A stretch of DNA of 64,000 nt, taken from positions 1 through 64,000 of the IMG/VR virus record IMGVR_UViG_3300023053_000008; one strand, 5' to 3'. This DNA is from a virus (Duplodnaviria > Caudoviricetes). Below the pieces are notes generated by a model that saw only the letters and a program-made list of their open reading frames with translations, had not been told where the DNA came from and did not search any database. The first letter of the stretch is position 1. Every line of letters begins with the position of its first letter. Below are positions 1-64,000 of the stretch, one piece after another. Position numbers and translations under genes: made by a program.

Positions 1-231
1 CTTTAATTCATTATTGTATACTATTTCCTTATTTGGGAAGTATTTTGCTAGTTTGTTTAAATCAAAACCAGAAGGAATAGTTAATTCTTTAGTAACCTCA
101 TTATAATCATAAGCACAAAAAGTATAACTATAAGTAAGTTTACTCCATACAGATAAGGAATGTTCTAGTTCTTTACAAGACTCTTTAATATAATCCTTAA
201 TTATTATTCTAGTAGGTCTTATTTCAATCAC
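1..231 (-). CDS. Partial ORF running off the window start (VIEIRPTRIIIKDYIKESCKELEHSLSVWSKLTYSY...), hypothetical protein
   Basis: GGAGG RBS then GTG at 231; frame read by hand stays open to base 1; not in the ORF track. Confidence 0.6.
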   Translation of the reverse strand, partial: MIEIRPTRIIIKDYIKESCKELEHSLSVWSKLTYSYTFCAYDYNEVTKELTIPSGFDLNKLAKYFPNKEIVYNNELK

Positions 232-335
232 TGTTGAAACCTCCTAATAAAAATTTATATAAATTTAAAAATTTCCTTTTAATATATCAGAATTTCAATT
301 ATATGTTAATTAAAAAATTAAATAAAAAAAAAATA

Positions 336-362
336 ACCCATTACTCAAAATAAGTAATGGGT
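336..362 (-). terminator. Intrinsic terminator after the beta' C-half gene
   Basis: 10-bp stem ACCCATTACT/AGTAATGGGT with an A-tract on its left (U-tract on the minus strand). Confidence 0.75.
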
Positions 363-372
363 CAAATACTAT

Positions 373-2238
373 TTATTTAATGAAGTCATCAAAGATTGAT
401 GGATTAAATTTATCATAAGTGCCAAAGTAGTTAGTTGTTAATTGCTTGTAAATCTGTTCAAATAGAAGTCCTTTAGATAATGAATCACTATGAAGAATAC
501 CATCTGTAATACGATATAAATTATATTCTGGGAATTCATCTTCTAGGAATGCTTCTCTATCTAAACCTTTCTTAAGTACAAACATTTGACGTAAGATTAA
601 TTCAATATGAATGTAATTGATATTTAATTTTGCAGTATCAATTAATTCCATGAAGTAATTAGTACTTTCAGTAATATCATGAGATTTAATATAATCATTT
701 TTCTCAATTAAGTCTTTGATTGCAATAAGTGGTGCTGATAAACCATTATTTTCCATTACATATTGGAAGATAGGTTCATTCTCATCAAAGTCTTTTAGAT
801 TAATACAATAGTAATTATTATCTTCTTTATCTTCATTCATTTCCAAATTATCTTTAATACTTTCAGCTAAGATTAAATCAATTGGAACTGTAATTTTCTT
901 TCTTCTTCCATCATTAATGTCAATGATTTCAAATGTTCTTAAAATCATGTTGTCCGTTTCTTCATCCGTATCAACATTATCCTTTTCAATATATAATTTA
1001 GTATTAGTATCTTTTAGAAGTACTAAGTTTCTATTTACATTAAAGTTATCATCAAAATTCTTACCCCAATCAATCTTACTAGCAACCGCTTGAAGTAAAT
1101 GTTTAGATGATAATAGGCGTTGTGTTAATGGATTCGTAAGTAATAATACTGAAATTACACCAACATTCATCTCTTGGTTAATACGATATAATTCACCATA
1201 ACATGTTTTACAAACACCATCAGTACAACCACAAGTGATAGGAGTTCTTAACCATATAGTTTGACCTATTAAATCTTCTCTATCTAAAGTAATAAGTTCT
1301 AACATTCCATTTTCATTCAAGAACCATCTATCTTTAAGGCGTTTTAAGAAGCCTTTATTTTCAATAGTAATCTCAATAGGATGCATTGTACCGCAATCAT
1401 CTTCATCACTAACTGTTAAGTCCATGTTAAGAATACCTAATTTACGAGTTAAATAACCAGCATCCCTAACTTTAAAGTGACTGGTAATTAATGATTTACG
1501 TCCACCAATAGAGTTAATAATAAAGTCTCGAACATTAAGTCCTCTAACAAATGATGTATTAATTGGATAAGGAATAATATTTTCAAATAAGTCTGGCTTT
1601 GGTCCAATACATAAGATAACCTGCTTTAACTGATTTTCATTTATTCCTGCTCCTGCTAGTAGGTAGTCTCTAACATTATTATCTTCATCTTCTCTAATAA
1701 TATCTAACATTTCATCCATACTAACATTAATATCTTTAATCATTTCATCAAAACCAATATTTGCATTCTCATCGATTTTATAATTTAGCAGTTCGTTGAA
1801 TCTTGGATTTCTTTCAGCTAAATCACAGAATGTCTTTAAAGATACAGTACTACCGTATTTCACATTGATTTTACCTGAGAATAAAGCAAACTCATCAATG
1901 ATACGACTGATATGTCTATGAATATCTCCTTTTTCAACAAAGTATTCAATAATATTGTCAAAATATGTGTTATATTCATTTACATTAGAAGCATCTACAA
2001 GGAACTCTGGATCAAATTCTTCTTGATAAGCATTGAATGGGATTGCTAAAATTAAATAAGTTAACAAGTTCCCTTTAGTAATTTCATAAATATCTTCATC
2101 TGAAAAGTTAACAGTAACTAAGTCGTTACGTCCTTCAATATTACTAAAGATTTCTTGCTTTAAGAAAGTCTTAATATCTTCGTACTCTTCAGATAAAATA
2201 ACCTCATTGAAATTAATTTCTTGATTTAAATCTAACAT
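373..2238 (-). CDS. rpoC: Phage RNA polymerase beta' subunit, C-terminal half (probably the non-virion RNAP)
   Basis: Bridge-helix region GGRKSLITSHFKVRDAGYLTRKL, DDCGT, Zn site TPITCGCTDGVCKTCYG, trigger-loop region NPLTQRLLSSKH, late motif HIELILRQM. Confidence 0.92.
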   Translation of the reverse strand: MLDLNQEINFNEVILSEEYEDIKTFLKQEIFSNIEGRNDLVTVNFSDEDIYEITKGNLLTYLILAIPFNAYQEEFDPEFLVDASNVNEYNTYFDNIIEYFVEKGDIHRHISRIIDEFALFSGKINVKYGSTVSLKTFCDLAERNPRFNELLNYKIDENANIGFDEMIKDINVSMDEMLDIIREDEDNNVRDYLLAGAGINENQLKQVILCIGPKPDLFENIIPYPINTSFVRGLNVRDFIINSIGGRKSLITSHFKVRDAGYLTRKLGILNMDLTVSDEDDCGTMHPIEITIENKGFLKRLKDRWFLNENGMLELITLDREDLIGQTIWLRTPITCGCTDGVCKTCYGELYRINQEMNVGVISVLLLTNPLTQRLLSSKHLLQAVASKIDWGKNFDDNFNVNRNLVLLKDTNTKLYIEKDNVDTDEETDNMILRTFEIIDINDGRRKKITVPIDLILAESIKDNLEMNEDKEDNNYYCINLKDFDENEPIFQYVMENNGLSAPLIAIKDLIEKNDYIKSHDITESTNYFMELIDTAKLNINYIHIELILRQMFVLKKGLDREAFLEDEFPEYNLYRITDGILHSDSLSKGLLFEQIYKQLTTNYFGTYDKFNPSIFDDFIK

Positions 2239-2285
2239 AGTATATTCTCTCCTCTATCTACTGTTAAAATGGGTGCTGTTAAATT

Positions 2286-2471
2286 TTATTTAATTCCTCT
2301 TGCAAAATACTCTTGATTTGATTCATTGATATAAAGACTGTCAGCAACTACTTTTAATTCATCATTAACTAACTTACCATCTTTCTCAATCCATATACCA
2401 TGTCTACGAGAAAGTTTATCTAAATCCACTAGGAACTTAGTAATATTTTTATCAATTTCCAAAATGATCAC
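2286..2471 (-). CDS. Hypothetical protein
   Basis: GAGG RBS; co-oriented with its neighbours. Confidence 0.6.
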   Translation of the reverse strand: MIILEIDKNITKFLVDLDKLSRRHGIWIEKDGKLVNDELKVVADSLYINESNQEYFARGIK

Positions 2472-2511
2472 CTCAAATATATTATATACCGAAAATTGGA
2501 ATTTTGCAAAT

Positions 2512-2976
2512 TTATATTTGCTCTAATACATCTGATAAAAATTGACCGTCTTCTAATTTAACAAGTTTAGGGAAAGTTTCTCCTTCAATATCTCTTATAA
2601 AGTTTTCCCAATTAGAACCGATAAAGTTAATAAATCCTTCTTCATTACCTCTATTCTTATATCGTTCTAAGTATTCATCTTTACATTCAATTGAAGGATA
2701 TACTAAAGTATAGTCTATGTTGTTATCTCTTAATGCTTCTCTAACTATATCATGTGATGATACTAGAATAATATCAGCAATACCCATATTAAATTGAATA
2801 TGCTCCATGTAGTTGTTAGGGAAGTCTGGATGTCTTACTCCTTTTTCAATCCAAGAGAAATCACTACTGTCAGAATCTAAGACAATAATATCATTATTCT
2901 TGAATAAGAAACTCTTACCAATACCAGGAAAACCAGAAATAATTTTTGTTTGCTTCAAATTAATCAACCTCTCCAA
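2512..2976 (-). CDS. Small P-loop NTPase (nucleotide-kinase-like)
   Basis: Walker A IISGFPGIGKS followed by VLDSDSSDF. Confidence 0.7.
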   Translation of the reverse strand: MERLINLKQTKIISGFPGIGKSFLFKNNDIIVLDSDSSDFSWIEKGVRHPDFPNNYMEHIQFNMGIADIILVSSHDIVREALRDNNIDYTLVYPSIECKDEYLERYKNRGNEEGFINFIGSNWENFIRDIEGETFPKLVKLEDGQFLSDVLEQI

Positions 2977-3013
2977 ATTATAATTATAAATTATATAAAA
3001 CTTATTCTATAAA

Positions 3014-3026
3014 ATAATATATATTT
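3014..3026 (-). promoter_or_regulatory. Early-type promoter motif AAATATATATTAT
   Basis: Exact 13-mer also at 14203, 41446, 44692 and 45724, each upstream of a co-oriented gene; heads the operon ending in beta' C-half. Confidence 0.6.
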
Positions 3027-3127
3027 AAAATAATTTTCTATGTACCAGAGATTAAATAAATAATTACAAACAACACCCATATAGGTATTGTTTGTAATCA
3101 TATTAAAAATTAAAATTGTAACAAGGA

Positions 3128-3436
3128 TTAACGACCTTGTTGAGCTACAAGGTATTCACGCATTTTAGCTTTACCTTTAGAAGCATATTTTTGTTGGATA
3201 GCATGACGACATTGTTTACGAATTTTAGTAGCTTTCACATATTTCTTATACAATGGATCTCCAGCATCTTTAGCCGCTAATAATGTAGCTTGTGTTAATA
3301 GTTTTTTACGCATAGCGCTTTTGTCCATACGCACTACACTTCGTTCTTGAAGAATACGAGCAGTTTCAGTAATAACCTCGAAATCAGCACCAGTTCCTTC
3401 GTTAGTTTGAGTTAATGATTCAAAAAAGTTTGCCAT
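3128..3436 (-). CDS. Small basic protein, probable virion (head) protein
   Basis: Strong RBS, host-like codon usage, late-type promoter, N-terminal VITE/ILQE protease-like sites before a Lys/Arg-rich body. Confidence 0.6.
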   Translation of the reverse strand: MANFFESLTQTNEGTGADFEVITETARILQERSVVRMDKSAMRKKLLTQATLLAAKDAGDPLYKKYVKATKIRKQCRHAIQQKYASKGKAKMREYLVAQQGR

Positions 3437-3499
3437 CTTGAAAAGACCTACCTTTCATATATTTTAATTTTTTGTTCAAAATATCTTTCAATAATATAT

Positions 3500-3511
3500 T
3501 ATTTATTTGTT
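3500..3511 (-). promoter_or_regulatory. Late-type promoter motif AACA-aataaa-TA
   Basis: Matches the AACA-N6-TR motif found before the structural genes. Confidence 0.5.
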
Positions 3512-3650
3512 ATAGTCTTTAAATATAAGAATTTAATTTTATAATTTCCTTATAGTATATAAAGATTATTAGATTTTTATAAAAACTTAATTTTTATGAA
3601 TGACTATAACTATATAATATATTTGTTGTTTATAGGAGGTAGTTTAATTA

Positions 3651-5543
3651 ATGCATAGTGAATTTCTAGCAACGTATAAGGAAAAGATGACTAGTACAAT
3701 TCATCGATTCTTCCCAGAAGCAGATGAAGCATTTATTGAATCAGTTGTCAAGAAGGAAATGAAGTCTAGACTTAAGAACCCTAGAGTTGAATTCGAAGGT
3801 GAACAGACTTCAATGTTATCAGTTCTTCAATATCAATTAGATAATGAAGCAATTATTACTGGTTATGGTACATTATTTGTAAACCGACAAAAGCAAATTA
3901 GTACAATGGCTTTAATGTGTGATGAGTTTATCGTTAAACGTTCTGTCCATAAAGATAAAATGTTTAGTCATATGAATGATGAAGATAAAACTCAATATAA
4001 TAACCAAAAGACTATTCAGATTAACTATAAGGTACTGAATAACTCATTCTATGGTGCATCAATCGAGTCAAATTCAATTTTCTATCATCCATATGTAGGT
4101 AAATCAATTACTTATACTGGTGAGGATATTATTACATTTGCAGTAATAACATTTGAACGTTTCTTATCAAATAACATTGATTTTAGAACATTCAATGACT
4201 TAATGGTATTTGTTGATAATATCTTAAGTGAAGACTATCAAACAGTTAATGATGTTGAATTCAGACAAGATGCTTCTGTAGATGAAGTATATGAATATCT
4301 TAAAGAAAAATATGTTGGTGAAGATAAAGAATTATTATACGTCTTTAAAGAACGTTTATTAGATCATTTAGACCAAGACGATTTAAATAAACTTTACTTC
4401 AAGAATAATTTATTTGAATTTATTGAAAGAACTAATGTAATTGATTTATATTCACATGTAATTGGTCATGATGATTTCTTAGACCCTAACCATGTACCTG
4501 AAAGAATCGTAGGGAATTTAAATGAGATTTGGACTTATATTAAAGAATGGGTATCATATAACTATTCAGACTTCTATCGTTTTGATCGTTGTGATAAAGG
4601 ATTAAGAAAATCAGTACTAACAATTGATACTGACTCAAACTTCTTATATCTTAAACCATACTTTGATTTCTTTGCAAAACATTTCCCTGATCTGGTTAAT
4701 ATCGAGAGTGATGAATCAATCATTTCTACAATCAATACAGCAACATATCATATTACAAAATTAATCAATGATGCATTCTTTAAATTTGGTGAGTTATATA
4801 ATGTTCCTGAAGATATTCGTCATCGTATTAATATGAAAAATGAGTTCTTAATTAAACGTATCATGATGACACGTAATAAAAAGAACTATGCAGGTATCGT
4901 ATTAATGCAAGAGGGTAACTTAATGAACCCACCTGAACTAGACGTAAAAGGTCTAGCTATTCGTAAAGTATCAACAAACGCTCATATTCGTGAATCATTT
5001 ACAGAATTACTTGAACATGATATACTAGGTTCTAAAGAAATTGATTTAGGTAATATTATTGGTAAGTTCAGAGCATTAGAATCTAAAGTTAGAGAATCAT
5101 TATTATCAGGCTCTTCTGAGTTCTCACTTCCTGGCAAGGTTAACTCAATACATTCTTATGTAAACCCTTATCAAATGATGTCATTACGTGGTGCAATCAC
5201 ATGGAATTCATTATTCCCTGATAAAGAAATTGATTTACCTAACAAAGTTAACATGTTTAAACTTAATATTGATTCTTTAGAAATGCTTGAAGACATGGAT
5301 GATCATTATTATGCTAAAATTGAAAAATTATTTGATAATAAAGACTTAGTTAAGAATGGTTTAAATGTTATTTCATTACCTAAGAATCAAGAGGAATTAC
5401 CAGATTGGATTATCCCATATATTGATATTGATACAATGGTTGCGGATAACATTAAATCAGGTATTATCATGTTAGAATCATTAGGATTTAAGACATTAGA
5501 TATTCTTAAACATCAACTACCAACAAATATTATCGAAATTTAA
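3651..5543 (+). CDS. Family B DNA polymerase, C-terminal part of a split enzyme (fingers, palm motifs B and C, thumb)
   Basis: Motif B KVLNNSFYGA, motif C TIDTDSNF, KNEF and KKNY motifs; no exonuclease or motif A. Confidence 0.9.
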   Translation: MHSEFLATYKEKMTSTIHRFFPEADEAFIESVVKKEMKSRLKNPRVEFEGEQTSMLSVLQYQLDNEAIITGYGTLFVNRQKQISTMALMCDEFIVKRSVHKDKMFSHMNDEDKTQYNNQKTIQINYKVLNNSFYGASIESNSIFYHPYVGKSITYTGEDIITFAVITFERFLSNNIDFRTFNDLMVFVDNILSEDYQTVNDVEFRQDASVDEVYEYLKEKYVGEDKELLYVFKERLLDHLDQDDLNKLYFKNNLFEFIERTNVIDLYSHVIGHDDFLDPNHVPERIVGNLNEIWTYIKEWVSYNYSDFYRFDRCDKGLRKSVLTIDTDSNFLYLKPYFDFFAKHFPDLVNIESDESIISTINTATYHITKLINDAFFKFGELYNVPEDIRHRINMKNEFLIKRIMMTRNKKNYAGIVLMQEGNLMNPPELDVKGLAIRKVSTNAHIRESFTELLEHDILGSKEIDLGNIIGKFRALESKVRESLLSGSSEFSLPGKVNSIHSYVNPYQMMSLRGAITWNSLFPDKEIDLPNKVNMFKLNIDSLEMLEDMDDHYYAKIEKLFDNKDLVKNGLNVISLPKNQEELPDWIIPYIDIDTMVADNIKSGIIMLESLGFKTLDILKHQLPTNIIEI

Positions 5544-5545
5544 TC

Positions 5546-5580
5546 ATACTAGGGAGAACTATTTCCCTAGTATTGTTTTT
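5546..5580 (+). terminator. Hairpin/terminator after the DNA polymerase C part
   Basis: ATACTAGGGA/TCCCTAGTAT stem followed by TGTTTTT. Confidence 0.65.
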
Positions 5581-5592
5581 GGAGGGTAAATT

Positions 5593-6312
5593 ATGGAAAA
5601 AGCTTTTAATATGAATATGGATGCAAACGGAAAAGTAAAACCAGTAGATGTTGTACTAGATTGTGATGAAGTATTAGCGTTTATCACACCTCTATGGGTT
5701 AAACTAATACATGATCGTGAAGAAGTATTTGGACGTTACTTTAAGCTATTCAAAGAAGGATTTTCATTCGATAATCATTCTTTAAAAGTAGTAATGAGAG
5801 ACCGATACTATTTAAATGAATGGTTAATTCGGGATGATATTGTATTAGATAATTATACAAGAGACATCCTAGTTAAAGAGTTAATGGATGTTTATGATAG
5901 ACCAGACTTCTATGAGTATATTGCACCATCTAGATTTGGTTTAGGCTTTGCACAAATGGCTACACAAAGCTTTATTAATAAGATTTATATTATTACTAAA
6001 TCTACTGCAAACAATCGTGAATCTAAAAATAGATTCTTAGAAACTTTATTCTCGAATACAATGGATAAGATTCAAATTATTCATTTAGAATTAAACCAGA
6101 AGAAATCCGACGTTGTTAAAACTTTAGGTGATAACATAAAAATCATTGCTGAAGATGAATTAGGTAATATTGAGGATTATATTGAAAACTGCCCGAATCT
6201 AGGGAAATGTGACCTATATATTCCATCATTCGGTTACAATCAACCTACGAAAGAATTAGTTCAAAAAGCTGAAGATAAAGGTATTAACTTAATGTATTAT
6301 GACTTTAAATGA
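5593..6312 (+). CDS. HAD-superfamily phosphatase, 5'-(deoxy)nucleotidase-like
   Basis: HAD motif I VVLDCDEVL, motif II IITKS, motif IV AEDELGN. Confidence 0.65.
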   Translation: MEKAFNMNMDANGKVKPVDVVLDCDEVLAFITPLWVKLIHDREEVFGRYFKLFKEGFSFDNHSLKVVMRDRYYLNEWLIRDDIVLDNYTRDILVKELMDVYDRPDFYEYIAPSRFGLGFAQMATQSFINKIYIITKSTANNRESKNRFLETLFSNTMDKIQIIHLELNQKKSDVVKTLGDNIKIIAEDELGNIEDYIENCPNLGKCDLYIPSFGYNQPTKELVQKAEDKGINLMYYDFK

Positions 6313-6325
6313 TTGGGTGAGTTAA

Positions 6326-6724
6326 ATGACAGAGTATAATATGGAAGATGAAATGCAACGATTTGGTTTTATTGTAGAAGGAAGAAAAGATGAAGTAAAA
6401 TTAAGAAGTATTATAGGTGGAATATTCCCTATAGTTGTTTTAGGTGGAAATGGTTTTAGCAAACATATGCAAGAAGTTGTCGAAAGTGTAAAGAATATTG
6501 TCGATGTATTATTCATTGCTACCGATCCAGATGACTTTGGTAACATGGCGGCTGAGAAGATTAAAGCTCAATTTAATCTACCACAAATTGAATTAAACAA
6601 AGATAAATGTATGTTATACAATCATAGAGGTGTTCCAATTAAATGTGGATTAGAACATGCAGATGATATGTATCTACTAGGTTTATTAGAAAAAAATTTA
6701 GGTGAATATGGTTTCAAAATTTAA
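6326..6724 (+). CDS. rnmV: Toprim-domain protein resembling the ribonuclease M5 catalytic domain
   Basis: IVEGRKD, IATDPDDFG and GLEHA match the RNase M5 motifs IVVEGRDD, TDPDFPG and GVEHA; no C-terminal domain. Confidence 0.7.
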   Translation: MTEYNMEDEMQRFGFIVEGRKDEVKLRSIIGGIFPIVVLGGNGFSKHMQEVVESVKNIVDVLFIATDPDDFGNMAAEKIKAQFNLPQIELNKDKCMLYNHRGVPIKCGLEHADDMYLLGLLEKNLGEYGFKI

Positions 6725-6730
6725 ATAAAT

Positions 6731-6770
6731 ATAATAGTTATTATCTGACCGCACAGATAATAACTATTAT
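6731..6770. terminator. Perfect 17-bp inverted repeat
   Basis: ATAATAGTTATTATCTG-accgca-CAGATAATAACTATTAT. Confidence 0.65.
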
Positions 6771-6872
6771 ATAATTTTGGAGAAACCTATTACACAAGAA
6801 GCTTAGCTTTAGAATGTTGACCCTACCAACATTGGATAAAAAAATACGTTAATAAAAGGAGAACCTAATAAT

Positions 6873-7241
6873 ATGTTAAATTTTTCTAACTTCGGAGATG
6901 TAAATTTTGTAGAACACGGAGGTCTATTCATTGCAATAGATGCTCATTTTGAAGAAGCAAGTGTGACAAGTTATAGAGTTGTTCAGATTGATAAATTAGA
7001 AGATGCTGAAGATAAATGGTTATTACAAGATTCAGAAATATTTGAAGATGATGTAACTGAGGAACACTTTGATACAATGAGAAAAGCAGGAATGATTTTA
7101 GTAGGTATTAGTAACATAGAATTAATGGCAGAGGTTATTAGATATTTTGGTCATACTACATTCTCTGATCCATCTATAAGAACTATTGAAGGTGAAGAAA
7201 ATGTAATTAATGAACTGAAAGGTTATGGTATTGAACAATGA
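6873..7241 (+). CDS. Hypothetical acidic protein
   Basis: AAGGAG RBS, open frame. Confidence 0.7.
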   Translation: MLNFSNFGDVNFVEHGGLFIAIDAHFEEASVTSYRVVQIDKLEDAEDKWLLQDSEIFEDDVTEEHFDTMRKAGMILVGISNIELMAEVIRYFGHTTFSDPSIRTIEGEENVINELKGYGIEQ

Positions 7242-7870
7242 GGTGTTATATATGTCAAACAATGATTGAAACAACACATAGAGATTTTACAAAGGTAGAT
7301 ACTAGAGTTCAATTTCCTCTTTATTTCTGTAGTGATAAATGCTATCATGAATTTAGAGATAATGCTGAAAAAGATGATAGACATTTTAGACCTATTAGAA
7401 TGTTTAAAGAAGATTATTATATGGGTGATATTAAAATTAATGACTATAAAGAACTTCATGAGATAATCAATATGATATTTGAAAATGAATTCAATCATAA
7501 TTATTATCTAGATTTAGATGACATAGGCGAGAGATGTAACTTAGATATTTATACGGAAATACAAAAATATGAAATAGGTTCTGATGAGAAATTTGATTCA
7601 TATAATTTTCCTAAAGATAGCGAAATGCAATTCTATATAACTACAATAGAAGATAAAAATGGTGATGAAATTAATATACATTGTTATTTATATAATATAA
7701 ATCAAGATAAATTAGGTGTAGAGGAAGCTATGAATGTAGAAGAAGATTTTAAAGTTATATCAATTGCAATTGTATTTGGTGAAGATATATCGCAAGATAA
7801 ATCATTTGTATTTAATGAAGATAGAATTAAAGAAATAGTTAGAGGTGTATATGGAAATGGACGTTTTTAA
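7238..7870 (+). CDS. Hypothetical protein with N-terminal Cys motif (CxxC...FCSxxC, TRASH-like)
   Basis: CYIC and FCSDKC; start overlaps the stop of the previous gene. Confidence 0.65.
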   Translation: MRCYICQTMIETTHRDFTKVDTRVQFPLYFCSDKCYHEFRDNAEKDDRHFRPIRMFKEDYYMGDIKINDYKELHEIINMIFENEFNHNYYLDLDDIGERCNLDIYTEIQKYEIGSDEKFDSYNFPKDSEMQFYITTIEDKNGDEINIHCYLYNINQDKLGVEEAMNVEEDFKVISIAIVFGEDISQDKSFVFNEDRIKEIVRGVYGNGRF

Positions 7871-7913
7871 ATAAAAATTGAAGAAATATTAATAAAAAAA
7901 AAAATAATTATTG

Positions 7914-7952
7914 AATAAAGACTATACTTGCGTATGGTCTTTATTTTTTTTT
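7914..7952. terminator. Probably bidirectional intrinsic terminator
   Basis: 14-bp stem AATAAAGACTATAC/GTATGGTCTTTATT with a T-tract after and an A-tract upstream. Confidence 0.75.
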
Positions 7953-7980
7953 ATCCTTTTAAGATTATCTATGTTCCTCA

Positions 7981-7992
7981 AACATTATAATA
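7981..7992 (+). promoter_or_regulatory. Late-type promoter AACA-ttataa-TA before the beta' N-half gene
   Basis: Motif match 25 nt upstream of the ATG. Confidence 0.55.
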
Positions 7993-8017
7993 TTAATGTA
8001 ACGAAAGGAAGATTCGA

Positions 8018-9532
8018 ATGAAGATAGATGTTCTTAAAATGGAAAACTTCATAAAAGAGAATAAGTGTCAAGAAGTTACTAATCCTGTTTATTTTAATTT
8101 AGGTAATATTCCAACTGAAGATGGATTATTTTCTTATAAAATATTTGGGCAAATGGGTAGTAAAGAGCGTAATAAGACATTTGCTTACCTTAATCTCAAA
8201 AAGAGATTTATCCATCCAGTAATATATAAACTATTAACATCAATGGATCGTAAATTTATCTCTCTAATCAATGGTACAGAGTACTATAAAATTGTAAATG
8301 GTACTTTAACTAAAGATTCTGAAAATGGTAAAACAGGTCTTAAGTTCTTGTATGATAATTTTGAACAGATTAAATTTAAAGATACAGGAAGTAGTAAACG
8401 TAATGAGAAACTTGTATTACTAGATAAGCTTAAAAAGGATGAAATCTTTATTACTAAATTTATTATTATTCCTGCTTTCTTACGTGACTTCAATCCTAGT
8501 AAATCATCTAATGAAAAAATTGCGGCTGTAGATGTTGTTAATGATTTGTATGCTAAAATCATTCGTACAGTTCAATCCTTAGATGATAGTGATGGATTTG
8601 ACTTTATGGGTTCTAATGCTGAAGCTACTATCCAAAGTACATTAAATGAAATATATGCAATGAATACTGGATATCTTGCAAAGAAAACAGGTATGTTTCA
8701 TCAATCTTTATTGGGTAAAGCAGTAGACTATGCAACACGTAGTGTAATTTCAGCACCTCGTTTAAAAACAGAACGTTGGGATCAAAACCCTATTAGATTC
8801 GGTTATACTGGTATTCCATTAGCTCAATTATGTGTATTATTCTATCCATACTTTATCAAGTACATTACTGACTTCTTTGATGAACGTGTAGATGAAATAT
8901 CTAAGGTTAAAGATAAAAAAGGTAATATAATTGAAATTAAGAATGTCAGAGAACAGTTCACTGATGAGAAGATTAAGAAACTCTTGGAGTTATACATTAA
9001 ATCACCTGAAAGTCGTTTCAATTCTATCAAGGTAGAAGACGAAGCAGGTAATAAGCATTCAGTTGGTATCTTGAGAGAAGACTTAGGGCGTAAGTTTACT
9101 ATTATCGATTTACTTTATATCGCTGCTTTTGATATCTGTAAAGACAAACACGTATACGTTACTCGTTATCCAATTGAACATTATCAAGGTATTTATCCAA
9201 GTAAGATTTCAATTCTATCAACACATGAAACTGTATTCCAGAAGATTAATGATAGATACTTAGAAAACTATCCAATTGTATATCCTGATTATCCTTCTAA
9301 TGAGGAATTCTTTATTGATACAACAATTCCTAATAACAGTTACTTAGGAGCATTAGGTGGAGACTATGATGGTGATACAGTATCTCTTCGAGCAGTTTAC
9401 AGTGTAGAAGCAAATCAGGAAGCTGAAAGATTAATTCTCGCTAAGACTAACCTATTCAATCAGGAAGGTAAAAGTTCTAGGGGATTAGGTAATGAAGCAG
9501 TACAAGCATTATATAGTTTAACAAGAGACTAA
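8018..9532 (+). CDS. rpoC: Phage RNA polymerase beta' subunit, N-terminal half with the catalytic site (probably the virion RNAP)
   Basis: DGLFSYKIFG, LLGKAVDYATRSVIS, VTRYPIEH, catalytic GGDYDGD; ends at the QDIVLGLYYLT-equivalent NEAVQALYSLT. Confidence 0.92.
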   Translation: MKIDVLKMENFIKENKCQEVTNPVYFNLGNIPTEDGLFSYKIFGQMGSKERNKTFAYLNLKKRFIHPVIYKLLTSMDRKFISLINGTEYYKIVNGTLTKDSENGKTGLKFLYDNFEQIKFKDTGSSKRNEKLVLLDKLKKDEIFITKFIIIPAFLRDFNPSKSSNEKIAAVDVVNDLYAKIIRTVQSLDDSDGFDFMGSNAEATIQSTLNEIYAMNTGYLAKKTGMFHQSLLGKAVDYATRSVISAPRLKTERWDQNPIRFGYTGIPLAQLCVLFYPYFIKYITDFFDERVDEISKVKDKKGNIIEIKNVREQFTDEKIKKLLELYIKSPESRFNSIKVEDEAGNKHSVGILREDLGRKFTIIDLLYIAAFDICKDKHVYVTRYPIEHYQGIYPSKISILSTHETVFQKINDRYLENYPIVYPDYPSNEEFFIDTTIPNNSYLGALGGDYDGDTVSLRAVYSVEANQEAERLILAKTNLFNQEGKSSRGLGNEAVQALYSLTRD

Positions 9533-9537
9533 AAAAA

Positions 9538-9572
9538 AATAAGAATAGAGAAGTATTTACTCTATTCTTATT
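9538..9572. terminator. Bidirectional terminator between convergent genes
   Basis: 13-bp stem AATAAGAATAGAG/CTCTATTCTTATT flanked by an A-tract. Confidence 0.75.
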
Positions 9573-9579
9573 TCCTTAA

Positions 9580-10860
9580 TTATTTTCTATCAGATCTGTC
9601 CATAACAATCATTTGTTGAAGTTCTTTATATTTAACACTTGGTGAAGGATTAACACCCATTAATGGAGCAAGAATTTTAAGCTCATTAAGGTTAAGTTTA
9701 TTCAAGAATGTCACATCAATTTCTTCTTTATGATTTTCTACAACAAACTCAACTAAGCTTCTTCTAACTCTTCTACCAGTATTCTTTCTAACATTCTTGA
9801 TATTAAAATTATCGAAGTCAATGTCTTTATCATCTTCTTCATTTTCATCCTTTACTGCTTTAGGCGGTTCAACTTTAGTTTCATCTTTCTTTTCTTCAAC
9901 AACGACTACTTTCGGTTCTTCTTCTTTTTTAGTTTCTTCTAAATGCTTTTGAAGTAATTCATTTTCTTCTTCAGCGCCTTCTACCTCTGTAAATTCAGAT
10001 TCATCTACTTCTTTAATTTCTTCATCTTCATTATCTTGCTCTTCAAGTTCTTCTTCTTTTTCAATTGATTCTTCTTCTCTAGTGATTGAGTTTTCAATTG
10101 ATTCTTCAATAGTTTCATCAGTTGTATTACTTCCTTTAGCGATGGCACGATCAATATATGTCTCAATAGCTTCATCAAGATACTCATTGATTTCAGAAAT
10201 ATTTTCTTCATTTACTTCCATACCATTATCTTTAAGGATATTCTCAACGATTTCTTTCATTGGAGTATCATCATTGATTACGAACTTGTTTGCATCTTGA
10301 AACTTCTTATAAGCAGTTTCCTTTAGAAATAGATTAATATGTAATTTCTTGATGTCAGGGTTGTTAGCTGAAATCTTATTAAGGATTTCTTCAGCAATAT
10401 CTTTTACTGTCTTATCTTCAGATAATACAATTGTATCTTCACGTCCAGCTTCCAGATCAGCTTCAAGTAATTTAATATCTTCTTTAACACTCTTAATGAA
10501 TGATGCTAATTCCTCTTTATTTGGTTTAGCAGAAATTAATTGTGCTACAGTACTGTGGTATTTATTTACTCTGAAAGATGGAACATCACTTTCAATGTTA
10601 AATACTTCTAGGAAAATTTCTTCATGAAGTTCAATTAATTCAAGAGTTAATTTTTCTTCAACAAAGTATCTTTTTCCAATCGGGAACTTAGATTCTAGGA
10701 ATACTAATAAATCTTTATTTAATTCTAATTCAGATTTTAAAGCATATTCTTTACGGATACCACGATTAGATACCATGTCTTTTGTTGAGTTAGTTACCTT
10801 TTCAAATTTCGTTTTCACTTTGTTCATACCTTCTTCTAATTTCTTTTTGATTTTTTCCAT
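9580..10860 (-). CDS. Acidic low-complexity protein with a C-terminal Rho_N/HeH-like module
   Basis: Glu-rich linker; C-terminal LNKLNLNELKILAPLMGV...KYKELQQMI fits the Rho_N helix-extension-helix pattern. Confidence 0.5.
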   Translation of the reverse strand: MEKIKKKLEEGMNKVKTKFEKVTNSTKDMVSNRGIRKEYALKSELELNKDLLVFLESKFPIGKRYFVEEKLTLELIELHEEIFLEVFNIESDVPSFRVNKYHSTVAQLISAKPNKEELASFIKSVKEDIKLLEADLEAGREDTIVLSEDKTVKDIAEEILNKISANNPDIKKLHINLFLKETAYKKFQDANKFVINDDTPMKEIVENILKDNGMEVNEENISEINEYLDEAIETYIDRAIAKGSNTTDETIEESIENSITREEESIEKEEELEEQDNEDEEIKEVDESEFTEVEGAEEENELLQKHLEETKKEEEPKVVVVEEKKDETKVEPPKAVKDENEEDDKDIDFDNFNIKNVRKNTGRRVRRSLVEFVVENHKEEIDVTFLNKLNLNELKILAPLMGVNPSPSVKYKELQQMIVMDRSDRK

Positions 10861-10907
10861 TGTAAATCTCTCCTTAAAATATATTATAAATTATATTCTT
10901 CACTATT

Positions 10908-10920
10908 ATAATATATACTT
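10908..10920 (-). promoter_or_regulatory. Early-type promoter variant AAGTATATATTAT
   Basis: One mismatch to the repeated 13-mer. Confidence 0.5.
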
Positions 10921-10942
10921 AAACTATATGGTTATTACGGTT

Positions 10943-11701
10943 TTATTTTTCTTCAGCTATTAAAGCATACTTCTCATTTCCTAAACGAACTTTAATGAGA
11001 CTTAACGCCATCTTATATTGTACGTGGAATAAATTTCCTCTATGGGTTTTGTCTACTTTGTTCTCAAAATCATGTATCTCTGCTACATAGCATCCTCTTT
11101 TACATATGATGTTCCCGTTTATATCTTTGTAAGCTTGTAGCATTCCACCTAATTCAGAACCAATTGGACTGATTGAAATATAATCAGAATCACCTTCAAT
11201 TAATGCATGATTATTGAAAATATATTCTCCATCCATTCTTACATAACCTCTAACTATAGTGTAATCATATAGTTCAACTGTGCCAGCAATACGTGCATTT
11301 CCATAAACTTGGCTTTCGTTATATAATCTAACAATATCGTATAACTTTGCAGATCCGTATACCTTTGAATCATCTCTGATAATTACGCCATTATATAATT
11401 CAGATGATTGAAATACTTTAGATCTATCTGTAACTTTAACATTGTCTGTTACAATTGCTTTACCAAATACCTCTGCTACTTTAGATACTGAAGCATCATC
11501 TCTGACACGAGCATTATCATATACTTTAGCATTATCATAAACCCAGCAGTTACCTTCATGACTTAGGTTCTTTTCGCTCTGAATGTAACCTCCTAAATCT
11601 CCTTTCCGAATACCACTGAAGTCCTTCAAAGATTCAATTCGAAATAATACCCTCCCATTAAAGACGATTGAATCATTTTCTAGCATTCTAAATTTTTTCA
11701 T
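10943..11701 (-). CDS. Left-handed beta-helix (hexapeptide repeat) phage protein, paralog 4 of 4
   Basis: N-cap KGDLGGYIQSEKNLSHEGNCWVYDNAKV then V-x-x-x-A-x hexapeptides. Confidence 0.85.
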   Translation of the reverse strand: MKKFRMLENDSIVFNGRVLFRIESLKDFSGIRKGDLGGYIQSEKNLSHEGNCWVYDNAKVYDNARVRDDASVSKVAEVFGKAIVTDNVKVTDRSKVFQSSELYNGVIIRDDSKVYGSAKLYDIVRLYNESQVYGNARIAGTVELYDYTIVRGYVRMDGEYIFNNHALIEGDSDYISISPIGSELGGMLQAYKDINGNIICKRGCYVAEIHDFENKVDKTHRGNLFHVQYKMALSLIKVRLGNEKYALIAEEK

Positions 11702-11725
11702 AATAGTCCACTCCCCAAGTTATAT

Positions 11726-12397
11726 TTACTGAAGCATTTTCTTTATAAGTTTTATTACATAGTCATATTCAATTTCATTAAAAGTTTTTACAATCATTTC
11801 AAACTCTTTTAAGCTACCTAAAAAATTATCGCATTTAAGATATATTCTTTCGCTTCTAGTTTTGAAAGCGCTTATCCTAGCGTGTTTAGAGCCTACAGGA
11901 TCGATACATACATAGTCACTGTCACTAGTTATATAGGCATCTTTAAATACTATAAAGTCCTTTCTAAGCTTAGTAGCACCGCCTATATATGCTGAATCCA
12001 TTACTCTAACATTGTCAAACAATCTAGCATAATCAGCTATCCTAGAATTACCATAAATTTCTACCTCTCCTAATATGATACAAGAATCACATAGCGTAGC
12101 GTTACCATAAACTCTAGAGTCGCCACCTACATATGATTTATCTGTACATAAAGCACTATCAAAGACTTCTGCTCCTTTAAATACCATAGCATCTTTTTCG
12201 ACTAATGCATCATCATAAACTCTAGAACCTGAATGAACCCAGCATTCACCGAAATGGGAAAGGTTACATTCCTTTTCAATGTAACCTCCGAGTTCATTCT
12301 TTTTAATATTTCCAAAGTTCTTTAAAGATTTAATCCTATATAAGTTTTTACCATTTATTACCATAGTATCGTCTTCTAATAGTTTATATTTTTTCAT
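11726..12397 (-). CDS. Left-handed beta-helix phage protein, paralog 3 of 4
   Basis: KNELGGYIEKECNLSHFGECWV plus hexapeptides. Confidence 0.85.
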   Translation of the reverse strand: MKKYKLLEDDTMVINGKNLYRIKSLKNFGNIKKNELGGYIEKECNLSHFGECWVHSGSRVYDDALVEKDAMVFKGAEVFDSALCTDKSYVGGDSRVYGNATLCDSCIILGEVEIYGNSRIADYARLFDNVRVMDSAYIGGATKLRKDFIVFKDAYITSDSDYVCIDPVGSKHARISAFKTRSERIYLKCDNFLGSLKEFEMIVKTFNEIEYDYVIKLIKKMLQ

Positions 12398-12427
12398 TTT
12401 ACAACGCTCCTATTTCTCATCTCTGTC

Positions 12428-13144
12428 TCATCTAGTAACTGTTGATAGAAGAAATAGTAAGTTCTTGAAATACTTCTTATTTAGGTGCATATATTCTTTC
12501 TCAATCATTTCTAAAAAGTCGCCTAACACTAAGACTCTGTTAGCAAATCGACATAATACTTTACCCTCTTGTGTATGATAAACGACTAGTGCTGTGTTAA
12601 ATGGTTTAACATTTCTTAGATAGAAGAAGTTATTTTCTTTAATCATTGCATCATCTGTAATTAAAACGGAATCGTAGATTTTACTATTTTCAACTATCGC
12701 ATTCTTACCAATGATTACTTTACCTGACAACTCACAGTCAACAATTCTAGCGCTATCTAGAATATGACAGTTCTCCCATAAATAACAATTTCCACCGATA
12801 GAAACATTTCCCTCTACGATTGAATTTCCATCAATCTCAGCATAACCATGAACAGATACGTTACCTTTAACAATAGCATTGTCTTTAACTAAGCAGTTTC
12901 TTAATATGCAATTACCGTAAATTTTTGCATTTCCTGTAATTCTTGCTCCATCAAAAGCTTTTACACTATCATAAATCCAACTATTACCATCTTGGGATAA
13001 AGTACCTTCATACTCGATATATCCCCCTTTATCACCCACTTTCACGTCACCAAAAGCCTTCATTGCTTCTATTCTATAAAGTGTTTTACCTTCAAATACA
13101 ATAATGTCAGAATTTGATAACTTGAATTTTTTAGTTGTTGTCAT
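12428..13144 (-). CDS. Left-handed beta-helix phage protein, paralog 2 of 4
   Basis: VGDKGGYIEYEGTLSQDGNSWI plus hexapeptides. Confidence 0.85.
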   Translation of the reverse strand: MTTTKKFKLSNSDIIVFEGKTLYRIEAMKAFGDVKVGDKGGYIEYEGTLSQDGNSWIYDSVKAFDGARITGNAKIYGNCILRNCLVKDNAIVKGNVSVHGYAEIDGNSIVEGNVSIGGNCYLWENCHILDSARIVDCELSGKVIIGKNAIVENSKIYDSVLITDDAMIKENNFFYLRNVKPFNTALVVYHTQEGKVLCRFANRVLVLGDFLEMIEKEYMHLNKKYFKNLLFLLSTVTR

Positions 13145-13184
13145 TTTTATTCTCTCCCTTTATAATTATAAACTCTTCCGTATT

Positions 13185-14048
13185 TTATACTTTTTCCCAG
13201 TCAAATTGCATGCTCTCTTTAACGAATTCTAATATAGTATTATATTTTATCTTCTCTGCTATATTATCTATTTCCTCTATTTTCTCTGAAGCGTTATTTA
13301 TTAGTCCTGAATAGTATTTGAATTTTATATAAACATCTTTATTTTTAAGTCTATAAGCTATTATGTGTTCTTTAACTCCTAGTGACATATAGAACATATC
13401 GTTCTCATCTTTTATTACAGCATTACTTCTTACTTCAAAAGCATCTTTAATTATAGTTCTTCCTTTAACTATACATGTTGAACTTAGTATTGCTTTACCA
13501 TATATTTTTGAACTACCATAAACTTTAGCTTTACCAGTTATTAAAGCATAATCATATATCTTAGCAAATCCACGGATCTCAGAAAAATCTCGTATTTGTG
13601 CATATCCTGATATCTTAGCATTTTCAGATACAACACAATCTTCTAATAGTTTTGCAGAACCATGTATTTGAGCTAAATCTTTTACAATCGCTTTACCTCC
13701 AATTTGTGCTTTACCGAATATCTTAGCTTTACCTGATATTTCAGCTTTATTATGTATAAGTGCGTTATGCATTACAATAGCTTTACCTTTAACTACTGCA
13801 AAGTTCTTAATCTTAGCATTCTCAATTACTTTAGCTCCTCCTAAGACCTTAGCATTATCATAAACCCAACATACACCTTTGTGACTTAAATTAGTTTCTT
13901 TCTCAATATATCCTCCTAAATCGCCTTTCTTAACATCTCCAAATTTCTTTAAAGCTTGTATTCTATAAAGTATTGATCCTTCAAATTCAATGAAATCATA
14001 AATTAGTAGTTCGAATTTTTTATTAATTGTAGTAGTAGAGTTAGTCAT
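13185..14048 (-). CDS. Left-handed beta-helix phage protein, paralog 1 of 4
   Basis: KGDLGGYIEKETNLSHKGVCWVYDNAKV plus the longest hexapeptide run. Confidence 0.85.
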   Translation of the reverse strand: MTNSTTTINKKFELLIYDFIEFEGSILYRIQALKKFGDVKKGDLGGYIEKETNLSHKGVCWVYDNAKVLGGAKVIENAKIKNFAVVKGKAIVMHNALIHNKAEISGKAKIFGKAQIGGKAIVKDLAQIHGSAKLLEDCVVSENAKISGYAQIRDFSEIRGFAKIYDYALITGKAKVYGSSKIYGKAILSSTCIVKGRTIIKDAFEVRSNAVIKDENDMFYMSLGVKEHIIAYRLKNKDVYIKFKYYSGLINNASEKIEEIDNIAEKIKYNTILEFVKESMQFDWEKV

Positions 14049-14049
14049 A

Positions 14050-14124
14050 TTATTTCTTTCCTTTCTTAGTTATTAGACTGTGTACATAACACCCGATAAA
14101 TATACCTAATAAAATTTTACCCAT
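14050..14124 (-). CDS. 24-aa single-helix membrane peptide MGKILLGIFIGCYVHSLITKKGKK
   Basis: AAGGAG RBS 9 nt upstream; stop abuts the next ATG; hand-translated, not in the ORF track. Confidence 0.6.
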   Translation of the reverse strand: MGKILLGIFIGCYVHSLITKKGKK

Positions 14125-14188
14125 AATTAAAAACTCCTTTTTAAACAAATAAATTATATAATATAAATAAATGAAAACTAATAATTCC

Positions 14189-14216
14189 TAATACCCATAA
14201 TTATAATATATATTTA
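14189..14216 (-). promoter_or_regulatory. Early-type promoter inside a 28-bp block identical to 41432-41459
   Basis: TAATACCCATAATTATAATATATATTTA at both sites. Confidence 0.7.
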
Positions 14217-14271
14217 AATTAATCCTTTATTACATTACCCTACAATTTTATGAAATGTTGCAGGAGCATAG

Positions 14272-14318
14272 AAAAAAAAGCCTACAAGGATGAAGGGTTT
14301 CCCCTCCATCCTCATAGA
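14272..14318 (-). terminator. Intrinsic terminator after the 41-aa ORF
   Basis: GC-rich stem AGGATGAAGGG/CCCTCCATCCT with an A-tract on its left. Confidence 0.7.
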
Positions 14319-14327
14319 CTTATTTAT

Positions 14328-14453
14328 TTAAACAAACAAAAGGGGTGTAAGATTCCCCATATGTAGTGCAGATGTTGTTGCCATAAAAACGTTGTCTCCT
14401 AAAGCTTTTACTGTTACATTTGAGTAAATTGTGCGGTTAATTTCTTGTGTCAT
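14328..14453 (-). CDS. 41-aa peptide MTQEINRTIYSNVTVKALGDNVFMATTSALHMGNLTPLLFV
   Basis: GGAGAGGAG RBS 8 nt upstream and its own terminator; hand-translated. Confidence 0.55.
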   Translation of the reverse strand: MTQEINRTIYSNVTVKALGDNVFMATTSALHMGNLTPLLFV

Positions 14454-14553
14454 TGGTATTACTCCTCTCCGATTGTTATTGTGGTAGGCGAAAGTTTAAA
14501 CTGTAACTGGACTTCCCCAAATGGTACTGTGAAAACCTCCCCCAATAAAATCG

Positions 14554-14586
14554 TGTAAAATAATTGTATCAACCAATTATTTTACA
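14554..14586. repeat. Perfect 13-bp inverted repeat
   Basis: TGTAAAATAATTG-tatcaac-CAATTATTTTACA. Confidence 0.75.
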
Positions 14587-14745
14587 AGCTGATTTATCTT
14601 TATGGTTTCTTAACTGTGTAATGTTGATGTCAACGTTTTTGTAAGCATTTCTGTATATAGCTTCTAGTTGTACACCACATATGAGAACAGTTAAATATAT
14701 GAGAATTTGAACAAAACTCTTCCTCTGTATCAAAACTCATATACT

Positions 14746-14757
14746 AACATTAATATA
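14746..14757 (+). promoter_or_regulatory. Late-type promoter AACA-ttaata-TA
   Basis: Motif match upstream of 14790. Confidence 0.45.
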
Positions 14758-14789
14758 ATATGTATTTATTTTATTTTTAAAAACAGGCG

Positions 14790-15491
14790 GTGATTATATT
14801 GGCAGATTCATTAGATTTGAAATTGGATCAGTTGTTTACTGAAGAGATGGAATTACTTGATAAGGAAATGGAAGATTTAGACGGATTATATAAAGATACT
14901 AGGGTACATTATGATAGATTACTAGCTAGTAAGTCTATGTCTACATTACAATTCGTTCAACAACAAGCAAGTAATATTATTAGTATGAAAAGTAATAAGA
15001 TGTCATTAATTAAAGAAAAGGCTTCTTTAAAACGAAACTTAGCTGAATTAGCTATTAAAGAATTCAATACTAACTTTAAAGCTAGTGGTGGTGGAGAAGG
15101 TCAAGATACTCAAGCAATTCTTGCTGGTATTTATAGCATGATTTTAAATGAGAAGAAGGATGACCTCATTGCTAAAACTCAAGAAGATGTAAGAGGTACA
15201 GCTATGAATGAAACTATGGATTATGACAGTATTATGGAAGAGCGTTTAAAGGATATTGAAAAAGAAGAAAATCCCGAAGTAGAAGAAGATAATAAAGATG
15301 AAGTAAAAGAATCTACGGAACATAGATATGTTGTCGATATGGATAAGAATATTTATTGTGTGGATGAGAATTATGATTTAATAGAAGATGCACCGATTCC
15401 AAACTTTGTAATAGAGTTTGTTGAAGTTGATGGTGTAATAAAAGCATTTAACCAGTTCGAAGAAGAATTGGAGATAATTGAAGCTGAATAA
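14790..15491 (+). CDS. Hypothetical coiled-coil/acidic protein
   Basis: Long open frame, helical heptads. Confidence 0.7.
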   Translation: MIILADSLDLKLDQLFTEEMELLDKEMEDLDGLYKDTRVHYDRLLASKSMSTLQFVQQQASNIISMKSNKMSLIKEKASLKRNLAELAIKEFNTNFKASGGGEGQDTQAILAGIYSMILNEKKDDLIAKTQEDVRGTAMNETMDYDSIMEERLKDIEKEENPEVEEDNKDEVKESTEHRYVVDMDKNIYCVDENYDLIEDAPIPNFVIEFVEVDGVIKAFNQFEEELEIIEAE

Positions 15492-15502
15492 AATAAAAAA
15501 AG

Positions 15503-15547
15503 GCAATAAGCATAGTATCATTCCCCAATAGATACTATGCTTATTGC
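15503..15547. terminator. Perfect 17-bp hairpin with its U-tract on the minus strand
   Basis: GCAATAAGCATAGTATC/GATACTATGCTTATTGC preceded by an A-tract. Confidence 0.7.
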
Positions 15548-15625
15548 ACTCAATAAAAAGGGTGTTATTTCATGTCAATTTTATGTTTATTTATCTCTTT
15601 AATTTTAATTTTTAAGAATATAAAT

Positions 15626-15638
15626 AAAAATATATTAT
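15626..15638 (+). promoter_or_regulatory. Early-type promoter variant AAAAATATATTAT
   Basis: Core ATATATTAT upstream of the 15687-19481 operon. Confidence 0.45.
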
Positions 15639-15686
15639 ATTTAGGATAAACTTATAATATAATTTATTTTTTGGAGGTTTTATTCT

Positions 15687-16250
15687 ATGATCATCTCAGT
15701 ACCTAAGAATTGTATCAGTAAGAAAACAGGAAATACAGCAGCATATTTTAGATTAGATAAGAGAATGCTTAAACAACTAGAACATACTACATTAACTGTA
15801 GGAACTAAAATGCTTTACTCCGATAAACGTAATAGAAGATTTACTGCTTATTCAGGAGGAATTGAATTACACGTTAGACAAGGTGACTTCTTTACTACTG
15901 ACTTTAAAACGTATATTAGATTCTTTAAAGAAGATGAATTCCTTGAAAGATTTGAAATGAAAGGTAATTTCAATGAGTTCTTTATGTATGAGGATTATTT
16001 CATATCTGAAGATATTATTTGGAAAGCTTTAAAGGTTACTAAAGAAGTACTTGAATCTAAAAAGAATACATTTGAAATTATTAATAGCTGTATTATATCT
16101 TATTATGAAGATCATTTTACTATTAAGCATCGTGATAGAGTGGTTAAAGGTTATGAGAATAACTATATCGTAATTAATCATGAAAAAGATACGGTAGTTT
16201 TAGATGGTAATTTAGAAGTGTTTAAAATCAAGGAGGAACAAGCATGTTAA
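15687..16250 (+). CDS. Hypothetical protein
   Basis: GGAGG RBS, open frame. Confidence 0.7.
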   Translation: MIISVPKNCISKKTGNTAAYFRLDKRMLKQLEHTTLTVGTKMLYSDKRNRRFTAYSGGIELHVRQGDFFTTDFKTYIRFFKEDEFLERFEMKGNFNEFFMYEDYFISEDIIWKALKVTKEVLESKKNTFEIINSCIISYYEDHFTIKHRDRVVKGYENNYIVINHEKDTVVLDGNLEVFKIKEEQAC

Positions 16251-16579
16251 ATGATCAAATGACTGAATTATTAGAAAAGCAAAGTAGATTATGTTTACCT
16301 AAGAAGAGAATCTATACTGTAATTAAAGTTACAGAAGAACTGCTAACAGAGAATAGAGATAATAAACCTAAATTCTATTCAGAAAAATTTAAACAATGGT
16401 TTACTCTAGAATTTACTACATTTAAAGTCAATATATTAGATGAAATTGGTTTACCTGCCTTTGAAGTCTATAAAAATAGTTATATTGTAATTGATTCTGA
16501 AGGTGATATTGAAATAATGAGTCATTATGCGTTTAACAAAACACTTATCGAATTAGATTTTGATACGGAAGTAGAATAA
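16244..16579 (+). CDS. Hypothetical protein
   Basis: AGGAGG RBS, overlaps the previous stop. Confidence 0.7.
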   Translation: MLNDQMTELLEKQSRLCLPKKRIYTVIKVTEELLTENRDNKPKFYSEKFKQWFTLEFTTFKVNILDEIGLPAFEVYKNSYIVIDSEGDIEIMSHYAFNKTLIELDFDTEVE

Positions 16580-16580
16580 T

Positions 16581-16775
16581 ATGATCTACTTCCTTTATTT
16601 TATCAATTTCATAATAGATAAGATTATATATCTTGTATATGGTTTATGGATAAGTTTATTTGTATGTCAATTAAAAGGTCATGATTGGAGATTCATTGGC
16701 GGAGGTTGGATTTTCTGTTCAACTAAGTCATTTGAATGTAAGAGATGTTTTAAGAAGACAGATGATCCGAATTAA
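16581..16775 (+). CDS. Small protein with a hydrophobic N-terminus and C..GH.W...C..C Zn motif (DUF1660-like)
   Basis: VCQLKGHDW...ECKRC. Confidence 0.55.
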   Translation: MIYFLYFINFIIDKIIYLVYGLWISLFVCQLKGHDWRFIGGGWIFCSTKSFECKRCFKKTDDPN

Positions 16776-16790
16776 GGGAGAGTATATTAA

Positions 16791-19481
16791 ATGAAAATTA
16801 CTTATGCTAAATTTGTTAACTTCATTGGTATTTACGCAGGAATGGGATTAAAAGAATTAGAGATTAAAGATTTCAATATTAAGAATCATCTTACTATGTA
16901 TTTAGGTGATAACGGTTCAGGTAAAACAACACTATTATCATTAATGACTCCATTCAGGGAAACATATGATGATCGTGATGAAATTGTTCTTGAAGGAGAA
17001 CCAGGATATAAAGAAATAGATATCCAAGATGGTGAAGATAAATATAAAATTCGTCACTACTATGGTAAGAAGAATAAATCATTCATTGAAAAGAATGGTG
17101 AAGAACTCAATGAAAATGGTGGTATTAGAACATTCGAAGCTACTCTTAAAGAAGAGTTAGGTGTTGATAAAGAATACTTAAAGATTGGACGTATTGGTTC
17201 TAATGTTACCAACTTTATTGATTTAAAAACTGCTGATCGTAAGAAGTATATGAATAGATTCATTCCATCAATTGATGATTATTTAAAAGCATTTGAAGTA
17301 GCAAAATCTAAGTTCAATGAAATGAATAAAGAACTAAAGAGTCTTGCAACACGTTTAGAACGTTATAGTAGCATTGATGATTTAAGAAGCACTAAGAAGG
17401 CAATTGTAAAAGCTATTAAGAATTCAGATGAGATAGTAAAAGGTTATCAGGAAGAAATATCTGAATTAAAAGGTCAAATTACAGTATTAGCTAAAACAGT
17501 TGAAGATATCACTGATGAACCTACAAAATATTTAAAGTTAATTAAGAAAGATAACAAAGTAGATAGTGAAGAGTTAGTTAGAGTAGAAGATAGCATTGAA
17601 ACATTCTATAATAAATTTGAGAACTTAAGAAATTATGATGATCAACGTATTATTGAAGTATCTGAAGAAACTAACACACAACTTACAGAATATACTGTAT
17701 TATTGAATCGTGTTATAGAAGATATTGATGAAATTGAAAAAGAAATGATTAAAGTTAAAAATAAAGTATCTGAATATGAAATGAAAAGACGTTCATATGA
17801 AAATATTGATGTTGATTCTATTGAAAAAGAATTAGAACTTAATGAATTTGATTTAGATTATTATCGAAAAGAATTAAATACTGAACTACTTCAAGAGTGG
17901 GATGGTTATACTTTAGATAGACTAAGAAAGATTGATACAAACATCCAAAGACTTCAAACTACCGTAATGTCTATTAAAGCATCTACTACCGATGGATTTA
18001 TTAATAAAATTAATATGTCATTAAACTATGCTAAGAAAATTAATGCGGATGAGAAAATCTATACAGAAAAGCAATCTAGAATTGGTTTTATTAAACATAA
18101 GATAATTCAAATTGATTCTAATAAAGATCTTCTAGAAATATTAGATAATCGTCCAAAGGATTGTGTAATTGATACATGTCCTTTCATTAGTCGTTCAATA
18201 GACTATAGAGACAATGAATATTCTCAGTTAGATAGCTTAGAAAGTGAATTAAAACAACTTGAAGCAGATGAATCTAAATTAGAAAAGACTCTTAATGAAT
18301 TAGCTGGTTTCTATGAATTGCAACAATCTATATTGAATGCAGAACACCTATTGATTTCAATTGATGATAAAGTTAAAGGTGACTTAACAATGTTAGATAT
18401 TATTAAAATGAGTTCATCTAATTTTGATAAGACATTTAATGTTGAACCAATTATCAATGAATTTAATAAAGTAAGAGATATTGAGGTTATTGAAAATAAG
18501 ATTGAATCTGTTAAGAATAAATTAGAAGTTGCTAAAGAAAAAAGAGAAATGTATAACACTATGAGTCAAGAGTTAGAATCCCTAGAAGAAAGATATAATG
18601 ATTTAAGTGCTAAGAGAAATGAATTAGCTAAGAATCGTGTTATATATGAAAGTAAAACTAAGAGTATGTCTAAAAAGATTTCTATCTTACAAACATTAAA
18701 ACAAGATAGAGATTATGCAACATCTCTTAGAAATCATATCGATGCAAGAAATTCTCAAATTGATAAAATTGAGGATACAGTTGAAGTAATTGAGGAAATT
18801 GAATTAGAGATTGGAGAATTAAATCATAAACGTATCCAAGAAACTAATAATGTATTAAATGTATTTAAAGATAAACTAGAAAAAGCTGATAAAGATATTA
18901 CTATTGTTGAAGATATTCTTGCACGACTAAAGGATATTGAAGTTAAATTTGATACCTATAAAACAATTAAAGAATCTCTTGATCCTAAATCTGGTATACC
19001 TTTATTCTTTATTGATAATTATCTTAAAGATATCGCTACTCGTGCAAATGAATTATTATCACTAGCATATGATAGTAAATTTAGAATTAAGTTTGAAATT
19101 ACAGAAAGCGACTTCTTTATTCAAGTATATAAATCGGATGGTACATTCTTAAAAGATATCAGTAAAGCTTCACAAGGTGAAACATCATTAACAAATATTT
19201 CTCTATCCCTAGCTATGATGGAGAAAATGATTCAGAAATATAATATCGTTTATATTGATGAAGGGGATTCAACATTATCAGTTCAAAATAGACGTATATT
19301 CATTGATTTATTAGAAGTACAACGTAAACGTTTAAATATTGAGCAGATTCATTTAATTTCACATAATGAAGAGTTTGATTCACAACCTTTAGATTTAATT
19401 CTTCTGAATGGACATAGAGTAGTTCTTGATGATGAAGAATTCATGGAAGGTAAAAATGTTCTATTTAAAGTAGGTAACTAA
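16791..19481 (+). CDS. sbcC: SbcC/Rad50/gp46-like SMC-family ATPase
   Basis: Walker A GDNGSGKT, long coiled coils, hook-like CVIDTCP, signature ASQGE, Walker B YIDEGD, H-loop LISHN. Confidence 0.9.
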   Translation: MKITYAKFVNFIGIYAGMGLKELEIKDFNIKNHLTMYLGDNGSGKTTLLSLMTPFRETYDDRDEIVLEGEPGYKEIDIQDGEDKYKIRHYYGKKNKSFIEKNGEELNENGGIRTFEATLKEELGVDKEYLKIGRIGSNVTNFIDLKTADRKKYMNRFIPSIDDYLKAFEVAKSKFNEMNKELKSLATRLERYSSIDDLRSTKKAIVKAIKNSDEIVKGYQEEISELKGQITVLAKTVEDITDEPTKYLKLIKKDNKVDSEELVRVEDSIETFYNKFENLRNYDDQRIIEVSEETNTQLTEYTVLLNRVIEDIDEIEKEMIKVKNKVSEYEMKRRSYENIDVDSIEKELELNEFDLDYYRKELNTELLQEWDGYTLDRLRKIDTNIQRLQTTVMSIKASTTDGFINKINMSLNYAKKINADEKIYTEKQSRIGFIKHKIIQIDSNKDLLEILDNRPKDCVIDTCPFISRSIDYRDNEYSQLDSLESELKQLEADESKLEKTLNELAGFYELQQSILNAEHLLISIDDKVKGDLTMLDIIKMSSSNFDKTFNVEPIINEFNKVRDIEVIENKIESVKNKLEVAKEKREMYNTMSQELESLEERYNDLSAKRNELAKNRVIYESKTKSMSKKISILQTLKQDRDYATSLRNHIDARNSQIDKIEDTVEVIEEIELEIGELNHKRIQETNNVLNVFKDKLEKADKDITIVEDILARLKDIEVKFDTYKTIKESLDPKSGIPLFFIDNYLKDIATRANELLSLAYDSKFRIKFEITESDFFIQVYKSDGTFLKDISKASQGETSLTNISLSLAMMEKMIQKYNIVYIDEGDSTLSVQNRRIFIDLLEVQRKRLNIEQIHLISHNEEFDSQPLDLILLNGHRVVLDDEEFMEGKNVLFKVGN

Positions 19482-19487
19482 TAAACT

Positions 19488-19521
19488 GGTAAGGAATGAT
19501 ATTAATTTATCGTTCCTTACC
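19488..19521. terminator. Hairpin after sbcC (no clear U-tract)
   Basis: GGTAAGGAATGAT/ATCGTTCCTTACC. Confidence 0.5.
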
Positions 19522-19539
19522 TAATCTCTGGAGGACATC

Positions 19540-20001
19540 ATGGTAAGAATAAAAGTATGTAAACATTGTTGGCAACCTAAGGAATTATATAATGACTATT
19601 ATAAAGGTAAAACCAATATATGTAAAAAATGTTTTAGTGAACAAAGAAAGAAAAGATATAGAGAGGATTCTGAATTTAGAGAAAAGATTAGACAAAGAAA
19701 TTTTAATAGAGATCCAGAATATGTAAGAGCGCATGCAAAGAAATATAGAACAGAGCAGAAAGAAAGATATCTTAAAACACAAAGAACTTATCGAGGAAAT
19801 TTAGATAAGAGAATTAGAGAAGAATTAGGTGATACAATTGTACATGGAAGATTCACTGAAGAGGAAACTCAATTATTCTTAAAGACAATGTATTTACCGA
19901 TGTATGACCAATGCATACTTCTTAAAAGAACTCTTGGTAGCATTTCATATAAGAGAAAGTATGTTAGAAAAAAGGAAAGAGAAAATATGAATATATTATA
20001 A
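19540..20001 (+). CDS. Zn-finger plus Myb/HTH-like putative DNA-binding protein
   Basis: CKHC...CKKC, basic helix, C-terminal FTEEETQLF...LKRTLGSISYKR. Confidence 0.5.
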   Translation: MVRIKVCKHCWQPKELYNDYYKGKTNICKKCFSEQRKKRYREDSEFREKIRQRNFNRDPEYVRAHAKKYRTEQKERYLKTQRTYRGNLDKRIREELGDTIVHGRFTEEETQLFLKTMYLPMYDQCILLKRTLGSISYKRKYVRKKERENMNIL

Positions 20002-20065
20002 TATAGAATGACAAATTTGTTAACCATCATTACTATTTATTAACTTAGAAAATAAAAATTGTAAT

Positions 20066-20077
20066 AACAAAAAGTTA
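20066..20077 (+). promoter_or_regulatory. Late-type promoter AACA-aaaagt-TA
   Basis: Motif match upstream of the DNA polymerase N part. Confidence 0.45.
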
Positions 20078-20099
20078 TATTCATACTAGGAGGAGAACT

Positions 20100-21797
20100 A
20101 TGGGATATCAATTAATTAACACACTTTATTGGAATCGTGTCGAAGGAGAAAAAGGTGACAAACTAGTATTCGTACTAAAGGATGAGAAAGGTAATAAATC
20201 TTTCCAGATAGTTGAAAAACCAGTTGTTACTTATTACATGACTAAGCCAGAACACTGGGGAGATGATATTGGTGTTTATTTAGATGAACAACATACAATT
20301 AGCTATGTTCCAATGGATAAAGTAACTCCTGTCAAGGCTTATTATAAAGACTTATATCCTTCAATTTATAGAAACCTTAAAGATTCTAGATTAGAATCAT
20401 TCTATAAAGAAACTTTAGCATCTGGTAATCAGATTAATAAAAAGCTTCGACAGATGCATTTAGATGATAGATTACATGGTTCGGATATCAATGTTCAAGA
20501 TTATTATATAGCGCAATTCTTAAAGAAATATAATTATGAAGAAAACTTCAATGGTATCACTAAGACCTTCTTCGATATCGAGGTTGATATTGCAGACTTA
20601 GAAGGATTCCCTGATCCAGAGAAAGCTGAAGTACCAGTAAACGTAATTACACTTGTTGATGAACAAACGCTTACATCTTATTCATACTGTTTAAAATATG
20701 AACATGATGGTTACAATAAAGTAATGCGTGATAAAGAAGCATTTAAGAAACGTCTTAAACAGAAATATAAGAATATTGAAGAGAAATTAGGCAAACCACT
20801 TAATTTTGAAATTATTGAATTTGATGATGAGTTAGAATTAATTACAGCATTCTTTGATGCAATTAATAAAGATATTAAACCTGACTTCTGTTGTGCTTGG
20901 AATATCGCATTTGACTTTGTTTACCTATACAATCGTATCTTAAACATTGGCGGTAGTACTGAAAAAATTATGTGTGCCGATGAGTTAGTATATAAACAAG
21001 CTTATTATAAATTAGATACACGTAACCAAGATCCTGCAGACCGTTCTGATTCTTATTTCGTTTCTGGATATACAGTATATCTCGACTTAATGTGTCTATA
21101 TGCCAACTTACGTAAAGCATCAGGTAAGAAAGAATCATATGCTTTAGACTTTATTGGTGAATTAGAAGTAGGTATGAAGAAAGATAAACTTGAATCTGAC
21201 TTTAAGACTGTTCACTATGATGATTATGAATCATTCTTAACATATAACATTCAAGATACAATAATGTTAATGATGATTGAGATGAAGAATAATGATATTA
21301 ACGTATATTATACTATCTCAATGATAACACAAACACGTATTGAGAAAGCATTGAAGAAGACTATCTGTTTAAGAAATTTTGCAGGCACATTCTACCAAAA
21401 ATTAGGTTTAGTTATCAGTAATAACCGTTCTTCTCAATTCCCTAAACAGGATAAGATTAAAGGGGCATTCGTAGGGGATCCAAATAATATTGATAATATC
21501 GGTATGAAGATTGTTTATAATCCTTCTAATCGTATGTTAGAACTAGTAGTTGACCTTGACTTAGCTTCTCTATATCCAAATATTACAATCACATTTAATA
21601 TTAGTCCAGAGACTTGTCTTGGTAAAATCACTGTTAGAGATGCAATGGGTAATGATATTACAGATCAATTTGTCGATGACTATACATCTGGTGATGTTAT
21701 TAACTTCGGTATCAAATATCTCGGATTACCAACAGTTGAAGAAATGTATGAAATTATTAAAGAAGCATTAGAAGAAAGTGAAGTTGAAGCGGTATAA
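20100..21797 (+). CDS. Family B DNA polymerase, N-terminal part (3'-5' exonuclease plus palm motif A)
   Basis: ExoI FFDIEV, ExoII AWNIAFDF, ExoIII YNIQDT, motif A DLDLASLYP, ISPET near the C-terminus. Confidence 0.92.
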   Translation: MGYQLINTLYWNRVEGEKGDKLVFVLKDEKGNKSFQIVEKPVVTYYMTKPEHWGDDIGVYLDEQHTISYVPMDKVTPVKAYYKDLYPSIYRNLKDSRLESFYKETLASGNQINKKLRQMHLDDRLHGSDINVQDYYIAQFLKKYNYEENFNGITKTFFDIEVDIADLEGFPDPEKAEVPVNVITLVDEQTLTSYSYCLKYEHDGYNKVMRDKEAFKKRLKQKYKNIEEKLGKPLNFEIIEFDDELELITAFFDAINKDIKPDFCCAWNIAFDFVYLYNRILNIGGSTEKIMCADELVYKQAYYKLDTRNQDPADRSDSYFVSGYTVYLDLMCLYANLRKASGKKESYALDFIGELEVGMKKDKLESDFKTVHYDDYESFLTYNIQDTIMLMMIEMKNNDINVYYTISMITQTRIEKALKKTICLRNFAGTFYQKLGLVISNNRSSQFPKQDKIKGAFVGDPNNIDNIGMKIVYNPSNRMLELVVDLDLASLYPNITITFNISPETCLGKITVRDAMGNDITDQFVDDYTSGDVINFGIKYLGLPTVEEMYEIIKEALEESEVEAV

Positions 21798-21832
21798 TTA
21801 TACTGCTTCTTCTTTTTAAGGAGGAGAAATGA

Positions 21833-22600
21833 TTGGCAGTTGTTATTGATGATCCTAAAATAGTTAAAGATATTGTAACACTAATTCAGAAAGTGAATCA
21901 AGATTATAAAAACATTTATGATAGTAATGGGGAATATATTTGGTATGAGGGAACTGTAATGTCATCAAGTAAGAAACAGTTTCCACAATATGTAACATCT
22001 GAGGTGAATTATACTAATCCTCATATAAAGAAAGGTATACCAGATTTCTTTAGTGAGAATACATTTACGATTCAAGCACAAGAGTTCTTCCAATTTCATA
22101 AAGACCATAATACTACTTTATTAAAACTAACTATTGATGACGATAATTGTTTTATATTAGAAGCTTCTAGAAAGAAAGAAGAACACATTATTGATGAATT
22201 AAGATTCCCATTTAATCCAGCAGTTATTGATACTATTAATGATTTTACTGAAAAAGCAGAGGAATTAATGGGTGATGAAATTGCTAGTTTTGAATTTGAT
22301 GATGAAATCATAAATAAGATACTTGATTATAATAACGATCCGTTTAACTTTATACTAGATTTCGATACTAATGAGATAAGTATGTTTAAATACGAATCTG
22401 ATATTGAATCAGAAAATTATCTGAATCTGATAAATAATAAGAAATTCATTTCAGGTATTAAGAATGGTTCTGTTGTAGCAACTGAAGGTTTAATTAGTAT
22501 AAATGAATTCAATGGAAATGAAAACCTATTCTTCGTTACTCTTACTTTTAATCATAAGGTATTTAAAACGGAGCAAATATTTGTTATAACTGACTTTTAA
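21833..22600 (+). CDS. Hypothetical acidic protein downstream of the polymerase
   Basis: AGGAGG RBS, open frame. Confidence 0.7.
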   Translation: MAVVIDDPKIVKDIVTLIQKVNQDYKNIYDSNGEYIWYEGTVMSSSKKQFPQYVTSEVNYTNPHIKKGIPDFFSENTFTIQAQEFFQFHKDHNTTLLKLTIDDDNCFILEASRKKEEHIIDELRFPFNPAVIDTINDFTEKAEELMGDEIASFEFDDEIINKILDYNNDPFNFILDFDTNEISMFKYESDIESENYLNLINNKKFISGIKNGSVVATEGLISINEFNGNENLFFVTLTFNHKVFKTEQIFVITDF

Positions 22601-22603
22601 AGG

Positions 22604-22642
22604 ATAAAAGGTTACTTAATTGTAGCCTTTTATTTTTTTTTT
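22604..22642 (+). terminator. Intrinsic terminator
   Basis: ATAAAAGGTTAC/GTAGCCTTTTAT plus a T-tract. Confidence 0.75.
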
Positions 22643-22669
22643 ATTCATTTATTTAAAAATTATTTTTGA

Positions 22670-22681
22670 AACATAACAATA
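22670..22681 (+). promoter_or_regulatory. Late-type promoter AACA-taacaa-TA before the portal gene
   Basis: Motif match. Confidence 0.55.
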
Positions 22682-22720
22682 ATGACAATATTGTAATTTT
22701 CATGAAAGGAGTTATATAAA

Positions 22721-24931
22721 ATGGCTAAAGGTGAAAATATAATAACTAGAACAGCTAAATCAATAATGAGTCTAGATAAAAAGGTTAACAAAGAACTTTA
22801 CGGTACGGATGAAGTAAACGTAAATAATAAAGAATTAGATGAAATTGAATCCGTTATAAGTGACATAAATACAGACCATAAGAAACATACAGGTAAAAAC
22901 CGTATGGAATTCTTAGCTCAAGTAGCTTATAATAAGAATAGTAATAAAAATACTGGAGAGAAATTTGATAGTAAAAAGCAAGTAGAATCCATTGAAGAGA
23001 TGCTAGGAAAAGGCTCATTAAGTCAATTCTTAGAACTTGAAAAAGATAGAATGGTTCGATATGGTGATTACTACATTATAGATGCTTACATACCAGAGGT
23101 TTCTAAATGTTTAGATGTCTATAGAGATTCAATTCTATCACCAGATGATTTTACTAAAGAAGCATTAAACTTTCTTTATGATAGTAAAACACAAAATGAT
23201 AAAGCTAAATCTGTTGTAGAAAGTAATCTTGACAAGTTAAATGTTAAGTATAAAGTTTCTGAAAAAGCTAAAGATACTGTTAGAACTAGTTTACTTCTTG
23301 GTGATTATTTTGTAGCAGTATTTAAGATACAAGATGAATTAAATAAGATGATTATCAGTGAAGGAAATAAAGATGACCTATTCCTTGAAAGCGGTGAAGA
23401 AGAATTCATTCTTACTGAATCTCACATTGACATTGATGAAGATTTAGAAAAATTTGTTGCATTAATGGAAGGTAAGGATAATCAAGATAAAGCTGATAAA
23501 CTTAAAAAAGAAACTAAATCTTCTGTAGTTAAAGCAATTAATGATAATATTAAATTCTTCAAAGATCCTTCAGATTTATTATCAGATGCTAAAAAGTCTG
23601 CTAAGAAAACTAAAGGTGAAATTAAGATGACAGGTTCTATTGTTAAGAATCTTAATCCTAAGAATGTTATTAAATTAGAACTCGATGGAGTTAACTTTGG
23701 TTATATTTACATTGAAGAGAATAATATGCAGAACGCTAACAGAGATGTAGCTAGTCTTGTTAATAGTAAAGATTACTTTAATTCAAGCTACAACACTAAT
23801 GGAAATAGCAAAGGATTCAGTAATAAATATGAACTAATCTCTAATATGTTTATCAAAGGTATTTCTAAGAAGATTGATAAGAAATTCATTGAAGATAATA
23901 AAGAGTTTAAAGACTATATTTATACACTTGTAAAGAATGATTACATCATGGAGAAAGGTATTTCAATTACTTACCTTGAACCAAATACAGTTCATCACTT
24001 AAAGATTGATAGTGCTGATACTTATGGTGTATCTAAGCTTTCAAAATCCTTATTCTTTGCAAAGATTTACCTTGCAGTATTAATTACTACTATTATGCAA
24101 AAAATCTCACGAGGAAGAGATAAACGTGCGGTATATGTAGAAACTGGTTTAGATGCAGATATCGAAGGAGCAATCCAACAGGTTGTTAAAGATATTAAAT
24201 CTAAAGAAATTACTGCTGATAGTTTAGGTAATCTTTCTACTGTACTTCAAAAGATGGGTAATTTTGAGGATTACTTTATTCCAATGATTAATGGTGAAAA
24301 ACCATTAGACATTGATACAGTGCCAGGGATGGATGTAGAAGTTGATAATGACTTTATGCAAAACTTATTAAAGTCTATTGTTAGTGGTACAAATACTCCT
24401 TTCAACTATATTGATGTTTCTGCGGATGTAGACTTTGCTAGATCATTAGCAATGCAAAATAATACATTTGTGCGTTCAGTAATAAGTCATCAGAAAGAAG
24501 TAAGTGATTTCTATACAAGTTTATTCAAAGCTTTATATGAGAATGAATATCCTGATGAAACAGTAGATAGTACAACTACTTCTAATGATAAGAAAGAAGC
24601 TAAAACAATTAGTGTAGATACTGATAAAATTAAAGTAGTATTACAAGCACCTGTATATCTTAACATTTCTACATTAAACGATCAAATCAGTAATGCTTCT
24701 ACTACAGTTGATTATGTAGTAAGTAACTACTATTCAGATAGTGATGATGAGGCTAAAAAGAATGAATTTAAACGTCAGGTAACAAGGGATTTATTACCAC
24801 ATATGAATTGGGATAAATACGATGCTATATATGACACTGTTACTAAAAATGAAAATCGTGAAGCTATTCAGAAACAATTGACTCCTAATGCTGAAGGAGA
24901 AGATAGTTCAGATGGTGAAATGAGCTTCTAA
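22721..24931 (+). CDS. Portal protein (T4 gp20-like)
   Basis: PEVSKCLD, RGRDKRAVYVETG (gp20 RAPERRVFYIDVG-like), EDYFIP. Confidence 0.8.
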   Translation: MAKGENIITRTAKSIMSLDKKVNKELYGTDEVNVNNKELDEIESVISDINTDHKKHTGKNRMEFLAQVAYNKNSNKNTGEKFDSKKQVESIEEMLGKGSLSQFLELEKDRMVRYGDYYIIDAYIPEVSKCLDVYRDSILSPDDFTKEALNFLYDSKTQNDKAKSVVESNLDKLNVKYKVSEKAKDTVRTSLLLGDYFVAVFKIQDELNKMIISEGNKDDLFLESGEEEFILTESHIDIDEDLEKFVALMEGKDNQDKADKLKKETKSSVVKAINDNIKFFKDPSDLLSDAKKSAKKTKGEIKMTGSIVKNLNPKNVIKLELDGVNFGYIYIEENNMQNANRDVASLVNSKDYFNSSYNTNGNSKGFSNKYELISNMFIKGISKKIDKKFIEDNKEFKDYIYTLVKNDYIMEKGISITYLEPNTVHHLKIDSADTYGVSKLSKSLFFAKIYLAVLITTIMQKISRGRDKRAVYVETGLDADIEGAIQQVVKDIKSKEITADSLGNLSTVLQKMGNFEDYFIPMINGEKPLDIDTVPGMDVEVDNDFMQNLLKSIVSGTNTPFNYIDVSADVDFARSLAMQNNTFVRSVISHQKEVSDFYTSLFKALYENEYPDETVDSTTTSNDKKEAKTISVDTDKIKVVLQAPVYLNISTLNDQISNASTTVDYVVSNYYSDSDDEAKKNEFKRQVTRDLLPHMNWDKYDAIYDTVTKNENREAIQKQLTPNAEGEDSSDGEMSF

Positions 24932-24941
24932 ATACTTTAAG

Positions 24942-24973
24942 AACCATAATCTCTAATTAAAGAGATTATGGTT
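24942..24973. terminator. Bidirectional terminator between portal and tail tube
   Basis: AACCATAATCTCT/AGAGATTATGGTT. Confidence 0.75.
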
Positions 24974-24980
24974 TTTTATA

Positions 24981-25781
24981 TTAAATGTCACCTAGACCAG
25001 AACCAGTGATACCACCAGTTAATTCAAAGTCTTGTAAAGCATTACCTGCAACATCAGAATTCTCAGGATCAAACATACCTTCAGTAACGAATGAGTATGT
25101 GTTTCTAAGCATCTTTTGTGCAAAGCTATCAATACGTGGAGAAAGGTGAAGATTACCTTTAAACGTAATATCAAGTTCTACTAAGTTTCTGTCACCTTGA
25201 GAATAGTTAAGGTGTCCTAATGGAACTTTAGTTGGTAAAACGTTTGTGTAATAAGCGGCAAACTCAATATTCTTTTTATCCACGTTGTTAACGTCAGGAC
25301 GCATTACAATATATAAAAGTTCACCAGTATGGTTTTTAGCGGCATATTCTAAGCCGTATTGACGAGCGTAAGTAGCAATACCCGTTTCTGGATCAGAAAT
25401 ACCAGTTCCCCATAATTGGTACATATTCTTGATAGGGCTACCAGAATATTCTTGGTGTTTTAACGTAAAGTCAGTATTATTTTTAGTCATACCTGTAGCT
25501 ACGTTATATTCATTATTGTTGAAACCGTATTGGTAACTTTGAGTTTGTAATTCAAAGTCTCCTAAACCATCAAAACCTTTAAAGTTCTTCTGAGTCATTG
25601 CTTTAAAGCCAGGGTATTCAGTTTCTAACCATTTTGGAATTTTAGTCCAGATAATGAAAGCATAACCTGTAACTAATGGGTCAAAGTTTAATTGTTGTAA
25701 GTTTAAACCACCTGTAAAGAATGATTTATTCTTAGCAATCGTATTATCATAAACACGAATATCCGCACTAGGTTTAATCAT
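24981..25781 (-). CDS. Tail tube protein
   Basis: Directly downstream of the sheath gene; 266 aa, beta-rich, highly biased codons. Confidence 0.7.
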   Translation of the reverse strand: MIKPSADIRVYDNTIAKNKSFFTGGLNLQQLNFDPLVTGYAFIIWTKIPKWLETEYPGFKAMTQKNFKGFDGLGDFELQTQSYQYGFNNNEYNVATGMTKNNTDFTLKHQEYSGSPIKNMYQLWGTGISDPETGIATYARQYGLEYAAKNHTGELLYIVMRPDVNNVDKKNIEFAAYYTNVLPTKVPLGHLNYSQGDRNLVELDITFKGNLHLSPRIDSFAQKMLRNTYSFVTEGMFDPENSDVAGNALQDFELTGGITGSGLGDI

Positions 25782-25847
25782 TTTACAACCGTCCTTTCAT
25801 TTATATAAAATTATATAGTGTGACTAAAAATAGCCACACTATATCTA

Positions 25848-28826
25848 TTACTTAACTACATCTAAACTAATTAAGATACGTTCGATAACGTTGTTGAACT
25901 TAATTTTGATTTTAACACGTAAAATCTTTTGAAGTTTATCATAATCAGAAGCTTCTACAGTAGCAGAAATTTCTTCACAGCTACGGTTAGTAATATACTT
26001 ACTTAAGTAGTTATTTACTTCATAGCTTAGAGCATTGATTGTTTCGATATCTTCAAACTCGAATTGATAATCTTCTACTAAGATCTCAACATTACGTTTA
26101 ATATCTAATAAAGTTAGAACGTTATTGATATTAGCAAGTGGAGTATTCTTTTCACTACATGTTAACTGAGAACCAATCTTAGTACGACGTGTATCGCTCT
26201 CAACATAGTTGATTTTATTACGGTACATTTCTTCCTTATGGTTTTCATTAGGAATGTAGGAAATAGCTTTGTAACCATCAATGATACCACGACGTGGTCC
26301 AGCAATAGGATATTGTAAACCGTATTGTTTTGCAATAGACGGAATCTTATTAGCTAAGTAATAAGAGATTGTTACTTTAATATCTCTACCTGTATGTTCA
26401 TCATAGTTAACAAAGTCTTGAGAGAATAGACCTGCTAATTCTGTAGCTGGAGAGAACTGAGTTTTCTTCCAAGTAATTGCTTGTTCAGGAGTAGCATGGA
26501 AACCAGTATCCATCCAAGCGAATATATCACGACGAATGTCACGAGCTAATTGGATCATAGCATTCTTAACTTCTACAGGATAGTTAGCATCTAAAACGTG
26601 TTGGAATGGTAACACACGTTTATTAGTGATGTCTGGATCGATTAAACCTTTGTATCCTTTAATTAAAAGATCTTTAATTGCTTTATCACGTACAGAATTG
26701 TTAACATCGATTTCTAAATCTCCGTCACTACCGTTAGCGAACTTAATAGGATTATTGAAGTTCTGTAAAGCATTAGTAAAGATAATTGAGTTAAGAGCTA
26801 CTAATTTATTAGTAGTTAAATCAATATTTAACTTAGCAGTTTTAATAAGAGCAATCTTTCCTTCAGGAGTAGCTAAAGAAGCTGTAACATTAATGCTTTC
26901 AGTATTCTTTAAGCTTAATACAGAAGGAGCAGCACTGTTTAGTACTTTATTCTTGATTGTTTCATTCTTGCTTAAGTTGATGTAAGCAATACTTTCAAGA
27001 ATAACTTGATATAACTTGTCGATGATCAATTCTAATTTGTTATAGATAGTAGCTTTTGTAGAAGCTTCATCAATAACGTTTACATAGCCATCAGCTAATG
27101 TTTGAATTAAATCAACTACTTCATTATATAATGTAGCAGAAGCTGAAATTAATGTTTGAATAGATTCTGGAATAGTAGTACCGTAAACAGAGTTTACTAG
27201 ATTAGTAGACACATAATCATATTCATCACCGATAAGAGTAGTCAAGTATTTCATACCCTCAATTTCAGAACCAACAATACGTCCAAGTTTATAATCAAGA
27301 ATTTGCTCAGATAATTTGTTGATGTTACCTTTATGAGCAATACCGCTAATAACGATAATTTCTTTCTTATTTGCTTCACGAGTAATGTCGTTTAAGTTCT
27401 GTTCAGCTACAACTAATTGGTTACTAGATAAATCACTAGTAGCAGTACGACAGTAGTCTGCAACTAAATGCAATTCTTTTACTAAATCAGTAACTAAACT
27501 TTCAGTAGTATTAATCAAGTTATTAAGCTTGAAGAAGTTTGCATCAGTTTTGTCAGCTAAGAAACTAGTGTAAGAACCTTCAACTAATGTCCAGTTAGTA
27601 TTGATCTTTTCAATCTTTTTATAAACTGAACATGCTGGATCGTCAATTTTATCACTGTTAGCTGTTTTGCTGTTGATAATAGAGTTTAAGATAGATACGA
27701 ATGTATCATTTGTGATAGCTTTCAATGAAGTTTTCATTGTATCTACTGTTTGTTTACCAGTTTCAAATTGCTTATCACGTACTTTATTATCAATGATAAC
27801 GATTGAGTTTTCAATCTCATCATCAGAAGCAGGAATATTTTGAATATTCTCACCATTAGTTGTAAGTGGTTTACCAGTACGATCATAACGGTGTAATGAG
27901 AAGTGAATGTCCTCATAGTTACTTGTGATTTTAGAGAAGAAAGCTTCTGGTTTATCATTGATTAAACGAGATTTACCAGTTAAGACATCAATCTTTCCTG
28001 GTGCTACCTCTTTATTGATTAAAGAAGTAATATAATCGAAAGATTCTTCATTGAATTTACATTTTAGGTGTTTAGAATATTTATTGATTACGTCCTCAAT
28101 AAACATACTTTCATTTGAACTAGATAGAGTATCTGGATCGAATGACACATAGAATGGACCTTCAATAAGGTTTGCAGTGTTGTACTCATCAAATCGAATT
28201 ACTTCGAAGTTATAAATACGAGAATCATAAGTATCTTCAAAAGAAGTATTTAATGAAATTCTGAAACCTAAGTTATTGTAAGAAGAACCACGACCAGTTG
28301 GATATACAACGAATAAGAAGTTATTCTTGTACTCATCCACTGTTAACTCATCACGTTCTTTAAGTAATTCATATTCAAGTAATTTGTCAGAAACGTTATT
28401 TACTTCAGCATAAGTAACAATAGGACGCATAAATACGTCATTTACTTCTACTAATTTACCATTAACGTCTTGAACTTTTTTCTTACTAGATTTTGTTTGA
28501 ATGTTTAAGAAAGCATGAGCAAATCCTGCATTATCAGGAAGTACACGTAAAATATCAGCTTCTCCACCTGCAGATAACCAGTTAAGAACGTTATAACCAG
28601 CTTGACCATATTTTTTCAAGTTTGGATTACCGTACTTAAAGATAAATTCCTCTGGAGAAGTGACTGTATTAGTTTTACCATCTTCACCTTTTTCTGATAC
28701 GATAGCTGTAAATAATCTTACATTACCACTAGCGTTCTGATAGGAAATTTCTTCACTATTAATAACAGATGTAACAGTAGGATGAAGATAAGTTAAACCT
28801 GTATCATTAAATGAACTCTGAGCCAT
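25848..28826 (-). CDS. Tail sheath protein with a large internal insertion
   Basis: HPTVTSVI start, SPEEFIFKYG, VLDANYP, AGPRRGII, INYVE, NINNVLTLL, FEFED sheath C-domain. Confidence 0.88.
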   Translation of the reverse strand: MAQSSFNDTGLTYLHPTVTSVINSEEISYQNASGNVRLFTAIVSEKGEDGKTNTVTSPEEFIFKYGNPNLKKYGQAGYNVLNWLSAGGEADILRVLPDNAGFAHAFLNIQTKSSKKKVQDVNGKLVEVNDVFMRPIVTYAEVNNVSDKLLEYELLKERDELTVDEYKNNFLFVVYPTGRGSSYNNLGFRISLNTSFEDTYDSRIYNFEVIRFDEYNTANLIEGPFYVSFDPDTLSSSNESMFIEDVINKYSKHLKCKFNEESFDYITSLINKEVAPGKIDVLTGKSRLINDKPEAFFSKITSNYEDIHFSLHRYDRTGKPLTTNGENIQNIPASDDEIENSIVIIDNKVRDKQFETGKQTVDTMKTSLKAITNDTFVSILNSIINSKTANSDKIDDPACSVYKKIEKINTNWTLVEGSYTSFLADKTDANFFKLNNLINTTESLVTDLVKELHLVADYCRTATSDLSSNQLVVAEQNLNDITREANKKEIIVISGIAHKGNINKLSEQILDYKLGRIVGSEIEGMKYLTTLIGDEYDYVSTNLVNSVYGTTIPESIQTLISASATLYNEVVDLIQTLADGYVNVIDEASTKATIYNKLELIIDKLYQVILESIAYINLSKNETIKNKVLNSAAPSVLSLKNTESINVTASLATPEGKIALIKTAKLNIDLTTNKLVALNSIIFTNALQNFNNPIKFANGSDGDLEIDVNNSVRDKAIKDLLIKGYKGLIDPDITNKRVLPFQHVLDANYPVEVKNAMIQLARDIRRDIFAWMDTGFHATPEQAITWKKTQFSPATELAGLFSQDFVNYDEHTGRDIKVTISYYLANKIPSIAKQYGLQYPIAGPRRGIIDGYKAISYIPNENHKEEMYRNKINYVESDTRRTKIGSQLTCSEKNTPLANINNVLTLLDIKRNVEILVEDYQFEFEDIETINALSYEVNNYLSKYITNRSCEEISATVEASDYDKLQKILRVKIKIKFNNVIERILISLDVVK

Positions 28827-28865
28827 CTTTATCTCTCCTTTTCTTTTTAGTTAATGAAAACTTCT

Positions 28866-28877
28866 TAATTAAATGTT
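28866..28877 (-). promoter_or_regulatory. Late-type promoter AACA-tttaat-TA before the sheath gene
   Basis: Motif match. Confidence 0.55.
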
Positions 28878-28888
28878 TCCAAAGCATA

Positions 28889-29641
28889 TCAATATTTTAT
28901 TGTTTTCTCAATTGGCGAATCAACTTCTTTTTCACCGTTACGGTTTTTCTTAATAGAAGATATAAGTGATTGGTTCATATCTTCAAACGTTATTGCAGTG
29001 AAAGTTGAGCTTAATGGAGGTAAACGCTTTAGATTAATGTTCTCATAATCATATTGAGTAATACCTGCTTTATCCTTACCAATCTCTTTACGGAAAGGTT
29101 GTGTTAAATCTTTCTTATCACGACACAATTCAGCAATGATAATTTCAAAGATGATTGCAGGGTTATTAAGATTAACTTGGTTAAGTGTAATACTTTCAAT
29201 ATAAAGTTTAATAATATCTTCATAAGGGATGATGCTCGGTAAATTACCATTATGTAGAAGATAAATAAAGTCTTTACTATTTTCTGCTGTTTGCTCTGAA
29301 GATGTGTTATAAATAAAGATATTACCTTTTTCTAAGCAGAATACATGATAATCATCTTCTTTTAATTCTGGTTTAATCTTCTTCTTATTAGCAGTCTTAA
29401 CATCAACATAATCAAATTCAATCTTCATAGGAACTTTTAATGAGTGAATACTACCTTCTTTACCTTTATCTTTCTCATCTTGAGTATATACAATAAATGA
29501 AAAGATACCCATTGTATTAATTTTATCACCATTGTAAGAAGCAATACCTTTTTTAAAATAGTCTTTTGGAACGTAAATCTCCATATAATCACCTTCAAAG
29601 ATAATTCGACTATCTTCACGTCTTAGGAATTTATATTTCAT
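28889..29641 (-). CDS. Probable extreme C-terminal fragment of an RNAP beta' subunit (virion set)
   Basis: [27 protein letters not shown] resembles [40 protein letters not shown] resembles SFISAASFQETTRVL. Confidence 0.5.
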   Translation of the reverse strand: [250 protein letters not shown]

Positions 29642-29662
29642 ATTTATTCTCCTCTCTAATTT

Positions 29663-29674
29663 TAATAGAATGTT
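29663..29674 (-). promoter_or_regulatory. Late-type promoter AACA-ttctat-TA
   Basis: Motif match. Confidence 0.5.
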
Positions 29675-29725
29675 ATGGTAAATGGATATTCTAAAGAGAA
29701 TAATCCATTTACCATTTTTATAAGG

Positions 29726-30400
29726 TTATTTGCCTAACTTTTTATCACAGATAGATGTTAAGGCGTTTACAAACGTTTCTTGTTCTTCAGTATCAATATC
29801 ATAACCCATATATTTAACGTTCTTTAATAGACCGCTTACATATACAGCAAATTTAGTTAAATCAGTTTTAGCAATAAAATCATAAATCAAGTAAGTTAAA
29901 TAAGTAGCATGTTGTTTGTATTCTTCTGGTAAGAATGCTTTTAAAGTATTTTCTACATCTACTTTAGGGTAAGAATATTTTTTATCTGAATATAATTTAA
30001 TATAAACACCACGTTCAAGAATATCTAAACTCTTTTTAAGTGTTTTCTTACCGACATTATGTTTACCTAAACGATCTAATGTAAGAGTATCTTCTACTAA
30101 TGCTTTTTGTTTTAATAGAGTATCCTTGATATCTTGACCTAGTTCTTCATTAGATAATAATTCTTCAATACGTCCTAAAGTATGAGCTACTTTTAAACCG
30201 TTTTTAATTTCTTTAGCTTTTTCATCATTTTTGATTTTATCTTCAATATCAGATAATTCTTTTTGACTTTCTTTAAAGCTGTCTGAAAGTTCTTTAGCTC
30301 CTTCTTCTTGACTGATTACTTCATCACTTAATTCTTCTACGATGTTATTTGATACCTTTTTAAATTCATCCAATGAAATTCCTAGTTGTGTGTTTAACAT
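29726..30400 (-). CDS. Hypothetical protein (morphogenesis cluster)
   Basis: GGAGG RBS, open frame. Confidence 0.7.
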   Translation of the reverse strand: MLNTQLGISLDEFKKVSNNIVEELSDEVISQEEGAKELSDSFKESQKELSDIEDKIKNDEKAKEIKNGLKVAHTLGRIEELLSNEELGQDIKDTLLKQKALVEDTLTLDRLGKHNVGKKTLKKSLDILERGVYIKLYSDKKYSYPKVDVENTLKAFLPEEYKQHATYLTYLIYDFIAKTDLTKFAVYVSGLLKNVKYMGYDIDTEEQETFVNALTSICDKKLGK

Positions 30401-30420
30401 AATAATTCCTCCAATAAGTT

Positions 30421-31194
30421 TTATTTAGTAGTGTTTGTTTTAAAAATTTTAATTAATCTTGATTTAACTTTCATCTGCAATGAATCATTTGCTTTGATAT
30501 ATGGTTTAAGAGTTTCAAATAGATTTGATTCAAAACCTACATCAGAGAAACGTTCTTCCATTAATACGTTTCTAATATAGAAATTAGTAAGCATTTCTGG
30601 ATCATTTTTAGTCATTAAATCAATTAAATAAGCATTGTCTTCAATTTCAATTGAATCAATGATTTCATCTAAATTGAATACAATAAAAATATTTTCATTG
30701 TTTAAATACTTTTTAAGATTAACAAATGATAAATCTTTTTTATTTGTATTAGGTTTGAATGCTTTTACTAAATTCTTACGTTCTGTAGTAATATAATTAA
30801 CTAGGAAGTTAATACAATTATCTTGTAAATCTATAATAAAGAATTTGTAGAAAGATTCAATTAATTCTAATCTATCATTAAATGTTACTGATTCTGAGAA
30901 ATCTACTTTAATATTGAACTTTTCAGTAATCAGAACTTTAATCTCTTCATAAACCTTTTCAATTGCACTTTTAATCTTAGTTGTAATCTCTTCATTATCT
31001 TTATATTTATTCATTACATAATTATAACGTTGAATAAAGTAAGGAAGATAAGATGTTTGAATCTCTTTTTGATCCAATAATATACCATTAATCTGGTCTT
31101 CAATATTTTTTAATACGATATCATCAGATAATGTGTTTATAATTTGATCAATGTCTCTTTCTGTAAAGAAGTCTCGGTTACTATCATTAATCAT
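30421..31194 (-). CDS. Hypothetical protein; start moved from 31254 to MINDS at 31194
   Basis: AAGGGG RBS precedes the ATG at 31194; the upstream extension is AT-rich promoter sequence. Confidence 0.65.
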   Translation of the reverse strand: MINDSNRDFFTERDIDQIINTLSDDIVLKNIEDQINGILLDQKEIQTSYLPYFIQRYNYVMNKYKDNEEITTKIKSAIEKVYEEIKVLITEKFNIKVDFSESVTFNDRLELIESFYKFFIIDLQDNCINFLVNYITTERKNLVKAFKPNTNKKDLSFVNLKKYLNNENIFIVFNLDEIIDSIEIEDNAYLIDLMTKNDPEMLTNFYIRNVLMEERFSDVGFESNLFETLKPYIKANDSLQMKVKSRLIKIFKTNTTK

Positions 31195-31288
31195 TGCTAT
31201 TGCCCCTTTATAAAAAATAATTATATAATATAAAATATGTATACTAACTAACACAAAATTATTTTTATGTTAGTTAGTATTTAATTTT

Positions 31289-31498
31289 TTAAAATTCTAC
31301 TTTCTCTAAATATTTTACATTAACATCATATGTCATTCCAATTTCCTCTTTAAGAGTCTTATGCTTAATAATTTTTACATTAGCAATATTACCTCTTAAT
31401 TGGACTATTTGACCTGTCATATATTCATTAGTAATGCAGAATATTTCATTAGATTCAGGTGTACCTTTAACTAAATCATAACGTTGTAATTTAGCCAT
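31289..31498 (-). CDS. Small SH3/KOW-like hypothetical protein
   Basis: GGAGG RBS; beta-strand pattern GQIVQLRGNIANVKI. Confidence 0.55.
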   Translation of the reverse strand: MAKLQRYDLVKGTPESNEIFCITNEYMTGQIVQLRGNIANVKIIKHKTLKEEIGMTYDVNVKYLEKVEF

Positions 31499-31500
31499 AA

Positions 31501-33462
31501 TTATCCTCCTATAATGAAATTAATCATTCTAATTCTCTTAGCGTTCTTATTATCTGGGTTGTTAGCAGGATTCATAGGATTTTTTGGATCTAAGAAATCA
31601 TCAATAATCCTTTGAGAAGTACTGAAGTCAGTAAAGTTTTCATATGGTTTAGAAAGATTCTTAATTCTATTAACCATTGTTTTATCTGCATTTCCAGTAT
31701 CAAATGATCTATCACTGATTTCCTTAAGGAATTTATTAATATTAGTACCATAAATTAAAGCATAAAGACCGATTAAGTAAGCCATTAAGCTATCATCATG
31801 GAATCCTGGTCCATGTTCAATCTTACCTCGTTTAGTACGTATTAAACTACGAATTTCAGCGAAGATTTTCTTACTTATTAATGAATCAGTTCTTTCATTA
31901 ATCATCATAAATAGAATCTCATTAATCATGATATCCCTAGAATTCTTAAGTGTATTAATACCATAGATTCTAGTTTCAGTACCAGAATTTGTAGACTTTT
32001 TCTTAGGATCGGTAATTTTCTTCTGTCCTTTTTCCTTCCTAACTTCATAATAAAGATTGGAAGCAATACTTGAACGTAATAGTAAGTCAATAACAGCAAT
32101 ACCTGCGTTATTTCGCTCTACTACGACTACAGCACTTGGTAAATACTGTTCTATTAAATGAATTATAACTATACTTAAATCAGTTGTACCAATAGTATTA
32201 CTATTAAATTCGCATACTGGTTTAAGAGATGCTGGATCAATAACTGTTATTGCAGAGGAGTCTTCACTTAAACCAGCCGCTACATCGACAGATACTATCC
32301 ATGATTTATTTCTTAAATTCTTCATATCTTCAATAATATCGAAACGATATACTTCATTAATAAAGAATTTAGCTAAAGGTTCTTTAACATATTGCTCAAT
32401 CATAGACAATTGTTCCTCTGAGAATGGAGAAACGTTATTTGCATATGTCCACTCAAGTAATAACTCACGTTTAACTTTAAGCATGTTACCAAATAAGTCA
32501 GCAATCTGTTCTTTTAACCATTTCTCATCTCGTCCTAGTTCTTTATAAGTGAACTCGATACGAATGAATTTATTTTTAGAATGTTCCAATATATGCTCTC
32601 TGATTTTAGTAGAATCCCAATCATACCATGTTTCATCAAACCAAAGCGCATCTGTTAATATTTTGTGACAGAATTTTCCCTCTTTTGAATCTAAATCATT
32701 AGGTGTTGTCGTAATTAATTTTCCAAACGGTGCTCCACGTTTTCCTGCTTCCTCAGAAGCTTTTGTAAGTGCTGGAGATGCAGATTCGTATATAGTATCA
32801 TTAAATTTTAAGAATGCAAACTCATCAAACCAACATACAGGAATAGTTAAACCACGACCTAATTTATCGGCATTAGGTTTATCTTTAGCTGTACTTAAGG
32901 CTTTAATAGTGTTATTATTCTCATCACATCTAATTAAGTTAACGTTATTAGTATCAATCTTAGGATTTAAATGTGGTTTAAGATATTCTGGTAGTAATTC
33001 CATGATATCTGTAAGACGTTTAATATTTAACTGAGAATCCCCTAACTCCTTGTTACTAAATACAATATTAGAGTTTTGTGTTGAGTAGTTATAAACCCAA
33101 GAATAATAAGATACCGCACCAATAGTCTTGCCATGCTGACGTGGTAGTATTTCTATTATATTTAAGTTTAAGTTCATACAGAATGTTTGCGCTAAGTTAC
33201 CTCTATGAAGTAAATAAGGTGTATGACCACCTGGCACTGGTATTCTTATAACTTCTCTTAAGTAGTACCATACATTAATACGACATTCTTTAAGAATCCT
33301 TACTTGCATTTCTAATGAAAGATTAGGATCATGTGGATCGACATCTAATAAGTTAGAATCATAAAGGGCTAAGAAGAATTTATTATTTTGTATACCCATA
33401 TCTTTAAGTTCTTTAAACATTTTTAAGAAACTTACGTTTGTGGTATTATATTGATAAACCAT
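31501..33462 (-). CDS. terL: Terminase large subunit
   Basis: Walker A LPRQHGKT, Walker B WFDEFAF, LITTTPN, nuclease SVDVAAG and HDDSLMA. Confidence 0.93.
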   Translation of the reverse strand: MVYQYNTTNVSFLKMFKELKDMGIQNNKFFLALYDSNLLDVDPHDPNLSLEMQVRILKECRINVWYYLREVIRIPVPGGHTPYLLHRGNLAQTFCMNLNLNIIEILPRQHGKTIGAVSYYSWVYNYSTQNSNIVFSNKELGDSQLNIKRLTDIMELLPEYLKPHLNPKIDTNNVNLIRCDENNNTIKALSTAKDKPNADKLGRGLTIPVCWFDEFAFLKFNDTIYESASPALTKASEEAGKRGAPFGKLITTTPNDLDSKEGKFCHKILTDALWFDETWYDWDSTKIREHILEHSKNKFIRIEFTYKELGRDEKWLKEQIADLFGNMLKVKRELLLEWTYANNVSPFSEEQLSMIEQYVKEPLAKFFINEVYRFDIIEDMKNLRNKSWIVSVDVAAGLSEDSSAITVIDPASLKPVCEFNSNTIGTTDLSIVIIHLIEQYLPSAVVVVERNNAGIAVIDLLLRSSIASNLYYEVRKEKGQKKITDPKKKSTNSGTETRIYGINTLKNSRDIMINEILFMMINERTDSLISKKIFAEIRSLIRTKRGKIEHGPGFHDDSLMAYLIGLYALIYGTNINKFLKEISDRSFDTGNADKTMVNRIKNLSKPYENFTDFSTSQRIIDDFLDPKNPMNPANNPDNKNAKRIRMINFIIGG

Positions 33463-33480
33463 CTTAGTACACCCCTTCCT

Positions 33481-34446
33481 TTATTTTTCTATATTATCTA
33501 TTTGTTTTAAAATTTCTTTTATAGCTTTTCTCATTTCCTCACCGTTCTCAGGATCGTTCATCTCTTTAATCAACTCTCGTTTAATGAGTTGACGTCTTAG
33601 ATAAGTAGCACTAAATTGGTTTGAAATCCATGTAAAGATGTTTTTATCTTTTTTAATCTTGCCTGACATGACCATTTCAAACTCAGCCATTGTCTCATAG
33701 ATTTCTTTACCATAACCATATTTAACAGCAAACTTATCACTCCAAGCTTCTGATTTTGAATAATAGCGAATAGATACTAATGTTGAAGAGTAAACATAAG
33801 ATACCATGATAAGAGCAGCGATTGCTGGAATTGGTGAAATAAGACTTAGTATAGTACTAGGGATACTAATACCTGCTATAACTAATTCTATAATTTTTCC
33901 TTCAGCATTCAACTTTTTCTGTACTGGTAAGTAGACCTTATGTCCGATTTCATGGAGGATTACAGCAGTGATGTGTCTTCCAGTAAGACCTCTAAATTTA
34001 CATAACTTCAAGAAGCCTTCTTCAATGTACATATTAGCTTCTCTTCGTTTAATAAATTTATATCCAGTTTCTTTATCTTTAATAGCTTCTTCAGCTATAC
34101 CTTTAGCTTCCTCTTTAGTAAGGAATATGCACGCACCGTATGAAAGACTATTAGGACGACTGATATCTACTGCAATACGGCTTTTAAGATTAAATGTCTT
34201 GTCAAGAATCTTTTCAATCTTAATAAGCATGCTTTCAAACTTCTTATCATGAACATCCTTTATGTTTTTATAACGTTGAATGCCTTTTAAAGAATATGCA
34301 GTGGTATTTTCAACTACATATCTATCTAATATTTGTTGAAATAGAGTATCAATCGTACTTAAGTCGTTCACACTATATACTTCTTCTAATAGAAGTCTCT
34401 TTTCTTCTAAACTGTTAGCATTAAATTTACCCTTCATAAATGACAA
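33481..34446 (-). CDS. HExxH zinc-metallopeptidase-like protein with a hydrophobic segment, probable virion protein
   Basis: ILHEIGH plus SEAWSDKFAVKYGYG (M48-like E..AD..A); N-terminal LLLEE. Confidence 0.6.
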   Translation of the reverse strand: MSFMKGKFNANSLEEKRLLLEEVYSVNDLSTIDTLFQQILDRYVVENTTAYSLKGIQRYKNIKDVHDKKFESMLIKIEKILDKTFNLKSRIAVDISRPNSLSYGACIFLTKEEAKGIAEEAIKDKETGYKFIKRREANMYIEEGFLKLCKFRGLTGRHITAVILHEIGHKVYLPVQKKLNAEGKIIELVIAGISIPSTILSLISPIPAIAALIMVSYVYSSTLVSIRYYSKSEAWSDKFAVKYGYGKEIYETMAEFEMVMSGKIKKDKNIFTWISNQFSATYLRRQLIKRELIKEMNDPENGEEMRKAIKEILKQIDNIEK

Positions 34447-34469
34447 CCTTTCTAAAAATTATTATATAT

Positions 34470-34505
34470 AAAAACCAATCAGACTATTATGCCTGATTGG
34501 TTTTT
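34470..34505 (-). terminator. Terminator after the major capsid gene
   Basis: AAAAACCAATCAG/CTGATTGGTTTTT. Confidence 0.75.
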
Positions 34506-34509
34506 AATT

Positions 34510-36093
34510 TTAGTATGGTCGAGTTAAAGTACCATCGTTGTTTAAGATATCAATCTTACCAATTAATGGAGTGAACTCTTCAAGTGTATGACGTTTTGTC
34601 ATCATTACACTTGGTACGTTTTGTTTCTGAGTATTCAAGTAGTTATTTACTACGTTGAATGTGTAAGGGTAGTAAGCAAAAGTCTTGAACTTATCTGTAC
34701 TTGGACAGAAGAAGATCGTTAATTTTCCTTGTGGAATAATGTCAGAAGAAATGATATTGAAACGATCAGATCCAGACATAGCACCAATGCTGTATTCTAC
34801 CTCAACACCGTTTTGAGTGTCAGAAACGTTATTGAATGACCAAGACACGTTTGGAATTAACATTGTGTCTAATGGGTTACCAATAATCACAAAGTATCCT
34901 TGGTAGTAGTAAGTGTCGTTTTTCATTTTCTTAGCTAAGAAGTTGATAACACGACGGATTTCAGTTAACCAATCTTGTGGATTACCAGCAAATTGAGGAG
35001 CAGGATGCACGTCGAATTTAGCATGATAAGTACCACCAGTACCTTCGTAAGCTTTATCTAAGAACATTAAGATCTCTTGGTCAACTTTTAATGAGTTAAG
35101 ATTTGACATGATGTCAATAACCTCTGACGCACCATCGATGTTATAAAGAGCCATAGCATCTTGTAAGAACTCAAGTGGCAGAGAAGCCTCAATGTGTTCG
35201 CCAGTTGGAATTTCGATTTCACGTTTAGTTAACTCGAAGCTAACGTTTGTAGCAGTGTTGTGAGCTTCAGAAGAAACCCAACCTAAAATTTTAACACCTT
35301 TAACAGTTTGTTTAAGAGATGTTAAAGTAAGAGTACCTTTTGCTAAGTCTACTCCACCCATTACTACATCTTCAGTAACAGTACCATCAGTATGTTTAGC
35401 AGAAACTTCACCATATAGACGACGGTTAAGGTCAGCTTTGATGTTAACTACTACTTCTTTAACTTCTGGATTTGCACCATCTTTATCTTTAGCTTCAATT
35501 GAAACACGATCAATGATGAACTTAGTATCAATTGAATCACCTGTAGCGATAGAAGAACCAACTGGTCCTAAAAGATCTACTGCCATAGCAGGTAATGCGA
35601 TAAGGTCTTTAGTTAAGCGTTTTTTCTCAGCTAAAGTATTTGCAGGATCACGCATTCCTTCTGGTAAATACTTACGTTCACCTGTTGGTAATTGAACGAA
35701 AGGTTTAGAGAATGGAACTGTGAATGCTGGTGCATTTACTGGTTCAGTTGGAATTGCATATTTAAGAGCAATTTTTGCCCACATTTTACGAATAATTGGT
35801 ACAGTGAAAGAAGAAATAGGAGCGATTCCGCCTAAATTCGACTCACGGATAATATTCATACGAGCGTTTTCCATTAGAACACGAACTGTCTCTTGATCAG
35901 TTGCATCTAAATCTTCTGTAAAGTAATCTACATAAGAGTTGTATTGTGAGCTATTAGAGATAACCTCTTTAATACCTTCACCAAGAATATTTACTTGATA
36001 CTTCTGTTTGAAGAAATCATTAGCTTCTTTAAGCACAGTACTGAATTCATCATTTACTGACTTAGTTAATGTTTGTTTGTATTGTACAACCAT
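34510..36093 (-). CDS. Major capsid protein (HK97 fold, T4 gp23-like)
   Basis: Between terminase and protease, strongest codon bias, IIRES propeptide site, PIIRKMW, KVDQEILMFL, MTKRH. Confidence 0.85.
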   Translation of the reverse strand: MVVQYKQTLTKSVNDEFSTVLKEANDFFKQKYQVNILGEGIKEVISNSSQYNSYVDYFTEDLDATDQETVRVLMENARMNIIRESNLGGIAPISSFTVPIIRKMWAKIALKYAIPTEPVNAPAFTVPFSKPFVQLPTGERKYLPEGMRDPANTLAEKKRLTKDLIALPAMAVDLLGPVGSSIATGDSIDTKFIIDRVSIEAKDKDGANPEVKEVVVNIKADLNRRLYGEVSAKHTDGTVTEDVVMGGVDLAKGTLTLTSLKQTVKGVKILGWVSSEAHNTATNVSFELTKREIEIPTGEHIEASLPLEFLQDAMALYNIDGASEVIDIMSNLNSLKVDQEILMFLDKAYEGTGGTYHAKFDVHPAPQFAGNPQDWLTEIRRVINFLAKKMKNDTYYYQGYFVIIGNPLDTMLIPNVSWSFNNVSDTQNGVEVEYSIGAMSGSDRFNIISSDIIPQGKLTIFFCPSTDKFKTFAYYPYTFNVVNNYLNTQKQNVPSVMMTKRHTLEEFTPLIGKIDILNNDGTLTRPY

Positions 36094-36125
36094 AATTTAA
36101 CTACTCTCCTTCATAAAATTATTAT

Positions 36126-36138
36126 TAATTATTTTGTT
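36126..36138 (-). promoter_or_regulatory. Late-type promoter variant AACA-N7-TA before the capsid gene
   Basis: Spacer is 7 rather than 6 nt. Confidence 0.4.
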
Positions 36139-36203
36139 ATGAAATAAACTATAGAAAATATATAATTTTTTGTTTAAAAAAATTAATCATAAAAACTATA
36201 TAT

Positions 36204-36815
36204 TCACTCTTGCTTATTTATTTGTTTAAACGATTGAATCAAAATATCGAATTTTTGCTTGAATGCATCGAATATAATTTCTAGCTTCGAGTTATCAATA
36301 TTCTTAATTTCTTTAGTTAAAATATAATCAATCTTAGACTTAATATCGGATACATTTTCCAATATATAATTGATAACTTTCATTTGTTCATCATCTGGAA
36401 TATCATCATATTCTATATATTGCTTATGAAGATTTACTTGATCAATAAAATTATTACATAACTCAGATAATCTAGAATAATCATCAAAGAACATAAGCTT
36501 TCTAGCTATTTCAGGCTTATCAACATCATCTGGTGTCATTTGAGTGTTAGTATCTCCATCAGTACCATCACCAGTTTCTTCTCCATCTCCTGAAGAAGTT
36601 TCAGTATCATCTCCACCAGTATCAAGACCATTTGAATCATCATCAGAAGATTCGTCACCTTCATCATTACCTGTATGCTGTTCGTTTGAATCATTGTCTT
36701 TACCATCATCTGAAATGTCTTCAACATCACTTTCAACCTCATCCATTTTATCATGAATATCGTCAGAAGTAGTTTCGTTATCAGCTTCTAAAAGAAGTGT
36801 CTCAAAGTAATTCAT
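36204..36815 (-). CDS. Very acidic prohead core/scaffold-like protein
   Basis: D/E/S/G-rich N-half, LLLEA site, located next to the capsid gene. Confidence 0.55.
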   Translation of the reverse strand: MNYFETLLLEADNETTSDDIHDKMDEVESDVEDISDDGKDNDSNEQHTGNDEGDESSDDDSNGLDTGGDDTETSSGDGEETGDGTDGDTNTQMTPDDVDKPEIARKLMFFDDYSRLSELCNNFIDQVNLHKQYIEYDDIPDDEQMKVINYILENVSDIKSKIDYILTKEIKNIDNSKLEIIFDAFKQKFDILIQSFKQINKQE

Positions 36816-36826
36816 TATCTAACCTC

Positions 36827-37354
36827 CTATTCATGCTGTTCATCTTTTTCTTCAGATTTATAAACTTTAATCTTTTTAATATTAGCTTCTAAAGTTGAAC
36901 GTATTTTAATAAGTTTGTATCTTTCTTTATCATCTTCTACCTTTTCTAACTGATGTTTAACAAACTCTAACTTATCAGTGTATACTTTTAAAAGCTTAGT
37001 TCTCTGCTCTGCTGATACCTTCTGTTTAAGATAACGGTCAGTATAATAAGTAATAACTCCAGCTAAAGGATTAATCAAGAATACTCCATATATTAATGAA
37101 GCTCTTACTGTAACTTTAATAAGGCGACTTATAGTAGAAGTTTTCAGTAATTCATCTTCTTTCATAGTATAGATAGATTTAATTAAATCCAGTACCTTCT
37201 TACCTTTCTCTTTAGCCACCTTAGGGTCAACCTTTACTTTCTTACCATCTTTAGTAGAATCTTTTTCTAGTTCCTTTTTAACTTTCTCGGCTTCCAAAAA
37301 TACATTAAGACTATATTCCTCGAAAACGTCTTCATCTAGAAAAAAAGTCTTCAT
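36827..37354 (-). CDS. Probable head protein with a hydrophobic hairpin
   Basis: VFLEA site; ASLIYGVFLINPLAGVI segment. Confidence 0.55.
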   Translation of the reverse strand: MKTFFLDEDVFEEYSLNVFLEAEKVKKELEKDSTKDGKKVKVDPKVAKEKGKKVLDLIKSIYTMKEDELLKTSTISRLIKVTVRASLIYGVFLINPLAGVITYYTDRYLKQKVSAEQRTKLLKVYTDKLEFVKHQLEKVEDDKERYKLIKIRSTLEANIKKIKVYKSEEKDEQHE

Positions 37355-37380
37355 ATTATCACCGCTTTCATATATTCTTA

Positions 37381-37405
37381 TAATAAATTGTTAAACATTC
37401 TAATA
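37381..37405. promoter_or_regulatory. Back-to-back late-type promoters (minus 37381-37392, plus 37394-37405)
   Basis: TA-ataaat-TGTT-A-AACA-ttctaa-TA between divergent head genes. Confidence 0.65.
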
Positions 37406-37445
37406 TAAATAATTGTATTAAATATCTTGAAAGGAATGATATTTT

Positions 37446-38264
37446 ATGGAAAAATTAGATGGTTTTATTATCACTGAATCAGCATATTCAGCTAAACCTA
37501 AAATTGTTTCAGATAAAGCAGATGTAACAGTAGTAGAAACTATTCTTCAAGAAGCAGAAGCGGATAACCGCAATAAACGTCGTTATGATCGAGGTGGATT
37601 ATTTGGAGCATTAAAAACTCCACAAATCCAAGAGAAATTAAAAAGAAAGACTTTCTATGGAGAAGCAGGACATCCATTAGCTTCTGATGACCATGATGCT
37701 GACCTTAGACGTCAAACTTATATTGATCAAACACGTATTTCTCATATTATTACAGACCTTAAATTTGAAGGTAATTTAGTTAAAGGTATGGTAGAAAGTG
37801 CTAACACTGCTTGCGGTAAAGACTTCCAAGGTCTTATTCGTCAAGGTTCAGAAGTATCTTTCTCTATGCGTGGTATTGGTGGAGCGGCAAAACGTCGTGG
37901 AGACATTACTTTAATTGAAGGACCGCTTATGATCATCTGTTATGACTGGGTAGTATTCCCCTCTCATGCTAATGCTTATATGGAGAAAATCATCCAAGAA
38001 AGTGCTCAAGTAAATGAGAAAATTTTAACAGAAGGTAAAATTACCCCTGCTAATATGAATGAGTTATTCTCTTATATTGCTGAATCTAGTAAGAACGTTC
38101 AAGAGCTTGCAGAAGCGGCTGGATTTGAAATTAAAAAAGACGGTTCTAATTTATTTGTAGCTAAAGACAAAATGTTAAGTATTCGTGAAGGTGGAGACAT
38201 CCTTAAAGTTAAATTAGAAGACTTCGTATCTACTGAATTAGACGAGTATATGAGACTCTTCTAA
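37446..38264 (+). CDS. Prohead protease (T4 gp21-like)
   Basis: NRNKRRY, YGEAGHP, FSMRGIG, YDWVVFPSH. Confidence 0.9.
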   Translation: MEKLDGFIITESAYSAKPKIVSDKADVTVVETILQEAEADNRNKRRYDRGGLFGALKTPQIQEKLKRKTFYGEAGHPLASDDHDADLRRQTYIDQTRISHIITDLKFEGNLVKGMVESANTACGKDFQGLIRQGSEVSFSMRGIGGAAKRRGDITLIEGPLMIICYDWVVFPSHANAYMEKIIQESAQVNEKILTEGKITPANMNELFSYIAESSKNVQELAEAAGFEIKKDGSNLFVAKDKMLSIREGGDILKVKLEDFVSTELDEYMRLF

Positions 38265-38282
38265 TATAAAGGAGGGATTATA

Positions 38283-38987
38283 TTGTTATCACCAACTAAA
38301 GTTCTTCGGAACGTAGAAAAAAAATTAGGTTTTAAGTTTAATGAATTAGAATTAGATGCTGAAGAAATGATGGATAATATAAGGGATGAAACTCTTCCTG
38401 TATTTAGTAAATACTTCCCATTCCAAGAGAAAATTAAATTAACTCGTGAAGATGGTATTGAAGGTGAGAGAGGTCTTTATTATATTAAGAGTGAATTCGA
38501 AATAATAAATGTTAACCGTATAATTAGTAATGGTGGTTATAATACTGCTATTGATAATGGTAGACTTATTCCTAGAATCTCTTCGAATTATGAAGATCCA
38601 ATTGGAAGTCAATTAATGGCTGATATCCAATCAATGGTACAGAATCCAATTACTCATCGTTTTATATATCCTAATAAAGTTGAAATCATGCCTAGTGGAA
38701 CTGATGTTAATAGTTTAACGATTATACTGAATTGTGTTCATCCTGAACATTTCGGTACTATACCAGTAAATCTTCAAGATCAGTTCTTAAAACTAGCATT
38801 ACTTGATACTCAGGAAGCATTATATCAAATTCGTCATAGATTTGCTAATCTAAGAACTACCTACGGTGATATTGAACTATTTATAGATGATTTACAAAAC
38901 GCTTCTGATAAAAAGGAAGAATTAATAGAAACATTTAAAAGTTCAGTAATTAAGAATCCACATAGGAAAAAAATTTTCGTAATATAA
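38283..38987 (+). CDS. Probable neck/head-completion protein (gp13-like)
   Basis: N-terminal VEKKLG...ELDAEEMMDNI...FSKYFP resembles the gp13 RRLG...VEL..DQI.D.I pattern. Confidence 0.45.
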   Translation: MLSPTKVLRNVEKKLGFKFNELELDAEEMMDNIRDETLPVFSKYFPFQEKIKLTREDGIEGERGLYYIKSEFEIINVNRIISNGGYNTAIDNGRLIPRISSNYEDPIGSQLMADIQSMVQNPITHRFIYPNKVEIMPSGTDVNSLTIILNCVHPEHFGTIPVNLQDQFLKLALLDTQEALYQIRHRFANLRTTYGDIELFIDDLQNASDKKEELIETFKSSVIKNPHRKKIFVI

Positions 38988-38991
38988 TAAG

Positions 38992-39031
38992 AAAGCATAT
39001 ACACTACCAATTAAGGTAATGTATATGCTTT
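38992..39031. terminator. Bidirectional terminator
   Basis: AAAGCATATACA/TGTATATGCTTT between convergent genes. Confidence 0.7.
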
Positions 39032-39034
39032 TAT

Positions 39035-39454
39035 TTATTTCTCTTCAAGTAATAATGGTCTCATTGTATTAGTAGAAATCTTTTCTCTACTAATATTATT
39101 CTCCATATAACGTTTTCCAGTAATGGAATGTAACACATCAAATAGCTCATCTGAACTCTTTTTAACTGTCCCATAAACTACTTGATTATATCCCATACCG
39201 ATGATTCTATTCGCAAAATTAATAACATCGTCATGGGCTACTTTAATATCAAAATTAAAATCTAATGCACGTTTCTTAACATCCTTAAATATTTGAAGAG
39301 ATCCAATTAAGTCTCTCTTCGTTGGTTGTTCCTTAGATTTATCTTTATAGTATAAACGATTTTCCTCTACATTGTAATATAACTCAAATGTCTCTTTCTT
39401 AGGAAATAAAAAGCTATTAGATTTTGTTTCAAGAATCAATACGTTTACTTTCAT
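39035..39454 (-). CDS. Hypothetical protein
   Basis: GGAGG RBS; start overlaps the stop of the beta N gene. Confidence 0.7.
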   Translation of the reverse strand: MKVNVLILETKSNSFLFPKKETFELYYNVEENRLYYKDKSKEQPTKRDLIGSLQIFKDVKKRALDFNFDIKVAHDDVINFANRIIGMGYNQVVYGTVKKSSDELFDVLHSITGKRYMENNISREKISTNTMRPLLLEEK

Positions 39455-45792: not shown

Positions 45793-47364
45793 TTATTTAG
45801 TGAAAGCTACTAAGAATCCTTGAATTCCGTGACTAGCTAATTCTCTCACCATTTCTTCAGCATTTGCACGTTCTTTATAAGAGCCTGCTACTACTCGTAA
45901 ATAGTTAGTTCCATCTTTTTCAAATGGTACTAAGAATGCATCGATTCCGTAAGATTTTAATTGACGGATAGTTTCGTTAGCATTATCACGATCAGTATAA
46001 GAACCTGCAATTACACGTAAGAATGTTTCACCAGAACCACCTTCAGGTTTTGGAGTAGGTTTAGGTTTACGGTCAAAACGAATATAACTAGAATCGTAGA
46101 ATACGAATCCTTCATTAATTTTTAACCAACCATTTACTTCTGCAAATACTTTACGAGTTGCAGAATTACCTAATTTACCTGCTACGTCATAATTAGTTCC
46201 AGCACCAGAACGGATACGAACATTATCACCAGTTACAGTTAAAGTACCGATTTCTTCACCATTAGAAGGAACTGATACATTAGGTTTGTTGCCATTAGAA
46301 GCAATACCGAAGTATCTAGCTACACCAACAGCATGTGCATTAGCAACGCCATACACATAGTTAGGATCTTGGAATTTCTTAATTTCGTTATTTGGATCAT
46401 CCATGAATAAGTTTTCAGTTAAGCATGCTGTCATATTAGTTTCACGTAATACAGCATAGTTAGCATCTCTTTGTCCACGATCTTTACGGTTAGATTTACC
46501 GTAGAACTCCATTAAAGCATCATGCATGCATCCTTGAAGTTTCATTGTTTTAGCATCGCTTTGACCTTTCATACGGTAGCTTTCGAAACCAAAACCACCA
46601 CCACCATTACAGTGGATACTGATAAAGATATCTGCACCCCATGCATTAGCAATACGAGCACGTTGACTTAATTCATAGAATACGTCATTATCACGAATTA
46701 ATTTAACTTCAATACCAGGATATTCTGCTACAAGAATGTCTCTCATTTTAAGAGCAATAGCAAGTACGATATTTTTCTCCATCATTGTTTGGTCAGGAGA
46801 TACACAACCGCTATCTTTTCCACCATGTCCTGCATCAATAACTACTTTAGCCATTTTTGTTACAACTCCTTTATCAATGTTTTCAGAAGATACTAAAGGC
46901 TGATAAACACCATTAATGATGTCACCATACTTTTTATCTGCCGCCCATCTTCCACCTAAATCATTCCATGTAGGTGCAATACCTCTTTCTACATAAGTAA
47001 AACGAGGATCAATTAATTGTTCACCAGATGGTAATGGTTTTGTAGAAGCATAAGCATATAAATGTTGTAATTGTGCTCTTACACCATCTTTGATAGTTGG
47101 AAACGAATGACCTTTCATTCCTTTAGTCAATACACCTAAACCGCAATAGTTATGTTGGTCTGGTGTAACTGCTGTTCCATTACCGAATCTAAACCAATCA
47201 GTCTCAACGATAGATTGACACATAGCTAAATCGCCACGGATTCCATAAACAGAACCGACTTCAATGAAGGCTTTTGCAATTTCCCCATCAAAGGAAGGAT
47301 TGTTACGTCTAACATATTCTGTTAGTCTTTCAGCACTTATTTGACTAGTACCTAAAATATTCAC
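45793..47364 (-). CDS. Endolysin: glucosaminidase + Amidase_3 + SH3b + two SPOR-like repeats
   Basis: QSIVETDWF and HNYCGLG; IDAGHGG, EKNIVL, SIHCN, LTENLF; NVRIRSGAGTNY; LRVIAGSY and LRVVAGSY repeats. Confidence 0.9.
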   Translation of the reverse strand: MNILGTSQISAERLTEYVRRNNPSFDGEIAKAFIEVGSVYGIRGDLAMCQSIVETDWFRFGNGTAVTPDQHNYCGLGVLTKGMKGHSFPTIKDGVRAQLQHLYAYASTKPLPSGEQLIDPRFTYVERGIAPTWNDLGGRWAADKKYGDIINGVYQPLVSSENIDKGVVTKMAKVVIDAGHGGKDSGCVSPDQTMMEKNIVLAIALKMRDILVAEYPGIEVKLIRDNDVFYELSQRARIANAWGADIFISIHCNGGGGFGFESYRMKGQSDAKTMKLQGCMHDALMEFYGKSNRKDRGQRDANYAVLRETNMTACLTENLFMDDPNNEIKKFQDPNYVYGVANAHAVGVARYFGIASNGNKPNVSVPSNGEEIGTLTVTGDNVRIRSGAGTNYDVAGKLGNSATRKVFAEVNGWLKINEGFVFYDSSYIRFDRKPKPTPKPEGGSGETFLRVIAGSYTDRDNANETIRQLKSYGIDAFLVPFEKDGTNYLRVVAGSYKERANAEEMVRELASHGIQGFLVAFTK

Positions 47365-47396
47365 ATATATCCCTCCTTAAAATATGATATAATGAA

Positions 47397-47408
47397 TATT
47401 AAATTGTT
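47397..47408 (-). promoter_or_regulatory. Late-type promoter AACA-atttaa-TA before the endolysin gene
   Basis: Motif match. Confidence 0.55.
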
Positions 47409-47467
47409 ATAAAAATAGACAAAAAAAAGTAAAGCATACTTAATAGTACACTTTACTTTTAATTAAA

Positions 47468-49474
47468 TTAAACACTGAAGCGGTCTTTAAAGTCTTGAAC
47501 TGAAAGAATTTCAATTCCTAATTCTCTAGCTTTATTCAATTTAGAACCACCTTCAGAAGGATTAGAAGCTACAACTAAATCAGTTTTCTTAGAAACACCA
47601 GAGCTAATTTTATGACCTCTTAACTCTAAGTTCTTCTTAACATCTTTATCTCTGAATCCAGTAAATACGATATTGTATACTACATCATCTTGGTTCTGAG
47701 ATAATTCTGATTTATACTCTTTAAAGCTAAGTTGTTCCATTAAGAATAGTATTGTCTCGCTATTAGATTCTAATCCCTTAATTAAATGATTAGCCATGAT
47801 TTCTGAGAAACCTTTCATAGCTACGATTTTATTGAATAATTCTTTACCTCTATGCATTTCTAATACTTCCATTAAACTAAATTCAGTACAGATTAATTTA
47901 GCAGTATCTAGAGAGATATTTTCAATACCTAGAGAACCTAGAATCTCATAATCATAAGGTACTTTAGAATCTAAAGCTTTCTTCATATTTTTAGCAATAG
48001 TCTTACCTAGACCTTCTACATTAGATACTTCTTCATAATCAATTGTATAAAGATCTTCAATATGTTTAATTAATCCTGCATCCTTTAATCTTTGAATAGT
48101 AGCCTCTTTAATACCTTTGATATCCATTTTAACTAGATAGTTCTGTATTCTACCAACTACTTTACCATTACATTCATTATTAACACAATAAGCAAATGTT
48201 TCATTCTCATTGATTTCAATAGAATGATTACATACAGGACACTTATCAGGGAATTTAATTGGTTCAATATTCTTATTCTTTTCATTATCTAATCGTTCAA
48301 CATATGTTAAACAATCATTAGAGTATGATACAAGAATATCACTACCTACACCTAATCCAAGTTCTTTGAATCGTTTATAATTATTTAATGATTGCTTTTG
48401 ATGTGTAGAGTTAAAGAATTTAACAGGTTTAAACCATACTCTAGGAGTAATAATACCTGTATCACCCATTGTAAAGTCCATACGTTCTACTTGAGTAGTT
48501 TCTTGTAGATAAGGGAACTTTAATGCAGTAGCCCATTTAGGTTCATTTTGAACTGATCCTAACTCATCTTTAATATCCTCTTCCATAACATCAATTACTA
48601 GACCATCAATCATGAAATTTAAATCCTGACGCATATCAATAATATTGTTGTAGAAAGCTTCAATTTCTTCCATAGCATCATCAATATTATCTGCTGTAAC
48701 AATTAAAGCATGTTCAAATAAAGCAGACTCTTCACCGAAGTTCTCCTCAATAAACTCTAGCTGTTCTTCTTTTTCCATAACACCGTCTTCATGTTTAACC
48801 CATAATGGAACTAGAGTCATGTATTTAACAAAGTCATAAGCTTCATTTTTACCTAAAAGACCTGATATTAGGGAACGAGGATTAACATAAGCAATTCCAG
48901 TATCATCAATTAATTTCTTAAAATCTTCAAAGCTTACTACTACTTCATATTTAATACCAACGTTTTCTTTACTTTTAATCTTATGATCTTTAAAGATGTA
49001 TGTTAAATCAACACCTTTACCATTCTTACCACGAGTAAGAGCTTGCTTAGCGTTACCATTATTATATTCAATTACAACACTATTGCCATCAAATTTAAGA
49101 GTAATACAAATAGTAATAGTTCCATATTTATTAATAATTTTAGATAACCATTCTCTTAAATCACCAATATTCTGACACTTATGTAGTGTTCCTACAAGTT
49201 CTTCATAACTATGTGCAACAGAAGCAGTACCTTTATTTAAATCAGGTTCAGCTCCAACAATAATATCACCAGTTTTTAATTTATACATATTATATAGAGT
49301 ATCGTAATCTGTATCAGATATAACTAGAGAATCAGTATTGTAATAGTGATGTGAACAAAATTCTAAGAAACCTTTAACTCCTTCAATATCTTTCTTGGTT
49401 AATTTCTTCTTCTCCAATATTGTCTTAGCTAATTTAAAATCCATATTTGTCATAATAAAAACTCCTTTATACAT
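47468..49474 (-). CDS. ligA: NAD-dependent DNA ligase
   Basis: KFDG adenylation motif, LTRG, DGLVI, ALKFP, CPVC Zn finger, HhH, C-terminal BRCT (VFTG...VSKKTD). Confidence 0.95.
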   Translation of the reverse strand: MYKGVFIMTNMDFKLAKTILEKKKLTKKDIEGVKGFLEFCSHHYYNTDSLVISDTDYDTLYNMYKLKTGDIIVGAEPDLNKGTASVAHSYEELVGTLHKCQNIGDLREWLSKIINKYGTITICITLKFDGNSVVIEYNNGNAKQALTRGKNGKGVDLTYIFKDHKIKSKENVGIKYEVVVSFEDFKKLIDDTGIAYVNPRSLISGLLGKNEAYDFVKYMTLVPLWVKHEDGVMEKEEQLEFIEENFGEESALFEHALIVTADNIDDAMEEIEAFYNNIIDMRQDLNFMIDGLVIDVMEEDIKDELGSVQNEPKWATALKFPYLQETTQVERMDFTMGDTGIITPRVWFKPVKFFNSTHQKQSLNNYKRFKELGLGVGSDILVSYSNDCLTYVERLDNEKNKNIEPIKFPDKCPVCNHSIEINENETFAYCVNNECNGKVVGRIQNYLVKMDIKGIKEATIQRLKDAGLIKHIEDLYTIDYEEVSNVEGLGKTIAKNMKKALDSKVPYDYEILGSLGIENISLDTAKLICTEFSLMEVLEMHRGKELFNKIVAMKGFSEIMANHLIKGLESNSETILFLMEQLSFKEYKSELSQNQDDVVYNIVFTGFRDKDVKKNLELRGHKISSGVSKKTDLVVASNPSEGGSKLNKARELGIEILSVQDFKDRFSV

Positions 49475-49496
49475 TATATATTATAAATACAGAATT

Positions 49497-49509
49497 ATGA
49501 TATATATTT
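49497..49509 (-). promoter_or_regulatory. Early-type promoter variant AAATATATATCAT
   Basis: One mismatch to the 13-mer. Confidence 0.5.
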
Positions 49510-49599
49510 ATTTTCATTTTCATAAATATGTTGGATCTAAAATTAAATAAAAAAAAAAATAAAGAAGTAAGATAATAATCTCACTCCTTTATTTATTAA

Positions 49600-49821
49600 T
49601 TAAAAGTCAAGTCCATCAATAGTATCTAATAAGAATTCTTTTTCATCATAATCAAGACTTACACCTTTACCAATTTTATCTTCATCATGATTCCATAAAC
49701 GGATATCTAGTTTAGGTTTACCATTACCCCATTTAACAATGTTTACCTCTTTAGTCCAACCATTTCTTCCTTCTGATAATACTTTTAATTTCTGTACAAT
49801 TTCATATTTAACGTCAGCCAT
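49600..49821 (-). CDS. YdbC/PC4-like ssDNA-binding protein
   Basis: WTKEVNIVKWGNGKPKLDIRLW...KIGKGVSL. Confidence 0.85.
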   Translation of the reverse strand: MADVKYEIVQKLKVLSEGRNGWTKEVNIVKWGNGKPKLDIRLWNHDEDKIGKGVSLDYDEKEFLLDTIDGLDF

Positions 49822-49841
49822 AATGAATCCCTCACTTTATA

Positions 49842-50348
49842 TTACTTTACTGCATAAATAGTTAATTTTTCATCTTCTGGATAAATGTATTCTTTATTAT
49901 CTACCCATTCAAATGTTATTTCTTTTCTAACATTATCAACAGATACCTTTTCATTATCTTTAAGAGAATGATACACTGCAGAAGCTTGTTCAGTTAATTT
50001 AAGATGATGAGTTATTTCTATTTTAACTTTATTTTTAATATTAGAATCTATATTTTCTTTTTCCGTTAAAGGTATGAAACGTAATTCTTTAGTATTAGGA
50101 ATTTTACCTAATACTCTTGCAATATCAAGTATCTTTCCAGTATGATTTCCTAGAAATTCACTTGTCTTATAAGGTGAAGCTGTATATACTGCAAAGCTAC
50201 CTTCCATATTAAAATGACTTTCAGCAAGTATTTCATCTACTAATAATCTCTGTTTTTTACTAGCTAGTAAATCTTTTTTCTCAGATGTAGCAAGTTCAGC
50301 ATTCCTTATTTCTTCTTCCAATACTTTAATTTCATCTTGTACCGACAT
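49842..50348 (-). CDS. Hypothetical protein
   Basis: GGAGAGG RBS, open frame. Confidence 0.7.
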   Translation of the reverse strand: MSVQDEIKVLEEEIRNAELATSEKKDLLASKKQRLLVDEILAESHFNMEGSFAVYTASPYKTSEFLGNHTGKILDIARVLGKIPNTKELRFIPLTEKENIDSNIKNKVKIEITHHLKLTEQASAVYHSLKDNEKVSVDNVRKEITFEWVDNKEYIYPEDEKLTIYAVK

Positions 50349-50385
50349 TTATTTCCTCTCCTTCATATGTAGTATAATAAATAGT

Positions 50386-51552
50386 TTAGAAGTTTACATC
50401 TTCAGAGTCATTGGCTTTTTTACCAGCCTTTATTCTTTCTTCAACATCTTCCTTACTTACATATTCTAATTTATCTCCTTGTTTTTTATTGTTTTTATTT
50501 TCTTTTCCCCATGAAACTTTTATTATAGGTTTTCCATAATCAACAAATCTAAATGACTCATCGGTATTATATTCTTCTAATACTTCTATCATTTTATCAT
50601 TACCGCTAACGAATGTATTTTTCTCTTTATCATAACCTACAATAATTTTTATTGATTTTTCATCTGTATAAGTATTGTCCTTACCGACCTTTACAAAATC
50701 AACTTTTTCAAATTCAATAAGAGAATCATCCATATGGAATACATTCTCTCTCAAATGTCGAGCAATGTCTAAAATATTTCCTTCAAAGAACTTATCTCTA
50801 AATGTATTTGATTTAACTTTCCATAAACCATTAGCATCAAAGTTTTCAAAGACTTCTGCTTGCTCTAATTCAAACTTAAGACGTTCTAATTTCTTTTGTG
50901 TTGATTCTATTTCCTCTCTTAAAGATTCTGCTCTTCCTTTAGACTCCTTTTTAATTTGAGTAGTTACTGTTTCTTGTAAATTATCTAAATCCTTAGCAAC
51001 TGGTGTAGCTGGAAGAACTTCTGCATAGATACATCTTACTCCATCTTGGATTGATATATGGTTTACTTTGTATCTAAAACTGCCATCTTTAAATGTTTCA
51101 AGGGGTTGGATGTGTGCTAATTCAACTAAAGCGCCACTACTATTAATCTCAATTGGTAAATTACTATTCAAATCAAATACCTTAACAATTCTGAATGAAT
51201 TTAGATTTAATACTGGAGAAATATAACATTTGTCATCAATTATTTTCTTAACAACATATGTCATTCCAGACATATCAGTAAAGTTTTCTTCAATTTCAAT
51301 CAGTGTATTAGGTTTTAAATAGATATCCATTTCTAATTCAGTATGATAATTTATAAATTTCATTGGTTTGTCATTCCCTTCAAATTTTGTAGCTTCCATT
51401 AGAGGTCTTATATAACAAATATCATCTTCTATTCTTACAACTTTGCTTGTAACACCAGCGACATCAGTGAATGTCATACCTTTTTCAAGTATTACATCTT
51501 CTCTCAATACCACATTAAGTTCCATATTACTATCAGCACATACAAATCTCAT
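50386..51552 (-). CDS. Hypothetical protein with 2-3 tandem beta-rich N-terminal repeats and a coiled coil
   Basis: FTDVAGVTSKVVRIEDDICYIRP, FTDMSGMTYVVKKIIDDKCYISP, and a weaker FKDGSFRYKVNHI. Confidence 0.7.
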   Translation of the reverse strand: MRFVCADSNMELNVVLREDVILEKGMTFTDVAGVTSKVVRIEDDICYIRPLMEATKFEGNDKPMKFINYHTELEMDIYLKPNTLIEIEENFTDMSGMTYVVKKIIDDKCYISPVLNLNSFRIVKVFDLNSNLPIEINSSGALVELAHIQPLETFKDGSFRYKVNHISIQDGVRCIYAEVLPATPVAKDLDNLQETVTTQIKKESKGRAESLREEIESTQKKLERLKFELEQAEVFENFDANGLWKVKSNTFRDKFFEGNILDIARHLRENVFHMDDSLIEFEKVDFVKVGKDNTYTDEKSIKIIVGYDKEKNTFVSGNDKMIEVLEEYNTDESFRFVDYGKPIIKVSWGKENKNNKKQGDKLEYVSKEDVEERIKAGKKANDSEDVNF

Positions 51553-51554
51553 AA

Positions 51555-51904
51555 TTAAATTCCTCCATATAGTCCATGTCTTTGTAATAAATTATACATA
51601 TTGTCAAGGTTCTCTGAATAATCATCAAAGAACCTCTTAAAATCATCAACAGTTTGATATACATTTGTTTCATCTATATCCATTATATCTCTGTCACAAA
51701 TATACCATCTATGAAGTCTTCCATTTTCAAATACTCTTACAGTAAGTATTAAATCATTTCTAATATCTACTTCTAATGTAAATCTATCTATAAGAGTAAA
51801 TTCCATTTGAATAGGTGTTTTTCAAGAATATAACTTACAATTGTTTTCATATCACCTTTAAGAGTATCAATATCTAAATATTCTATCTTTCTAATTAAAG
51901 ACAT
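51555..51904 (-). pseudogene. Apparently frameshifted gene: 38-aa ORF (51788-51904) overlapping the 83-aa ORF (51555-51806)
   Basis: GGAGG RBS only before the ATG at 51904; the ATG at 51806 has none; frames offset by -1 around GAAAAAC...TTCAAATGG. Confidence 0.5.
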
Positions 51905-51905
51905 T

Positions 51906-52898
51906 TTAATCCTCCAAGATTTTCTCTACTTTTTCAATTAATTCATCTAATCCACAAGATACTACAGAACATGTTGGATTACGAGGATCTGATTCAAACT
52001 CAACTAAATCTCTCTTAATATTCTTTAAATCAATAAGGAATTCAACAGCATTAGGGATTTTTCTATTCTTACGAACATGCGCGTTTATTATGCTTTCAAT
52101 CTCTGTTCTATCATCTTCAAATTTCTTCATTACTACATCATACTCATCTTGGAAGTAACTCATTACATTACTCTTATACATTTGTCCACCATTAGCATAT
52201 ACGCTAATTTCATTATTAGAACTATAACTATAAATTTTATAAGAAGGTTGATCCTTAGTCTTTTTAGTACCAGGCTCATCTGAATTGTAATACCCTTTAG
52301 CTTCGAATAGTTCTTTAAATAGTGCTAAAATATGTGTACGTCTAGCATAAGAAGCTTTCATACTCATAATACTATTCCCTAAATGTCTCATAGGTTTAAT
52401 ATATTCATTAGGGCTTTCAATCATATTTACAATTTCAATTTCGATATCAGAAACTTTTACATGAACTTTAGTAAACTCAGGTTTATATCTAAGAAGCTTT
52501 CTATACTCTAAGAATTCCTCATCTGAATCCATATATGATACTTCTCCATCATATTTAAGTTTTGACTTTAGATACTCAAATCTTTCATCATAAGTCTCAA
52601 CATCCATTGTGATTTCATCAGTTAATCTCATTAAAGATTTTGCCTTTGTAACCTCCCATAATTCAATAACTGGTTTAGGTTCTAAATCTAATGTATATTT
52701 ACCCTCTTCTCTAATAATATTTCCATTTATTTTGTAATAAGTATTAGATGATGGATATAAACTATAATTGCTTAAATCTACTATATAACCATTTTTACTC
52801 TTTAATACTTTAAGGAAATTTCCACTTGGTTCAATAGCTCTATCTTTTTTACCTGATATTTTCTTTTGTGATTGTCTACTTGATCTCGGATTATACAT
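51906..52898 (-). CDS. Hypothetical protein
   Basis: GGGAGAG RBS, long open frame. Confidence 0.7.
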   Translation of the reverse strand: MYNPRSSRQSQKKISGKKDRAIEPSGNFLKVLKSKNGYIVDLSNYSLYPSSNTYYKINGNIIREEGKYTLDLEPKPVIELWEVTKAKSLMRLTDEITMDVETYDERFEYLKSKLKYDGEVSYMDSDEEFLEYRKLLRYKPEFTKVHVKVSDIEIEIVNMIESPNEYIKPMRHLGNSIMSMKASYARRTHILALFKELFEAKGYYNSDEPGTKKTKDQPSYKIYSYSSNNEISVYANGGQMYKSNVMSYFQDEYDVVMKKFEDDRTEIESIINAHVRKNRKIPNAVEFLIDLKNIKRDLVEFESDPRNPTCSVVSCGLDELIEKVEKILED

Positions 52899-52925
52899 AA
52901 TATATTCTCTCCCTTTGTTTAATTA

Positions 52926-53168
52926 TTATTGATGTTTGTATAAATTAATTTTACAAGTTTCTGGTTGTACTAAACTAGGTGTAATACCTTTATCACTAGT
53001 TCTAATATATCTACAAGTTGAATCAATCTGTTCTAACTCTTGAATTGTATAATTTCCAATATTCTCATTTGATATTACTTTAAAAGCATGTTTTTCTTCA
53101 GAATCATCTCCCCCACAAGCACTTAATAATAAAGTACTTGTGAGGAACATAGTAAATAATTTCTTCAT
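52926..53168 (-). CDS. Lipoprotein (DUF6440-like)
   Basis: MKK plus a hydrophobic core and lipobox LSAC. Confidence 0.75.
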   Translation of the reverse strand: MKKLFTMFLTSTLLLSACGGDDSEEKHAFKVISNENIGNYTIQELEQIDSTCRYIRTSDKGITPSLVQPETCKINLYKHQ

Positions 53169-53180
53169 TATATATTCTCC

Positions 53181-53471
53181 TTAATAACTCTTTAATTTAA
53201 AATATTCATCTATTGACATTCCACCTGCTTTATCACATCCAACAGGTTTACCATCTGGACCAAATATATTAACAATGCCTGAATCAGCTCTTCCAGTAAA
53301 ACTACCAATTAAACATCCTGATCTTTTATCTACATAATAGTAATCATTAATAGGTTTTATTGAACTATAGTATGATACTTCCTCTTCACTTTTTACAGTT
53401 GTTGAACATCCTACAATTAATGATGTCGTTAATATACTAGCTAAGATCTTTTTCATAATGATTCCCCTCAT
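53181..53471 (-). CDS. Lipoprotein (DUF6440-like); probable start at MKKIL
   Basis: Lipobox IVGC; VDKRSGC...GPDGKP. Confidence 0.7.
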   Translation of the reverse strand: MRGIIMKKILASILTTSLIVGCSTTVKSEEEVSYYSSIKPINDYYYVDKRSGCLIGSFTGRADSGIVNIFGPDGKPVGCDKAGGMSIDEYFKLKSY

Positions 53472-53794
53472 ATTAGATTCTCATTAAGTTTATCCCCTAA
53501 TTCATGATGATAAACTAGAACCTTTCTATTTTCATCTAATTCGACTATATCTCCAAAGAATGCGGAACGAATAATATCCTCATCTTTTTCATTAATTTCA
53601 ATATCATGGGTACACATCATACAAGAGAAGTTACCCTCGCTTTGGATTACATGTCGATAACCGCAATCAGATAAAGCTAATAGTGATTTAATTTCATCAT
53701 TTAACATTTTACCATTATTTACTAATATAAGAATAGTTGGAACTTCTTCATCTTTTTTAAAGTATTTATTAATTTCATCTACTGTTAAATGCAT
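53468..53794 (-). CDS. Hypothetical protein
   Basis: Translationally coupled; CGYRH...CMMC. Confidence 0.65.
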   Translation of the reverse strand: MHLTVDEINKYFKKDEEVPTILILVNNGKMLNDEIKSLLALSDCGYRHVIQSEGNFSCMMCTHDIEINEKDEDIIRSAFFGDIVELDENRKVLVYHHELGDKLNENLI

Positions 53795-54273
53795 TATTGG
53801 TTACTTCCTTCTTTAAATACTTTTACTTCAAAATTAGTATCCATAGAATAATCAAATTTAGCATCATAATGTCTTTCAAATATTTCACATATTAATTTAA
53901 TATGACCGCTATTAATACGAGAATCTATTAAGATTGTATTTTCATTAAAATATTCTAATAGGTTTTCCACTGTCATAGTGAAGTTATCAGTTCTTGTGTC
54001 AATAGATTTTTCTATTGCACTAAATCTTTTTAACTCAATTGCGCTATCGATATAGTCATAAACAGATGTTTCACCTTCAGGAATATTTGCAGTAAAGTTT
54101 AATGAAATTATACCTCTACGTAATCTGTCATGAAGTACTGCAATTGAAGAAACTCCTCTTCTTGATGCAATACTAGATTTAGTGATTAAACGGTTTTCCA
54201 TTTCTTCTTTAAGTTCTTTCATATCTCTCAAATATTCATTACCATAGCTTTGTTTTCCAAACATGTCAGTCAC
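53794..54273 (-). CDS. Hypothetical protein
   Basis: Translationally coupled with 53468. Confidence 0.65.
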   Translation of the reverse strand: MTDMFGKQSYGNEYLRDMKELKEEMENRLITKSSIASRRGVSSIAVLHDRLRRGIISLNFTANIPEGETSVYDYIDSAIELKRFSAIEKSIDTRTDNFTMTVENLLEYFNENTILIDSRINSGHIKLICEIFERHYDAKFDYSMDTNFEVKVFKEGSNQ

Positions 54274-54324
54274 CCTTTTTAAGTTAGTTTTTTATAAATT
54301 ATATATTATATAGGAAATTGAGAA

Positions 54325-54753
54325 TTAAGTATCCCAATCTTCATCAAAATTAAATTCTTTATCATCATCTGTATTATAATCAAAATATCCAGTACTATTC
54401 CAATAAATTTTAGCATCATTTTCTTTTAGTATATTCCATAAATCTTCTTCAAATAATCCTCTAATTTCTTTAAATGTTGCTGTACCAAACCAGACTTGTT
54501 TTGCATTAAAATGATCTACAACTTGAAATGATCTATAGAAGTAATCAATGTGAGTACCATCCTTAAGAATTATATCAATATAACCTGTAACACCGCCACC
54601 CTCTTTAGGATCTTCGTCAGGGAATGCCATTTGTTTCGCTACAAATAATAAAACCTCTTCAATATCTTCAACCTTACTTTTATCTAAGTGTTCTTTATTT
54701 TTAAGCGTTTTCATATTTATAACTGTTTTTATTATTTCTTCCATTTTTACCAT
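54325..54753 (-). CDS. Stand-alone EDWDT-ending domain protein
   Basis: VAKQMAFPDE...GGG.G.I...VWFG...LFEEDLW...EDWDT. Confidence 0.75.
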   Translation of the reverse strand: MVKMEEIIKTVINMKTLKNKEHLDKSKVEDIEEVLLFVAKQMAFPDEDPKEGGGVTGYIDIILKDGTHIDYFYRSFQVVDHFNAKQVWFGTATFKEIRGLFEEDLWNILKENDAKIYWNSTGYFDYNTDDDKEFNFDEDWDT

Positions 54754-54792
54754 CCTTTTATAAATTATATATTATGTAAGAGATTGGGAAAA

Positions 54793-55698
54793 TCAAGTAT
54801 CCCAATCCTCACTGAAGTAGAAGATTTCATCTAAATCATTAGGGTCTAAAATTTCTAGATTACTATCAATATTTTCACCATAATATTCATTAGACCAATA
54901 AACTTCAACACCTAAATCCATTAATTCTTTCCATAAATCTTCTTCAAATAATCTAATTAATTCTTTACATGTTGTATTACCAAACCAAACAAGTTTAGTG
55001 TCAAAAGTTTCTAATAAATCTTGCTCAGGTTCTAAATATCTTAATTCCTTCTCACCTTTAAATCTATATCTAATATGACCATTAATTCCTCCACCATTCT
55101 CATCAGGGAATTCCATTTGTTTTGCCACTGTTAATGTAAAACGATCAAGATCTTTAATTTCTTTATTAGATTCTTTTAAAAGATTATCAATATCTTTTCT
55201 AGTAATTACTGCAGGTTTAGATGGTTCTACAATTACTTCATCTTGCGTTTCTTTAAGAGATTGACGATTATTTTCATAATGAGGTTCATCTGTTAATCTT
55301 CCTGTAAGAACAACCCCACCTTGTTCAATCCATCCTACAAATAAATTTAGATTACCATTGACAATTGAACCATTTTGGTCTACCACTTGTAGAATTATCT
55401 TCTGATCCATTAATTCTGTAGCCATTTCTCTATCTGTATAATTTGCAATTTCTTTACCAGTCTCATTCCATAATTCTCTAAATGTTAAACTATCATCGAC
55501 ATCACTTTTAACAGGAACTAATTCTTTAATTTCAATTTCCTCTTTTACAAGATTAAGGAAATCTCTAAATGATTCAGCACCGTTATTACCCCATCTAAAT
55601 TCATGTAATAAATCTCCATTGTCTCTTGATAAGAAATCTTGTAATTCTTTTTTCATAGTATATTCCTCCAATAAATTATATATTATATAGAACACCAT
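54793..55698 (-). CDS. Two-domain protein whose C-terminal domain is a paralog of 54325-54753 (probable start at MKKEL)
   Basis: Same motifs; 25-nt exact DNA match between 54434-54458 and 54929-54953. Confidence 0.75.
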   Translation of the reverse strand: MVFYIIYNLLEEYTMKKELQDFLSRDNGDLLHEFRWGNNGAESFRDFLNLVKEEIEIKELVPVKSDVDDSLTFRELWNETGKEIANYTDREMATELMDQKIILQVVDQNGSIVNGNLNLFVGWIEQGGVVLTGRLTDEPHYENNRQSLKETQDEVIVEPSKPAVITRKDIDNLLKESNKEIKDLDRFTLTVAKQMEFPDENGGGINGHIRYRFKGEKELRYLEPEQDLLETFDTKLVWFGNTTCKELIRLFEEDLWKELMDLGVEVYWSNEYYGENIDSNLEILDPNDLDEIFYFSEDWDT

Positions 55699-55731
55699 TA
55701 ACCGTATTTAACAGTTAATGGTGTAATTAAA

Positions 55732-57738
55732 TTATTTTTCTTCGTCTTCACCTTTATCAAGTTCAAGACCTAATGATGTGAATAGTCCTCTAATGATCTT
55801 ACTATTATTAGACTCTGTTTGCGTTGGCGTAAATTGAATATCAAACGGATTACCAGTAACCATTTCTTCAGTAAGAGCAGTTCTGTCTTCAATATTAGTT
55901 GAATAAGAATCCATTAGAATCTTAATTGGATCAATTCCATCCCCTACTAAAGCAGCGTTTGTTACCTCCATACTACCAAAACGGATTGGAGTACGAGATT
56001 GAATATCTTTGTATTCTTTATATGCTTTACCTTTAGATGGTAAATCTTTAAGATCATTAAATCCTGTTGAACGAGCAGAGAATTTATTAATCGCTTCATG
56101 TTTAAGACGCATGATATACATTTCACCCATGATAATTGGATTATGAATACCTTCGAATTTAAACTCTTTTACAAAGTCGTATTTCTTATAAATCTCTCTA
56201 AACTCATCAATACCAATATTATTCCAGAATGAACCTTGATGAATTGGAATACCATTGTTAATGAATCCCATCATTGCTTCTTGGAACTCTTCATCAGAAG
56301 CATGTGTTAGATATTCTTCTAGATGTTGTGCTTGTTCTTTATTAATCATACCTACATAATCCAATAGAATCTCTACTGCATTATCTAAATCTTCTTCCAT
56401 TTTCTTTCTGATATATTTTGATACGAAATTAATTTCCATCTCAATCATCTGAGAAGGATTCATACGGTTATAAACACCTAAAGGATTAAGAACAATCTCA
56501 GCTCTTTGACCTTTAAATGGACCTTCAGCAATAACTGGCATCTCAATATCTGGTAATACTTTGAATTTCAATTCTTGATATTCAGAACCTTCATTACTAC
56601 CTTTTTCAGAGATAATACCTTTATTACCATAACGTCCTGTAAGTTTACTACCTTCTTTAACTGGTTCATCTTCTAGAATACTAAACTCAATGATATAGTT
56701 ATCGAATTTATTATTTTGATAAGTGAAAGTATTTCCTTCATCAAGAATCATTTTAGCTCTGTTGTAGTTATATAGTAGGTTTTGAGAAATTTTATTTTCT
56801 TCTTTACCTTCTACAATGTTCTTTAATGCTCTTACGATACCTTTGTAATATTCATTTTGCTTTCTAATATATTTCAAGATTTGTTTACTATAATCTTGAT
56901 CTTCAAGAACTTCTAAGCTTTGGTTATTATAGATATTGATATCTACAATTTGTCCACTTGAATAGAACGTATCATCGGATTCTCTAATTTCAGATAGATT
57001 CTTTAATTCAAATAATAACTTCTCATAATTAATACGTCTTCTTGATAAGATAATTTGCTCATCAATTTCTTCACCAATATCAGGGAAACACTTGTAATTA
57101 TCTTCATCACCATAAACATTCACAAGAATATCGTTGGTATTTACTGAGATCATTACTTTCTTTACTGAGTGGGAACATAGTTTCTTTCCAGCGCTTTCTG
57201 AAATTGGGATAGCATCCTCATAAGTTTTATTATCATATGCAAGATAGATTGCATTCAGATTAACTCCATATTGGAAGTTCATTTCTTCATCATAGTTATT
57301 ATTCTTATAAAGAACTGTCTTACCACTAATCTCTTGACCTTTCTTAAGACCATCAATAACCTCATTATTGAATTTATATCCATAATGCTCTGTTAACCAA
57401 TGATGTTCATGTCGAGATACCATGTCATATTCACCAGTATCTTGATTAAGTATAACTAAATCATAATTGAACTTATTCTTAACAATCTTTTCAATAATTT
57501 TGTAATTACCTTCTAACATTTTATAACCAGTTGAATGCTTTCCAACTTGATCTTCAAAGTTAGTAAATACTAAAGGTGGTTCAGCGCCTTGTAATGGAAT
57601 ACACTGACTAATATGTGATGTAAACATTTGCAGTCGGTTTGAGTCAGTCTTATTTGCATTTGGTACTAAAAGTGGTTCTGCTAAAAACTTGTGATTATTG
57701 TGATACTCTTCCTGATTAATCTTGTTTAAATCTTCCAT
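55732..57738 (-). CDS. rpoB: Phage RNA polymerase beta subunit, C-terminal half (probably non-virion)
   Basis: DSNRLQMFTSHISQ, GSKLTGRYGNKG, VLNPLGVYNRMN, GEMYIMRLKH, RFGSME. Confidence 0.93.
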   Translation of the reverse strand: MEDLNKINQEEYHNNHKFLAEPLLVPNANKTDSNRLQMFTSHISQCIPLQGAEPPLVFTNFEDQVGKHSTGYKMLEGNYKIIEKIVKNKFNYDLVILNQDTGEYDMVSRHEHHWLTEHYGYKFNNEVIDGLKKGQEISGKTVLYKNNNYDEEMNFQYGVNLNAIYLAYDNKTYEDAIPISESAGKKLCSHSVKKVMISVNTNDILVNVYGDEDNYKCFPDIGEEIDEQIILSRRRINYEKLLFELKNLSEIRESDDTFYSSGQIVDINIYNNQSLEVLEDQDYSKQILKYIRKQNEYYKGIVRALKNIVEGKEENKISQNLLYNYNRAKMILDEGNTFTYQNNKFDNYIIEFSILEDEPVKEGSKLTGRYGNKGIISEKGSNEGSEYQELKFKVLPDIEMPVIAEGPFKGQRAEIVLNPLGVYNRMNPSQMIEMEINFVSKYIRKKMEEDLDNAVEILLDYVGMINKEQAQHLEEYLTHASDEEFQEAMMGFINNGIPIHQGSFWNNIGIDEFREIYKKYDFVKEFKFEGIHNPIIMGEMYIMRLKHEAINKFSARSTGFNDLKDLPSKGKAYKEYKDIQSRTPIRFGSMEVTNAALVGDGIDPIKILMDSYSTNIEDRTALTEEMVTGNPFDIQFTPTQTESNNSKIIRGLFTSLGLELDKGEDEEK

Positions 57739-57794
57739 TTAAAATCTCCTCCAAATTAAAACCTATATAAAATATATTATATCTATACTCTATT

Positions 57795-57807
57795 ATAATA
57801 TGTCTTT
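57795..57807 (-). promoter_or_regulatory. Early-type promoter variant AAAGACATATTAT before beta C
   Basis: Shares the ATATTATAATAG context with the 10908 site. Confidence 0.45.
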
Positions 57808-57861
57808 ATAAAGCTATTTAAATCTAAAAAAAGAAGACCTGATTAAAGGTCTCCTTAAGAA

Positions 57862-58614
57862 TTATTTAGAAAACTCTACTAGAGCTTTAATAATTCTTTC
57901 TGCTTCATTTTTATCCTGAACAACACTTTTAACAACACTCTTCATAGTAGCTTCATTAGGGAATACCGCAATATTATCACTGTTATCCCATGCAGTAGTT
58001 TTCATTTCAGTAGTATTATCTGATTGGAGTTTAACTTGCTTTAATGTATAACGATCTCTAATACTTCTATTACATAGGTAGTATCCTGTAACAATACCAA
58101 ATGAATTAGTTCGACTATTATAAATGAATTTACCAGTATTGAAATTATTACCACGTAAACCAATTAACATTTGACCTGTAGATAAATAAGTTTGTGTTTT
58201 AACTACATCTAATTCTAGGATTTTACCGAAGTGTTCTTGGATAGTATTTTCAGATTTATCATCTTTATTAGGTTCATGGACATAGATTCGTCGTAACTCA
58301 CCATTCTTTAATAAATGACCTTTAACAATATAACCACTTTGAATAGCAATCTTTTCAATTTCAATAGCAGTTTTAAGACTTTCAATATTGTTATTAGAAA
58401 TAAAGTGAGTCTCAAAGAATGAGTTGATTGATGCTTGGAAAGATTTAGCCATTTGTTTTAAAGCTAATTCAGGGGTTTTAACACGGATTCGAATATCAAT
58501 TTCCTCTGGATTAATAGTATCCATATTAAAATCTGGTAAGATAGTGTTAGTTAAAAATTCTTCCATTCCAATTTGTACATGTTGTGTTGTTGTAGTCATA
58601 ATAAATTCCTCCAA
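57862..58614 (-). CDS. Hypothetical protein (probable start at MTTTT)
   Basis: GGAGG RBS, open frame. Confidence 0.7.
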   Translation of the reverse strand: MEEFIMTTTTQHVQIGMEEFLTNTILPDFNMDTINPEEIDIRIRVKTPELALKQMAKSFQASINSFFETHFISNNNIESLKTAIEIEKIAIQSGYIVKGHLLKNGELRRIYVHEPNKDDKSENTIQEHFGKILELDVVKTQTYLSTGQMLIGLRGNNFNTGKFIYNSRTNSFGIVTGYYLCNRSIRDRYTLKQVKLQSDNTTEMKTTAWDNSDNIAVFPNEATMKSVVKSVVQDKNEAERIIKALVEFSK

Positions 58615-58685
58615 GTTTTTTATATATTATATATGATATGAAAAGGATAACATCATATATAAATATGACATTATCCTTAAAAATA

Positions 58686-59957
58686 TTAACCTTCGTACTC
58701 TACTTCTTCACCTTCACCAGTGTAGTAATTACCATCACTGCCTAACCATACATCATTTTCTTCATCTACACATTCTACTAATTCAAGTTCACCTTCAGAA
58801 CCCATTTTCTCTGGAAGTGGAACGAATTGAACCATAACTTCATCAACAAGACGAGCAATAGTTTCTTGTAATTCAACTGATTCGTTATATTTCTCTCTGA
58901 ATTTCTTCTGAGTGAATTTAACATCAGGGCAATCCTCAAAGTAGTAAGCACGAGGTGAACCTTTAAGATAACCATTATCTTTTAAGATATTGAAGTTAGT
59001 CATAAGGTTATCAAGACCATTACGTTGAGAGAATACCATATCAAATTTCTTACCAGATTCATTTGAACGTGATTTTAAGAACTCACCAACAGACATGAAA
59101 CCTTTAACTCCTAGAGTTTCATCTTCTTCTAATTTCTTACCTGGCTCTAGACGTAGTAAAGAAGAAGCCATGTAGATACAGCTTGATCCACCAGGAATAG
59201 ATTCATTTTGTTTTAAGTAGTTTAATTTAGCTTTAGTCTTAACTGGTCCGATCTCAATCTTTTCAGTGATATGGTTAACAATGATTAAGATGATGTTACC
59301 TTCTTCAAGTGGTCCAGCTAGACGTTTGATGATAGAGTTATTTTCTTTAGCAATAGCTGATGCTGACATTGAACCAGAAAGTTTTTCTTCTTCAGCAATG
59401 TTTTGAGGAACCATTACAGCCCATGAATCAACAATAACAATGCTAGGTGGAATACCGTATACTTTGTCTCCATTATAATCAATAATACCAGTATCATATT
59501 TTAATAGGTCAAAGTTTTCTTTCTTGTTCTTGATATTTGCAATAGATTTACACATTTTATATACAGATTCACTATAAATCTTACGGTTCATTAAGTGATA
59601 TTTATTTTTAATCTTTTCATCAGACCAACCTGTTAAACCTTTAATACGAGCAATATTAGTTGCACGTTCAAAGTCAAAGTGAGTTACTGTTGCATGTTCG
59701 AATTGATCAGCAATGTGAGTACCAATTTGAATAGCGGCAGTAGATTTACCAGAACCAGATGGTCCAATAACAGTTAAGATTTTACCACCTTCAACACCAA
59801 CTACGATCTTTTCATTCTCTTCACCTTCAACACGACCATTATGATAATCGATTGCATCGATACCAGTTTTATATACAGGCATGTAAAGGTTTTCTTCACC
59901 TAAGCCATCTTTTTTAGCTACTCCACGGAATTCATCTGCAAGGTTTAATGTTGTCAT
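58686..59957 (-). CDS. recA: RecA/UvsX-like recombinase
   Basis: TGIDAID, Walker A GPSGSGKS, DFER, VIVDSW, IIVNHI, IPGG. Confidence 0.88.
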   Translation of the reverse strand: MTTLNLADEFRGVAKKDGLGEENLYMPVYKTGIDAIDYHNGRVEGEENEKIVVGVEGGKILTVIGPSGSGKSTAAIQIGTHIADQFEHATVTHFDFERATNIARIKGLTGWSDEKIKNKYHLMNRKIYSESVYKMCKSIANIKNKKENFDLLKYDTGIIDYNGDKVYGIPPSIVIVDSWAVMVPQNIAEEEKLSGSMSASAIAKENNSIIKRLAGPLEEGNIILIIVNHITEKIEIGPVKTKAKLNYLKQNESIPGGSSCIYMASSLLRLEPGKKLEEDETLGVKGFMSVGEFLKSRSNESGKKFDMVFSQRNGLDNLMTNFNILKDNGYLKGSPRAYYFEDCPDVKFTQKKFREKYNESVELQETIARLVDEVMVQFVPLPEKMGSEGELELVECVDEENDVWLGSDGNYYTGEGEEVEYEG

Positions 59958-60027
59958 TTAATATTTCCTCCTATAAGGACTTATAAATTATAAACTATAT
60001 AAATCCAAAATTTACTTTTCATAATAT

Positions 60028-60039
60028 CAATTTTTTGTT
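60028..60039 (-). promoter_or_regulatory. Late-type promoter AACA-aaaaat-TG
   Basis: Motif match with G at the last position. Confidence 0.35.
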
Positions 60040-60100
60040 ATATGATATTTTTAAAAATAAATTTTTAAGATTTATTGACAACACTTGCAGATGAATACCA

Positions 60101-60442
60101 TTATTGAGTTATTTTCTCACAGAATGGCTTACCATTTTTAATGAGAGGTGAAAATGACTGTACATCGTTACCAAAATCATTAGATCCAGCAATTAAGATA
60201 TAATGACATTTGGATTCATCACCATTATCTCGTACAATAAATACTTTATTCATAGAAGGAGTAGCACGAACATCACCATTTGCATACTTTAACACAAATC
60301 GGTCTTGTACTTCTTCTAATACTTCAAAGCGTTGTTCTTTGGATACTTTTATTAATTCCTTACCTGTATCACTATCTGGTTTTGAAGCACATGCAGATAG
60401 TAATAAAGTAGGTAGAAGGAGAACTGATAATAATTTTTTCAT
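60101..60442 (-). CDS. Lipoprotein (DUF6440-like)
   Basis: Lipobox LSAC; RFEV...FIVRD...SPLIKNGKP. Confidence 0.75.
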   Translation of the reverse strand: MKKLLSVLLLPTLLLSACASKPDSDTGKELIKVSKEQRFEVLEEVQDRFVLKYANGDVRATPSMNKVFIVRDNGDESKCHYILIAGSNDFGNDVQSFSPLIKNGKPFCEKITQ

Positions 60443-60454
60443 TTCAATTTCCTC

Positions 60455-60703
60455 CTATAAGTGAAAATAAGATCCAAATACAGTACGACGTGATGAACGA
60501 TTGTTAGATACACCTTTAGCTTCATTATGATGATTCTGAATGAATGCATAAGCTTGACGACTTGTACTTCCATTGAAACGATGAGATGTTGTCTCTTCAA
60601 TGAATTGAATAATATTACGTTGTGTTACTGTTACTGGATTTTGACTATGATATCCCCATGAATAAGTTCCATCACCATGTAATGTTGTTTGGTTTTCTTG
60701 CAT
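60455..60703 (-). CDS. Hypothetical protein
   Basis: AGGAG RBS; F.G.T..QA..FI pattern common in small phage proteins. Confidence 0.65.
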   Translation of the reverse strand: MQENQTTLHGDGTYSWGYHSQNPVTVTQRNIIQFIEETTSHRFNGSTSRQAYAFIQNHHNEAKGVSNNRSSRRTVFGSYFHL

Positions 60704-60784
60704 TATAAATCACTCCTATAAAATAAATTATAAATTAAAAATGATACTGGTATACCATTATATAATATTTATTTGAAATGATTT

Positions 60785-61015
60785 TTATTTCTTTTTAGGT
60801 CTCATTACTATTTCAAAACAATCATTACACTTGTGTTTATCATATTTACTCTCTTCTTCAAATGAACCAAAAGTATCCATCTTATAAGTATTGATATGTG
60901 GACATACTTTTCTCATTCTCTTTAATAATTCATTTTCCTTACTTATATATTCTCTTAATATAATTTTATTTTCTTCATATTCTTTTTTAATATCTTCAAA
61001 ATTATCTTTTTTCAT
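60785..61015 (-). CDS. Small coiled-coil plus Zn-ribbon protein
   Basis: CPH...CNDC. Confidence 0.65.
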   Translation of the reverse strand: MKKDNFEDIKKEYEENKIILREYISKENELLKRMRKVCPHINTYKMDTFGSFEEESKYDKHKCNDCFEIVMRPKKK

Positions 61016-61108
61016 AATATTAATACTCCTTTATATAATATAATTTATTATAATAATTATTAATATAAATAATAAAGATAGTACCACTAAAAAGCAGTAC
61101 TACCTTTA

Positions 61109-61834
61109 TTAATTTTTGTTGTATTTACTCTTTTTTATGAAATCTTTAATAAGTTGTGGATTCCATCTTAAATATTCAAGTAAACTATAGATATTTTTAA
61201 AATCTCTACTTCCTTTACGAATGGAATCAATCTTTCTATAAAGTTTCATAGTGTTTTGATCCACATTTCTATTGAATTCAAAACCTAAGGTTTTATTAGC
61301 AAATTGATAATCTGCTATATAATCAACCATAATTTTTTTAAGAACTCTAGTATAATCATTGCTTTCCTTATACTTCTTTATATATCTTTTAATAATTGCA
61401 GGATTAAAGAAATATTTAGCTAAGCAACGAACTATACCAATTCTAGCATAACGAATATCTGGAATACCTAATAATAAGGTAACAGTTTCATATATACTAT
61501 TCTCATAAATATTTTTCTTAGCAATCTTTGCAATACCCCTTCTAGGATTACGTTCTGTACTGTACACCGAATAAATATTAACAGTATGAATGAAATTATC
61601 CAGAGTAATATCTAAATCATTTTTGAAGAAGTTATAAATAAATTCCATAGATGATGCAACCCTAGGTCTGTCTGAATTATGTTGCAACGTTACCCCTATA
61701 CTAATATTTTTATTAGAACGACTTAGTCCCTCAAGTAATTGCGTGTCAAAATAAACATTAACACACATCTTACCAACATTATAATTTTCTACATTAAAGT
61801 CATCATAAAACATTACTAACACCCCATATATCAT
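61109..61834 (-). CDS. Hypothetical basic protein
   Basis: Translationally coupled to the upstream gene. Confidence 0.7.
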   Translation of the reverse strand: MIYGVLVMFYDDFNVENYNVGKMCVNVYFDTQLLEGLSRSNKNISIGVTLQHNSDRPRVASSMEFIYNFFKNDLDITLDNFIHTVNIYSVYSTERNPRRGIAKIAKKNIYENSIYETVTLLLGIPDIRYARIGIVRCLAKYFFNPAIIKRYIKKYKESNDYTRVLKKIMVDYIADYQFANKTLGFEFNRNVDQNTMKLYRKIDSIRKGSRDFKNIYSLLEYLRWNPQLIKDFIKKSKYNKN

Positions 61835-62346
61835 TATCTTATTTCTTTATATTTTGATCTTTCTATTTTTACTTTGCTATCAAATCTGAATTCTTTATAT
61901 ATCAGAGAAGCATCTCCTAATTCATTAGTTCGAATAGTTCTTAAGTGAGTATCGCCTACTATAACAACTATTTTCCCTTTCCCTAAATACTCTTTAATCT
62001 TCTCAACCATGTGCTTTTCTCTTAGAAGAAACTTATTCTTTAATGAATAATGTTGGGGAACATCTTCTAAGTCGATTCCTATAAATGGTATATCTAGTTT
62101 GTAAGCTAATTCATACACATCTTTATTTATACTTGGATCACATTGATGTCCTCCAATTCTGCAGTGACTTAACCTTTTTCTAGCTTCCTGCTTATTGTCT
62201 ATTACATCTTCATACAATAATTCATGAAGAACATAGTCAGGTTTTAGTCTTTTTATCTCTCTTTCAATAGTCTCTACAGAATCTCTTACATGATGATTTT
62301 CACCAAAAATAAAGCATGTTTTGACAGACATTTTAGAACTCATCAC
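61834..62346 (-). CDS. TraB/Tiki/ChaN/EreA-superfamily protein
   Basis: IFGENH, VLHEL, IGID, REKHM, VIVGDTHL. Confidence 0.6.
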   Translation of the reverse strand: MMSSKMSVKTCFIFGENHHVRDSVETIEREIKRLKPDYVLHELLYEDVIDNKQEARKRLSHCRIGGHQCDPSINKDVYELAYKLDIPFIGIDLEDVPQHYSLKNKFLLREKHMVEKIKEYLGKGKIVVIVGDTHLRTIRTNELGDASLIYKEFRFDSKVKIERSKYKEIR

Positions 62347-62353
62347 CTTTAAT

Positions 62354-63865
62354 TTATTTTTGTAATTGTCTTAATAATTCTTCTTCATCAATTGGTTGGT
62401 CTAATAAGTCACTATCAATTCCTGCCCCAATAAGTAAAGCATAGATAGTATTTAATACTTGGTTTTCACTGATATCTTTTGGAATATCTTTTAAGTAAGT
62501 ATAACCATACATTGAGATTTGCTTATACATTTCAGTCTTCTTCAATGAACTATCGGCACGAGCACCAAAGAATTCTTGTAAAGCATAATCTGCTTCAATA
62601 ACAGATAAAGCATAGTTCTCTGCATCGGTAACACGAGCAATTTTATCATCACCTGTTACTAGGTTAGTCTTAAGGTTACGTTTATTAATATCTAACGAAT
62701 AAGTATTCTTCTTAGATAAAATCTGCTGTAAACGTCTTAAGTGAATATAACCAATTGGTACTTCATACATAGTTCTTAATGGATCATCCTTCTGACCGTC
62801 ATGACTAAAGTATACATACTCATTTAAAGGAACTTTTAAGAAGTCTAATAATTCTTTGATATCTTTTAATGAAGGTTCATTTTTATTTGGAAGTATCTCT
62901 AAGTAGAAATGATCATCCTCACTATATAAGAACTTCTTCATATATTTATCAAATTTCTCATCAGACATAGACTTAAAGAATCTTTTATATTTATCTACGT
63001 TAATACCAGACTTATCAGCAATAGCTATTGATTTAAGAATCTTATCCTCCATTTTCTTTCTTTTAGCAGGTGTCATCTTAGTAGCTTCACTAAGTAATTC
63101 AATTCCTTCTTTAAGCATCCCTCTTTTATCAGCTTTAACCTTATCAGATACTTTACCTGAAGAGATTTGAGTAAGGTCTGGATGATTTAAGAAATCATTA
63201 GGTCTTACTAAACCATGATTCTTATCAAATAATACAAGTCCTGCATTATTCAATACAAAAGCAATAAATTGAGAGCAGAAGAATTCATATCTTCTATTTA
63301 AAGGGATATTAAAAGCATTCAGGATCAAAGAAATCTTGCTAAATTTGAATTTAGTTTTTTCTTTTTCAAATTTCTTTAATTCTTTCGTAACTTTATTGAA
63401 CTCTCCTTCAGTAACCTTTAGTTCTAATTGAACATAATCAGCATCGTTTTGTTTGTAGAATCCTGAATCCATTTTTTCAATAATGAAACCTGATTCTTCA
63501 TCATCTACATTTCTTCCAAAACCATATACATGATTAAATGAAGGATCTAATGCTAATGAAGCATGGTTGAAATCAGAACGTATTACATTCTTGATAACTT
63601 GACCCATTACTGTCTTTGTATTAGTAAGTATAATATGAAGAGACTTAGTCAGGTTCTTACGATTTCCTTTTAATTTTATTGGTCTTACCATGAACTCTGT
63701 ATTGTATATAAATTCATTTAATACAGAAAACTCCTCATTCTCATTAATAATTTCTTCATCTCTTTCATCAGAAGGGAACATGTATCCTTCAGAACATTCT
63801 GGACAAATTAATGAAAGATGGTCGATACCTTCAGCGTGGTTACAAATGTTGCAAATAGTTTTCAT
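62354..63865 (-). CDS. Fusion: Zn ribbon + permuted papain-like NlpC/P60 domain + RNA polymerase beta extreme C-terminal fragment
   Basis: CNIC/CPEC; NHASLAL and FFCSQFIA; then VPIGYIHLRRLQQ, ARVTDAENYAL, YALQEFFGARADS, VLNTIYALLIGAGID matching the beta C-terminus. Confidence 0.75.
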   Translation of the reverse strand: MKTICNICNHAEGIDHLSLICPECSEGYMFPSDERDEEIINENEEFSVLNEFIYNTEFMVRPIKLKGNRKNLTKSLHIILTNTKTVMGQVIKNVIRSDFNHASLALDPSFNHVYGFGRNVDDEESGFIIEKMDSGFYKQNDADYVQLELKVTEGEFNKVTKELKKFEKEKTKFKFSKISLILNAFNIPLNRRYEFFCSQFIAFVLNNAGLVLFDKNHGLVRPNDFLNHPDLTQISSGKVSDKVKADKRGMLKEGIELLSEATKMTPAKRKKMEDKILKSIAIADKSGINVDKYKRFFKSMSDEKFDKYMKKFLYSEDDHFYLEILPNKNEPSLKDIKELLDFLKVPLNEYVYFSHDGQKDDPLRTMYEVPIGYIHLRRLQQILSKKNTYSLDINKRNLKTNLVTGDDKIARVTDAENYALSVIEADYALQEFFGARADSSLKKTEMYKQISMYGYTYLKDIPKDISENQVLNTIYALLIGAGIDSDLLDQPIDEEELLRQLQK

Positions 63866-63890
63866 TTAGTTACCATCCTTTCGTACTGTA

Positions 63891-63902
63891 TATAAAATTG
63901 TT
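63891..63902 (-). promoter_or_regulatory. Late-type promoter AACA-atttta-TA before the fusion gene
   Basis: Motif match. Confidence 0.55.
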
Positions 63903-63950
63903 CTTTTAAAAGGAAAATTTTTAAAACGTTGAAATTACATAAACTGTTTC

Positions 63951-63963
63951 AAATACATATTAT
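63951..63963 (+). promoter_or_regulatory. Early-type promoter variant AAATACATATTAT for a gene beyond the window end
   Basis: Followed by AAAGGAGAGA RBS at the window end. Confidence 0.45.
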
Positions 63964-64000
63964 ATAATCGAGCTTTACATCATATTGCATAAAGGAGAGA

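Follow-up and report, generated by a model that had tools for sequence, protein, structure and literature searches.

In the 64,000-nucleotide stretch of viral DNA analysed here (the window; positions 1 to 64,000 of IMG/VR record IMGVR_UViG_3300023053_000008), a single gene joins a permuted papain-fold cysteine hydrolase to the C-terminal part of a virion RNA polymerase (RNAP) beta subunit. Its product is likely to be a precursor polyprotein made up of a zinc-ribbon leader, an exchangeable hydrolase cassette, a linker and the virion RNAP beta C-terminal subunit (beta-C), which a prohead protease of the S77 class would cut apart. The phage is uncultured and known from metagenomic DNA, with 31% of its genome at hand, and the best explanation of the gene is that it is a late-expressed one in a giant AR9-like phage. 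The coordinates of all features are collected in Table 1.

Table 1. Features of the beta-C precursor gene and its presumed processing enzyme (positions in the window)
Feature	Positions	Strand	Remarks
Virion RNAP beta-C precursor CDS	62354-63865	minus	503 aa + stop; ATG start, TAA stop
Late promoter match	63891-63902	minus	AR9-type consensus AACA-N6-TA; sequence AACAATTTTATA
Shine-Dalgarno-like sequence	63873-63881	minus	AAAGGATGG; read from sequence, 5' of start codon
Leader, residues 1-51	63713-63865	minus	zinc-ribbon-like CxxC...CxxC and acidic stretch
YiiX/BcPPNE-like permuted papain-fold cysteine hydrolase cassette, residues 52-250	63116-63712	minus	NlpC/P60 superfamily; folded core ~70-245
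H101	63563-63565	minus	in NHASLAL; predicted catalytic
E130	63476-63478	minus	conserved in 50 of the 51 sequences of the family alignment
C197	63275-63277	minus	in FFCSQFIA; predicted catalytic
Linker LKEGIELLSE, residues 251-260	63086-63115	minus	predicted prohead-protease site LLSE260↓A261; possible second site LKE253↓G
Predicted mature virion RNAP beta C-terminal subunit, residues 261-503 (243 aa)	62357-63085	minus	phrog_3233, Goe21/AR9 orthology, RpoB alignment
gp21-type head maturation protease (Peptidase_S77/S80), presumed processing enzyme	37446-38264	plus	PF03420, phrog_3014

The predicted transcription start of the precursor gene is the A at 63891, 26 nt 5' of the ATG. The promoter match follows the late consensus of AR9 (PMC5312081), and this consensus was found 5' of 20 of the 80 ORFs, against 5.7 ± 2.1 under random placement and four in the antisense control, which bears out the late promoter that the earlier note had placed upstream of the gene. 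A protein identical to the 503-aa precursor is present in a public collection, with five member sequences on three contigs, and P0013, a homologue at 45% identity, has the same two-domain layout; on these grounds, an assembly artefact was ruled out as the source of the fusion.

The C-terminal half of the protein matched phrog_3233 ('RNA polymerase beta subunit', E 2.6e-34), and the RNAP module is 61% identical to the Goe21/AR9 orthologue, annotated as a virion RNAP subunit, and 36% identical to g203 of phiR1-37, annotated as a phage structural protein. When the C half was compared with bacterial RpoB, phmmer aligned residues 335-463 to residues 1194-1321 of the E. coli protein; all but one of its 11 significant-range matches were RpoB, as were all 13 matches of a profile search (E 0.004-0.009), and both methods aligned only this part of RpoB, from about 1194 to 1321. 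The assignment of the C-terminal half to the beta C-terminus, first made from motifs, is thus confirmed, and on sequence grounds residues 261-503 can be placed in the jumbo-phage beta-C class of AR9 gp077, phiR1-37 g203 and SPN3US gp218.

The N-terminal hydrolase belongs to a family in which, across an alignment of 51 sequences, H101 and C197 alone are invariant, and these occur in the circularly permuted order, His before Cys; E130 is a candidate third residue of the triad (compare Glu64 in BcPPNE). The profile of this alignment matched PDB 3KW0 over both the His and the Cys motifs. An alignment-based AlphaFold model of residues 1-255, comprising leader and cassette, reached a pLDDT of 84.6 (the full protein modelled from its single sequence gave 34), and the modelled cassette superposed on 3KW0 with Z 14.0 (157 residues, rmsd 3.3), on YiiX 2IF6 with Z 13.4 (144 residues, rmsd 2.8) and on TseH with Z 9.4, against Z <4 for the next unrelated fold. 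Foldseek gave the fold match a probability of 1.00, and other matches were viral permuted papain-like amidases and poxvirus G6R/OPG091. All this agrees with the permuted papain domain that had been read from the letters at about residues 70-235. The cassette shares the fold and the His-before-Cys order with 3KW0, 2IF6 and TseH, at only 12-15% identity, and both its catalytic motifs align with 3KW0; unlike the three, it is embedded in a phage polyprotein and a conserved Tyr column is occupied by Phe. Among the three, TseH, a cell-wall hydrolase, is the one with a known substrate. The nearest structures suggest an activity on lipid-like acyl groups, as amidase or esterase, and not that of a peptidoglycan peptidase. 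The replaced Tyr lies in the column of residue 173, which holds Tyr in 41 of the 51 sequences, whereas the window protein and its three nearest relatives (P0003, P0004 and P0013) have Phe; BcPPNE has a conserved active-site Tyr127 (PMC3142127), and the column possibly corresponds to the oxyanion Tyr of NlpC/P60 enzymes, so that the activity of the hydrolase may be altered.

A Pfam search of the window protein returned no family, PF05708 (Peptidase_C92) being absent even at E 10, and 7 of the 51 family members match PF05708 at E<=0.01 (best 3.3e-5). For this reason we file the cassette outside PF05708 sensu stricto, as a divergent sister group in the permuted papain-like superfamily. The hydrolase domain has 1590 representative homologues, and the cassette also stands alone behind a short predicted cleavable leader (P0004, P0009), while a search of deposited phage genomes, AR9 included, found the module encoded in none. 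P0004 and P0003 were considered as split versions of the fusion gene and rejected, their downstream genes not being RNAP fragments.

Ahead of the cassette, the leader carries its zinc-ribbon-like cysteines at C5, C8, C21 and C24 and is modelled at low confidence (pLDDT 51-60). It ends in IINEN...VLNE51↓F52 (the arrow marking a cut), a candidate first cleavage site. The orthologue of Staphylococcus phage DC4 is laid out likewise, its CxxC...CxxC leader giving way to LVNE↓A and LVTE↓S within residues 42-52, and a hydrophobic-x-E boundary motif N-terminal to the cassette is common to P0003, P0004, P0005, P0009, P0010 and P0013. An E-x-x-Y-N-T motif is also conserved at the N-boundary of the cassette and could be an element of the fold instead of a cut site.

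The evidence for processing is clearest at the junction of linker and RNAP module. A MAFFT alignment of about 50 orthologues, whose N-extensions are unrelated, has Glu throughout at the E260 column, and all the N-extensions of the fused orthologues end in a linker of the consensus [I/V]-L-[N/T/S]-E↓A, with I/V at P4 in 38, L at P3 in 37, N/T/S at P2 in 43 and A at P1' in 41 of 50 orthologues, which are kin to each other, the counts being of non-independent events. The LLSE↓A of the window protein has Leu at P4, against the commoner Ile/Val. Orthologues without a leader start at the equivalent of A261 (phiR1-37 g203, Huxley gp231, P0219, P0220, P0213 and others; P0219 begins MAKMTPAKRKEME, compared with ATKMTPAKRKKME in the window protein), short leaders of 10 and 27 aa terminate in ILTE↓A and ILSE↓A, and the Glu-Ala motif is missing from stand-alone subunits. 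When simply counted, hydrophobic-x-E occurs 13 times in the precursor against 12.4 expected; the significant signal lies in conservation at aligned positions and not in the count. Because E260 is invariant, leaderless subunits start at A261 and the phage encodes an S77 protease, comparative sequence evidence makes cleavage at E260↓A261 well supported, while a cut after E51 is probable. The polyprotein reading of the earlier note stands on these three observations. Its junction site holds once renumbered to LLSE260↓A261, and its upstream VLNEF string is present, renumbered to VLNE51↓F52, although the plain motif by itself is no more frequent than chance. Cleavage after E260 by the S77 prohead protease, and probably also after E51, would free an RNAP subunit of 243 aa, of the same extent as the stand-alone subunits of related phages.

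The presumed processing enzyme matched PF03420 (E 2.3e-10; 40.7 bits, above the curated cut-off of 27 bits) and phrog_3014 (E 2.3e-27), has a candidate site of its own near the N-terminus (FIITE12↓S), and is also found in AR9, Goe21 and the Staphylococcus, Listeria and phiR1-37 relatives. In T4, the enzyme of this class recognises L/I-x-E and cleaves C-terminal to the Glu (PMC5694885). In the 80-ORF proteome, which covers 31% of the genome, a strict site motif occurred twice against 1.2 expected, that is, with no enrichment; both matches were in head proteins, namely at residue 12 of the protease and at residue 234 of a phrog_3004 virion structural protein, in which it directly precedes the start of the conserved part. 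A calibration of the specificity on the mature N-terminus reported for phiR1-37 sp24 (Asp56) was discarded, residue 56 of the translated CDS not being Asp. The T4 prohead protease class is active only inside proheads, and because of this the whole precursor, hydrolase included, would have to enter the prohead if the T4 rule holds. In our reading, the hydrolase is a passenger rather than a component of the polymerase.

The N-terminal position is occupied by very different proteins in the relatives. About 50 fused orthologues, of metagenomic origin, carry N-extensions of 23-600 aa that fall into 14 unrelated clusters and share one junction motif, and the enzymes in this slot include HD, GNAT, NUDIX, Metallophos, a P-loop kinase, an ART-like module, the cysteine hydrolase and others. 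The cysteine hydrolase cassette in place of HD is new. The leader of P0005/P0176 is homologous to leaders joined straight to the RNAP in seven other proteins, and the slot therefore lies between leader and RNAP. When presence of the hydrolase was mapped onto a maximum-likelihood tree built from 56 RNAP modules, it required four changes, of which well-supported branches force at least three, and by this reconstruction the cassette has been gained or lost at least three times; P0202, the sister of the window protein (98/93 support), has only a short leader, a form found among the relatives with lengths of 10-37 aa. Up to three modules may be joined, as in P0184 (hydrolase, Metallophos and RNAP), and giant homologues combine Metallophos, GNAT and two hydrolase domains. 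Among multidomain homologues, the 30 residues N-terminal to hydrolase domains contain a hydrophobic-[NTS]-E↓[AS] motif in 25 of 54 cases, against 6% expected (p ~3e-16), and cassettes flanked by candidate cut sites occur on either side of the RNAP module. We read the slot as an insertion hotspot in the AR9-like clade. The genomic context of one giant protein, P0012, gave weak phage signals. An ART identity for 'domain X' was rejected, an Atlas feature score alone being in favour and a PDB profile search finding no ART.

An HD domain fused to beta-C at the matching position has been described for AR9, PBS1 and BpSp (PMC7598289, PMC7824862), and a 2020 review of jumbo-phage RNA polymerases called the AR9 HD::beta-C fusion unique and gave its role as unknown. 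The view that the fusion had not been described is thus wrong for HD::beta-C and right for the hydrolase cassette, and what AR9/PBS1-like homologues carry at the N-terminus is indeed an enzyme fused at the same position, although an HD and not a papain domain. AR9, PBS1 and vB_BpuM-BpSp resemble the window protein in the succession of enzyme, linker and beta-C and in their late/virion class, and the Goe21/AR9 junction, QLLE↓A, is of the same motif type. They differ in that the AR9 enzyme is an HD phosphohydrolase, whereas the window protein has a permuted papain-fold hydrolase with a zinc-ribbon leader, and in that introns split the AR9 gene but not the window gene. For AR9 the evidence of processing is the depositors' GenBank note on BI022_gp077, 'proteolysed protein, contained only RNAP domain is found in virions, virion RNAP subunit'. 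A comparable event is known from phiKZ-like heads (201phi2-1; SPN3US, gp245 protease, A-x-E), in which a gp21-related protease cuts a long vRNAP N-region after Glu, the vRNAP beta subunit of 201phi2-1 losing a 275-aa propeptide at TFE-275 (PMC5694885). There, however, the processed subunit is beta-N and not beta-C, P3 is Ala/Ser/Gly and not the Leu that the window clade shares with T4, and the propeptides have no recognisable enzymes and no known cassette swapping, whereas the window clade swaps enzymes.

Two further systems deserve comparison. The short-leader forms of the window clade resemble the capsid-targeting-sequence proteins of T4, capsid targeting being putative here; T4 IPI-III and the Alt ADP-ribosyltransferase have a short leader ending in L/I-x-E↓ that gp21 cuts, and this cargo is packed and injected (PMC5694885, PMC5512222). 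Unlike in T4, the cargo of the window clade shares one polypeptide chain with an RNAP subunit, which it may precede or follow. Polyvalent proteins (Iyer et al. 2017, PMC5512222) also string together unrelated conflict-type enzymes (GNAT, kinase, peptidase and others) and are predicted to be packaged and delivered together with the DNA, the N4 virion RNAP with its metallopeptidase domain being one such carrier. Their processing is predicted to be carried out by their own metallopeptidase domains, whereas the window linkers fit the prohead protease, and NlpC, papain-like and YiiX are not mentioned in that paper. Polyvalent proteins are defined by at least two conflict-type effector domains within a single packaged polypeptide of a phage or conjugative element; the window protein, whose packaging is putative, combines a single enzyme cassette with an RNAP subunit.

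The strongest alternative is that the N-terminal 260 residues are a disposable pro-domain, serving assembly alone, for instance through capsid targeting or inhibition of the RNAP, and then cut off and cleared, the hydrolase having no role in the next host. We consider this plausible, if short of probable. The AR9 note, with the RNAP domain alone in virions, favours it, and so do the long propeptides usually removed and cleared in phiKZ-like heads, that of 201phi2-1 among them (PMC5694885), the need of a late-made vRNAP to stay inactive until packaged (PMC5312081) and the Phe in the conserved Tyr column. A purely steric role is nevertheless hard to square with the many bona fide enzyme families in the slot, and the predicted catalytic His and Cys, together with the candidate Glu, are strictly conserved. 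Furthermore, the RNAP does not need a pro-domain, because leaderless subunits exist, the cassette also occurs without RNAP behind its cleavable leader (P0004, P0009), and it is almost devoid of internal consensus sites for degradation, of which the HD part of Goe21 has several loose ones.

An uncleaved fusion, with the hydrolase staying on the RNAP subunit in the virion and working with the polymerase, seems improbable: SPN3US vRNAP beta does keep a long N-terminal region unprocessed (PMC5694885), and reviews count the AR9 HD domain within the vRNAP (PMC7598289, PMC7824862), but the AR9 orthologue is annotated as proteolysed and the conserved Glu-Ala junction is specific to the fused forms, stand-alone subunits lacking it. 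We give still less credit to the idea that the papain-fold domain cuts the junction itself, in cis or in trans, in the manner of viral leader proteases. Its fold and intact Cys/His pair would suit that role, and motifs resembling cut sites adjoin the hydrolase domains of the giant multidomain proteins; these candidate sites, however, are N-terminal and not C-terminal to the domains, 45 of the 50 orthologues have the junction motif without a hydrolase domain, and the AR9 protein is processed although the module is in no deposited phage genome. In addition, the S1 pocket of the YiiX type, hydrophobic and lipid-binding, is a poor fit for a P1 Glu (PMC3142127), and the S77 protease is common to all relatives, the T4 enzyme of this class cutting L/I-x-E. 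Separate halves made through an internal start, or an artefact of assembly or frame, can be practically dismissed, for although the start Met of phiR1-37 g203 falls on M264 in the alignment, M264 has no Shine-Dalgarno sequence before it and is not conserved, and a single open frame spans the fusion on three contigs and recurs in diverged homologues.

If, as we favour, the precursor is packaged and cut by the prohead protease, the hydrolase may stay in the head until it is injected to act as an early effector, a possibility that we put forward tentatively; it may also be cleared after cleavage, as the HD domain of AR9 appears to be, an outcome that is conceivable but far from assured. The AR9 note argues against an injected effector or retained passenger, at least for HD, while the cut sites that appear to flank the cassettes and the short leaders on stand-alone hydrolases keep the effector idea alive. 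A broader and rather doubtful proposal is that beta-C with its leader is a loading hub on which swapped enzymes, fused to either side of it, ride into the prohead, are freed at L-[N/T/S]-E↓A and are injected as first-minute effectors of host takeover or counter-defence. Such a hub would amount to the T4 CTS/Alt system in modular polyprotein form, and would include the giant Metallophos-GNAT-hydrolase polyproteins with the same linkers.

These results place HD as one among many enzymes that share a slot delimited by a conserved, predicted protease site, and the question moves from the role of HD in the polymerase to the reason for which exchangeable enzymes are attached to a capsid-bound polymerase subunit in this clade. 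For the cultured relatives (AR9, Goe21 and the Staphylococcus jumbo phages), the polyprotein reading predicts a defined cleavage site and a mature N-terminus, and it turns the presence or absence of the passenger in virions into a yes-or-no matter. If the passengers are injected, they would open up a rich new supply of phage effectors that act early, and leader plus linker would lend themselves naturally, as a design, to carrying foreign proteins into the heads of jumbo phages.

A single ORF of 503 aa, with an ATG start, a TAA stop and a Shine-Dalgarno-like AAAGGATGG, encodes both halves of the protein in which the earlier note had seen a papain-like domain fused to an RpoB C-terminus. The fusion is real: P0013, a 477-aa homologue, aligned to residues 37-496 with 45% identity, the same layout was found in the homologues P0005, P0006 and P0176, and an identical protein is recorded on 3 contigs, with 5 member sequences. 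The IMG/VR record spans 80.4 kb, of which the window covers the first 64, and is estimated to be 31% complete. The nearest cultured relatives of the phage are Bacillus AR9/PBS1-like jumbo phages; next come the jumbo phages of Listeria and Staphylococcus, and Yersinia phiR1-37.

Features of the window and of comparison loci (↓ marks a candidate cut)
Feature	Position	Strand	Remark
Hydrolase-RNAP precursor	62354-63865	-	503 aa
Late-promoter motif AACAATTTTATA	63891-63902	-	matches AR9 consensus AACA-N6-TA/G (PMC5312081)
170-aa ORF	61834-62346	-	starts 8 nt past precursor stop, no terminator between
Peptidase_S77/S80 head maturation protease	37446-38264	+	family match
FIITE12↓S near N-terminus of the same protease	37446-38264	+	strict motif
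736-aa virion structural protein	22721-24931	+	phrog_3004, E 1.5e-62, family match from residue 250
AR9 S77 protease match, in two parts	NC_031039.1 88778-89053 and 89429-89578		~375 nt apart
phiR1-37 g199	L011:4240-5019		
Domain X	L007:5001-5420		P0003 residues 1-140
Giant protein P0012	L014:4491-9899		
Orthologue in Staphylococcus phage vB_SauM-UFV_DC4	L009:1196-3229		677 aa

Bacillus phage Goe21 encodes a 516-aa protein whose C-terminal half shares 61% identity with residues ~251-498, and the RNAP module matched phrog_3233 'RNA polymerase beta subunit' (E 2.6e-34). By phmmer against PDB, residues 335-463 aligned to E. coli beta 1194-1321, with ARVTDAENYALSVIEADYALQEFFGARAD falling on a conserved 30-letter RpoB block, and a profile of 41 orthologues matched 13 PDB sequences, RpoB in every case (E 0.004-0.009). 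According to its depositors, the AR9 orthologue BI022_gp077, an HD family phosphohydrolase and virion RNAP subunit, is proteolysed and its RNAP domain alone was found in virions; phiR1-37 g203, also an orthologue, is annotated as a structural protein. On the basis of these two records, the C half is assigned by homology to the beta-C subunit of the virion polymerase and not to that of the non-virion polymerase.

A Pfam search of the window protein matched no family. With residues 1-255, an exhaustive phmmer search found 1590 representative proteins, most of them stand-alone and of 180-200 aa, and some of 1000-2000 aa. In a 51-sequence alignment of this hydrolase family, only H101 and C197 were invariant, while E130, S198, F200, R118 and P222 were conserved in at least 90%; column 173 was Tyr in 41 of the 51 and Phe in the window protein and its three nearest relatives. 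The family profile matched PDB 3KW0 ('cysteine peptidase', BcPPNE) across the His and Cys motifs, and an AlphaFold model built from the alignment (pLDDT 84.6, above 90 across residues 65-255) matched the folds of 3KW0 (Z 14.0), YiiX 2IF6 (Z 13.4) and the T6SS effector TseH (Z 9.4), then those of PLAAT3, PPPDE1 and HRASLS2 (Z 4.5-5.2) and, in a viral structure library, permuted papain-like amidases and poxvirus G6R/OPG091. The invariant pair, the profile match and the folds bear out the papain-like NlpC/P60 call first made by eye. Pfam Peptidase_C92 was touched by 7 of the 51 family members and, since the window protein falls below that model, we would file its hydrolase in the permuted papain-like superfamily only. 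For the 3KW0/YiiX group, it has been argued on structural grounds that the S1 pocket is hydrophobic and lipid-binding, and that the activity is that of an amidase on acyl-amino-acid bonds and not of a cell-wall peptidase (PMC3142127).

The N halves of the cultured orthologues were unrelated to that of the window protein: those of Goe21 and AR9 gave a weak HD match, that of BpSp holds part of the same domain, and those of the Staphylococcus and Listeria phages are ~430 aa of unassigned type. A fusion at this position is thus not new, having an HD precedent in AR9-type phages; the window protein shares the architecture of the AR9-type enzyme::beta-C precursor, but the enzyme is a cysteine hydrolase here and HD in AR9. 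We found no mention of a papain-fold or other non-HD domain N-terminal to beta-C, and tblastn of the hydrolase module against 50,697 deposited phage genomes gave zero matches.

Fused-length relatives were sought for the RNAP module, and 50 proteins with N-terminal extensions of 23-600 aa were found. Extensions of at least 60 aa fell into 14 unrelated clusters by all-against-all BLAST, with HD, GNAT, NUDIX, Metallophos, AAA_33/AAA_18 kinase-like and DUF6582 as Pfam families, and a local HMM placed the hydrolase domain in five of the proteins. An [I/V]-L-[N/T/S]-E↓A motif lay 5-8 residues ahead of the conserved K-R-K-K of the RNAP module in 50/50, with I/V at P4 in 38, L at P3 in 37, N/T/S at P2 in 43 and A at P1' in 41 (the extraction forced P1 and P3); in an independent MAFFT alignment, E260 was invariant, like the RNAP core residues. 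Leaderless subunits start at the equivalent of A261 (P0219, MAKMTPAKRKEME; P0220 and P0213, MAITPAKRK...; P0206; P0209), the starts of the stand-alone beta-C subunits phiR1-37 g203 and Erwinia phage Huxley gp231 align to residues 262-264, and short leaders of 10 and 27 aa end in ILTE↓A and ILSE↓A, respectively. The motif thus accompanies every form in which other residues precede the RNAP module and is missing from the forms that lack such residues. Because it tracks the extension in this way, it behaves, judging from sequence, as a processing signal and not as a structural part of the polymerase, which, as the leaderless subunits show, can do without the extension.

In a maximum-likelihood tree of 56 near-complete RNAP modules (intron-split and truncated rows excluded), the hydrolase label needed 4 changes, at least 3 of them forced by well-supported branches, and shuffled labels were no worse than the real ones. 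P0202, the sister of the window protein, has just a 27-aa leader (support 98/93), and leaderless forms were mostly basal to a 41-row clade (support 100/98), nearly all of whose members carry a leader or cargo.

The leader of P0005 and P0176 (65-100 aa) has homologues in seven other proteins, where they are joined straight to the RNAP module; in P0005 and P0176 the hydrolase therefore lies between the two, with one site before it and one after. The leader of the window protein, in which CxxC...CxxC is followed by an acidic stretch and IINEN...VLNE51↓F52, is built like that of Staphylococcus DC4, where two sites, LVNE↓A and LVTE↓S (residues 42-52), come after CxxC...CxxC. Past its zinc-ribbon leader and two canonical sites, this DC4 orthologue has ~380 aa of unassigned fold and then the RNAP module, preceded by ILNE↓A; most records of Staphylococcus jumbo phages annotate it as hypothetical, and DC4 is a cultured system suited to testing the cleavage model. 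The hydrolase module has its closest relatives in proteins that lack the RNAP fusion: P0004 (60% identity; 232 aa, of which 22 form a leader that ends in TILE↓A) and P0003 (56% identity), in which a domain X lies ahead of the hydrolase, behind an ILKE↓F boundary. Domain X is N-terminal to RNAP in P0167 and P0174 and C-terminal in P0188 and P0182, where the linkers before it read ILNE↓E and LLNE↓D. This recurrent ~140-aa cassette (motifs YHLSN and PRVCFSNSIDGC; also in P0010) had no match in Pfam and PDB profile searches and lies near Arr-type ADP-ribosyltransferase clusters in a protein atlas (score 0.95); if an ART, it would closely parallel the injected T4 Alt protein. DUF6582-like extensions past the RNAP module (P0180, P0181, P0189, P0176; motifs YIPLTE and NARYANFTLEGLE) are joined via a K-x-E-S or L-N-E linker, so that the RNAP subunit can be internal in a polyprotein.

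Among 54 multidomain hydrolase homologues (at least 300 aa), 25 had a hydrophobic-[NTS]-E-[AS] motif within 30 residues before the hydrolase domain (6% expected, p ~3e-16), peaking 1-10 residues upstream; among them are proteins of 1500-2000 aa that combine Metallophos, GNAT and two hydrolase domains. Giant proteins of that length (P0012, P0011, P0038, P0074) have N-terminal Metallophos, GNAT and two hydrolase copies, some adding a Gln-deamidase-like papain domain, divided by ...F-x-D-x-[LI]-[NT]-E↓[AS] linkers. Their genomic context is no more than weakly phage-like; possibly they are cargo polyproteins and substrates of the same protease class.

Besides the window phage, AR9, Goe21, Staphylococcus DC4, Listeria LPJP1 and phiR1-37 encode an S77/S80-type protease. 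The prohead proteases of T4 and phiKZ-like phages are homologous and all cleave C-terminal to Glu, at L/I-x-E in T4 and A/S/G-x-E in phiKZ, 201phi2-1 and SPN3US, and that of 201phi2-1 strips a 275-aa propeptide off a vRNAP subunit (PMC5694885). In the 80-ORF proteome the strict site motif occurred twice, not above chance, both times in head proteins at N-terminal boundaries. The occurrence in the protease is likely an autoprocessing site; the other, EEFILTE234↓S, lies just upstream of the family match in the phrog_3004 protein and suggests another head protein with a ~234-aa propeptide or cargo. The split in the AR9 protease match possibly reflects a further intron in an intron-rich genome. 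The phiR1-37 g199 record gives Asp56 as the mature sp24 N-terminus, but the translation has Glu at 56 and Asp no nearer than 43 and 60; its numbering or start codon is off.

A late-promoter motif ended 8-80 nt upstream of 20/80 ORFs of the window phage, against 5.7±2.1 on random placement (maximum 13, 500 trials) and 4 in the antisense control. No terminator-like site was seen between the precursor gene and the two downstream ORFs. The 170-aa ORF, with weak sub-threshold Pfam matches to TraB_PrgY_gumN and erythromycin esterase (GENHH motif) and a match to phrog_14325 (function unassigned), may encode a small Tiki/ChaN/EreA-fold enzyme within the same late unit.

Beyond the observed domain identities, conserved junction, leaderless equivalents, cassette turnover, protease gene and late-promoter motif, we propose that the S77 protease would cut LLSE260↓A261, freeing the 243-aa subunit, and probably E51↓F52 as well. 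T4-type proteases act inside proheads and, if the same holds here, the precursor would enter with its passenger attached. Cleavage at E260 by this protease is, from the sequences, probable. That the hydrolase is kept in the head and injected, as the earlier note proposed, is a possibility we hold tentatively; the AR9 record speaks against it. Loose hydrophobic-x-E-[ASGDN] sites number seven in the Goe21 HD part vs one in the hydrolase cassette and, speculatively, HD might be degraded while the hydrolase survives, which would reconcile that record with injection. A disposable pro-domain, as the solitary RNAP domain in AR9 virions would allow, is an only slightly less probable alternative; the slot is enzyme-rich and fast-changing with catalytic residues kept, which points to its enzymes being passengers selected for their own activity. 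An uncleaved fusion is unlikely beside the AR9 proteolysis; a leader protease is very improbable, with the motif also before unrelated extensions, and separate synthesis or an artefact is scarcely credible. The initial observation thus stands, and its interpretation is supported in part, for the cleaved precursor more than for the injected effector. The wider pattern, one conserved cleavable slot with many enzymes, is of more interest than the single fusion.
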